Assembly: GCA_046075565.1 (NCBI GenBank)
Contig: JBJTQJ010000003.1
Span: 1 to 39,778, forward strand
Reading direction: 5' to 3'
Length of the DNA: 39,778 bases
Source of the DNA: Verrucomicrobiales bacterium
Lineage (GTDB): Bacteria > Verrucomicrobiota > Verrucomicrobiia > Verrucomicrobiales > SLCJ01
Positions 1 through 39,778 of this stretch are shown here, piece by piece. How positions within the stretch are numbered: position 1 is the stretch's first letter; each line of letters begins with the position of its first letter. A program made the position numbers and the translations under genes. Below the pieces are notes generated by a model. It saw nothing but the letters and a program-made list of their open reading frames with translations. It was not told the origin of the DNA and searched no databases.

Positions 1-145
1 ACGCTACCTCAAAGGGCTGCTTGCCGGATTCCATAGCCACTTGGGGGCTGAGGCCACCCAAGATCTCTACCAGCGCCTCTGCGCCCAGCACCGCCAACTT
101 TGCTCTCTGAACCACTGGTTCGACCACTTTCCCCTGCCCCGGTGA
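1..145 (+). CDS. 3' end of an unidentified gene entering from the left edge
   Basis: Frame 2 is open from the edge (RYLKGLLAGFHSHLGAEATQDLYQRLCAQHRQ...) to TGA at 143-145; no family recognised. Confidence 0.45.
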   Translation, partial: RYLKGLLAGFHSHLGAEATQDLYQRLCAQHRQLCSLNHWFDHFPLPR

Positions 146-182
146 GCGGGGAATCACAAAACAAACAAAACTAGCAAAAAGT

Positions 183-758
183 ATGTTAAAAAAATTCAAC
201 AAGATGTGCTTGGCAGCTGCTGCATGCACGCTGCTGGGCATAGGTGCCGCTAACGCGGCGGTGACGCTGACTTTTCAGCAGGTCGGAGATGACGTGACCG
301 CGACTTGGTCCGGCACATATGAACTACTTTCCTCCGACCTGTTTACTTCGGGAACCATGCCGACCACGCAATTTATCGTTGGATCCTCTATGGCCGTCGG
401 GCTGGTCCCTGGCGACACCTCCTACTCAGATGCTGGTTCCCATTACCCCTCTGGTCTCTCATCTTTTCAGGACTTTTCTGGTGGTTATTCTGGTGCTACC
501 TTCGGTTTTTATTTTTCTTATTTGTATGTCCCCGCGGATGCCCTTCCTGGTAGTTCTTATTCGCCGACTGGCACTATGACTTTGGCCAACACTACCCTGG
601 CTGGGATTGGGGCCAGCTCATTTAACAATTTCCTGGCATACGAGGGCGCGGGGAACACTAGCGGGAATCGGGAAATACGGTTCAACACGGTCCCCGAGCC
701 CAGCGCCTCCATCCTCGGCCTCCTCGGGTCGGTTGCACTCCTTCGCCGCCGTAGGTAG
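183..758 (+). CDS. PEP-CTERM sorting domain protein
   Basis: Signal peptide (..AANA|AVTL) and C-terminal VPEPSASILGLLGSVALLRRRR. Confidence 0.93.
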   Translation: MLKKFNKMCLAAAACTLLGIGAANAAVTLTFQQVGDDVTATWSGTYELLSSDLFTSGTMPTTQFIVGSSMAVGLVPGDTSYSDAGSHYPSGLSSFQDFSGGYSGATFGFYFSYLYVPADALPGSSYSPTGTMTLANTTLAGIGASSFNNFLAYEGAGNTSGNREIRFNTVPEPSASILGLLGSVALLRRRR

Positions 759-863
759 AGTCCATAGACTGCCCTCCCGCCGCGCGTGCCCTCGCCGGCA
801 TGGGGGTGGCCGATTCCTTCCCCCGGATTAGCTTTACTGAATACCCATTCGGAACAATCCCCA

Positions 864-963
864 TTTCCCCGCCCTCCAGCCTTCGCCAAGGCTACGGCCG
901 ACAGGCCGGTCCGCCCCAAACGCTGTTGCAATGGCTGCCCGCCAAAAGCAAATTCCTAACAGC
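864..963 (+). repeat. 100-bp direct repeat copy 1, containing the REP-like CCTTCGCCAAGGCTACGGCCGACAGG motif
   Basis: Matches 3101-3200 with 7 mismatches by manual count; first 52 nt identical. Confidence 0.95.
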
Positions 964-1029
964 CAGCCAAGATCGGGCGTGACAGCGGCTCGCCGTTCGG
1001 ATTAAATATCGAACTTCCCACCCCCGTTG

Positions 1030-2184
1030 ATGCCAGGCATTCTCCGTCATTTCCCGTTGATTTGCACCACCCTCCTGCTGGTGGCCGCCCCGGATCTGTC
1101 GGCATGCGGAATGTGTTCTTCCCTCGGTTTCCGGAATTCGTCATTACATGAAATCGGATCCGGTGCCGGCGATGGCGGGAGCGCGGGACTGGCACCCGGA
1201 GGATCGACCACGGCGGGTCTCGGTAGCTTCGGTATCGCCATCGCGGCCGGGGCGGAGTTGTTCAACAACACGGCGGCCCTCGCGGCCTTCCAGCGCGCGG
1301 CCGACACCTGGGCTTCCTTCATCTCCGATCCAATCCAAATCACGATCCAAGCCAATCTGGCCGATCTTGGAAACCCAAACACGATTGGCTCCGCGTCGAG
1401 CGTCCTGCTGCAAGGCGGGTTCAATCTCATTCGCGGCGCCATGGTGGCCGATGATCCGGGCGATCCATTGTTGCAAGCCCTGCCCCTGCTGAATGGCTTC
1501 AACGCCACCTTGCCCCCGGGGATCACCCTGGGCGGCGACCTGCTCTTGACCAAAGCCAACGCGAAAGCCCTCGGCTTCACCGGCCTTGATAATGCTTTCG
1601 GTATCTCCGACGCCACCATCACCTTCAACTCGAAGTTCATTTTCGACTACGACCGCTCCGATGGCGTCGCGGCGGGTGCCATTGATTTCGAATCCGTGGC
1701 CCTCCATGAAATCGGCCATGCCCTCGGTTTCATCTCGAGTGTGGATGATGTGGATTTCGCGAAACAAAACAACCTGACCGGCACCTTGAGCCCGATGGTC
1801 TTTGATTTGTTTCGTTTCTCCAACGGGGACGCATTCGACCCGTCAAATCTCTCCCAATTCACCTCATTCCCGCGCTTCCTCGACTCCGGCGGCAGCGCCG
1901 TCTTCGATACGATCGACACCGAATGGGCGCTCTCGACGGGAGCGTTCACCGGCGATGGGCGGCAGGCCAGCCATTGGGTCGACGGGCCTCCATCCATCCA
2001 ATCCATCGGCGCGATGGACCCGACCCTCGCCTTCGGGCAGGTTTTCGGGCCCACCGCCGCCGATCTCAGGGTTCTCGATCTCATCGGCTACAACGTGATA
2101 CCGGAACCCTCGAGCGTTTCGGTCCTGCTTTCGATGCTCATCCTCGCGCTCTTCCACCGCCGCCGGCATGGCCAATCCGACTGA
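1030..2184 (+). CDS. PEP-CTERM zinc metalloprotease (NF038122-like)
   Basis: Signal peptide, HEIGHALGF zincin motif, SHW and MDP downstream motifs, C-terminal IPEPSS-TM-RRR; ATG at 1030. Confidence 0.9.
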   Translation: MPGILRHFPLICTTLLLVAAPDLSACGMCSSLGFRNSSLHEIGSGAGDGGSAGLAPGGSTTAGLGSFGIAIAAGAELFNNTAALAAFQRAADTWASFISDPIQITIQANLADLGNPNTIGSASSVLLQGGFNLIRGAMVADDPGDPLLQALPLLNGFNATLPPGITLGGDLLLTKANAKALGFTGLDNAFGISDATITFNSKFIFDYDRSDGVAAGAIDFESVALHEIGHALGFISSVDDVDFAKQNNLTGTLSPMVFDLFRFSNGDAFDPSNLSQFTSFPRFLDSGGSAVFDTIDTEWALSTGAFTGDGRQASHWVDGPPSIQSIGAMDPTLAFGQVFGPTAADLRVLDLIGYNVIPEPSSVSVLLSMLILALFHRRRHGQSD

Positions 2185-2965
2185 AAATGGTCGCCGAGCG
2201 CTCGTTGTCGTCGGGCTCATCGCCTCGGCGGCATTTTTCCTTCTCGCTTTCCTCATCAAGTCCGGCCTCGGTCGTTCCCGCTCCGCTGGCGCTTCCCCGG
2301 TGCTTGCCCATTCCTCCGGCCCTCCCGCAACCGCCGCGGAACGGGAAAAGCTCGCGCGGGAGATGGCGGAAAAAGTCCTGGCGGCGAAGGGTTGGAAACA
2401 ATGGCTTCCGTTGGTCAAGGATCCCACCCGTGTCGAGCCGATGATGAGGACCCACCACGAGGTGCAGGGCCACGGTCTTTTCCCCGAGGGCACGAGTCTG
2501 CTCCGCATGGCCGATTCCGGATTGACCGACCGGTGGGCTTGGTATGGGCTGTATCGTCTGCCCGATGGGGAATTGAGTCCGACCGCGTTTGTCTGGAGCG
2601 AGGGCGGATTCCGTTTCGATTGGGAAAGCTGGTCGGCCCATGGCAGCATTGTCTGGCGCGAATGGCTGGAACTCAAGCCGGATCGGGAACACGAGCTGCG
2701 GGTCTATGTCGAATCGGGCGGTGAACGGCCGGGTTTACTCCTGCCCAGTGTGCCCTCCTCATGGAAACGGGTGGCACTCGTGCACCGCGATTCCCCCGAG
2801 AGCGCCGATGCCTGGCTTGCCGGTGAACCCGCAGCCAGCGAGATTTCCGAACTTATGGCAGGCAATCGCCGCGTGCCCGTGACTCTCATTGTGCGTTGGG
2901 AGAAAGTCGGAGACCAGGAAGTCGCCGAGATCCAACGCCTCGTCCACCCGGGATGGAGCCGGTGA
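2168..2965 (+). CDS. Hypothetical protein with N-terminal membrane anchor
   Basis: 265 aa ORF overlapping the upstream stop; one TM segment (LVVVGLIASAAFFLLAFLI). Confidence 0.75.
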   Translation: MANPTENGRRALVVVGLIASAAFFLLAFLIKSGLGRSRSAGASPVLAHSSGPPATAAEREKLAREMAEKVLAAKGWKQWLPLVKDPTRVEPMMRTHHEVQGHGLFPEGTSLLRMADSGLTDRWAWYGLYRLPDGELSPTAFVWSEGGFRFDWESWSAHGSIVWREWLELKPDREHELRVYVESGGERPGLLLPSVPSSWKRVALVHRDSPESADAWLAGEPAASEISELMAGNRRVPVTLIVRWEKVGDQEVAEIQRLVHPGWSR

Positions 2966-3100
2966 AGTGGCGCGGGAGCGGAATGGCCCGGCCGGGAATA
3001 AAATGTTTGAAATACGCCAGATTCCATGAGATACATCTGCCCCCGGCGGGAACCTGTCCGGCGGGCAAAATTTCATGAGCACACGACTTTTCACCCCCCT

Positions 3101-3200
3101 TTTCCCCGCCCTCCAGCCTTCGCCAAGGCTACGGCCGACAGGCCGGTCCGCCTCAAACGCTGTTTCAAGGGATGCCCGCCAAAAGCGAATTTCTAGCAGC
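3101..3200 (+). repeat. 100-bp direct repeat copy 2
   Basis: 93/100 identical to 864-963. Confidence 0.95.
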
Positions 3201-3211
3201 TCGCGCGCTGT

Positions 3212-3373
3212 TCACCCCTGGACTATTTTCGTCTGTTCCTATGGGAGGCCTTTCAACTCGTCGCTTCAGCTCTTCAACCCAGTTCTAGGCGGGATCTGCT
3301 CAGCACCCTGCGCGGAAATCTAGCCGCCATCAGCCAAATCCTGTCTACCTATTCCCGAACGAACCTGACCTGA
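3212..3373 (+). pseudogene. Start-less gene 3' remnant, possibly a GT2 glycosyltransferase C-terminus
   Basis: SPLDYFRLFLWEAFQLVASALQPSSRRDLLSTLRGNLAAISQIL...TGA; begins just after repeat copy 2 with no start codon. Confidence 0.4.
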
Positions 3374-3383
3374 CACTCACGAT

Positions 3384-4004
3384 CTGAATCTTCACTATGG
3401 ATGCAGTCTTGATACCGGGCCTGGTTGGCACAATTGCGATGCCAGCCCCACGTTGCGACTACAGCGCCTCCCGCTGCTAGGGTGGGTGTTCAGACGCGCG
3501 ATCAAGCCGAGATTCCCGGATGCCGTCCAGTACGGCGATATTGTGAGAGGGATCGGAGGTGTCGGCCAGGGGTCATGCGATGCCATTTACTGCTCCCACA
3601 TTCTGGAACATCTCGCGTTGGACGACCTGCGTCTGGCCCTGCGAAATACGCACGGCTATCTACGTCCTGGAGGCATCTTTCGCGTCGTTGTGCCGGACTT
3701 TGAGCAGCAAATGGCAGCGTATCAGTCCAACCCGAATCCCGAGGCTCTTTCCAACTTTATGGGTTACACCCACCTGGGAAGGCACCGGTGTCCAAAAGGC
3801 ATCAAAGACTTCCTTCGCGAGCACTTCAGAAACTCCCCTCACTTGTGGATGTGGGATGAAAAAGGCCTCGCGGCAGAACTCAAATCGGCTGGTTTCACAA
3901 ACATCCGCCGATGCCAGGCCGGCGATTCGGTGAACAAGGCCTTCCTCGCGGTTGAAAATCCAGACCGCTTCGCCGGTGGCCTAGCCTTCGAGTGTAGCCG
4001 GTAA
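3384..4004 (+). CDS. Class I SAM-dependent methyltransferase-domain protein (start codon damaged or non-canonical)
   Basis: The frame extends upstream of the TTG at 3453 as LNLHYGCSLDTGPGWHNCDASPTLRL; also YCSHILEHL, LRPGGIFRVVVPD and HLWMWD motifs; in-frame TGA at 3366 with no ATG in between. Confidence 0.8.
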   Translation: MNLHYGCSLDTGPGWHNCDASPTLRLQRLPLLGWVFRRAIKPRFPDAVQYGDIVRGIGGVGQGSCDAIYCSHILEHLALDDLRLALRNTHGYLRPGGIFRVVVPDFEQQMAAYQSNPNPEALSNFMGYTHLGRHRCPKGIKDFLREHFRNSPHLWMWDEKGLAAELKSAGFTNIRRCQAGDSVNKAFLAVENPDRFAGGLAFECSR

Positions 4005-4030
4005 CGGAGCGTTCCCGCCAACCAATCCTT

Positions 4031-4120
4031 ATGTCTGCTTCTTTGCCAGTCTCCGTAGGCATCCCCACCTACGCTCGTGGTTGGCGGCCTACACCGCCAT
4101 CGCCCTCGCTCTCAAGGTGA
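4031..4120 (+). pseudogene. GT2 glycosyltransferase N-terminal remnant
   Basis: ATG 4031 gives MSASLPVSVGIPTYARG (GT2 'VSV.IPTY.R' start motif), then the frame closes at TGA about 4118-4120. Confidence 0.65.
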
Positions 4121-5724
4121 ATCCGAGCATCAGCCGCTTGTATTGTACGCTCGCCTTCCTCACCTCCACCATCCTGCTGCTCACCTGGCGAGGCGCCTTT
4201 CACTCCCTCGTTCGCGATGGAGCCATCGCGCGCGAACTGCGTCAGAAGGCTGTTTTCATCGGATGGAATTCCGAATGCACGCGCGCCCTCGTCCGCATCC
4301 AGCAAGGCCGTGGCCACCCCACCGAGATCATCGGCATCATCGCTCCGCCCGACGGTCAATTCCAATGCCCCCCGCCTGCGGATATCCCGGTGCTGGGAAA
4401 TTACAACCATCGCCGCCAGCTCATGCGCGACAGCGGTGCCGATATCCTGCTCGCCGTGGACGGAGCCATAAGTCGCGATGAAATGGTCCATCTCTCGGAA
4501 GTTTGCGGACGTGATCTCATCGACTTCAAACTCATCCCGAGCTGCTTCCAGGTGCTGCCCTCCAATCTGCAATTGGAAAACATCAATGGCAAGCCCGTGC
4601 TCGGCATCGGCCCGGCCCTTGCACACGGGCTGGCCAAAGCCGGTGAGGATACCGCGGCCCGCCGCCGACTTGCCGCAACATCCACAGGGCTCGCCCTTCT
4701 TCTGGTCCTCGCGGCCATGGGTGCGCTGGCCGCCATCCTTCTCACTATCCCTTATCCGGTTCTGTTAGGCGAACAATTCGCCGGCAAAGAGGACATGCTG
4801 CGCCCCGCGCTCTGGCTCGGCACCGCCATGCTCGGTCTGCTGCTCCTGCTCAATCTCACCGATCGTTTGCGCGAGGGTTGCCTGGAAACCCACGCCAACA
4901 ACATCTGGGGCGCGGTCGGAAATGTGCTCGCCGCCGCCGCGGTCGGCTTGGGTGTTTTGAAATTCCCTTACGTCTGGTTCCTCGTGCTCGCCATCTACGG
5001 GTCACAGATCATCGCCAAATCCTGCAATACCCTCTCGCTGTGGAAACGTCATCCCGAACTGCTGCCACGCCCGCGCGATTGGCATGGTCCCACCGCCCGC
5101 CATCTTTTCAGCGACGGACTCGCCTTCTCCGTCTATTCCCTCCTCACCGGGCTTGTCGAGTTCAACCTCGCGGGCTGGCTCTGCGGTCGGGTCGGGGGCC
5201 CGAGCCTGACCAGTCTCTATGGTGTTTTTGTCAGTGTGAGCGTGCTCCAACTCGGCTTCGTGATGATGGTGAGCACACCCACCTGGCCGGCGGTCGCCGA
5301 GGCCTTCGCCCGCGGTGATCTCTCCTGGGCACGCACCGCCGCCCGAAAGCTCGTGCTTTTCGCCATGGCCTTCGGTGTCGCCGCCTTCGTTGGCTGGACG
5401 CTTCTCGGACCATGGATCTTTCCCCTCTGGCTCGGTCCCGATTTCGCCGACGTGCAACGTCCCGTCTTCGCCGCCTTCGGTTTCTACTTTTTCGCCCACA
5501 CCTGGCGGCACGCGCACCACATGCTGATGATCGGCACCGGCCAGGTGCGCAAACTCGCCTGCATCCAGCTGGCCGAGTCCCTCGTCATTGCCGTTCCCCT
5601 CTACCCCGCGCTCCGCTTCGGCGGCATCACCGCCATGTTCACCTTGCTTGGCGGCGGCATCCTCCTCATCACCGGCACCCAACTGCCGCGTTTCGTGCTC
5701 CAATCGCTCAAGGCGGGAAAATAA
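4081..5724 (+). pseudogene. In-frame chimera: internal part of a WcaJ-like sugar transferase fused to the C-terminal part of a Wzx/MATE-like flippase
   Basis: WLAAY..LKVNPSISRLY, KAVFIGWN and LENINGKPVLGI resemble WcaJ N-terminal/CoA-binding regions, but the catalytic sugar-transferase domain is absent; from GIGPALAHGL onward a multi-TM flippase-like sequence (PTWPAVAEAFARGDLSWAR). Confidence 0.7.
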
Positions 5725-5744
5725 AATCGAGCCGGATTCGGTTC

Positions 5745-5773
5745 TTGCATGGCGGCGGGGATTCCCGCATGGT
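5745..5773 (+). promoter_or_regulatory. Putative sigma70 promoter of leaderless ppk2
   Basis: TTGCAT-N17-CATGGT-N6-ATG. Confidence 0.5.
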
Positions 5774-5779
5774 GGCGGC

Positions 5780-6589
5780 ATGGATGCCTACCGCGTTGCC
5801 CCGGGCTCGAAAGTCAATCTCTCGAAAACTCCGACCAAGGATCTGTCCGTCTTTTCAAAACTCACCAAGGACACCCATCTCGAAAAGTTGGAGGAACTGC
5901 GTGAGGAACTGAAGGTTCTCCAGCACCTGCTCTTTGCCTCTAACAACCACAAGCTCCTCGTCGTGGTGCAGGCCATGGACACGGGCGGCAAGGACGGCCT
6001 CGCCCGCCACGTTTTCGCCCACCTTGATCCCCAGGGTGTGGATGTCATTCCCTTCAAGGCTCCGACCCATGAGGAACTGGCCCACGATTTCCTCTGGCGC
6101 ATCCACCGCCATTGCCCGGCAAGCGGGCGTATCACCGTCTTCAACCGCAGCCACTATGAGGATATCATCGCCGTGCGGGTGAAAAAACTTTTCCCCGATC
6201 CGGTTTGGAAAAACCGCTACCGCCACGTCCTCGAATTCGAGCGCATGCTCGCCGAGGAAGGCACGACCATCCTCAAGATTTTCCTGCACATCAGCAAGGA
6301 AGAGCAAAAGCGCCGGCTCGAAAGCCGGCTCGCCGAACCTTCCAAGCACTGGAAATTCAACCCCGAGGATTTGCGCGACCGCACCCGCTTCGGCGAGTTC
6401 CTCGATGCTTACAGTGATGCCATATCCGCCACTTCGACGCCACACGCGCCCTGGCACATCATCCCCGCCGACCGCAAGTGGTATCGGAACGTGGTCGTCG
6501 CCAAAATCGTGGTGGATACAATGAAAAAACTCAAGCTCGGCTATCCGCCACCGAGTTTCGATCCGCAGACGATCACCATCGAGGATTGA
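5780..6589 (+). CDS. ppk2: Polyphosphate kinase 2 family (polyphosphate:nucleotide phosphotransferase, class III-like)
   Basis: QAMDTGGKDG, FKAPTHEELAHDFLWR, FNRSHYEDI, KHWKF and PWHIIPADRKWYR motifs; likely start MDAYRV at 5780. Confidence 0.95.
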   Translation: MDAYRVAPGSKVNLSKTPTKDLSVFSKLTKDTHLEKLEELREELKVLQHLLFASNNHKLLVVVQAMDTGGKDGLARHVFAHLDPQGVDVIPFKAPTHEELAHDFLWRIHRHCPASGRITVFNRSHYEDIIAVRVKKLFPDPVWKNRYRHVLEFERMLAEEGTTILKIFLHISKEEQKRRLESRLAEPSKHWKFNPEDLRDRTRFGEFLDAYSDAISATSTPHAPWHIIPADRKWYRNVVVAKIVVDTMKKLKLGYPPPSFDPQTITIED

Positions 6590-6674
6590 TTTCGATCCAA
6601 CGAAAGTGATGGTGCCGCGATCGATCAGGAATCCGGCATGGTCGTGGAGGTGCGGAACGAAATACGCGCAGGCT

Positions 6675-8072
6675 TCACAAGTGTTCCTCGATCGGCAGGC
6701 AGCCGAGCAAGCTGACGAGCAGGCGGAGCCCGAGTCCCGCATGGGGTTCTTTGGCCGTCACGTTCCCATCCGCGCCTTTCCAGAAGAGACGGTTGTCTGC
6801 GAGTCCGACTTCGTTGGACTCGGCCATCAGGGATTCCGCAAATTCGGCGGCTTCGCAGGCGAGCGCCGGGCAATCGACAAGAATTCCCATTTCCGTATTC
6901 AAGCGGGCCGAACGCGGGTCCAAATTGAAGGATCCGATGAAGACGGTCTTCCGGTCGATGACGAAAAGTTTCGCGTGCAGGCTCGCCCGGCCTTCTGAAG
7001 GACGGAATTGCAGCTTCGCTTTTCCGCTCCGCCGGAGTTGTCCGCCATCCGGTTTGAGTTCGAAGAGCCCCACGCCGCCGCGCAGAAGTGCGGGGCGTTT
7101 GGGCGAGTAACCGGCATGAACGGCGATGACGTCGTTTGATGCCAGCGAATTGGTGAGCACACGCACCTTCACTCCCCGTCTGGTGAGGCCGGTCAGACGC
7201 GTCAGCAAGCGGCGGCGGGGCACAAAATAGGGAGACACGATCAAGACTTCTGTCTCCGCACTCTCCATGGCCACTGCGAGCGCGGTGGCGAGTCCGCGTT
7301 TGCGCGCCCGACGGCTCCATGATTTCTCGGGCGGGTCAGCGAGCAACTGGGCTTTGGCTTCCGCCGCATCGCGGTTCCATGGCCGGGCTTCCGGTGGCAT
7401 CTCCGCGAGGTCCTGCCGGGCCAACACTTCCCGACCGCGGGCCGCGAGGAAGTCCAGCGCCGCACGGAAGGCCCCGGGGCCCGAGGCGAAAGCGCTTCCC
7501 GGCTCCACGACTTCACCCACCGGACGGGCGCGTTTGCTTTCCCAGTAGGCATCGAAACTTTTCCTCGCCTCCAGCGCCACCGGTCCATCGGCCGCGATAT
7601 CGAGATCATTGAAGGCGACTTCCGGGTCGAGGCCGAAGTATTCATTGCCGATGTTGCGACCGCCTACGACGCACCGGACATCATCGGATACCAGCGCCTT
7701 GTTATGCATGCGGCGGTTCAACTCCCCGAAACGCGTGAGCCATTCGAAAAATCTCAGCCAGCCGCGACGGAATGGATTGAACAAGCGCACTTCGATGCGC
7801 GGATGGGCATGAAAGGCCAGCAATCCGGCATCGCGGCCATCAAGATCAATGTCGTCGAGCAACACGCGCACGCGCACGCCCCGATCCGCCGCCGCCAGCA
7901 TGCGCTCGGCCAGCACCGCGCCCGCTTCATCCGCGTGCCAGAGGTAATACTGCAGTTCGAGTGTGCGTTCGGCCTGATCAATCAAGTCCAAACGCGCATG
8001 CAAGGCCTCCGGTCCATCGGTGAGCAGATAGACGCGCGACGGATGCGAGACCGGCGCTTCTTCCGTTTTCAC
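6675..8072 (-). CDS. Phospholipase D family protein (cardiolipin synthase ClsC/YmdC-like)
   Basis: Two HKD motifs (MHNKALVSD..GGRNIG and LHAKLFVID..GSFNLDPRS); GTG at 8072 overlaps the upstream TGA (GTGA). Confidence 0.92.
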   Translation of the reverse strand: MKTEEAPVSHPSRVYLLTDGPEALHARLDLIDQAERTLELQYYLWHADEAGAVLAERMLAAADRGVRVRVLLDDIDLDGRDAGLLAFHAHPRIEVRLFNPFRRGWLRFFEWLTRFGELNRRMHNKALVSDDVRCVVGGRNIGNEYFGLDPEVAFNDLDIAADGPVALEARKSFDAYWESKRARPVGEVVEPGSAFASGPGAFRAALDFLAARGREVLARQDLAEMPPEARPWNRDAAEAKAQLLADPPEKSWSRRARKRGLATALAVAMESAETEVLIVSPYFVPRRRLLTRLTGLTRRGVKVRVLTNSLASNDVIAVHAGYSPKRPALLRGGVGLFELKPDGGQLRRSGKAKLQFRPSEGRASLHAKLFVIDRKTVFIGSFNLDPRSARLNTEMGILVDCPALACEAAEFAESLMAESNEVGLADNRLFWKGADGNVTAKEPHAGLGLRLLVSLLGCLPIEEHL

Positions 8073-8824
8073 AATCCGCTTGGATGATCGATGAAACTCC
8101 ATGGCAAGTGGAATACACGTTCGAGTTCCGCGGCGAGGGCTTTCACTCCGAAGGTTTCGGTCGCGTAATGGCCGGCATAAAAAAGATTGATCCCCATTTC
8201 TTCCGCCGCCGTGTAACTCCAATGCGGGCCTTCGCCGGTGATGAAGGTATCCACTCCCATTCCCCCCAAAGCACCCACTTCGCCTCCGGCACCGCCGGTG
8301 ATGAGTCCCGCCATTTCCACCAATTCGGGTCCACCCGGACAAACATGGACGGGAGCCCCCGTGGCGGATTCAAGCCTGCGCCTCAATTCCTCCCGCGTGA
8401 TGCCAAGAAGTCCGCGCAGGCCGAGCTGGATCCCTTTCCAAGGAAAAAATGTTTCCGGCGACTCCATCCCGATGGCCCGGGCCAATTGGATGTTGTTGCC
8501 CATCTCCGGATGGACATCCAGGGGCAGATGCGAGGAGTAAATGGCCATTCCGCCTTCGATGGCGCGCCGGAGTTTGCGATACTGCGCACCTTTGATCGGC
8601 TGCGCCCCCGACCAGAACATCCCATGATGGACCAGGAGTAGATCCGCGCCCGCCTCGACCGCATCTTCGATGACCGCCTCGCAGGCATCGACGGCGCAGG
8701 CGACGCGGCCAACCCGCCCGGCATTGGCCAATTGCAGGCCGTTGATCGCACCGGGGTAATCCGGAATGGCCGACGTCTGCAGCCACCCATCCATCGCCGA
8801 AACCACTTCAGTCAGGTTCGCCAT
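8069..8824 (-). CDS. Nif3-like dinuclear metal center hexameric protein (YbgI/DUF34)
   Basis: NGLQ, LLLVHHG, YSSHLPLDVHPEMGNN, FITGE and GHYATETFG motifs. Confidence 0.95.
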   Translation of the reverse strand: MANLTEVVSAMDGWLQTSAIPDYPGAINGLQLANAGRVGRVACAVDACEAVIEDAVEAGADLLLVHHGMFWSGAQPIKGAQYRKLRRAIEGGMAIYSSHLPLDVHPEMGNNIQLARAIGMESPETFFPWKGIQLGLRGLLGITREELRRRLESATGAPVHVCPGGPELVEMAGLITGGAGGEVGALGGMGVDTFITGEGPHWSYTAAEEMGINLFYAGHYATETFGVKALAAELERVFHLPWSFIDHPSGL

Positions 8825-9032
8825 AGGACTTCACCATGGCCTCAATCCTCCCCCTCAACAAGCCGGAATCGAACGCCCACCGACGAACGTTTTTCCCGGT
8901 CCGCCAATCCGGGATTTTTTCGGCATTCCTGATCGCGAATTTTCGACCCGTCCTCACAGAAAGTAGAAAATCAGCCAATTTTCGAATTTGTCTTGGCAAA
9001 CGCCACTCGTTGTGGGAGCATCCCAGACCTTG

Positions 9033-9048
9033 CCACAATATATTGTGG
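9033..9048. promoter_or_regulatory. NrdR box
   Basis: Perfect 16-bp palindrome CCACAATATATTGTGG matching the NrdR consensus, 70 bp upstream of nrdJ; weaker possible second box at 9000-9015. Confidence 0.85.
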
Positions 9049-9118
9049 TGAGCGGTAAATATCCCGCGCCGACCGCCATTCAACCGCCAGAAGTTCCAAC
9101 CTCGACCAGCCCACCGCC

Positions 9119-12100
9119 ATGACTCCGCCCATCGCCACGGCCACTGCCCCCGTAAACCTCAGCGCCATCCCTGAAAGTTCCGCTCCCGACCCGGTCGAAT
9201 CCGGCGAAGCGGGATTGGTTTTTGAACCCGTTTTCGCCACTCCCGGCGTTTGCCCGTTTGAAGAAGTCGAATGGGATGCCCGCACCGCCGCGATCACCGA
9301 CGATTCCGGCAAGGCGATCTTCAAACAGGAAAATGTCGAGGTTCCCAAGGACTGGTCCGAGCTGGCCACCAAAATCGCGGTCTCGAAGTATTTTTACGGC
9401 GACATCACGCAGGGTACCGACCCGCGCAAGGGCGGGCGTGAGACCTCCATCCGCCAACTCATCCTCCGCGTCACCCGCACCATCACCGATTGGGGAATCG
9501 CCGACGGATATTTCGCGGATGACACGAGCGCGGAGAACTTTTACAACGACCTGACGTGGCTCTGCCTCCACCAGCACGGGGCATTCAATTCGCCGGTGTG
9601 GTTCAATGTCGGTCTCTACCAGCAATACGGCATCGGCCAAGGCAAAGGCCAGGGCAACTACTTCTTCGATCGCGCCCTTGGAGAAGCACGCCGCGCGCCG
9701 ACCCAATATGAATACCCGCAGTCCAGCGCCTGCTTCATCCAGGGCGTGCGCGACACGATGGAAGACATCATGCGTCTGGCCGCTTCCGAAGCCATGCTTT
9801 TCAAATACGGCTCGGGCACCGGCAGCGACCTCTCCACCCTCCGCTCGACAAGGGAAAAACTCTCCGGCGGCGGCAAACCCTCCGGCCCGCTTTCCTTCCT
9901 CAAGGTCTATGATCAGGTTGCCAATGTCGTGAAGTCCGGTGGCAAAACACGCCGCGCCGCGAAAATGAACACGCTCAAGGATTGGCACCCCGACATCGAG
10001 GAATTCATCGAAGCGAAATCAAAAGAAGAACGCAAGGCCTGGGCGCTCATCGAACAAGGATACGATGGCAGCTACAATGGTGAGGCTTACGGGTCGATCA
10101 TGTATCAGAATGAAAACCTGACCGTGCGCGTGAGCGACGAGTTCATGGGCGCCGCCCTTGAAAGCAAGGAATGGTGGACGCGCCGTGTGGTTGACAACCA
10201 GCCCTGCGAACAAAAGGATGCCAAGACCCTCCTGCGCAAAATCGCCGAAGGCACACACGTCTGCGGCGACCCCGGCATGCAGTTCGATACCACCATCGAC
10301 AAATGGCACACCTGCAAAGGCACCGGCCGCCAGAATTCGACCAATCCCTGCTCCGAATACCTTTTCCTCGACGACACTGCTTGTAACCTCGCCTCGCTCA
10401 ACCTCATGCGCTTCAAACGCGAGGATGGCTCGTTCGACATCGACCGCTTCAAGGCCGCCGTGCGGATCTTCATCACCGCGCAGGAGATCATCGTTGATAA
10501 TGCCTCCTATCCGATCAAGGAAATCGCGGAGAATTCCCACATCTTCCGCACCCTCGGTCTCGGCTACGCCAACCTCGGAGCCCTCATCATGAGCTACGGC
10601 TACGGTTATGATTCCGAAGAAGGCCGCGGTCTCGCCGGAGCCATCACCGCCATCATGACCGGCCACAGCTACGAACAAAGCGCCGTCATGTCGGGCTTCA
10701 TGGGGCCCTTCCCCGGTTACCGTGATGCCCGTTGCTCCGGCGTGGACAATCCTGTTTCACCGGACAACGAGCAAAGCATGCTCGAAGTGATCGATCTCCA
10801 TCGCTCGCATGTCGATGCCATTCCCGATGTGCCGCGCTTCGCCGCCCTCAAGGAAGAAGCCCGCAAGGTCTGGGAAAATGCCCTCAGCCTTGGCAAGGAA
10901 CACGGTTACCGCAACGCGCAGGTGACCGTGCTCGCGCCCACCGGCACCATCGGTTTCCTCATGGACTGCGATACCACCGGCATCGAGCCGGATATCGCGC
11001 TCGTGAAATACAAACTGCTCGCCGGCGGCGGCATGCTCAAGATTGTCAACCAGACGGTCCGCCCCGCGCTGGAGAATCTTGGCTACGATGCCAAAAAAAT
11101 CCGCGACATCCTCTCGCACATCGATGCCTACGATACTATCGAGGACATCAAAGACGCCGAAACCGGCGAAGTCGTGCGCAGTGGATTACGTCCGGAGCAT
11201 CTGCCCATGTTTGATTGCGCCTTCCGCCCCGCGCAAGGCACACGCAGCCTGCACTACCGCGCTCACATCCGCATGATGGCCGCCGCGCAGCCATTCCTCT
11301 CGGGAGCCATTTCCAAGACAGTGAACCTTCCCGAGGAAGCGAGCGTCGAGGACATCATGAATACCTACGTCGAAGGATGGAAACTCGGCCTCAAGGCCAT
11401 CGCCATCTACCGCGACAACTCGAAACGTTCCGCTCCGCTCTCGACGAAGAAAAATGATGGCACCGCTTCCGCCGAAGCCGCGCCCGACCAAGCCCTCGTC
11501 ACTCTGGCCAACCGCATTGCCGAACTCGAGCAACTCAATGGCGAACTCAGACTCAAGGTCGATTCACCCCCGCGCCGCAACATGCCGGAGACCCGGGCTT
11601 CGCTGACCCACAAGTTCGAGATCGCCGGACACGAAGGCTACATCACCGTCGGACTCTATCCCGACAACCTTCCCGGCGAACTCTTCATCCAGATGTCGAA
11701 GGAAGGCAGCACCATTGGCGGGCTCATGGACACTGTCGCCACGCTCACTTCCATCGCCCTGCAGTATGGCGTGCCCTTGGAACACCTGGTGAAAAAATTC
11801 GCCTACCAACGCTTCGAGCCGAGCGGATTCACCAAGAACCCGGACATCCGCAGCGCCACCAGCATCACCGACTACGTGTTCCGCTGGCTCGGTTGCCAAT
11901 TCATCCCCGGATACCGCGAGGCCACCTCCCCCAACCACGCCCAAGCCGAACTCCCCATCCCCGGTATCGAAGAGATGGAGAAGAAGGCCGTCAACCGTCC
12001 GGTGCGCGAACTCGTGCTCGACCACGACAACAGCGTGACCATCAAACCGACCGGCGACCGCGTGAAGACCGCCCTCGGTACCATCTACATGGGGATCACC

Positions 12101-12187
12101 TGCTCGAACTGCGGGTCCGACAAGGTGATCCGCGCCGGCGCTTGCGGTGTTTGCACGCAGTGCGGCACCAGCCAGGGTTGTAGCTAA
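9119..12187 (+). CDS. nrdJ: Adenosylcobalamin-dependent (class II) ribonucleotide reductase with C-terminal TSCPD-like domain and Zn ribbon
   Basis: FNSPVWFN, SACFI, GGKTRRAAKM, TNPCSEY, APTGTI, ISKTVN motifs; C-terminal CSNC..CTQCG..GCS. Confidence 0.97.
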   Translation: MTPPIATATAPVNLSAIPESSAPDPVESGEAGLVFEPVFATPGVCPFEEVEWDARTAAITDDSGKAIFKQENVEVPKDWSELATKIAVSKYFYGDITQGTDPRKGGRETSIRQLILRVTRTITDWGIADGYFADDTSAENFYNDLTWLCLHQHGAFNSPVWFNVGLYQQYGIGQGKGQGNYFFDRALGEARRAPTQYEYPQSSACFIQGVRDTMEDIMRLAASEAMLFKYGSGTGSDLSTLRSTREKLSGGGKPSGPLSFLKVYDQVANVVKSGGKTRRAAKMNTLKDWHPDIEEFIEAKSKEERKAWALIEQGYDGSYNGEAYGSIMYQNENLTVRVSDEFMGAALESKEWWTRRVVDNQPCEQKDAKTLLRKIAEGTHVCGDPGMQFDTTIDKWHTCKGTGRQNSTNPCSEYLFLDDTACNLASLNLMRFKREDGSFDIDRFKAAVRIFITAQEIIVDNASYPIKEIAENSHIFRTLGLGYANLGALIMSYGYGYDSEEGRGLAGAITAIMTGHSYEQSAVMSGFMGPFPGYRDARCSGVDNPVSPDNEQSMLEVIDLHRSHVDAIPDVPRFAALKEEARKVWENALSLGKEHGYRNAQVTVLAPTGTIGFLMDCDTTGIEPDIALVKYKLLAGGGMLKIVNQTVRPALENLGYDAKKIRDILSHIDAYDTIEDIKDAETGEVVRSGLRPEHLPMFDCAFRPAQGTRSLHYRAHIRMMAAAQPFLSGAISKTVNLPEEASVEDIMNTYVEGWKLGLKAIAIYRDNSKRSAPLSTKKNDGTASAEAAPDQALVTLANRIAELEQLNGELRLKVDSPPRRNMPETRASLTHKFEIAGHEGYITVGLYPDNLPGELFIQMSKEGSTIGGLMDTVATLTSIALQYGVPLEHLVKKFAYQRFEPSGFTKNPDIRSATSITDYVFRWLGCQFIPGYREATSPNHAQAELPIPGIEEMEKKAVNRPVRELVLDHDNSVTIKPTGDRVKTALGTIYMGITCSNCGSDKVIRAGACGVCTQCGTSQGCS

Positions 12188-12214
12188 AGCAGAGATCTAA
12201 CAAAACTGCTGCCA

Positions 12215-12246
12215 TCCGACAGGTCCGACAGGTCCGACAGGTCGGA
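12215..12246 (+). repeat. Three perfect 9-mer tandem units TCCGACAGG followed by TCGGA
   Basis: tccgacagg x3 then tcgga; the terminal GTCGGA is the reverse complement of TCCGAC. Confidence 0.92.
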
Positions 12247-12262
12247 GTGTTCAAAATACCAC

Positions 12263-12291
12263 TTGCTTCGCCCCCTGCGTTCGGATACCCT
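12263..12291 (+). promoter_or_regulatory. Putative promoter of leaderless four-helix-bundle gene
   Basis: TTGCTT-N17-TACCCT-N6-ATG. Confidence 0.55.
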
Positions 12292-12297
12292 CGGGGC

Positions 12298-12903
12298 ATG
12301 TCCGAACCGAGCGATGTCTTTCTGCCGCACGGCGGCTACCGCAAGCTGCGCAGCTACCGGCTGGCCGAAGTGGTATTCGATGCCACGGTCGTCTTCTGCG
12401 ATCGGTTCATTCGAAAGGGTTCACGCACCCACGACCAAATGGTGCAGGCCGCCCGCAGTGGCGTGCGCAACATCTCCGAAGGCAGCGGGCTCGCCGCGAC
12501 ATCGCGTAAGCTCGAGATGAACCTTACCAACGTCGCCCGGGCCAGCCTCTCCGATGAACTTCTGCCCGACTTCGAGAGTTTCCTCCGCCAGATCGGTCTC
12601 GAACTCTGGCCCAAGGATAGCCGCAAGACCCTCGTGATGCGCGAACGCCTGCGCGATGAATTGGTCCCGGGACTCCCTCCCGCCTATCCAGACCGCCCAC
12701 GCTGCGACGGTCTCGCCAACTTCACCTCGTTTATCGCCCATACCGATGCCGAAGTCGCGGCCAATGCCATGATTTGTCTCATCCACCAGACCATTTTCCT
12801 TCTTCGCGGCCAACTCCGCAGCCAGGAGAAAACCTTTCTCAATCAAGGCGGCTTCTCCGAAAATCTCCTCCGCCAACGCCAAAACCAAAGACGGAAAGAC
12901 TGA
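12298..12903 (+). CDS. Four helix bundle (23S rRNA IVP-like) protein with suffix domain
   Basis: HGGYRKLRSY, RTHDQMVQAARSGVRNISEGS, NVARASL, AANAMICLIHQ..LL..Q and FLNQGGFSE motifs. Confidence 0.9.
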   Translation: MSEPSDVFLPHGGYRKLRSYRLAEVVFDATVVFCDRFIRKGSRTHDQMVQAARSGVRNISEGSGLAATSRKLEMNLTNVARASLSDELLPDFESFLRQIGLELWPKDSRKTLVMRERLRDELVPGLPPAYPDRPRCDGLANFTSFIAHTDAEVAANAMICLIHQTIFLLRGQLRSQEKTFLNQGGFSENLLRQRQNQRRKD

Positions 12904-13110
12904 AGATAATACCCCTTCGATCCAAGGATTGGCAGAACAAAGAAACCATGGATAACGATAACCATCCGCAAAAATCAGGCGACAGGTCTGGAATGGTGGG
13001 GGAATCTCTGGGACAAGTAGCAGGGCGGCCGGGAAGCCCCTGCCTTTTACCCACAGGCACCGAATTCTCTTGCCGAATCGCCATCTTCGTCCTAGATAGA
13101 AGGTTGCAGT

Positions 13111-14769
13111 ATGCCATCCGAACTCCCCGTCATTTTCCGCCGCCTGCTCGTGGGTGCCAGCCTCGCCCTTCTTTTCACCGGCTGTTCGCAGTATGCCGAG
13201 GTATCAACCAAAGAAGCCAGCTGGACCAGGCCCAAACTCATGCAGAACGAACGGGTCGGCCGTCTGTTGTCGTCGAACCTTGGCGACGCGGAGGAAAAAC
13301 TCGGTCGTTACGTGGAAGCCGCTTCCCTAGCCGCCGCCGATCTGCGGGCGCGTCCCACCGACCCCGAAGCCCGCACCGCCTACAATTTCGCGGTTGCCCG
13401 GGCCATCGAAACCATCCAGAAAGTCAAAGCGGATCCATGGTCCGAACCCCTACAACTCAGTGACACCAACGGGGGCTACACGATCACGGTTCGTCGCGAT
13501 CCCCGCAAACACTGGCGTCCATCGCTCTTCAACTTCACGCCCGCGGATCAATTCGACGTGAAGGGAAAATATGTCAATGTGCGGGAGACCCGCAAGGGCA
13601 TCGGAGCACCGGTGGTGGCGGCGAGCAAGCATGTGCTCCCGGATGCCGACAAGCTTTTTGTGATGCCACGCGCTTACTATGGGGTGACCGCCATTCTGCG
13701 TTTCACCGGCAAGACAGCGGAATTCGCCTTCGAGGATCCACTGGCCAGCGAAACCACGGTGTTTGAGGGCAAGACCTTCGACATGGCCGCCGACTTCACC
13801 GTGCCTCTGGCGGTGATGTTGGCGAGCACCGATCCAAAGAAACTCGAGTTGAGCCGCCTGCTGCGCCCGGAAAAATACGCCGACACGGCGCGCATCTGCC
13901 GTTTGCAACCCTACGACCCGAACAAGACGGTGGTGCTGGTGGCACACGGATTGATGGACAGTCAGGCGACTTGGACGCCGATGATCAATCATTTGCGCGC
14001 CGACCCGTTCATCCGGGCGAATTACCAGTTCTGGTTCTACAGCTACCCGAGCGGGTATCCCTATCCGCATTCGGCGGCCATCCTGCGTGAGAACCTCGAT
14101 GCCATCGAGAAAGCCTATCCCTTGCGCAAGAAGATGGTTGTGATCGGCCACAGCATGGGCGGCTGTATCAGCCGCTTGCTCATCACCGATTCTGGTGGCG
14201 AAAAACTCTGGCGAGAAATACTTGGCAAAGCTCCCGCCGACATGAAGATGTCCGACGATAGCCGGAAACTCTTTTCCAATGCCCTCATCTTTGAACCCCG
14301 GGACGAAGTCGGGCGTGTGATTTTCATCTCCGCGCCACTCAAGGGCAGCATGCTCGCCACCGGATGGATCGGACGCATCGGCACAAGCCTTGTGAAGGCC
14401 CCGGTGAATCTCCTGAAAGCCGGCAATGAAGTGATGCAGACGGTCACCTTCCAGGAAGGCGACCTGAAACTCAAACGTATCCCCGACAGCATCGATACTC
14501 TCGCGCCGAACAGCCGCTTCGTGCGCGTCATCAATACATTCCCCTTCGAAGACGTGCCCCACCATGTCATCTGCGGCGACCGGGGCAAAGGCGGCAACAA
14601 GGATAAAACCAAACCGGTCATGTCGGATGGGGTCGTGCCCTACTGGAGCAGCCACATGCCGACCGCAAAGAGCGAGAAGATCGTGCCGTCGGGCCACTCC
14701 GCCCACCAGCACCCGGAATCGTTCGCCGAAGTGAAACGGATTCTCAAGGAACACGCCGGGCGGAATTAG
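13111..14769 (+). CDS. Alpha/beta-hydrolase (esterase/lipase family) lipoprotein
   Basis: Lipobox LFTGC, VLVAHGL, nucleophile GHSMGG, SDGVVPYWSSH and SGHSAH. Confidence 0.9.
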   Translation: MPSELPVIFRRLLVGASLALLFTGCSQYAEVSTKEASWTRPKLMQNERVGRLLSSNLGDAEEKLGRYVEAASLAAADLRARPTDPEARTAYNFAVARAIETIQKVKADPWSEPLQLSDTNGGYTITVRRDPRKHWRPSLFNFTPADQFDVKGKYVNVRETRKGIGAPVVAASKHVLPDADKLFVMPRAYYGVTAILRFTGKTAEFAFEDPLASETTVFEGKTFDMAADFTVPLAVMLASTDPKKLELSRLLRPEKYADTARICRLQPYDPNKTVVLVAHGLMDSQATWTPMINHLRADPFIRANYQFWFYSYPSGYPYPHSAAILRENLDAIEKAYPLRKKMVVIGHSMGGCISRLLITDSGGEKLWREILGKAPADMKMSDDSRKLFSNALIFEPRDEVGRVIFISAPLKGSMLATGWIGRIGTSLVKAPVNLLKAGNEVMQTVTFQEGDLKLKRIPDSIDTLAPNSRFVRVINTFPFEDVPHHVICGDRGKGGNKDKTKPVMSDGVVPYWSSHMPTAKSEKIVPSGHSAHQHPESFAEVKRILKEHAGRN

Positions 14770-14914
14770 TTGGCTCGTTTCGGGTGGCCGAGCGGCAGAA
14801 ATTCATTGGCCGCGAACAATATCCATTGCATCAACAATCCGAATCTGTTTCGATGACGGGACCCCCCATCGCTTGCAGGGATCCCCGCCATCTCAAAATT
14901 CCATTGGTTCAAAC

Positions 14915-15661
14915 ATGAATGCTCCATCCTTCCGTTCCGCCAAACGCGTCATTCCGGTCCTGCTTGCCTCATGGATCGCCTTCCCGACAGGCCTTTCCGC
15001 CGCCCCTGTTGCCCACGATCCGGCCGCACTCGACGTGCTCAAGGCGGTGCAGGCCAAACTCGCCGGCTCGCCATCCTTTACCGTTACCGCCAAACGTGCC
15101 TACTCCCTGCGCGGGGGAAAAACCGAAGAACCCATCAGCGTGACCGCCCAACGGCCCAACCGCTTCCTCGCCCATCAGGGAAAGGCGGATTCGTAGAAAA
15201 TCCTCGGCTATGATGGCAGCCAACTCCGTGTCATTTTCCCGAACGTCTTGCTGCACGCCGAAGGCAAAATGGCCACGGCGGACTCCTCCGCATTCGCCGA
15301 CGCGGCAGAGAAACGTTTCGGGTTCCGTCCACCTATGGCCGAGTTGCTCGCTCCCGATTTGGTCAAGGAAATGGCGCGCGAGGGCGCCGTAATTACCCTT
15401 GGCAAACCGGAGCGTGTGGGCTGGACCACTTGCCATCATGTGGTCGTCAGCCAAGTCGGACAAACCACCGAAATATGGGCCGGAGCAAAGGATTCGATTC
15501 CCCGTCGCTACCGCATCACTTTCACCGACACTCCGGAGCAGCCGGTCTGGCAAGAGACTCGATTCGGGAAATGGAAGTTCGGAGGATCCCTTGCTCCGGA
15601 GACTTTTCAGCCCGTTCCGCCCGCCGGCTCGCAGGCCGTTCCCCTCCTCAAAGGCAATTGA
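14915..15661 (+). pseudogene. DUF2092/LolA-like periplasmic protein interrupted by an in-frame TAG at 15194-15196
   Basis: ORFs 14873-15196 and 15248-15661 share one frame: ..QRPNRF..GKADS*KILGYDGSQL..GFRPPMAELL..CHHV..EIW...PRRYRITF; signal peptide present. Confidence 0.75.
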
Positions 15662-15685
15662 ATCCCCAAACCACTTTCCACCAAA

Positions 15686-16123
15686 ATGAAAACCAATTCT
15701 TTTCTTTCGATGAGAACCCTCGGCACCGGCCTTGCGATTCTGCTGGCCTCCCAGGCGATTGTCAACGCAGCGCCACGACATCGTCCGGCCAACCCGCGCG
15801 GCCTTGCCGACCCCAGAGGCATTGCCGATCCCCGGGGTATCGCGGATCCCCGGGGTATCGCGGATCCCCGGGGCATTGCCGATCCCCGGGGTATAGCCGA
15901 TCCGCGCGGTGTCTTTGACCCCCGCGGTCCTTTTGATCCCCGGAATCCCGCCCGCTACATGTATGGTCTGCCGGCCGGTTACCGCATGGTGACCTATGGT
16001 GCCGCGCGTTACTATGTGTGCAGCGGCATTTATAATTATGCCTATGTGATCAACGGCCAGACCGTCTACGTCCAGACCACCGTGGTCAATGGCGTGCCAA
16101 CTGTTCCACCGCGACCTTACTAG
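15686..16123 (+). CDS. Secreted protein with DPRGIA hexapeptide repeats and an aromatic-rich C-terminal domain (DUF6515-like)
   Basis: Signal peptide, nine xPRxxx units, then LPAGYRMVTYGAARYYVCSGIY..YVINGQTVYV. Confidence 0.8.
   Translation: MKTNSFLSMRTLGTGLAILLASQAIVNAAPRHRPANPRGLADPRGIADPRGIADPRGIADPRGIADPRGIADPRGVFDPRGPFDPRNPARYMYGLPAGYRMVTYGAARYYVCSGIYNYAYVINGQTVYVQTTVVNGVPTVPPRPY
15791..15952 (+). repeat. Nine 18-bp coding tandem repeats
   Basis: Units such as gatccccggggtatcgcg, with variation mostly at synonymous positions. Confidence 0.92.
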
Positions 16124-16152
16124 ACTTCCCGCCATTCAGCCACGGATCGCCG

Positions 16153-16245
16153 GGGAAAGTGGTCTCGCCCGACTTCGATGACGGTGCCATTACCTACGAA
16201 GTCGCCAGCAATGGTTTCTTCGTCAGCATCGGCTACACATTCTGA
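16153..16245 (+). pseudogene. Orphan C-terminal fragment of an outer-membrane beta-barrel protein
   Basis: GKVVSPDFDDGAITYEVASNGFFVSIGYTF-TGA has an alternating pattern ending in a Y-x-F beta-signal; no matching N-terminus. Confidence 0.45.
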
Positions 16246-16325
16246 GATCATCGCCGCAACAAGGAGAGCATCTTGGATCCGGAGCCCATGGCGCGATCTA
16301 TCTTTCCTCTGTTTTCGTAAAGATG

Positions 16326-17424
16326 TCATACCATATCTCTAAATTGATATGACACCTGAGTTTTCCTCATAGTGTTTGCTTGAGAGCGAAGCCAATCTCG
16401 ACCCACCAAGCTCAGCACAGCCGATGCATCGGCCCAATACCGGCGTAACGCTGGTATGCTCGCCTCCCGAAGCTCCTCTATCGTCTCGTAGACCCTATTT
16501 CCAATCTCGTCTTTGATCAGATCCCAAAGTTGTTCGCATGGATTGAGTTCGGGACTGTAGGCAGGCAGGTCTATGATCCTCACTCGCTCAGGCAATCTCG
16601 GGTCACCATCGCGCAGATGGAATCCCGACTGGTCCCGGATCAGCACATGGACAGCTTCCGGTTCCCTCGAGATGAGATCCTCAAGGTAGGCGCGGTCCCA
16701 TTGTTGGTTGACTCCCGGGAACTGACAGAAGTGGGCTTGGCCACCGACGATGTCCAAAGAGCCGTAGAGATAGTCCCACTCGTATTTGATTTGCCGGGTG
16801 ACAACCGGACGCTGTCCTTTGCAGGCCCAGAGCCTTCGCATTTGCGTATGCAAACCGAAACGCGCCTCGTCCATCATCCATAATTTGACCTTGGAGCCCG
16901 CGGGAATCTCCAATTTTTCAAGGCGATGAGCGAGGTTTTCGCGAAACTCCCGTGCCGCGTTGGGATCCTTTTTGGAGTGGCTTGGACGTGGCACCAAGAG
17001 CACTCCTCCCGCTTTTTTTAAACCATCGCCATACCGTGCCATAAGGGCGGACCACTCCGTGGGTTTGCTCAAGCCAGCGCCGTGCCTGCTCCGCGGTGAC
17101 GAACTGACCATCATGAAGTTTCTGGCGCATCTCTTCCAAGACGCCCTGAGCCAAGCCCCGTGGTTGCCCTTCACGCGGGCCGGGTTTGTCGCGCTGGAGC
17201 AAAGCATCCACTCCGCCTTCGCGGACCGCCTTGAGCCAACAGAAAAGGTGGCCCCGGGCAATTCCGCATATGTCCGCAACCTCAGCCGAAGTCATTTGGC
17301 CACGGGCTGCGAGTTTGACGGCCAAGAGCCGCGTCTTGCGCCAACCGTCTGGTTCGGCGGCATGGAGATCATCGATGACTGCGGCTACATCGGGCCGCCC
17401 AAGCTTGAGTATTCTTCCTGGCAT
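16326..17424 (-). CDS. IS630 transposase (HTH ORF plus DDE ORF joined by a probable -1 frameshift)
   Basis: OrfA 17424-16918 is HTH-like; OrfB has MDEARFG, IRDQSGFH and LPAYSPELNPCEQLW; slippery TTTAAAAAAAG on the minus strand at 17012-17022. Confidence 0.93.
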
Positions 17425-17478
17425 GCGGACGTGATAGCAGACCGCGTCCGCATGTCATGTTATTTCTGTGATTTGGTA
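16329..17478 (-). mobile_element. IS630-family insertion sequence (about 1.15 kb)
   Basis: Imperfect terminal IRs TACCATATCTCTAAATTGATATGACA (16329-16354) and TACCAAATCACAGAAATAACATGACA (reverse complement of 17453-17478), 19/26 matches, both starting with TA. Confidence 0.92.
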
Positions 17479-17764
17479 TCAGAGCTTGCATTGCCGCCGC
17501 AAGCCATAGCTCCGCCATCGCCGCTTGGTTTTGCGGTTCGCCCATCGGCGGGGCTTTGACCACGGGTCGCGTCAGACACGCCGACCGTTAGGTCAATATC
17601 GAGAGTGCGGCTATCCGCAACTCTGGTCGGAAACGCCGGGTTCCACCGGCTTCATATTATCCAATTTCCGATGATTAACACAAGCTCCAGCAAAACACTT
17701 CAGCCTCGAAGAAAATTCTGAACACATGTTGAGGTACCGGGCGCCTCGGAGCTACCGACGGGGA

Positions 17765-17797
17765 TCCAGCCTTCGCCGGATGCTCCGGCGGGCAGGC
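17765..17797 (+). repeat. Variant of the CCTTCGCC..GGCAGG REP-like motif
   Basis: tccagccttcgccggatgctccggcgggcaggc versus tccagccttcgccaaggctacggccgacaggc at 875-906. Confidence 0.7.
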
Positions 17798-17830
17798 GGT
17801 CGGCGATCCCGGATTGCCCGAAAATGCATT

Positions 17831-19597
17831 TCAACCCCCGGTGCCTCCTTCGACTTTCTTCCCTTCTTCTGGCTTCTTTTCCGGCTCTTTCATTTCCAGA
17901 ATACGGGTATAGAATCGTTTCTCAGACTGCATCACGCTCTGCCACGGAAAGCCGCGCACTTCCTCGCTTTCTGCCGATAGAACGCCGGCTTTCACACGGG
18001 CGCACAGGATGGCGGCACGATAGCCCGGCGGCAGGGCCACGAGGGGAACGGTGATGCGCGCGGCGACACGTCCCGCCTCCTCGAAATCGTTTCGGAACAA
18101 ATGGATGGTTGTCAAAACGGCTTGGACAACCGGCATGTCCGGGAAGGCTTTGGCGAGAGGCCCGATGGCGTTGGACAATAGGGTGGGGTCTCCGGTTCCG
18201 CTAATGCAGGCGAGATAGGCATAAGTGACAAGCAGCGTCGGATTGCCGGGTTCGAATAACAAATAGATCGAACAGATCTGCAGCATGGCTTTTTCGCGGT
18301 CTTCCTCGTAAAAGTGCTCCATGAGCGCCTGCAAATTCTCGAAGAGCGGCAGTCTCCCCCGGACCCTGAGGATGGCCTGATACATCGCTTCATGCGATTG
18401 GGCTTCCATTCCCGCGCCGCGCAGAATCTCCGCCATCTTGAGCCACGCTGCCGCCTCTTGGTGCGGGCTCGCTTCGATGGTTGCTTCACGCCAGGCGGCG
18501 TCGCTGGCCGCGGGATCGCCGGCTTTCGCATACGCAATGGCACTCCAAGCGAGACGGGTGGTTTTCTCAAACGATTCCGGGGCCGCCTTCAGGTATTCCT
18601 TGGCTTTTTCCCAATCCTTCTCCTGGATGGCGGATTCAATCAGCGTCTCCGTCAACTCGGGAACCTTCGGGAGCTCTGTGGGAGGGAATTCCGCCATGAG
18701 CCGGGACCGCATGCCAGCAGCACGCAAGAAAGCGCCGACTTCCAATGGCACGGTGGGTCGCCAGTCGGCGATGGCTTTCTCGGCAATTGCCTCTTTCGGG
18801 GCATCGGTCTCGGCCATTGCCAAGCGCGCCAGCATGAGCGCCTCGCGCGATACCGAGGCATCGAGTTTGCCTGCCGAAGCCTTCAGCAGTCCGGGTTTGA
18901 GGCGATCCACCGGTATCAACTCCAGCAAATCGAGCGCGGAGGCCTTGTCATCGGCCGGCCATTTCTTCTCCAAGAGATTGTGGGCATCGACCGAGGCGTA
19001 TTCGTTCCCGGTGCCGATGAAAATCCGGATCATCCTCCGTTCGGCTTGCCAGTCGGTTCCCGCATTCGGCATAGCCTGGATGATACCCGCCGCTTCTTTC
19101 CAGCGCCTGCTTTCGATCAATCGGTCGGCGAAGGCGAACGCGAAGTCCGCACTACTCCGGTCCTCCTCCCGCAGGAAGACCCATGCTTGACCGGCCAATC
19201 CGAGTGGAGCTTCGCTGACCACCAGTTGGAAACCGCGCAAGCGGTCTTCCCGTGTCCCCTTAGGATGGCTCATGAGGGCTCTTGCGATCTCCACGCGAAA
19301 AGGATCCTGCAGCGCAGTCATCGATTGTTCGAGCACCCTCAAGGCTTCCAATGCCCTTGGATCGCCGGCCCGCAGAAGCGTCTGCGAGAGCTCCTTCGCT
19401 TTCTCCATCCTGCCCTCATGCACGGCCTGTTCCGCTTCGGCCAAATGACGCCCATACCACCAATACCGCGCCTGGCGGTAGATGGGTTTCGCGACGAACA
19501 AACCGCCGATGGCCAGCAGCAGAAGGGCGGCGACCAAGCGGACGAATGGATGCAGATCCAGCCATCGCCCCCGCCATTTTGAATACCACTCAATCAT
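17831..19597 (-). CDS. Membrane-anchored TPR-like helical repeat protein next to exosortase
   Basis: N-terminal TM, Ala/Leu/Glu-rich helical repeats; lies directly downstream of the exosortase gene. Confidence 0.8.
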   Translation of the reverse strand: MIEWYSKWRGRWLDLHPFVRLVAALLLLAIGGLFVAKPIYRQARYWWYGRHLAEAEQAVHEGRMEKAKELSQTLLRAGDPRALEALRVLEQSMTALQDPFRVEIARALMSHPKGTREDRLRGFQLVVSEAPLGLAGQAWVFLREEDRSSADFAFAFADRLIESRRWKEAAGIIQAMPNAGTDWQAERRMIRIFIGTGNEYASVDAHNLLEKKWPADDKASALDLLELIPVDRLKPGLLKASAGKLDASVSREALMLARLAMAETDAPKEAIAEKAIADWRPTVPLEVGAFLRAAGMRSRLMAEFPPTELPKVPELTETLIESAIQEKDWEKAKEYLKAAPESFEKTTRLAWSAIAYAKAGDPAASDAAWREATIEASPHQEAAAWLKMAEILRGAGMEAQSHEAMYQAILRVRGRLPLFENLQALMEHFYEEDREKAMLQICSIYLLFEPGNPTLLVTYAYLACISGTGDPTLLSNAIGPLAKAFPDMPVVQAVLTTIHLFRNDFEEAGRVAARITVPLVALPPGYRAAILCARVKAGVLSAESEEVRGFPWQSVMQSEKRFYTRILEMKEPEKKPEEGKKVEGGTGG

Positions 19598-19623
19598 AGC
19601 TTATACGAAAACAAGAATTTCCC

Positions 19624-20490
19624 TCATTGCACGATCCTTCTCGCCACCCGGCGACGGGAGGAAGCATCGAGCCGGCCGGAGAACCAGTAAAAGAAGACAG
19701 CGCTGCCGAGGAAAGCCAGCAACCCGACTAAATCATGCGCTGATTCGGCGGCGGCTTCTCCCCGGATGAATCGAATCTGGGCCAACGCGCAGGCGCGAGC
19801 CAGATTCACGGCAAATGCGGCGACCAGACCCCAGAGCAGCAGCTTCAGAGTATTGGTGAGGTTCAGTCGCTGCAACTCGGCGAAGAACCAGGTGGCCATG
19901 AGGAAACTCTGGAAGGAGCGAACACCGCTGCAGCCATCGGTCACTTCCACAACCATGTCATTTAAGGTCATACGTTCTCCCACCACTTCCACCGGTTGCC
20001 CGACCAATCGGAACAACTCGGCTGCCGCGCTCACCACTTGATCGGTCAATCCATGGACGAGGCGGCTTTCCACCGCGCTGGGCCATGGGATCGTCGAGAG
20101 CATCAGGAGGGTGATCTTCCAGAAAGTTGTGGAGGAATTCCACCCGCGCACCCGCGCGAAAATCCAATGGCCCATCAACGCGGCGGTCAAACCGAGCAGC
20201 CCGACCGGCAATCGCCAGTTTGGATCGACATGGCTCACCACACGGAGGACGAGGAGCCACGGCAGGAGCAGGAAAAACCCGGGCAGCCATGACCGCTCGG
20301 CCACCCCTAGGGGAGCAGGAACCCCGTTCCACCGGCGGACCAACAACCAGAGCGCGGCCGGTGGCACGAACCAACCGTAGTCGTAGTATTCGCCGTTCCT
20401 CCACGAGTAGGCCGCCCCGAGCATGGCCGGCAGCCAGAACGCCATCCAACCCGCAAGAGGCAACATCGTCTTCCACTTGGGGTCGTTCAT
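19624..20490 (-). CDS. Exosortase/archaeosortase family protein
   Basis: YYDYGWFVPP, catalytic EVTDGCSGVRS, N..R (VNLAR) and HDLVG; multi-TM; likely start MNDPKW at 20490. Confidence 0.93.
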   Translation of the reverse strand: MNDPKWKTMLPLAGWMAFWLPAMLGAAYSWRNGEYYDYGWFVPPAALWLLVRRWNGVPAPLGVAERSWLPGFFLLLPWLLVLRVVSHVDPNWRLPVGLLGLTAALMGHWIFARVRGWNSSTTFWKITLLMLSTIPWPSAVESRLVHGLTDQVVSAAAELFRLVGQPVEVVGERMTLNDMVVEVTDGCSGVRSFQSFLMATWFFAELQRLNLTNTLKLLLWGLVAAFAVNLARACALAQIRFIRGEAAAESAHDLVGLLAFLGSAVFFYWFSGRLDASSRRRVARRIVQ

Positions 20491-20653
20491 GGACTCATCT
20501 GGTGGATTTAGCTTCACGATGTCACGGTTTGCCGGCAGCTTGCGGGGCCGCGCTTCAAACACGTCGATTGTGGCAAAGAGTTTTGCCCCACCTGACACCC
20601 ATATCAAACAGCCCCGGCCATAAACTCCTTCCCGTTCCCCCAAATCGTAGCAC

Positions 20654-20682
20654 TTGACTTGGTCACATGACTGGTCTATTAT
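20654..20682 (+). promoter_or_regulatory. TA promoter with overlapping palindromic operator
   Basis: TTGACT-N17-TATTAT-N5-ATG; TGACTTGGTCA palindrome (20655-20665) and related TGACTGGTC overlap the promoter. Confidence 0.75.
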
Positions 20683-20687
20683 CGGTC

Positions 20688-20918
20688 ATGAAGGTGGCAA
20701 TTTCAGAATTCAAAGCGAAGTGTATCCAGTTGATCAAGTCCGCTGCTGAATCGGAGCAGGAATTGCTTATCACACTCCGCGGCAAGCCCTTGGCCAAAGT
20801 GATTGGGATCCCGGCGGTGCGGCGGCGCGTGCTTGGCGGACAACGCGAGGCCTTGGCGGGCGCGATTCCAGACGCCACGCTGATAGCATCCGATTTTGAA
20901 AACGATTGGGAGTCATGA
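20688..20918 (+). CDS. Phd/YefM family antitoxin
   Basis: MKVAISEFKAKC..LITLRGKPLAKV; ATGA overlap with the toxin. Confidence 0.92.
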   Translation: MKVAISEFKAKCIQLIKSAAESEQELLITLRGKPLAKVIGIPAVRRRVLGGQREALAGAIPDATLIASDFENDWES

Positions 20919-21316
20919 ATCTGCTCCTCGATACACATGTTCTGGTCTGGGCAGAGTCGCAGGACGACCGCCTCGGTTTCATCACCCGTTCCCTGCTTTT
21001 GGATCCGGCCAACACCTTGCTCGTTTCGCCCGTCTCCACTCTGGAACTAGCACGACTCATTTCGCTTTCGCGCCTCGTGTTCCGCAAACCCTTGGAGGAT
21101 TGGCTCGCGACCGCCAGAACGAATTTGGACTTCCAGGATGCCCTGCTCAGCCACTCGGCCGCCATCGACAGCTACCAGCTTCCTCCGAACTTTCACAGGG
21201 ATCCAGCCGATCGCATGCTGGTGGCCACCGCCAGGGAATTGGACTGCACGTTCGTCACTGCGGATGACCTGATTCTTACTTACCCACACGTGCGAACTTT
21301 CGACGCCCGGACGTAG
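20915..21316 (+). CDS. vapC: VapC (PIN domain) toxin
   Basis: LLLDTHVLVW, VSPVSTLE, HRDPADRMLVATA and VTAD motifs. Confidence 0.94.
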   Translation: MNLLLDTHVLVWAESQDDRLGFITRSLLLDPANTLLVSPVSTLELARLISLSRLVFRKPLEDWLATARTNLDFQDALLSHSAAIDSYQLPPNFHRDPADRMLVATARELDCTFVTADDLILTYPHVRTFDART

Positions 21317-21447
21317 CGGGCTATCCGAGGCCTTTTCTTCGTTAGGTGGTTCAGCCGCGGCCCATGGCCTGGCCGATCCGGGGCTTGGTGTTCTCGGGAG
21401 TCGATCCTCCCGGCGACTGGAATGCCCAAATCGCGGCGTGGCCGAGC

Positions 21448-21552
21448 CCGACCTCCGACCTCAGGTTTTCAGTCTTCTGGCCTCTGGTCTCAACTCTCAA
21501 GTCTTGTGTCTTCTTGCCCCGACAGGGTCGGGGGTGTCCTTGAGCGAAGCGA
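21448..21552. repeat. Degenerate heptamer array plus CCCCGAC-N3-GTCGGGG hairpin and GAGCGAAGCGA motif
   Basis: cctccga cctcagg ttttcag tcttctg gcctctg gtctcaa ctctcaa gtcttgt gtcttct, then ccccgacagggtcgggg at 21517-21533. Confidence 0.75.
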
Positions 21553-21567
21553 TCTTGTATCTCCCCC

Positions 21568-23457
21568 CTACTCCTTCAGCGAAACCTTCCACCAATGAAT
21601 CTTCAGCTTGTGTTCGCGGGCCAAGGCTTCCAACTCCTCCACCATCTCGGTCTGTGGATCATTGATGGCCACCACCACTCCCTTGATCTTGCCTTCCTCG
21701 GCCAACTCACGCAACACGCTAATCCCGCCGAGGACCAAGAATGAGCGCAGCAGCCTCCCGTGGAATGCCTGGTTTTTATCGATGAAACCGAGGATCCTCA
21801 TTCCCCGGTAGGCGTCGCGCGAACTGGCCTTCAGATGTTCGAGAAACAGGGTCCCGAGGTCTCCCGCGCCCACAACGACCATCGGTTCTTGTTCGACCGT
21901 ATTCTCGCTATCATTGGAACTCCTTCCACCGACACGGTGCACGAGGGCGATTTCCCGCACCGTGTCGAGTGTCAATCGCGGCAGACAGACCAGCGCGCAG
22001 CTTCCCAGACAGGCGATCATGGTAGCCCGGAGCACGCTCCATTCGATGGATGCCTTGCCCAGGCTCACGATGCAGAAAGTCACCGCTCCGGCGAGCATGA
22101 GCCAGAACGTGATGGAAAGGAAATCGCGCACGGTGGCCCGCACCCAGAGCCTTTTGTGGACCTTCGCTCCGAACAATCCAAGCATCCCGCTGACCACGAA
22201 TACATCAAGGAAATACATCACGCTCTGTGCATCCCATCCATCTTCACGGACGAAAACATTCGTTTCAACCACGAGGGCCCCGAATCCCGCCGCCAAAAGC
22301 ACCAGCAAATCATATGCGACCAAGATGACCGCGAGCCTACGCTGTGCGTTCGGCATCTTGATGGCGAGATGCAGAACTTCTCCCGTGTGCTCCAGTTCCA
22401 CCCTCGCGAAATGCCTCATGATGGCCAGCCCGAGAATCAAGGCCCCCACCAGAGAAAATCGGAGCATTTGGTCACCGAACAAGAGCGGCAGGAGGCAAAG
22501 GGCGGCGACCAGAGCGGCTAGAATTTGCAGCGTGACCGCGACTTTTTTTTGCGACCCATGTTCATCGAGCATGCGGTGGTGCAAATGTTCGCGGTCCGCA
22601 TCGAAGAGCCCTCTCTTCGTGTCGTCCCCCCTCAGTGCACCGACCCGCTTTTTCATCCATCGCCTCCAGAGGGCCAACAGCACATCCATCATGGGCACGC
22701 CGGCGATGGCGATTGGAAGCAGCACCACACCCAGCACTGTCTTTCTCCCCAATCCTCCCGTGGCCGCCGTGGCGAGGAAAAATCCGAGCAGCATGGAGCC
22801 GGCATCACCGAGGAAAATCCTCGCCGGATTCATATTGAACCAAAGAAACCCGACCAGACACATCGCCATGATAGCCAGTAGAATGGCCGTATCGTAACGT
22901 CCGTTAATGACAGCGAGTGCCGCCAGGGCCGAGCAGGCGACGGTCGCCAAGCCACCGCATAAACCGTCCAACCCGTCGATGAGATTGAATGCGTTGATCA
23001 ATACCACCGACCAGATGACAAACACCAGCAAATCCCAAAGCAACGACCAATGGTCTGGAAACAATCCAACCCGCACCGGGTTGAGCGCGAACATCGCCAC
23101 CGGCGCCAGAACATGGGCGCCCAGTTTGACCAGTGGGCGCAATCCGATCCGGTCATCCACCAACCCGGTGGCCACCAATACCGCTGAGCCGGCCGCAAAA
23201 GCGCCGAACCCCCGCCAAGTGAGCTGCCCGTCCGGCAAACCGCCTCCTGTCGCGAGCAAGGCCACGGAAACGGTGACCATAAAGGCCACCCAAATCGCCA
23301 AACCTCCGGCGCGGGGAATGACCGTCTTATGGATCCGCCGCTCCCCCGGGGTATCCACCAGTCCCAACTTCGGGGCCAGCGAGATCATGACCCGGTTCAA
23401 AAACAGGGATAATCCCAGCGCGAGCACGCAGAAGAGGATGGTTTCAGTCCAGATCAT
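21568..23457 (-). CDS. WecA/TagO-like (MraY family) undecaprenyl-phosphate GlcNAc-1-P transferase with extra C-terminal TM and CoA-binding-like domain
   Basis: RIHK..PRAGG, GLVDD, NAFNLIDGLDGL, IFLGDAGS, DREHLHHR; C-terminal VVVGAGDLG..ILGFID. Confidence 0.92.
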   Translation of the reverse strand: MIWTETILFCVLALGLSLFLNRVMISLAPKLGLVDTPGERRIHKTVIPRAGGLAIWVAFMVTVSVALLATGGGLPDGQLTWRGFGAFAAGSAVLVATGLVDDRIGLRPLVKLGAHVLAPVAMFALNPVRVGLFPDHWSLLWDLLVFVIWSVVLINAFNLIDGLDGLCGGLATVACSALAALAVINGRYDTAILLAIMAMCLVGFLWFNMNPARIFLGDAGSMLLGFFLATAATGGLGRKTVLGVVLLPIAIAGVPMMDVLLALWRRWMKKRVGALRGDDTKRGLFDADREHLHHRMLDEHGSQKKVAVTLQILAALVAALCLLPLLFGDQMLRFSLVGALILGLAIMRHFARVELEHTGEVLHLAIKMPNAQRRLAVILVAYDLLVLLAAGFGALVVETNVFVREDGWDAQSVMYFLDVFVVSGMLGLFGAKVHKRLWVRATVRDFLSITFWLMLAGAVTFCIVSLGKASIEWSVLRATMIACLGSCALVCLPRLTLDTVREIALVHRVGGRSSNDSENTVEQEPMVVVGAGDLGTLFLEHLKASSRDAYRGMRILGFIDKNQAFHGRLLRSFLVLGGISVLRELAEEGKIKGVVVAINDPQTEMVEELEALAREHKLKIHWWKVSLKE

Positions 23458-24788
23458 GCTTTTTTACCGGAATGCAGGCGTGTCAAAGCAGCAGCTGCGG
23501 CGGATACGTTACTCTCTTTTTGAAAATGTCTCTTGCCAAATTCGGCGGCTCTCTGTCCCATCCTGCGAAGCAAGTCCCCATCCAAAGCCGCGAGCAGTGC
23601 TGCCATCAAAGCCTGGTCGTTTCCCGGAGCCACCACCCATCCGGCCCCGCTCTCCCGCACCCAGGCCGCCATACTCGAATCCTCCCCCCCGATGAAAACC
23701 ACCGGTCGCCCCGCCGCGAAGATTCCCTGCAACTTGCTCGGCAACATCGTGCCCGTCCACGCGGGATCCAGCGAGGCCACATGGAGATCGGCGCTCCGCA
23801 AATGGGCCGCCAAATCTTCCTCCGCCACATAATCATGCAGTTCGATCGGCAGATCCGGGTGGTCCTTTAAAAATGCCTCTACCTCCGCGCGCCGGCGGCC
23901 CTTGCCAAAAAACACAAACCGGAATTTGCCCGGGGAGGAAGCAGAAAGCTCGACGATGGCTGCGAACAACTCTCCGAAGCGATGGCCGAGGCCCATGTTT
24001 CCGGAATACATGACCACCACTTCCCCCTCTCGCCAGCCCCGGGCCGCACGCAAGTCCTTTAGCTCCGCTTCCGCCACCTCTCGCTCCGCCCCACTCCAGA
24101 GAGGAACATGCTGGAGGTTGCCGGCGTTCAGCGAAGCCCCTGATCCGAGCACCCGACGCAGTCGATCCGCCATACAAGGCCCGAGCGTGAGGATCATCCC
24201 GCAACGCTTCCCGCCCCAACCCCACCGCGCCAGCCAGGCCAGCATCCGCTGAAGAAGCCCTCCCTCCTGTAACATCCCATGGGATACCATCACATCCGGA
24301 TAAATATCCATCACCCAATGGGCATGGGTCCCTCCACGCAACCTCGACATCATCCTCGCCAGCACCGACAAATACGGCGGCGTCGTCAATGCCACCATCC
24401 GCTCCGGAGCCGGGCGCATGGTGCCAAGCTTCCAGGCAACACCGAGATAGTAAGACAAATAGTCCAGTAGCTTCCCCACGAAACTCACCCGTCCAAACCT
24501 CGTCGCCCCGATGCGGAGGAGCCTTGCATGCCCCGACAAAGTCGGGGGTCCGTGGCCCAGCGCCTGCGGCGCGTCCTTGGTCCGTAGTCCTTGGTCCGTG
24601 GTCATTGAACCCCGTCTTCTGTCTTCTGTCTCGCGGTCTTCTGTCTTCGATCCAGCATACCCTCCCTCGGCACAAATCACCGTCACCTCATGCCCTTGGG
24701 CAACCAACTCCCGGGCCACCGCCTCGAGCATCACGCCCGTCGGCGCCGCGTCCGGCGGATAATACTGATTGAGAAAAACGATACGCAT
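23454..24788 (-). CDS. GT4 glycosyltransferase (WcaI-like) with an in-frame repeat-derived insertion
   Basis: MRIVFLNQYYPPDAAPTG, TTPP, WVMDIYPD, MYSGNMGLGH and PSKLQG motifs; insertion at about 24531-24650. Confidence 0.92.
   Translation of the reverse strand: MRIVFLNQYYPPDAAPTGVMLEAVARELVAQGHEVTVICAEGGYAGSKTEDRETEDRRRGSMTTDQGLRTKDAPQALGHGPPTLSGHARLLRIGATRFGRVSFVGKLLDYLSYYLGVAWKLGTMRPAPERMVALTTPPYLSVLARMMSRLRGGTHAHWVMDIYPDVMVSHGMLQEGGLLQRMLAWLARWGWGGKRCGMILTLGPCMADRLRRVLGSGASLNAGNLQHVPLWSGAEREVAEAELKDLRAARGWREGEVVVMYSGNMGLGHRFGELFAAIVELSASSPGKFRFVFFGKGRRRAEVEAFLKDHPDLPIELHDYVAEEDLAAHLRSADLHVASLDPAWTGTMLPSKLQGIFAAGRPVVFIGGEDSSMAAWVRESGAGWVVAPGNDQALMAALLAALDGDLLRRMGQRAAEFGKRHFQKESNVSAAAAALTRLHSGKKA
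24531..24650. repeat. Intragenic heptamer arrays and CCCCGACAAAGTCGGGG hairpin
   Basis: tccttgg tccgtag tccttgg tccgtgg (24574-24601); gtcttct-type units (24614-24649); hairpin at 24531-24547. Confidence 0.88.
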
Positions 24789-24892
24789 GGCGCTATCAAT
24801 CATGAAACAAATGCCCGGAAGCTTAACCCGCATTGTGCGCGGAAATGACCACCGAAATCATAGCGGTCTTGCTCCAGAGGCGCGGTAGGGCT

Positions 24893-25291
24893 TCAGAGGC
24901 CGAGAGCGCCCAGATAGGTTTCGAAGTCGCTGAGGTGCCCCGAGAGGATGGCCTGGAGGATTTCCAATTGGATCCGCTGGTAGTCGTGAACCGCGATGTT
25001 TCGGAAACCAACCATGTGTTTCATGGCCTCCGCGCACTCTTGAGAAATGAGTTTGACAGAAGCAAGGATATCGAAGCCGTCGCGGCTGTTTTGGGGAATA
25101 CCGAGACGTCCGGCCGCGATCCGGTGCATCGCAAGATCGATGGACGCCTCGCAAGCCCGCAGTAGGTTGAGAATTACGGAGTCCTGCGTGGTGAAGTTCT
25201 CCAAACGGGCAGGGTCGCCGCGGTATTCTTCGTCGATCCGGGCAAGGCAACGGCGAATGATGGCCGCTTTGTTGATGGCGATGTCGTCCAT
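24893..25291 (-). CDS. hepT: HepT-like (DUF86/HEPN) RNase toxin
   Basis: MDDIAINK.., ACEASIDLA, and the HEPN R-x4-H motif GFRNIAVHDY. Confidence 0.92.
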   Translation of the reverse strand: MDDIAINKAAIIRRCLARIDEEYRGDPARLENFTTQDSVILNLLRACEASIDLAMHRIAAGRLGIPQNSRDGFDILASVKLISQECAEAMKHMVGFRNIAVHDYQRIQLEILQAILSGHLSDFETYLGALGL

Positions 25292-25301
25292 GACGGTGGC
25301 T

Positions 25302-25682
25302 TTAACCGGCTGCAAGAGTCTCGCGCCGCTCCTCATTCAGGCGGGCATAGTCGGAAAGGGCGAGCATTTCAAATTGGCGCATGGCAGGTTCGTCGTACAC
25401 GCGCACGGGTTCACCGGTGCGAATCACTTCCTTGCGAAACACCGTCGAGGCCCGGGATAAATCAATCAGATCCACCTCGGTTCCGAATTCGCCCGAAAGC
25501 CTGTTCGCGATCCTGAAAAGTTGGTGGGAATCGACCCGATTCATCGGAAGGAATGCGATGTCGATGTCGCTTCCCGGGTGCCACGCAGGCGTGCCATACG
25601 ACCCAAAAACATAAATCACCGCCGGCGCGAACGGAGCAAGCGCGTGGTCAAGGCTGGAAGATTGGGATGGTTTCAGGCGCAC
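25302..25682 (-). CDS. mntA: MntA-like minimal nucleotidyltransferase antitoxin
   Basis: YVFGSY..SDIDIA, EVDLIDL and YARLNEER; start uncertain. Confidence 0.9.
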   Translation of the reverse strand: MRLKPSQSSSLDHALAPFAPAVIYVFGSYGTPAWHPGSDIDIAFLPMNRVDSHQLFRIANRLSGEFGTEVDLIDLSRASTVFRKEVIRTGEPVRVYDEPAMRQFEMLALSDYARLNEERRETLAAG

Positions 25683-25896
25683 TTGCGTCGTTGTGAGCTT
25701 CGGGTGGCTCGCTGGTTGTCGGCTTTGCCAGATTTTTTATACTCCGGATTTTGCTGTCGCGCAATTGCAGTTTCGCCGCGTCGAGAACATACTCCCCGAC
25801 GAGCGAGCAAGCGCAACACCGCCACGACGGTAAAGAACAAGCCGCAGTAGAACGGGTCTGAGATATCCGGGCTAGGAAGGGCAGGGCCTTATCATC

Positions 25897-25927
25897 ACAC
25901 GATGCCCGCAGGGCAGGGCCTCATCAT
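25897..25927 (+). repeat. 31-bp perfect direct repeat copy 1 (partial third copy at 25878-25896)
   Basis: acacgatgcccgcagggcagggcctcatcat, identical at 27119-27149. Confidence 0.93.
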
Positions 25928-25948
25928 CAGCGCGAATAGCTTGAGGAA

Positions 25949-26347
25949 TTACAACGGATGGAACCGGGCGATTTTCAGACCATGGCTGGCGAAAGGTTTG
26001 AAATCCTCGACATTCTGGGTGAGCAGAGTGGCGTCTTCGGCCATACAAGATGCCGCGATCAGGCAATCCGCCGTACTGGCCCGCCGTCGGCCGGTCGCAT
26101 TGAACAAGATTGCTGCCGTTTCCGCAGTCCGGCGTGTCAGTTCGACAACCCTGTTTTCCAGAATCAACAGTGCCCGTGCCGCCTCGGCGGGTTGCACGGG
26201 GCCACGGATGTATTCATGCCAAGCCACGGCGTCGGTGCAAACCGACCCGCCTTCCTCAAGGCATTTTTCGACCGCGCGAAAGAATGCATGTGAAGGGTCG
26301 CCCAATGCGATGATGGCGTTGGTGTCGAGGTGAAGCCGCTGGCTCAT
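25949..26347 (-). CDS. vapC: VapC (PIN domain) toxin
   Basis: LHLDTNAII, AWHEYIRG, ADCLIAA and LLTQNVEDF motifs; ATGA overlap with the antitoxin. Confidence 0.92.
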   Translation of the reverse strand: MSQRLHLDTNAIIALGDPSHAFFRAVEKCLEEGGSVCTDAVAWHEYIRGPVQPAEAARALLILENRVVELTRRTAETAAILFNATGRRRASTADCLIAASCMAEDATLLTQNVEDFKPFASHGLKIARFHPL

Positions 26348-26613
26348 CCGGCATCCTCCCGATTCCAGCCTTCGGCCCTGGACCGTCTGCTGGCGTCCAT
26401 CATCCGTTGGATCTCTTCCGGACTGCGTTGCGGTTGCTGCCGCGTTTCCCGAAGCCACTCCAGCGGGGTCCGGGTTTGGGAATTTTTCGCCCGCTGGGAC
26501 AAGGCCAATTGAAGGCCCTCGGCAACCAGATCCTTCAGGCGCACGTTTTCTGTCGCCGCCACAATCCGGGCCTGCCGATACAATTCCGATGGGATTTCCA
26601 AGGTTGTTTTCAC
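26344..26613 (-). CDS. Ribbon-helix-helix antitoxin (VapB-like)
   Basis: (M)KTTLEIPSELYRQARIVAA..LKDLVAEGL; GTG start preceded by TTGCCA-N17-GAAATT-N7. Confidence 0.85.
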   Translation of the reverse strand: MKTTLEIPSELYRQARIVAATENVRLKDLVAEGLQLALSQRAKNSQTRTPLEWLRETRQQPQRSPEEIQRMMDASRRSRAEGWNREDAG

Positions 26614-26774
26614 GTTCGTAAATTTCCCATAGTTCTGGTTATCTGGCAAGCCAGATTTATTTAGGGAGCGAATCTGCGTTCAAAACTCAGGGTTCACGGC
26701 TGGTTTCCCCGGCCCGCCCCCCGCCTTGCAACGGCCCAATCGATTGGACGTAATGCAGCGTGCGCATGAGGATC

Positions 26775-27124
26775 AGAAGATTTGCACCATGAAGAGGTGA
26801 AGATAATGAAGGCCGGGAACCATGAATTCAACCACAGATTGCACGGAGAGCACGGATAGACAGGGAAGAACCGTGTCCTTTCCAAAACTATTCATTATTC
26901 CGTGGTTCTGGCTCCCACGCCTCCCTTCACGCTCTTCATGCCCTTCATGGTGAACCCTCATGGTTCAGAAACGAGAAGATTTTCACCATGAAGTAGTGAA
27001 GGAAATGAAGAAAGTGAACCCTGAATTCAACCACAGATAACTCGGATGGGCACCCTACGTCGCCCTTCGGGCTGTGAAGGGCAGGCGGATAAGAGAAGAA
27101 CTGAAAAACCACGAATGGACACGA
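26775..27124. repeat. Compound array of short-period repeats: 65-bp direct repeat (26775-26839, 26974-27038) with nested inverted arms
   Basis: CACCATGAAG..GTGAAG..ATGAAG (26785) pairs with CTTCAC..CTTCATG..CTTCATGGTG (to 26952); inner AACCACAGAT..CACGGA arms pair with TCCGTGGTT; AACCACGAATGGACAC at 27107. Confidence 0.88.
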
Positions 27125-27149
27125 TGCCCGCAGGGCAGGGCCTCATCAT
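27119..27149 (+). repeat. 31-bp perfect direct repeat copy 2
   Basis: Identical to 25897-25927. Confidence 0.93.
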
Positions 27150-27212
27150 GCCTTGAAAAAGACGACATGATGGGTGTTTGATTTGCAGGATTGGCCGAAG
27201 GCCAACTTAGAT

Positions 27213-27307
27213 ACCTGTAGCGGCGTGTCTATGACCGTCGGTAGCTTTCCGGCAATCGACGCTCCACCTCCAAACAAGTCCGACGGTCACAGACCGACGC
27301 TACAGGT
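27213..27307. repeat. REPIN-like inverted pair of GTAG-type REP sequences
   Basis: acctGTAGcggcgtgtctatgaccgtcgg ... ccgacggtcacagaccgacgCTACaggt. Confidence 0.85.
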
Positions 27308-27375
27308 TTTTCAAATGGGCTGCCGCCCAGCCGCTTCTCCATCTTTTTGTCGAAATCCTTGAAATTAATTCTGAC

Positions 27376-27515
27376 ATGAGGAAAGCAGGAAGGCAGGAAA
27401 TGGATTGAGGATCAGGGAGATCCGAAGCAAGCATCCATCACCCTATTGGTTAGGACCTGGGTCTTCCTTTTGTCCTGTAATTTAAAGGATTTTCCTGCTT
27501 TCCTGCCTTCCTCAT
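27376..27515. repeat. Inverted 8-mer arrays (AGGAARGC) enclosing about 90 bp
   Basis: atgaggaaagcaggaaggcaggaaa (27376-27400) versus the reverse complement of 27491-27515; 23/25 match. Confidence 0.9.
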
Positions 27516-27566
27516 TTTCCCTTCCAGGGTAAGACCTTGCGCGGTGCTTCGCGCTCACCAGGGGCG

Positions 27567-27767
27567 TCACCTTCTCGCCACATGACAGCAATGGATCGAT
27601 GAAGTCCTCCTCCGTGCAAAACCCGAGAGCAGGGTCAAATCGGCATCACGGGTCATGCGGGGTTCCCCCCAGCGCTGGACAGCGAGCCCACCAATGAAAC
27701 AAAACCGCCAGCCCCGTTGTTCACAGAACCGCTGCAAATCGAGAGCTGCGGCGAAGATGGAATTCAT
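27567..27767 (-). pseudogene. Truncated nucleotidyltransferase (AbiEii/DUF6036-like) N-terminus
   Basis: FCFIGGLAVQRWGEPRMTRDADL motif; after SGF the plausible continuation (TEEDFIDPLLS) is in another frame and then runs into repeat DNA. Confidence 0.75.
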
Positions 27768-27961
27768 TGCCGGCTACCGTAAAGGATACTCTGGAGCTCG
27801 ATGAGGCCAAGGGAACACTCCTTCTCCGCCGGATACTGGGCATCGACAGACATCGCCAGGAGCCTGTCCGCGGCAACAAGCGCGTCGGCCTCGGTCATAT
27901 CCCGCAACTCGGCACGCCACTGTAGATCCAGGGCGATGACGGAATCTTGATCAATCATCAT
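27764..27961 (-). CDS. Small hypothetical protein translationally coupled to the nucleotidyltransferase (possible antitoxin partner)
   Basis: 65 aa; ATGA overlap; preceded by TTGACG-N17-CAGTTT-N6-ATG. Confidence 0.65.
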   Translation of the reverse strand: MMIDQDSVIALDLQWRAELRDMTEADALVAADRLLAMSVDAQYPAEKECSLGLIELQSILYGSRQ

Positions 27962-28033
27962 GCGTGCAAACTGCCCCCGGCGACCGACCGCGTCAAGACG
28001 AGCGAAAGAGCTTCAGCGCCGCTGTGGAGGAGA

Positions 28034-28214
28034 GGTTGTCTGTTGTCAGTTGTCTGTTCCTGCCCCGACAAAGTCGGAGTTGTCGGTGGGTCGCATCGTG
28101 GCGCTTCGCGCCCACATCAAGCTCATTGGACCCCCGTAAATCGGGGCTGCGCAACATCCAACAGACAACTCCCCTCAAGCTCTACGGACAACCGACAACA
28201 GACAACAGACAACC
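28034..28214. repeat. Inverted heptamer arrays (NGTTGTC / GACAACN) with embedded CCCCGACAAAGTCGG hairpin
   Basis: ggttgtc tgttgtc agttgtc (28034-28054) versus gacaacc gacaaca gacaaca gacaacc (28187-28214). Confidence 0.9.
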
Positions 28215-28230
28215 CTCTCCTCATCATCTT

Positions 28231-28887
28231 CTACCAACTCCACACCCCATACACGAGCAGATTGTGCAAAGCCGCCAGGCGCTCGCGCCGCCAGCTACCC
28301 TTGTCTCACGGATTCATGGTCTCCGGCTTCGGCGCAAACGACACCACAAATTCCCGCCCCGGCTGGTACTTCCGGAAAATGGCCAACGACCTCGGGACAT
28401 GAAACCAGTTTGTGACCAGTATCACCCGCTTCGCCCCGATTTTATCCAGCATCGGTATGGTGAAACGCGCGTTCTCTACCGTCGAGGTCGCCGCCTTCTC
28501 ATGGAGCACGCGCTCCTTCGGTATCCCATGCTTCTCCAAATATCCAACGATATGGTTCTCGTCTCCCGTCACAACCACCGGGATCCCGGGATAGCGCTTC
28601 GCCATCTCCACCCCCCGGGCCCAGCGCACCTGATCTCCACCCCCCAGAATCACCAGCGCGTCAGCATCGGCGAAAAGTGGGCCTTGCACGGGATCCGGCC
28701 ATCCACCCCACCAGACCCATGAGGCCAGCGAGGCTATTAGCACAGTTGCGATGCCTAAAGCGCGGCAAAGAAGTCTATTTCTGCGAAGGAGAAACCAGCA
28801 GGTGTGCAAGCGGGCCAGCGGTGACACGAAAATTTTGGGAAAGAGCAGAGGGTTTCCCTCACCATCTGTTGGTTGTTTCAACCCCAT
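28231..28887 (-). pseudogene. YdcF/ElyC (DUF218) family protein, paralog 1, with in-frame TGA at 28306-28308
   Basis: DALVILGGG, ATSTVENA and ILVTNWFHVPRS motifs; the frame continues past TGA as DKGSWRRERLAALHNLLVYGVWSW-TAG, matching paralog 2; start uncertain. Confidence 0.8.
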
Positions 28888-29116
28888 AGCACGACATCGG
28901 CACGGTTAAGGATAATCGCAATAAATTTTCGGACGACGCTAGAGATCAAAATTTGAGCGCCCTGTAGCCGACTAATAGCAGATGCCTTCCTTCCTGCATC
29001 CGATTTCGCTGAACTGCTTTGTCAAAAACAAGGCGCGCCTCCAGGGCGCGCCAATGCAAGGCCTAACAATGTCCAGCAAGAAAGCCCCTGCCTTGGAGCA
29101 CTACAAGATTGTGCAT

Positions 29117-30904
29117 TCAGATTACTTCTCCAGGCCTTAGTTTTACCCGCTTTCGCCACTTCTCCGGGAAGTCATCGCTGTGGCGGTCGATGACGTGACG
29201 GCCAAGCACCAACACATCCATGTCGGTGCGCAGGAAACACGATATCGCCTCCTTCGGAATCCGCACCACCGGCTCATTTTCATTGAGCGAGGTGTTCAGG
29301 ATGATCGGCACGCCGGTCTTCTCGTAAAACTTCGTGATGAGAGCGTGATAGCGCGGGTTGGTCCGTTTCGAGACACTCTGCAGACGTCCGCTGCCATCCA
29401 CGTGCGTTACCGCCGGGATCAACGCGTGTTTCTCCTTTTTGATCGGAAAGACCTTTTCCATATACGGGGTCGGCTCGTCGATCTCAAACCATTCGCCCAC
29501 CTGTTCCTCCAGGATGCTGGGGGCGAACGGACGGAATTTCTCGCGGAACTTGATCCGGAGGTTGATGATGTCGCGCATGTCGGTGCGACGCGGGTCGGCT
29601 ATGAGCGAGCGATTCCCCAACGCCCGCGCGCCAAACTCCATTTTCCCCTGGAACCAGCCAACTACCTTCCCTTCGAGCAGCTTTTCGACGGTGCGGCTGA
29701 GCAACATGTCCTCATCCAGGGTTTCGCACGGCAACCCAGCCTCCCGGATGGAGGCCAAACACTCATCATTGCCTGATTCGCATCCCCAATAGGCATGATC
29801 CTGGACAAATCCGCGCGAGCCTCCCAACACCTTGTTCCAGACGTGGAAAGCCGCACCGAACGATGTGCCGTTGTCAGCGGCACCTGCCGGGATATAGACG
29901 TTCTGGAACGGCGTGCGGCTCGTGATCTTGCCATTCGCCACTGAGTTCATCGCCACCCCCCCGGTCATGCACAGATTCGGGCACTTTGTCTTGTCGTGCA
30001 GCCGGTTCAGCAAATGGAGGATGATCTCTTCGGTTACCACCTGAAGGGACTTCGCGATATTGTCATGCCGCTGCGTCATTTCCTCCCCCTTGAGCCTCAT
30101 CGGCCCCAAATCGTCAACCAGCTTCCGGCTGTGGAACGGCTCCACCACTGGCGCCCCGTCGTTCCAGCTCATCTTTATCCCCTGCTTGTGGTGGGTGAAA
30201 TAATCCAGGTTCAGCTCGAACACATCCCCTTTCGGCCGAATGAGCTTGCGGAAAAAGTCTGCGAACTCCGGTTCGCCATAGGGAGCGAGCCCCATCACCT
30301 TGTATTCGTCGCCGGAATATGGGAACCCGAGATACATCGTGATCGCGCTGTAGAGGAACCCGATCGAATGCGGGAACCAGACGCGGTTGAATTCCCGCCA
30401 GTTTGTGCCTTTCGCATGTGCGGTCAGCGTGCTGGTAAAGTCGCCCATGCCATCCACGGAAAGGACCGCTGCCTCATCAAACGGCGAAATCAGGAATCCG
30501 GCCGCCACATGCGTCTGGTGGTGCTCGATCCGGTGGAACCTAGCTTTAAGGGCTTGGGGAGGGCATTGCACCGCCAAGGCGAATTGTTCCTCCAGACCCA
30601 ACGTCTTGCCCTGCCGCTTCAAGCGATCGACGATGGCCCGTAGCGATGGTCTGTTCTTCGCGACAAAAGCGATCCGCTTGCCAATGTTCGCCCGCGGATC
30701 GAAAGAAATCGCCACATGGTCGAGAGCCTCCGGCTTGACTCCGCCCTCGGCAAGACACCAGCGAATCGACTCCGCGGGAAACCCGGCCCAGTGCTTGATC
30801 CGGTTGAAGCGTTCCTCCTCGACAGCGGCAACGAGCTGGCCGTCAATTACAAGCGCCGCCGAAGCGTCACCGTGATAAGCGTTGATTCCAAGAATTGTGG
30901 TCAT
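29117..30904 (-). CDS. Carbamoyltransferase (NodU/CmcH family)
   Basis: ILGINAYHGDASAAL, EEERFNRIKH, EHHQTH, DGMGD, EYKVMGLAPYG, GGVAMNS, EFGARALGNRS, THVDGSGR and NTSLN motifs. Confidence 0.96.
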   Translation of the reverse strand: MTTILGINAYHGDASAALVIDGQLVAAVEEERFNRIKHWAGFPAESIRWCLAEGGVKPEALDHVAISFDPRANIGKRIAFVAKNRPSLRAIVDRLKRQGKTLGLEEQFALAVQCPPQALKARFHRIEHHQTHVAAGFLISPFDEAAVLSVDGMGDFTSTLTAHAKGTNWREFNRVWFPHSIGFLYSAITMYLGFPYSGDEYKVMGLAPYGEPEFADFFRKLIRPKGDVFELNLDYFTHHKQGIKMSWNDGAPVVEPFHSRKLVDDLGPMRLKGEEMTQRHDNIAKSLQVVTEEIILHLLNRLHDKTKCPNLCMTGGVAMNSVANGKITSRTPFQNVYIPAGAADNGTSFGAAFHVWNKVLGGSRGFVQDHAYWGCESGNDECLASIREAGLPCETLDEDMLLSRTVEKLLEGKVVGWFQGKMEFGARALGNRSLIADPRRTDMRDIINLRIKFREKFRPFAPSILEEQVGEWFEIDEPTPYMEKVFPIKKEKHALIPAVTHVDGSGRLQSVSKRTNPRYHALITKFYEKTGVPIILNTSLNENEPVVRIPKEAISCFLRTDMDVLVLGRHVIDRHSDDFPEKWRKRVKLRPGEVI

Positions 30905-31029
30905 GAGAGTTTGAATGGATTCTGAGTATTAACTTTTGAGATAGTAGATGAGATATGAATTGGGCTACGCCGGGCTTTTCGGGAGAAAAGCCGAACAACA
31001 AGAGCGTTTGCGGGGCATTTGCTTACCAC

Positions 31030-31608
31030 CTACCAGCTAAACATGCCGTAGACAAACAGATTATGAACCGCCGCGAGCCGCTCTCTCCTCAACGCCGCTC
31101 TACTCGACTTGTCATACGGATCAGGCCCTGTGGAAAACGACACGACAAAATCCCGACCGGGCTGGCACTTCCTGAATATGGCCAATGATCTCGGGGCATG
31201 ATACCAGTTCGTCACCAGAATCACCCGTTTTGCACCGATCCGCTCCAACACCGGTTTAGTGAAGAGCGCATTCTCCATAGTCGAGGTCGCCTCGTTCTCG
31301 TGCAGGACCCGCTCCTTCGGCACCCCATGCTTGTATAGATATCCGACGAGATGATTCTCATCTCCCGTCACTATCAACGGGAGCGCGGGATAGCGCCGTG
31401 CCATCTCCAAGGCCTGGTCCCAGCGGGCATAATCCCCTCCCCCCAGAATGACCACCGCGTCCGCATCGGCGAAAAGAGGCTCCTGCTCGGGTTCCGGCCA
31501 TCCTCCCCACCAGACCCAGGAGGCAAGCAAAGCGAGCAATAGCACGGACACCCCGAGGCTCAAGACAAGGAATCGGTGTTTGCGTAGATATTTCCGACAA
31601 GCTTGCAC
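31030..31608 (-). CDS. YdcF/ElyC (DUF218) family protein, paralog 2
   Basis: N-terminal TM, DAVVILGGG, ATSTMENA, ILVTNWYHAPRS and RRERLA; likely GTG start at 31608 just after an upstream TAA. Confidence 0.88.
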   Translation of the reverse strand: MQACRKYLRKHRFLVLSLGVSVLLLALLASWVWWGGWPEPEQEPLFADADAVVILGGGDYARWDQALEMARRYPALPLIVTGDENHLVGYLYKHGVPKERVLHENEATSTMENALFTKPVLERIGAKRVILVTNWYHAPRSLAIFRKCQPGRDFVVSFSTGPDPYDKSSRAALRRERLAAVHNLFVYGMFSW

Positions 31609-31609
31609 C

Positions 31610-31768
31610 TTAATCGCGGGTGACAAAGGATTTCGTGACACTCGGATCAATATACCGCCGAACCCGATTGGTGTTGCGCTCGAAAAGCCACCACATTCCG
31701 GCGGAAAGAACGAGCATGGCAACGCCTAGACCAACGAACCAAAAATAGCCGCCGGCCGCAGCGGGGAA
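31610..31768 (-). pseudogene. C-terminal remnant of an acyltransferase-3 family membrane protein
   Basis: FPAAAGGYFWFVGLGVAMLVLSAGMWWLFERNTNRVRRYI..TAA; WWLFER resembles the AT3 terminal motif; no N-terminus. Confidence 0.6.
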
Positions 31769-32157
31769 CTGTCGCCGATCTCGATCGGTTTCGTGATCAA
31801 ATCAAATCCAACCTCGCGGAAATCATGGCTGCCCGTGCAGAGGAAGGCCCGCTGGGAGATGCACACGTTGTTGCCAATCCGCACCTGATCCAGACTCAGG
31901 ATCAGCACTTCATCTCCAATCCAAACGTGATTCCCGATCTCCACTTTCCACGGAAAGGTGATATTCACCCGGCTTCGGATCACCACTCCGTTTCCCACCT
32001 TCGCTCCGAAAACACGCAGTGCCGCCACCTTGAGGACCGACGGCAAAGGAAACCAGGGCGCGAAAAGCAGCGACCGGCAGAGCCACCACAGCAACTCCTT
32101 CCAACGCGGCGCCCCGCGCGAAAACCCGGAATTGTTAAACTTGGATAGATCAATCAT
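31726..32157 (-). pseudogene. wcaF: WcaF-like hexapeptide-repeat acetyltransferase, C-terminally truncated
   Basis: DLSKFNNSGFSRG, FGAKVG.GV.I, FPWKVEIGNHVWIG, SQRAFLCTGSHD; similarity stops at KPIEIGD before the final hexapeptide turns. Confidence 0.8.
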
Positions 32158-32180
32158 TGAAGCGAATGACTTGAATATTA

Positions 32181-32398
32181 ACCACAAATGGACACGAATT
32201 CACACGAATAGTCGTGAACAATAAACCAGCCTCTCCGTTCAGCTTTCCGAGAGCCTTAGGCGCCCCATTGTTTGAACGCTTTCCCGTCGATTCGTTCCAT
32301 TCTTCGTGATCATTGGTGTCCATTCGTGGTCATCATCATGGTTCAAGGACTTCTCTTCCATCCGTGCTTATCTGTGCCCATCCGTGGTTAACCTTCAT
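32181..32398. repeat. Inverted 10-mer arrays (ACCAC.AATGGACAC / GTGTCCATTCGTGGT) plus an ATCCGTG..ATCTGTG..ATCCGTGGTT arm
   Basis: 32181-32209 pairs with 32303-32330; 32360-32389 has no local partner. Confidence 0.88.
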
Positions 32399-32401
32399 GA
32401 T

Positions 32402-33589
32402 TCACGGCAGCATCACGCACCCAGGCCACTGGCCTTTGCCAATCATGCATTCATAAACATCCAGAAACTGTCTTGCCACGCCCGTCCATGCGTAGTCCCG
32501 CTGCATCCAACGTCTCCCTCGATCGCCCATTTCCCCGAGTTGTTCCGGTCGAAGCGATGTGGCTTCGCGCAATGCGACGGCCAACTCCGCCGCATTTGTC
32601 GGCGGCCACCACCCACACTGGTGCTCCAACAGTCCCGGCCACGGCGCTCCTTGAGTGGTGATCACCGGCAGACCGTGCGCCAGGGCTTCGGCGATGGCCA
32701 TGCCGAAATTCTCCGTATGGCTCGGAGCAATCAAAAGATCGGCCTCCTGATAGGCTTTTTCGAGCTGCTCACCCTCCATGGGCCCTGCGAACTCAAACTC
32801 CGCTTCAAGTCCGGCCTTCCTGACCAAGTCCACGACCTCCACCCGGTGCCCGGCTTCGTCAGGCCCGACGATCCTCATTTTCCAGCCCTCCGGCCGCACC
32901 CGGGCCCATGCCTCGACCAAAAGGGGAAGCCCTTTCACCGGATAGATCCGGCCCACGAAGAGCGCGGTGCGGTGTTTCGGTGCTTCGGTGTTTCGGTGGC
33001 GCTGCGCAGTCGATGATCCGGTGTGAGAGGTACGGTCGTCGCATCTCTCCTCAACGGTTCGATGTTCAACGTTGAATGTTCGATGTTTGATGTTCGTTCC
33101 GCCCTCTCCTTCTTCCTGAACTCCGCCCTCTGTCCACTGACCTCTGTCTTCCGGGATCTCCACTCCCCACGGGATCATCGCGATCGGCGGCCTGAGCCCC
33201 AGCTTACGCAGGTTCATTGCCTCGCGCTCCGAGGTGGCGTGCAGAGCAGCCGCCATGTCGAGCCACCATTTCTGATAGATGTGCCATGCCAGTTTCTTCT
33301 TCAGCGGCTTGTGAGCCAGAGCCCACGGCTCCAGCATGCCATGCACGGTCACCAGACAAGGCACTCCCCGCTTTCTCCATTCAAAAAACCGGCGCATCAG
33401 CGCCGGAGACCAGATCCCGTGGATATGGGCCAGATCCGGGTTCGCCGCCAGCGACTTCGGCCCGTCCGCAGCGCAGTGGCGGATAACCTCCACTCCCTGC
33501 GCCCCGAGAGCCGTGATCAACCCCAATGTCGCCGCCTCAATGCCTCCCGTCCGTTGCACGGGCAATAGTTCTTCAAATACCACTTTCAT
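32402..33589 (-). CDS. GT4 glycosyltransferase with about 60 aa repeat-derived linker insertion
   Basis: HIHGIW, HGMLEPWAL, ALFVGRIYPVKG and PSHTENFGMAIAEALAHG motifs; insertion at about 32966-33152. Confidence 0.93.
   Translation of the reverse strand: MKVVFEELLPVQRTGGIEAATLGLITALGAQGVEVIRHCAADGPKSLAANPDLAHIHGIWSPALMRRFFEWRKRGVPCLVTVHGMLEPWALAHKPLKKKLAWHIYQKWWLDMAAALHATSEREAMNLRKLGLRPPIAMIPWGVEIPEDRGQWTEGGVQEEGEGGTNIKHRTFNVEHRTVEERCDDRTSHTGSSTAQRHRNTEAPKHRTALFVGRIYPVKGLPLLVEAWARVRPEGWKMRIVGPDEAGHRVEVVDLVRKAGLEAEFEFAGPMEGEQLEKAYQEADLLIAPSHTENFGMAIAEALAHGLPVITTQGAPWPGLLEHQCGWWPPTNAAELAVALREATSLRPEQLGEMGDRGRRWMQRDYAWTGVARQFLDVYECMIGKGQWPGCVMLP
32966..33152. repeat. Intragenic 8-mer and 7-mer arrays
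   Basis: cggtgttt cggtgctt cggtgttt (32970-32993); acggttc gatgttc aacgttg aatgttc gatgttt gatgttc (33054-33095); cctctgt ccactga cctctgt (33127-33147). Confidence 0.9.
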
Positions 33590-35598
33590 TGGTCTGTCCG
33601 CACCGCCCCGGAATCTTCAACTGAATGCAGGGTGGTCTCCTGTGGGCCCGGCTTCAGATTCATCTCCTCGCCCAGCAACATGGGGAGCATGGCCCTGGAA
33701 CCGGAAGCCGTCATGTGATGAGAGTCCCGGTAGAGAATCATACCGTCGGATTCCACACGAAAACACCTGGTCGCATGATCCACAAATAACGAAGCGGGAT
33801 CCAATACCACGCCACCCGCCGCCTGAATCCCCGCCACTAGCGCCTTTGCATCAGCGGGAAACCCATCCCACTCTGTCTCCCGCAAGACGAGTCCGGTAAG
33901 ATTCCGCGACCACAGCTCCATCTGGGCCAGCCCCCGCGGAACATGATACTTCTGATGGGGAACCTGCAACATCACATAAGGCCGGGCACCAGTCGCAACC
34001 ACTTCCCGCACCATACCTACCATTGCATCATCAAACCGTCGGGAGCCTCCCGTCTTGGAATAGTGCTCCCAATAACCCGCAATCAACACGGTCGGCACCC
34101 TCTTGTCTTTGATGTATTCCAACACCGCCCTATTGAACGCGATCTTCTGCTCCGCATCACCGCGTGCGACTTCGTTTTGCACATAGTCCGCAAAAGGTGC
34201 CGTGGCCGACATCGTCGCCATCCGCCCAGCCAGCCCGTTGTCCGCAAGATACTTGTCCACCCCCGGTGCCGCAGCCATCGCGTGGCTGTCTCCCCACAGC
34301 AACAGACTCACTGCTGCCGAGGAGTCGGATTTTCCCAACAACGGCAAATCCCCGGATTTCACGATCTCGGCACTCATCTCAGCGGTCGGGCCCACATCCT
34401 GCATCGCAGATGTGCAGGCCAGCGCGCGCGCCGAGTACCTTGAGGAGAACCCGCCGCCGCCCACAACAATCAGACCCACAACCAGCACGCCCGCAAGCGA
34501 GCCCGCTCCAGCAAGCAGCATCGGCCCCCGCCGCACGCAAAGGGAACGCGTCCGAAAGGGAGTCTCCACATACTTCCACGAGACCACGGCGCAGACGAAT
34601 CCGAGCCCGGTCATCCACAAACGCTCGGCGAGCGAAGGGGGCTGCAACTCCCAATACTTATGGAATGCGAACACCGGCCAATGCCAGAGATACCATGAAT
34701 AGGAAACCAAACCCACGAACACGACCGGCCGGGATGCGAGCATCCGCGCGGCAAGGGGCAAGGGTTCGCCGGAGCTTCCTGGTTTGCACAACCAAATGAA
34801 TACGGCCGTGCCTACACACGGCGGCAGGGCGGCCAATCCCGGAAACGGCGTGGTCTTGTCATAAAGCCAGCATGGCACCAAAATCATTCCCAACGCGGCA
34901 AAAGCCACCCATGAACGGGCCTTGCCCGATACAAACACCTGCCCGCGAGGCAGTATCGCCACCAATGTTCCGCATAACAGCTCCCAAGCGCGGGTCGGCA
35001 GAAGGTAAAAAGTCGCGGAAGCGAACTTGCCCACCCCCACCACGCTCAACGCCAGGCTTCCCAAGAGTCCGATGCCGACTATGGACATCAGCGCGTAGCT
35101 CGAACGAAAATGCCGGAAACGGAACAGCAGGAACAGAACGAACGGAACCACCATGTAAAACTGCTCCTCCACAGCCAGCGACCAGGTGTGCAGCAAGGGC
35201 TTTTCCTCGGCGGCTCCTTGGAAATACCCGGTCTCCCGCCAAAAGTGGATGTTGGCCCCAAACAACGCTTGCCAGACCGCCGATCTACCAAGCGAGGCAT
35301 AATCCGCCGGTGGAAACAGAAACCAACCAGCAAGAAGAACCGTCAGCACCAGCACCGTTGCCGCGGGCAAAATCCGCCGCGCCCGGCGCTCCCAGAACTC
35401 GGAAAAGTGGAATACCCCGTTCTCCAGATCTTTGAGAATCAGCGATGAAATCAGGAATCCGGAAATTACGAAAAACACATCAACCCCGATGAACCCGCCC
35501 GAAACGCCAAGCCCGGCATGGTAAAGCACCACCGAAGTGACAGCCAGAGCCCGGAGTCCGTCGATTTCAGGCCTGTAGCGGAAGTTCTCGATCAACAT
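33586..35598 (-). CDS. O-acyltransferase (acyltransferase-3 plus SGNH domain, OafA/YrhL-like)
   Basis: YRPEIDGLRALAV, GVDVFFVISGFLI, HTWSLAVEEQFY, SYSWYLWHWP, WGDSHA and YRDSHH motifs. Confidence 0.95.
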   Translation of the reverse strand: MLIENFRYRPEIDGLRALAVTSVVLYHAGLGVSGGFIGVDVFFVISGFLISSLILKDLENGVFHFSEFWERRARRILPAATVLVLTVLLAGWFLFPPADYASLGRSAVWQALFGANIHFWRETGYFQGAAEEKPLLHTWSLAVEEQFYMVVPFVLFLLFRFRHFRSSYALMSIVGIGLLGSLALSVVGVGKFASATFYLLPTRAWELLCGTLVAILPRGQVFVSGKARSWVAFAALGMILVPCWLYDKTTPFPGLAALPPCVGTAVFIWLCKPGSSGEPLPLAARMLASRPVVFVGLVSYSWYLWHWPVFAFHKYWELQPPSLAERLWMTGLGFVCAVVSWKYVETPFRTRSLCVRRGPMLLAGAGSLAGVLVVGLIVVGGGGFSSRYSARALACTSAMQDVGPTAEMSAEIVKSGDLPLLGKSDSSAAVSLLLWGDSHAMAAAPGVDKYLADNGLAGRMATMSATAPFADYVQNEVARGDAEQKIAFNRAVLEYIKDKRVPTVLIAGYWEHYSKTGGSRRFDDAMVGMVREVVATGARPYVMLQVPHQKYHVPRGLAQMELWSRNLTGLVLRETEWDGFPADAKALVAGIQAAGGVVLDPASLFVDHATRCFRVESDGMILYRDSHHMTASGSRAMLPMLLGEEMNLKPGPQETTLHSVEDSGAVRTDQ

Positions 35599-35908
35599 AA
35601 AACGGTTTTGAATCCTGTATCCGAATTCTCTGATAATCCCTGATCGCGATGGCCACCAGGGGGCGGGAGAGGAATTTCGGAAAGAATATCAGCGATTTCG
35701 TTAGAAACAGAATGTCTCGTGCATATTGATCATGCTTCCAAGTGGACGGCCAGTATCTTCCGCTTGAGTCTGTAGATCGCCTGTCTCTATTGGATCAAGG
35801 TATCCGCAGGCCGCCGCAGTCACCAACCGGTGATTCTTGCAGACAGCCAAGTCCCTCCACGAATCAATGTTTATGACGTTCTCCTGGAAAACTCTGAAAC
35901 TCTCAAAT

Positions 35909-35995
35909 TCAGTCCCCCACCATATCCTGGCACAAGGCTGCGTATTCCGCCGCAACGCTCGTGGCGGAATAGCAACTCACGTTCTCAAATCCCCT
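35909..35995 (-). pseudogene. Degenerate second copy of a GT4 C-terminus
   Basis: RGFENVSCYSATSVAAEYAALCQDMVGD-TGA aligns with HGFENVKKFSAEAVAMQYAETYLDVVGK-TGA at the end of the 37764-38792 gene. Confidence 0.7.
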
Positions 35996-36015
35996 CTCAC
36001 CTGTATCTGCGCGCT

Positions 36016-37767
36016 TTATTGGTGCCGTTCCGCTTTCTCAAAAATCACGGAGAGATCCTGCTTGAACAATTCCGCGAAATACCGCGCCCCGGCTTTCGTG
36101 AAATGCCTGCAATCGTGGCTGATGAATTGCCTGGAAGGCGTGAATACGGGGACGGTTTCATTTTCATCAATCACCCGCCCGACAAGATCGAGATATTTTC
36201 CACCCCACTGCTTCCGCAGCATTTCATTATATGCGCGGTTCCCCTTCTGCATGGGTGTTCTTTGCTCGAAATAGCCGTCCTTCCCGTGATTGTAGAAGAT
36301 CCCATTGCTATTGCCGAAGCTCTTCGTGCCGACGGCCCATAACTTCGATTCGGGAATCGAGAGCGCGCGCACGTCCTTCGGCCTGGGTTCCGAATAGAAA
36401 ACAACATCCGCGGCGGCGACCCTGACCTTGAGATCCTTGTGCGTCGCGGGCTCTTCAATATAAGATATCTCCAATTCCGGGGCGAATTTCGACTCCAGCA
36501 GCACATTGACCCAGTCCCGCGCGAAACTGTTGCCGATCACCAGAACCTTCGTCTTGCCGGAGGAGGCGAAGGGTTTGTCATGGGCGAAAACACGCTTATT
36601 GTATTTGGCGTGGATGTTCCGTTCCGCCTCGGTCTTGCTGATTCCAAGCTCGGGAACGTCCTTCAGGACTCCGCCTTTGCGATAAATGTAACCCGAGGCC
36701 GCGCTGGTCAGCAGGAAAACCGACGCGAGCGCCAGCAGCATTGCCTTGGTTCCGATCCTGTTCTTGTTGCGGAATGGCTGCTCGATCAGGAAATAGCTGA
36801 GAGCTGAAAGCGCGACGGTCAAAAGGAAGATCACCACCAGATGCGACGCATGCAGCTCCTGTGCCCAGAAATACCGCGCATAGGCAAGCAGCAGCTGGTG
36901 CCACATGTACAGGCTGAAACTGATTCTCCCGAGCGCCACCATGATCCTGTTCTCGATCAGGAATGAAGAGAGCCTGTTCCCGCCATTCGAGGTGATGAGA
37001 ACCGCGGTCGTCAACAGGACGGCAAGCGGCAATTTGACGCTGTCGGGAATGAAGGAAAGGTCGAGGCACAGGATCGCGACGAGGAGCAGAATAACCAGGC
37101 CCGGCAATTGATGCCGCACAAGCCTTCCCCTCAGCAGGATCGCGGCGATCCCGCCGGCCGCCAACTCCCAGAACCTGAAGAAAATCAGGTAAAACTTTTG
37201 AAAGTGTTCATAATGCGGTAGCAGATACAGGGTGAGCGAAAGCGCAGCGAGCGTGGAAATCACCGGCAATAGCCACGAGGCCCTGTATTTGGCTACAAGC
37301 GAGATCAAAAACGGATATACCAGATAATACTGCTCTTCCACTCCCAGGCTCCATGTGTGCATCAATGGCTTGTATTCGTTGACCACATCCCAGTAATTCC
37401 TGGTGGTGACCGCCTGCAGGATGTTGTTGCTGAAAAAGTTCGTCGCAATGACGCTCTGCGCCAGGTTCTCCAGATCATCAGGCAGCATGGTCTTGATGCC
37501 GATGATCAAGGCGACCATGCTGACGAACAGGGACAGCGGGATGATCCGTCTTGTCCTCCTGAGATAGAAGTCCATGATCGAAAACCGGTTCCCGTCGATT
37601 TTTTTCATGATGATTCCTGTAATCAGGAATCCGCTGATCACGAAAAAGACATCGACTCCCAAATAGCCATTCGGCAGGAAACCGAAGTGGAAGACAATGA
37701 CCGCCAACACGGCGATCGCCCGCAGCCCGTCAATGTCGTTCCGATACTCCTCGTGTTGCGTCATCAT
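36016..37767 (-). CDS. O-acyltransferase (acyltransferase-3 plus SGNH-like domain)
   Basis: YRNDIDGLRAIAV, GVDVFFVISGFLI, HTWSLGVEEQYY, SFSLYMWHQ, IGNSFARD and DCRH motifs. Confidence 0.95.
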   Translation of the reverse strand: MMTQHEEYRNDIDGLRAIAVLAVIVFHFGFLPNGYLGVDVFFVISGFLITGIIMKKIDGNRFSIMDFYLRRTRRIIPLSLFVSMVALIIGIKTMLPDDLENLAQSVIATNFFSNNILQAVTTRNYWDVVNEYKPLMHTWSLGVEEQYYLVYPFLISLVAKYRASWLLPVISTLAALSLTLYLLPHYEHFQKFYLIFFRFWELAAGGIAAILLRGRLVRHQLPGLVILLLVAILCLDLSFIPDSVKLPLAVLLTTAVLITSNGGNRLSSFLIENRIMVALGRISFSLYMWHQLLLAYARYFWAQELHASHLVVIFLLTVALSALSYFLIEQPFRNKNRIGTKAMLLALASVFLLTSAASGYIYRKGGVLKDVPELGISKTEAERNIHAKYNKRVFAHDKPFASSGKTKVLVIGNSFARDWVNVLLESKFAPELEISYIEEPATHKDLKVRVAAADVVFYSEPRPKDVRALSIPESKLWAVGTKSFGNSNGIFYNHGKDGYFEQRTPMQKGNRAYNEMLRKQWGGKYLDLVGRVIDENETVPVFTPSRQFISHDCRHFTKAGARYFAELFKQDLSVIFEKAERHQ

Positions 37768-38792
37768 TTGCCAACGACATCCAGATAGGTTTCCGCATAT
37801 TGCATCGCCACCGCTTCCGCAGAGAATTTTTTCACGTTTTCAAATCCATGCCTGACCAAGGCGCATCTCAGATCCTCCCCGTCCATGAGGCGACGCAACC
37901 CATCACGGATCGCCGTGACATCAAATGGATCGACCTTCAGCGCGCCTTCTCCCGCCACTTCCCGCATGGGGGAAATGTCAGAGGTGATCACCGGCCGGCC
38001 GATTGCCTGCGCTTCCAGAATCGGCATTCCGAAGCCCTCGTAGGTGGAGACAAAACACACCAGATCGCACGATTGATAAAGCGCCACCACCTCCTGCCTC
38101 GAAAGCCCGTGGTGGATCTCGTGCTCGACCCCCTGATTGGCGAGTTGCATCTGTTGTGTTTCCGTCGGCTTGCCGAGAATACAAAGCCGGACATCAAGGC
38201 CGGAGCAGGCTTCCACTACTCGTGTGAGATTCTTGTTTTCCGTTGTGCCGACCAGGAGAACACGCACCTTGCCCTGTAGCGGAGGTCTATGACCGTCGGC
38301 GCAGGCCGGCCACGGTTTGGGCTGGGCCCCGAACTCCGTGGAGACGCAGTTCGGTATCACCCGCACCTTGTCGGGTTTCACCCGGCACGTCGCCAACAGG
38401 CGGCCCTTCGTGAACTCGGAAATCACCGTCACACGGTCCGCCCGCAGGCATGGCAGATAGAGCCACCACCACCAGAACAACAGCCGCTTGAGCCCGCGTG
38501 ACTCCTCGATGAAGCGCAGATCATGGATCGTCAGCACCACGGGACGGCGCCAGATTCCGAGAACCGCATAATGGATATCGCCTGTCTGGTGGATCACGTC
38601 GCAATCCCTCAGGGACGCCGCCCAACGCAGGTTGTCAACGATGGTCCGCGGATTCGCGCCCCCCTGCGGCGCGGTGGCGACCGTCGTTTTCACCCATTCG
38701 GGAAATGCCGAGGTGATGTTCGAGAACAACTCCTCGATGCTCCAGAATTGGCCGGGGCGGCGGTTCACCAGGATCACATGGAGCGGCCTCAT
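37764..38792 (-). CDS. GT4 glycosyltransferase with an in-frame REP copy in the interdomain linker
   Basis: HQTGDIHY, LTIHD, KNL and STYEGFGMPILEAQAIG motifs; ATG 38792 overlaps the upstream TGA. Confidence 0.93.
   Translation of the reverse strand: MRPLHVILVNRRPGQFWSIEELFSNITSAFPEWVKTTVATAPQGGANPRTIVDNLRWAASLRDCDVIHQTGDIHYAVLGIWRRPVVLTIHDLRFIEESRGLKRLLFWWWWLYLPCLRADRVTVISEFTKGRLLATCRVKPDKVRVIPNCVSTEFGAQPKPWPACADGHRPPLQGKVRVLLVGTTENKNLTRVVEACSGLDVRLCILGKPTETQQMQLANQGVEHEIHHGLSRQEVVALYQSCDLVCFVSTYEGFGMPILEAQAIGRPVITSDISPMREVAGEGALKVDPFDVTAIRDGLRRLMDGEDLRCALVRHGFENVKKFSAEAVAMQYAETYLDVVGK
38273..38299 (+). repeat. Intragenic GTAG-type REP copy
   Basis: cctgtagcggaggtctatgaccgtcgg, close to cctgtagcggcgtgtctatgaccgtcgg at 27214-27241. 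Confidence 0.88.
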
Positions 38793-39778
38793 GACAGCCT
38801 GCCGTTTTTGCTGATCCTTCGCGGCCGCGGCAGCCGGAGCTTCCTGGCGGGTTGGGCTGGCGCCCCCAGAAAATACCTCATCATCAGGATGTACAGCAAC
38901 GTGAACATGACAGGACCCACGATCTCCGTATGAATCCAGCCATCCACGCGGGCTCCACCCCGGATCCACAGCAAGGCGATTGGCAGGATCCATAGATTCC
39001 CGCCCGTCTGTTCCGCTCTGAAGACCAGCGTGAGCTTTCCGAATAGCCAGCCGATCGCGCACGAGGTGAGCACCACAGCCAGCCAGCCTCCGTTCCAATA
39101 GGCTTCGGAAAAAAATCCGACGCCGAAGGTCGCGGTATCTCTTCCGGTAAGCCTTCTGTAAAGTTCCCTGCCGGATTCGATGAACGGCTTGTCTGGCCAT
39201 AGCACGCGTGGAATCGGTGCAATCAATGCCAACATCAGGCTATCCCCAGGAGCGCCTTCATCGTATTCAACCATCGTAAATGCCTGTACATTCGCGTAGT
39301 TCAGGCGCGTCCACCACGCTTGATCCTCCTCCTCCAATCCGGCCTCCTCTTCGGATTCGAAATACGATTGGGCCATCTCCAGGCGGCCCCAGATGGAACT
39401 TTGATCCATGACGTTTTCCCGGACAAAGGATACGAAGGAATGGCTGGCCAAGTAAACGATTGCCAGAACCACTGGAATCCACTGCAGCGCCTGCCGCTTC
39501 GGGCGGTAGAGCAGGTATCCGAAAATGCAGGGGACCACCGCCAGCAGGATGGACATTTTGGAAAATGTGAGGGCACCGCCGACAACATCCAGGACAAGCA
39601 GGATGCCCCATAAGAACCACCATCCTCCTCCCTTGCGCAGGGCCATGGCGGTGAGCAGCACCAGCCCTGCGCTGGTCAGGTTGGCGAACCACGACAGAAA
39701 ACCCGGCGCTATGAAAGGCAGGACATCGTATTGCGAAAGAATGGTGATCACGCGGAAGGGCAGTCCGACGAGATAGAA
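38789..39778 (-). CDS. Polytopic membrane protein, probable Wzy-like polysaccharide polymerase (5' partial)
   Basis: Multiple TM segments, IPRVLWPDKP and FFSEAYWNGGW motifs; position in the EPS cluster; frame open to the window edge. Confidence 0.75.
   Translation of the reverse strand, partial: FYLVGLPFRVITILSQYDVLPFIAPGFLSWFANLTSAGLVLLTAMALRKGGGWWFLWGILLVLDVVGGALTFSKMSILLAVVPCIFGYLLYRPKRQALQWIPVVLAIVYLASHSFVSFVRENVMDQSSIWGRLEMAQSYFESEEEAGLEEEDQAWWTRLNYANVQAFTMVEYDEGAPGDSLMLALIAPIPRVLWPDKPFIESGRELYRRLTGRDTATFGVGFFSEAYWNGGWLAVVLTSCAIGWLFGKLTLVFRAEQTGGNLWILPIALLWIRGGARVDGWIHTEIVGPVMFTLLYILMMRYFLGAPAQPARKLRLPRPRRISKNGRLS

Follow-up and report, generated by a model that had tools for sequence, protein, structure and literature searches.

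Gene-less hairpin elements with inverted short-period arrays among the polysaccharide genes of a Verrucomicrobiales bacterium

Here we report that the inverted short-period repeat brackets in the gaps of a polysaccharide locus of a Verrucomicrobiales bacterium are probably gene-less hairpin elements, non-autonomous miniatures related to two kinds of small selfish gene cassette. The window, by which we mean the whole stretch of DNA that was analysed, comprises 39,778 nucleotides (contig JBJTQJ010000003.1). A sequence-only reading had described the brackets as the ends of mobile cassettes that insert into each other or as long RNA stems, and all the arms that it named were found in the sequence where it had placed them: CACCATGAAG at 26984-26993 (A arm), AACCACAGAT at 27029-27038 (B arm) and AACCACGAATGGACAC at 27107-27122 (C arm), followed at a distance by GTGTCCATTCGTGGT at 32316-32330 (C' arm), ATCCGTG..ATCTGTG..ATCCGTGGTT at 32360-32389 (B' arm) and CTTCATG at 32393-32399 (partial A' arm). 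The window elements sit among protein genes, and the window contains no rRNA. The features discussed below are the following.

24573..24648, minus strand: heptamer arrays GTCCTTG and GTCTTCT, in frame within a second glycosyltransferase gene
25870..25935, plus strand: C-type arm remnant with two micro-insert copies, immediately following a PIN gene
26775..26960, unstranded: B-type hairpin element, complete but decayed (RNA fold z -6.06), with a left arm of ATGAAG/GTGAAG units and then AACCACAGAT..CACGGAG..CACGGAT, and a right arm of TCCGTGGTT and then CTTCAC/CTTCAT units
26974..27124, plus strand: left half of the mirror, a B-type left arm (A and B modules) and then the beginning of a left arm of C type (CACGAAT), without a local right partner
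27052..27084, plus strand: 33-nt micro-hairpin insert ACCCTACG..GAAGGGCAG within the B array
27125..27148, plus strand: micro-hairpin insert of ~24 nt, TGCCCGCAGGGCAGGGCCTCATCA, within a CACGAAT unit between CACGA and AT
27188..27332, unstranded: GTAG-tagged REP doublet (REPIN-like palindrome), a different repeat
27376..27515, unstranded: hairpin whose arms repeat the octamer AGGAAAGC around a 90-nt interior (z -6.42)
28034..28214, unstranded: hairpin whose arms repeat the heptamer GTTGTCT around a 131-nt interior (z -5.95)
32176..32330, minus strand: divergent complete C-type (CACGAAT) mini-element (nhmmer E ~1e-13)
32355..32400, minus strand: orphan B-type arm of ATCCGTG/ATCTGTG units and CTTCATGATTCAC, abutting the GT4 stop codon
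32970..33096, minus strand: two non-complementary arrays (periods 8 and 7), in frame within the GT4 gene

The four local inverted array pairs (26785/26952, 27376/27515, 28034/28214 and 32181/32330) are real and all lie far beyond chance. The 25-nt arms at 27376-27400 / 27491-27515 and at 28034-28058 / 28190-28214 are 92% complementary in both cases, with separations of 90 nt and 131 nt, respectively; pair 26785/26952 consists of several shorter arm pairs, and pair 32181/32330 was found by nhmmer on both strands. The interior of 28034..28214 is made up of small GC-rich hairpins, of which the one with CCCCGACAAAGTCGGAG has 12 pattern matches in the genome. Tandem Repeats Finder recovered the unit periods of 7, 8 and 9 that had been read from the letters, and the CACGAAT arms have the period of 10. 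RNA folding of the four window elements gave z scores of -6.4, -6.0, -6.1 and -4.4, and for each of them none of 200 dinucleotide shuffles folded as well. A custom detector counted 471 short-period arrays in the whole genome versus 98 in the locally shuffled genome; array pairs with an inverted partner at <=350 nt numbered 31 genome-wide, an uncurated figure that includes some pairs within coding repeats.

The A, B and C arms belong to a dispersed family of ~150-nt hairpin elements (type 1), whose ~54 loci are spread over many contigs and occur in either orientation; 38 copies are near full length (nhmmer). Type 1 arms consist of arrayed 9-10-nt units that share the core CAC[A/G][A/G]AT; the arms of the mini-elements occupy ~38 nt at both ends, are conserved in 18 aligned copies and have the termini CCTWGAAA...TTTCWAGG. 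With element ends taken at fixed profile positions, exact 5-nt direct repeats were present at the ends of 10 of the 38 near-full mini-elements, compared with 25 of 1406 mismatched pairings (1.8%; P ~1e-9), and 28 mini-elements had no exact 5-mer repeat; automatic boundary finders gave 2/21 and 2/38. These repeats indicate that the mini-elements insert as DNA and duplicate a 5-nt, A/T-rich target, and at 10/38 versus 1.8% in the control they bear out the earlier claim that the arms are the ends of small mobile repeated elements. In the window, the mini-element at 32176..32330 separates the GT4 gene from the hexapeptide-transferase gene and is flanked by AAGTC on either side (one base of slack allowed). 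Crude ORFs cover 91% of the genome, and 52 of 74 elements fall between them; elements were also found between convergent genes, inside reading frames and upstream of genes. Filled and empty versions of the window's own elements, which the sequence-only reading had led one to expect, did not appear in four metagenome DNA runs (contigs only, from one freshwater study). The gene order around the gaps was not kept in the best relatives from metagenomes (protein identities of 85%, 84% and 81%), and all relatives compared lie outside the genus.

Elsewhere in this genome and across the order, ends like those of the mini-elements enclose GxxExxY (PF13366, PDDEXK_3) nuclease genes. The arms of 32180-32330 are 96% identical to both arms (69185-69214 and 69582-69609) of the GxxExxY cassette C124:69226, the gene of which matches TIGR04256 (1e-34) and around which no target duplication was seen by eye. 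The orphan arm at 32355..32400 is matched best by the right-hand arms of two GxxExxY cassettes, C82:84643-84679 and C124. Inspection by eye showed inverted arrays around seven of the nine PF13366/PF05635 genes of this genome, and 21 of the 29 PF13366 loci of relatives scored above all 56 shifted control windows (periods 8-10, CACNNAN units). Of eight own-genome cassettes given to it, an ungapped array scorer passed just 4. PF13366 and PF05635 are the only genes that such arms repeatedly enclose, here and in relatives. Arms of 30-35 nt are 90-97% identical in eight other genomes of the order, with interiors that have no match; one genome (G008) has 18 arm matches yet a single PF13366 gene, the arms of which are CACAGAT rather than CACGAAT.

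The window elements themselves are gene-less, with no GxxExxY gene between their arms. A tblastn search with nine cargo proteins of this genome detected no cargo-gene remnant in the window interiors (best E 0.23), so it is from the arms that a descent of the window elements from cassettes is argued. The mini-element consensus and the full cassette have only the arms in common, and an origin of the mini-element core from the cassette interior was rejected because the match is restricted to the arms. Our literature search found no account of gene-less array hairpins linked to PF13366/PF05635 genes, and the titles or abstracts of the listed publications on 'GxxExxY' (two of three) contain nothing on such elements.

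The GTTGTCT and AGGAAAGC hairpins (type 2) have arms that are arrays of 7-8-nt units, and the unit sequence of the heptamer hairpins differs from one hairpin to the next. Each of the two, 27376..27515 and 28034..28214, is single-copy in the genome, neither has end duplications detectable by eye, and their arm sequences are shared with no cargo-bearing cassette of this genome; they are therefore assigned by architecture only. In this architecture they follow the plan of the inverted heptamer arrays found around four-helix-bundle (PF05635, 23S-rRNA-IVS-type) genes: at the PF05635 loci of relatives, 17 of 29 scored above all 55 controls, and the period was 7 in 16 of those 17. The analogy with 23S rRNA intervening sequences (IVS) that had been drawn from the letters is thus sound as regards architecture, since inverted short-period arrays of this kind enclose PF05635 and PF13366 genes both in the genome and in relatives. 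In Coxiella burnetii, the IVS forms a stem from terminal inverted repeats with tandem heptamers, the number of which varies among strains, and its interior holds a PF05635 (S23p) gene (passages of PMC4990558). The stem of 28034-28214, with its inverted and 92% complementary GTTGTCT heptamer arrays, resembles this arrangement, as do the inverted period-7 arrays around PF05635 genes at 16 of the 29 loci of relatives. Unlike the IVS, the window elements lie outside rRNA and have no PF05635 ORF in the loop, and the multi-copy ones have 9-10-nt units that are tied to another cargo family.

The elements also insert into each other, as had been proposed. Hairpins of 21-33 nt lie inside array units, and the family alignment contains filled and empty copies of these sites side by side, which makes nesting real at that small scale. 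The 33-nt insert has 10 of its 14 pattern matches inside CACAGAT/CACGGAT/CACGAAT arrays, and the ~24-nt insert has 10 of 17 inside CACGA arrays. Ten copies of the 33-mer with <=3 mismatches (four of them exact) are present in this genome and none in 40 relatives; the copy in the window has 4 mismatches. At the micro-insert 27125..27148, a stretch of 31 nt is identical to 25897-25927, and the left arm of 26775..26960 shares 82% identity with 26974-27046 over 73 nt. Mutual insertion is further supported by the C-type element beside an orphan B arm, which is found here and on contig C59. Small inserts inside other repeats, recognised by filled versus empty copies, were reportedly described by Elhai et al. 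in 2008 as the small dispersed repeats (SDR) of Nostocales, which the 21-33-nt inserts resemble in this respect; they differ in that phylum and sequences are others and the target here is a fixed position of the array unit. The GT4 homologs L088 and L075 lack ~46-47 residues exactly at the arrays 32970..33096, and the homolog L071 of the other glycosyltransferase is shorter and unalignable at the arrays 24573..24648; these in-frame stretches in two genes presumably have their like in RPE insertions.

The mirrored order A-B-C / C'-B'-A' across ~5.2 kb is present at motif level only, and blastn-short at E<=0.01 found no match between the left and the right half. If the distant arms were true partners, one B-type cassette or operon-RNA stem would surround ~5.2 kb (27125-32300) and its cargo would be looped out or moved. 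This is highly improbable. In its favour, the mirrored order of three modules is real, the B array is followed in both halves by AAGAGAAG and, next, by a left arm of C type, the operon coding strand reads a B-left arm at 32400-32355 and a B-right arm at 27090-27029, and B units can pair with C units via G.U in minus-strand RNA. The left half (26974-27124) matches C80, C98, C23 and 26775-26847 better than it matches the right half (32296-32420), which is in turn better matched by C124:69582 and C82:84643 and ranks 9th among 14 comparison arms. C' pairs with a local partner at 32181, a caveat raised from the outset that proved correct. The enclosed genes are ordinary (carbamoyltransferase, DUF218 and hexapeptide-transferase), and the carbamoyltransferase adjoins glycosyltransferase genes in metagenome relatives too. 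The idea that the bracket as a whole is one cassette, or an RNA stem that loops out cargo, was consequently not upheld, as the halves are not mutual best matches and the interior consists of polysaccharide genes. As for the order elsewhere, a composite of B arm and C element does recur at C59:36842-37040, but without a distant partner. The contigs of the metagenome runs yielded no clean joint; the apparent joints 27124->32180/32303, with their 5-kb skips, have sides of only 20 nt and are thus other family copies. By sequence comparison, the halves of the mirror resemble each other no better than family members do in general, and the ~5-kb outer bracket probably arose by coincidence; the mirror would represent two family members in opposite orientation rather than one element.

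Three further explanations were weighed against mobile hairpin elements. The arrays might be where a DNA-binding regulator or a nucleoid protein of the host attaches to control or fold the polysaccharide locus, a reading with which the period of ~10 nt, the conserved 7-mer with variable 3-nt spacers, the lack of complementarity between the inner spacers of the two arms, and the much better conservation of arms than of interiors across families would agree. There is also a published precedent: Geobacter metallireducens has tens of copies of opposite-strand site pairs of 3-5 tandem 7-9-mers at variable distance, which its authors read as IHF/HU-type binding and as putative global regulator sites (passages of PMC2700814). 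One Geobacter class, TCTCCGTS, corresponds on the opposite strand to the CACGGAG-type unit found in relatives here, and, unlike here, those passages mention neither cargo genes nor target duplication (PMC2700814). The system had been called a candidate for an undescribed one at first, which holds only in part, given such paired inverted arrays of 3-5 tandem 7-9-mers (passages of PMC2700814). The regulator explanation is nevertheless unlikely, because target-site duplications speak for insertion and not for site evolution in place, the elements occur also inside reading frames and where genes converge, no unit sequence is common to the heptamer hairpins, and the arms show a tight association with two small families of cargo genes. 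Only a little more credible is a role mainly in RNA, in which stems of the minus-strand transcript would be cut by RNase III or would stabilise segments in the manner of 23S IVS stems, and the elements would be retained for this function. The predicted stems are strong, the elements are placed between same-strand genes at stop and start codons, and RNase III excision is experimental for the heptamer-stemmed Coxiella IVS (passages of PMC4990558). In the arms of 41 cargo-bearing cassettes, however, mismatches on the cargo sense strand are G.U in 27 and A.C in 58 cases, a bias opposite to what a sense RNA stem would tolerate, and the elements occur in both orientations and between convergent genes. 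Nor does Rfam offer a matching family, with no match of the window at gathering scores and none of nine element loci at E<=1. Compensatory (double) changes in the family were found at 0 of 18 consensus pairs, a value that is silent on structure either way as the arms hardly vary.

The elements might, finally, be classical MITEs of a conventional DDE transposase, with GxxExxY genes as passengers. As in such elements, a target site (here of 5 nt) is duplicated, the termini are inverted repeats, copies are numerous and coding capacity is lacking, and like MITEs and long palindromic repeats (Correia/NEMIS, ERIC, RPE) they measure ~150 nt, form long hairpins, are dispersed and are mostly intergenic. 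We consider this origin improbable, since the search for a larger element that combines these ends with a transposase found none and the sole genes repeatedly enclosed by such arms are PF13366 and PF05635. A candidate autonomous element between arms 1.9 kb apart (C21) was rejected; inspection by eye revealed no transposase-like ORF, and the ORFs there resemble an ATPase and an ACT-domain protein. The arms here also differ from those of MITEs and long palindromic repeats in being tandem arrays of 7-10-nt units, and, unlike in MITEs, no DDE transposase partner was found by eye and the sole full-length partners carry a 115-130-aa PD-(D/E)XK protein.

The miniature relatives of cassettes favoured here find a parallel in REPIN/RAYT systems. 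RAYT, a Y1 (HUH) transposase, has single-stranded hairpins as its substrate and is not known to duplicate its target; the elements here differ by their 5-nt duplications and by a candidate enzyme of another fold. REPIN/RAYT systems combine many hairpin doublets with one or few protein genes that are flanked by the same repeat (passages of PMC3116915 and PMC3733652), much like the putative relation of the mini-elements to the GxxExxY cassettes. Next to the array elements lies the GTAG-tagged REP doublet at 27188-27332 (27 BLAST rows on 14 contigs), which belongs to a family of its own. Of 11 Y1_Tnp matches in the genome, none is within 1.5 kb of any copy of this repeat, and a Y1 transposase was rejected as its partner for this reason.

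The arm arrays would serve as recognition sites of the machinery that moves the elements, and the obvious candidate for the mover would be the PD-(D/E)XK nuclease that the cassette itself encodes, which would act in trans; the only contribution of the elements to the operon transcript would be long hairpins. We tentatively suggest, as a possibility with more against it than for it, that a class of mobile elements as yet without a name has its trans-acting enzyme in the 115-130-aa GxxExxY PD-(D/E)XK protein. Several subunits would read the tandem CACNNAT units on one helix face, in keeping with the 10-nt period, and the enzyme would mobilise the gene-less hairpins as well as the cassette that encodes it, with 5-nt duplications as the trace. 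The relation would be like that of RAYTs and REPINs with a restriction-enzyme fold, although the GxxExxY protein is not a known transposase. To our knowledge, the GxxExxY proteins and the four-helix-bundle 'IVS' proteins are very large families to which no function has been assigned.

Paired short-period arrays have previously been read as regulator sites. The combination of 5-nt duplications, arms in common with nuclease cassettes and arm conservation across families makes them a transposition system that can be tested and for which a candidate enzyme can be named. For genome annotation, it is a warning that such arrays in the gaps of operons or in frame inside genes would be insertions and not regulatory signals.

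The genes of the window form a polysaccharide locus with the following features:

two GT4 glycosyltransferase genes
one AT3-SGNH acyltransferase gene
one carbamoyltransferase gene
two DUF218 paralogs
a hexapeptide-transferase gene (weak match)
a PIN toxin gene
an AbiEii fragment (weak match)

The DUF218 genes on either side of the carbamoyltransferase gene (28336-28729 and 31135-31528) share 80% DNA identity over 394 nt in direct orientation, a local gene duplication within the locus. In both GT4 genes (32950-33100 and 24560-24650), the reading frame runs through two mutually non-complementary short-period arrays, and homologs (45%, 36% and 52% identity) lack ~46-47 and ~20-30 residues exactly at the array positions; this suggests that array DNA was inserted in frame into loop or linker regions.

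All strings and coordinates of the sequence-only reading, which had described inverted short-period arrays in the intergenic gaps, were found in the sequence, and the observation is real. A repeat search recovered 25-nt arms with 92% complementarity at 27376-27400/27491-27515 (90 nt apart) and 28034-28058/28190-28214 (131 nt apart), a number of shorter pairs of arms for 26785/26952, and one direct repeat of 73 nt (26775-26847 versus 26974-27046, 82%). The window arms have periods of 7, 8 and 9 (Tandem Repeats Finder), and the CACGAAT arms a period of 10. When folded as RNA of the minus strand, on which all neighbouring genes are encoded, the four local elements (27376-27515, 28034-28214, 26775-26960 and 32176-32330) had z-scores of -6.4, -6.0, -6.1 and -4.4, and none of 200 shuffles of each folded as well. 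The octamer hairpin at 27376-27515 and the heptamer hairpin at 28034-28214 are each single-copy in the genome. A metagenome contig (run X1) carries AGGAAAGC arms as at window 27399-27493, with 21-nt sides and the 93-nt interior replaced by 33 other letters; it may represent a different organism or a further copy. Sides of this length are too short for a conclusion. A small hairpin, CCCCGACARRGTCGGRG, occurs at 28064-28080, 24532-24548 and 21518-21534; it often directly adjoins heptamer arrays, and six of its 12 pattern matches genome-wide are on contig C101.

The genome (3.9 Mb, 129 contigs; the window is on contig C3) contains 471 short-period arrays according to a simple detector, versus 98 after local shuffling; an uncurated list holds 31 that have an inverted partner no more than 350 nt away, the spacing being 70-125 nt in most cases. 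Three nhmmer rounds seeded with one CACGAAT element yielded 100 rows at 54 loci, 38 of them near full length (~150 nt), with window element 32176-32330 as a divergent member (E ~1e-13). Among 18 aligned copies of these gene-less mini-elements, mean column identity was 78%, the arms were nearly invariant and the core was an imperfect palindrome; no Rfam family matched the elements. With crude ORFs covering 91% of the genome, 52 of 74 elements fall in the gaps between ORFs (31 flanked by same-strand, 14 by convergent and 7 by divergent genes), 18 lie inside crude ORFs, some of them spurious, and 4 at contig ends. One hairpin element is present in reverse orientation at C101:5987-6128 and C94:934-1104; array length is plastic, since the arms of the two copies differ in the number of GTCCTTG units (~3.5 and 5 versus 8 and 3).

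The mini-elements move as DNA. Using the profile's own coordinates as element ends, with one base of slack (two other automatic methods were too stringent or set the boundaries wrongly), we found that 10 of the 38 near-full elements are directly flanked by an exact 5-nt direct repeat: GTTAG, TTAAA, ATCAT, GTTCA, ATAAA, ATTAT, TTTAC, AATAA, TTTAT and, around the window's own element, AAGTC. The exact repeat was absent in 28. When the left and right flanks were taken from different elements, 25 of 1406 combinations gave such a repeat (1.8%; binomial P ~1e-9 for the excess), and boundary positions were identical in six of the ten repeat-bearing elements.

The same arms bracket genes elsewhere. 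Contig C124 has two stretches, 367 nt apart, with 96% identity to the arms of window 32180-32330; between them lies a GxxExxY nuclease gene (PF13366; TIGR04256, E 1e-34). By eye, inverted short-period arrays bracket seven of the nine PF13366 and PF05635 (four-helix-bundle, 23S-rRNA-IVS-type) genes of this genome; an ungapped scorer passed four of the eight own-genome cassettes given to it. Across 40 relatives from this order, the inverted-repeat score exceeded all 56 shifted control windows at 21 of 29 PF13366 loci, where high-scoring arrays had periods of 8-10 and units such as CACAGAT, CACGGAT, CACGGAG and CACGAAA; the window arms of modules A, B (CACGGAT/CACAGAT-like) and C (CACGAAT) are therefore of the nuclease-cassette type. 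At PF05635 loci of the relatives, 17 of 29 exceeded all 55 controls, 16 of the 17 with period 7, and the heptamer and octamer hairpins of the window are therefore built like IVS-protein cassettes. This second link is one of architecture only: both hairpins are single-copy, and no cargo remnant was detectable in the interior of any window element. The mini-element consensus has the arms alone in common with the full cassette. On contig C73 (37303-37614), a PF05635 gene whose inverted flanks are rich in GAAG/CTTC lies inside an apparent type I methyltransferase (hsdM-like) frame, directly after the DPACGSGG motif, and the frame is open for 398 aa through the site. Another, at C15:4607-5366, lies between very long arrays (~17 GAACATT units upstream, ~30 AATGTTC/GACGTTC units downstream).

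On the cargo sense strand, the arms of 41 cargo-bearing cassettes contained 1229 Watson-Crick pairs and 27 G.U, 58 A.C and 80 other mismatches; a stem selected as sense RNA should show the opposite G.U/A.C bias. CACGAAT arms recur in eight other genomes of the order with 90-97% identity over 30-35 nt and unmatched interiors (26 matches in relative G034, 18 in G008), and the two arms are not complementary in their inner 3-nt spacers. Taken with the 5-nt duplications, these results point to arm units that are recognised on DNA in a sequence-specific manner. An effect of the hairpins on the operon transcript at the RNA level is possible.

Nesting was evident at a small scale. In the family alignment, some copies have short inserts at fixed positions within array units and others lack them, which supports, for micro-inserts, the earlier proposal that elements insert into each other. 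Hairpins of ~22-24 nt, TGGCGAAGCCAGGGCCTYATCA and TGCCCGMAGGGCAGGGCCTYATCA, whose two stem versions differ by paired changes, interrupt CACGA|AT units in 10 of 17 pattern matches, and a 33-nt hairpin follows an array unit in the spacer in 10 of 14, in at least three spacer contexts. The 33-mer has 10 copies in this genome at up to 3 mismatches (4 exact) and none in 40 relatives; its reversed control had none. The window copies are:

25884-25927 and 27125-27148, three copies of the shorter insert
27052-27084, the 33-mer with 4 mismatches

The sites 25897-25927 and 27119-27149 carry the same 31 nt, an array unit with its micro-insert, at 100% identity and in direct orientation, on either side of the PIN/antitoxin pair plus one hairpin element (1222 nt in total). 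Both copies share two changes absent from the C22 and C90 copies, which suggests local duplication or integration by recombination.

For the arms in mirror order 5.2 kb apart, the sequence-only reading had proposed ends or scars of small mobile cassettes, or long RNA stems that loop out cargo. Upstream of the hexapeptide-transferase gene, as seen on the coding strand, come an orphan B arm (32400-32355) and then a complete C element (32330-32176); a B arm with a shortened C arm lies in opposite orientation at 27124-26974. A single 5.2-kb cassette is very unlikely: the halves do not match each other at E<=0.01, each is absent from the other's 25 best genomic matches, and when 14 arms of the family are aligned to the left half with gaps, the right half comes ninth. 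The composite of B arm and C element also occurs at C59:36842-37040, and the genes between the halves are ordinary. Gene order at the locus is not conserved in the nearest metagenome contigs, and there is no same-genus genome for comparison. We interpret the mirror as two members of the family that face in opposite directions. Of the sequence-only reading, small nested mobile elements and the resemblance to intervening sequences stand, and its 5.2-kb bracket is probably wrong.

The Coxiella 23S IVS is described as an RNase III-excised sequence that carries an S23p ORF, has a 28-bp stem from terminal inverted repeats and contains GACAGAT heptamers, two or three in tandem (PMC4990558). For Geobacter metallireducens, 24, 21 and 8 opposite-strand site pairs of tandem 7-9-mers are given and interpreted as regulator binding sites (PMC2700814). 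Our literature searches turned up no publication that ties GxxExxY genes to arms of this kind or to copies lacking a gene. Separately, window 27188-27332 is a GTAG-tagged, REPIN-like REP doublet (27 blast rows on 14 contigs; matches in relative G002), and none of the genome's 11 Y1_Tnp matches lies within 1.5 kb of a copy. The nearest mechanistic model is that of REPINs/RAYTs (PMC3116915) and of the GTAG-tagged REPs known from Verrucomicrobia (PMC3733652). We class the elements as variant MITE-like repeats whose arms are arrays and which have a candidate nuclease as partner; their mechanism is inferred.
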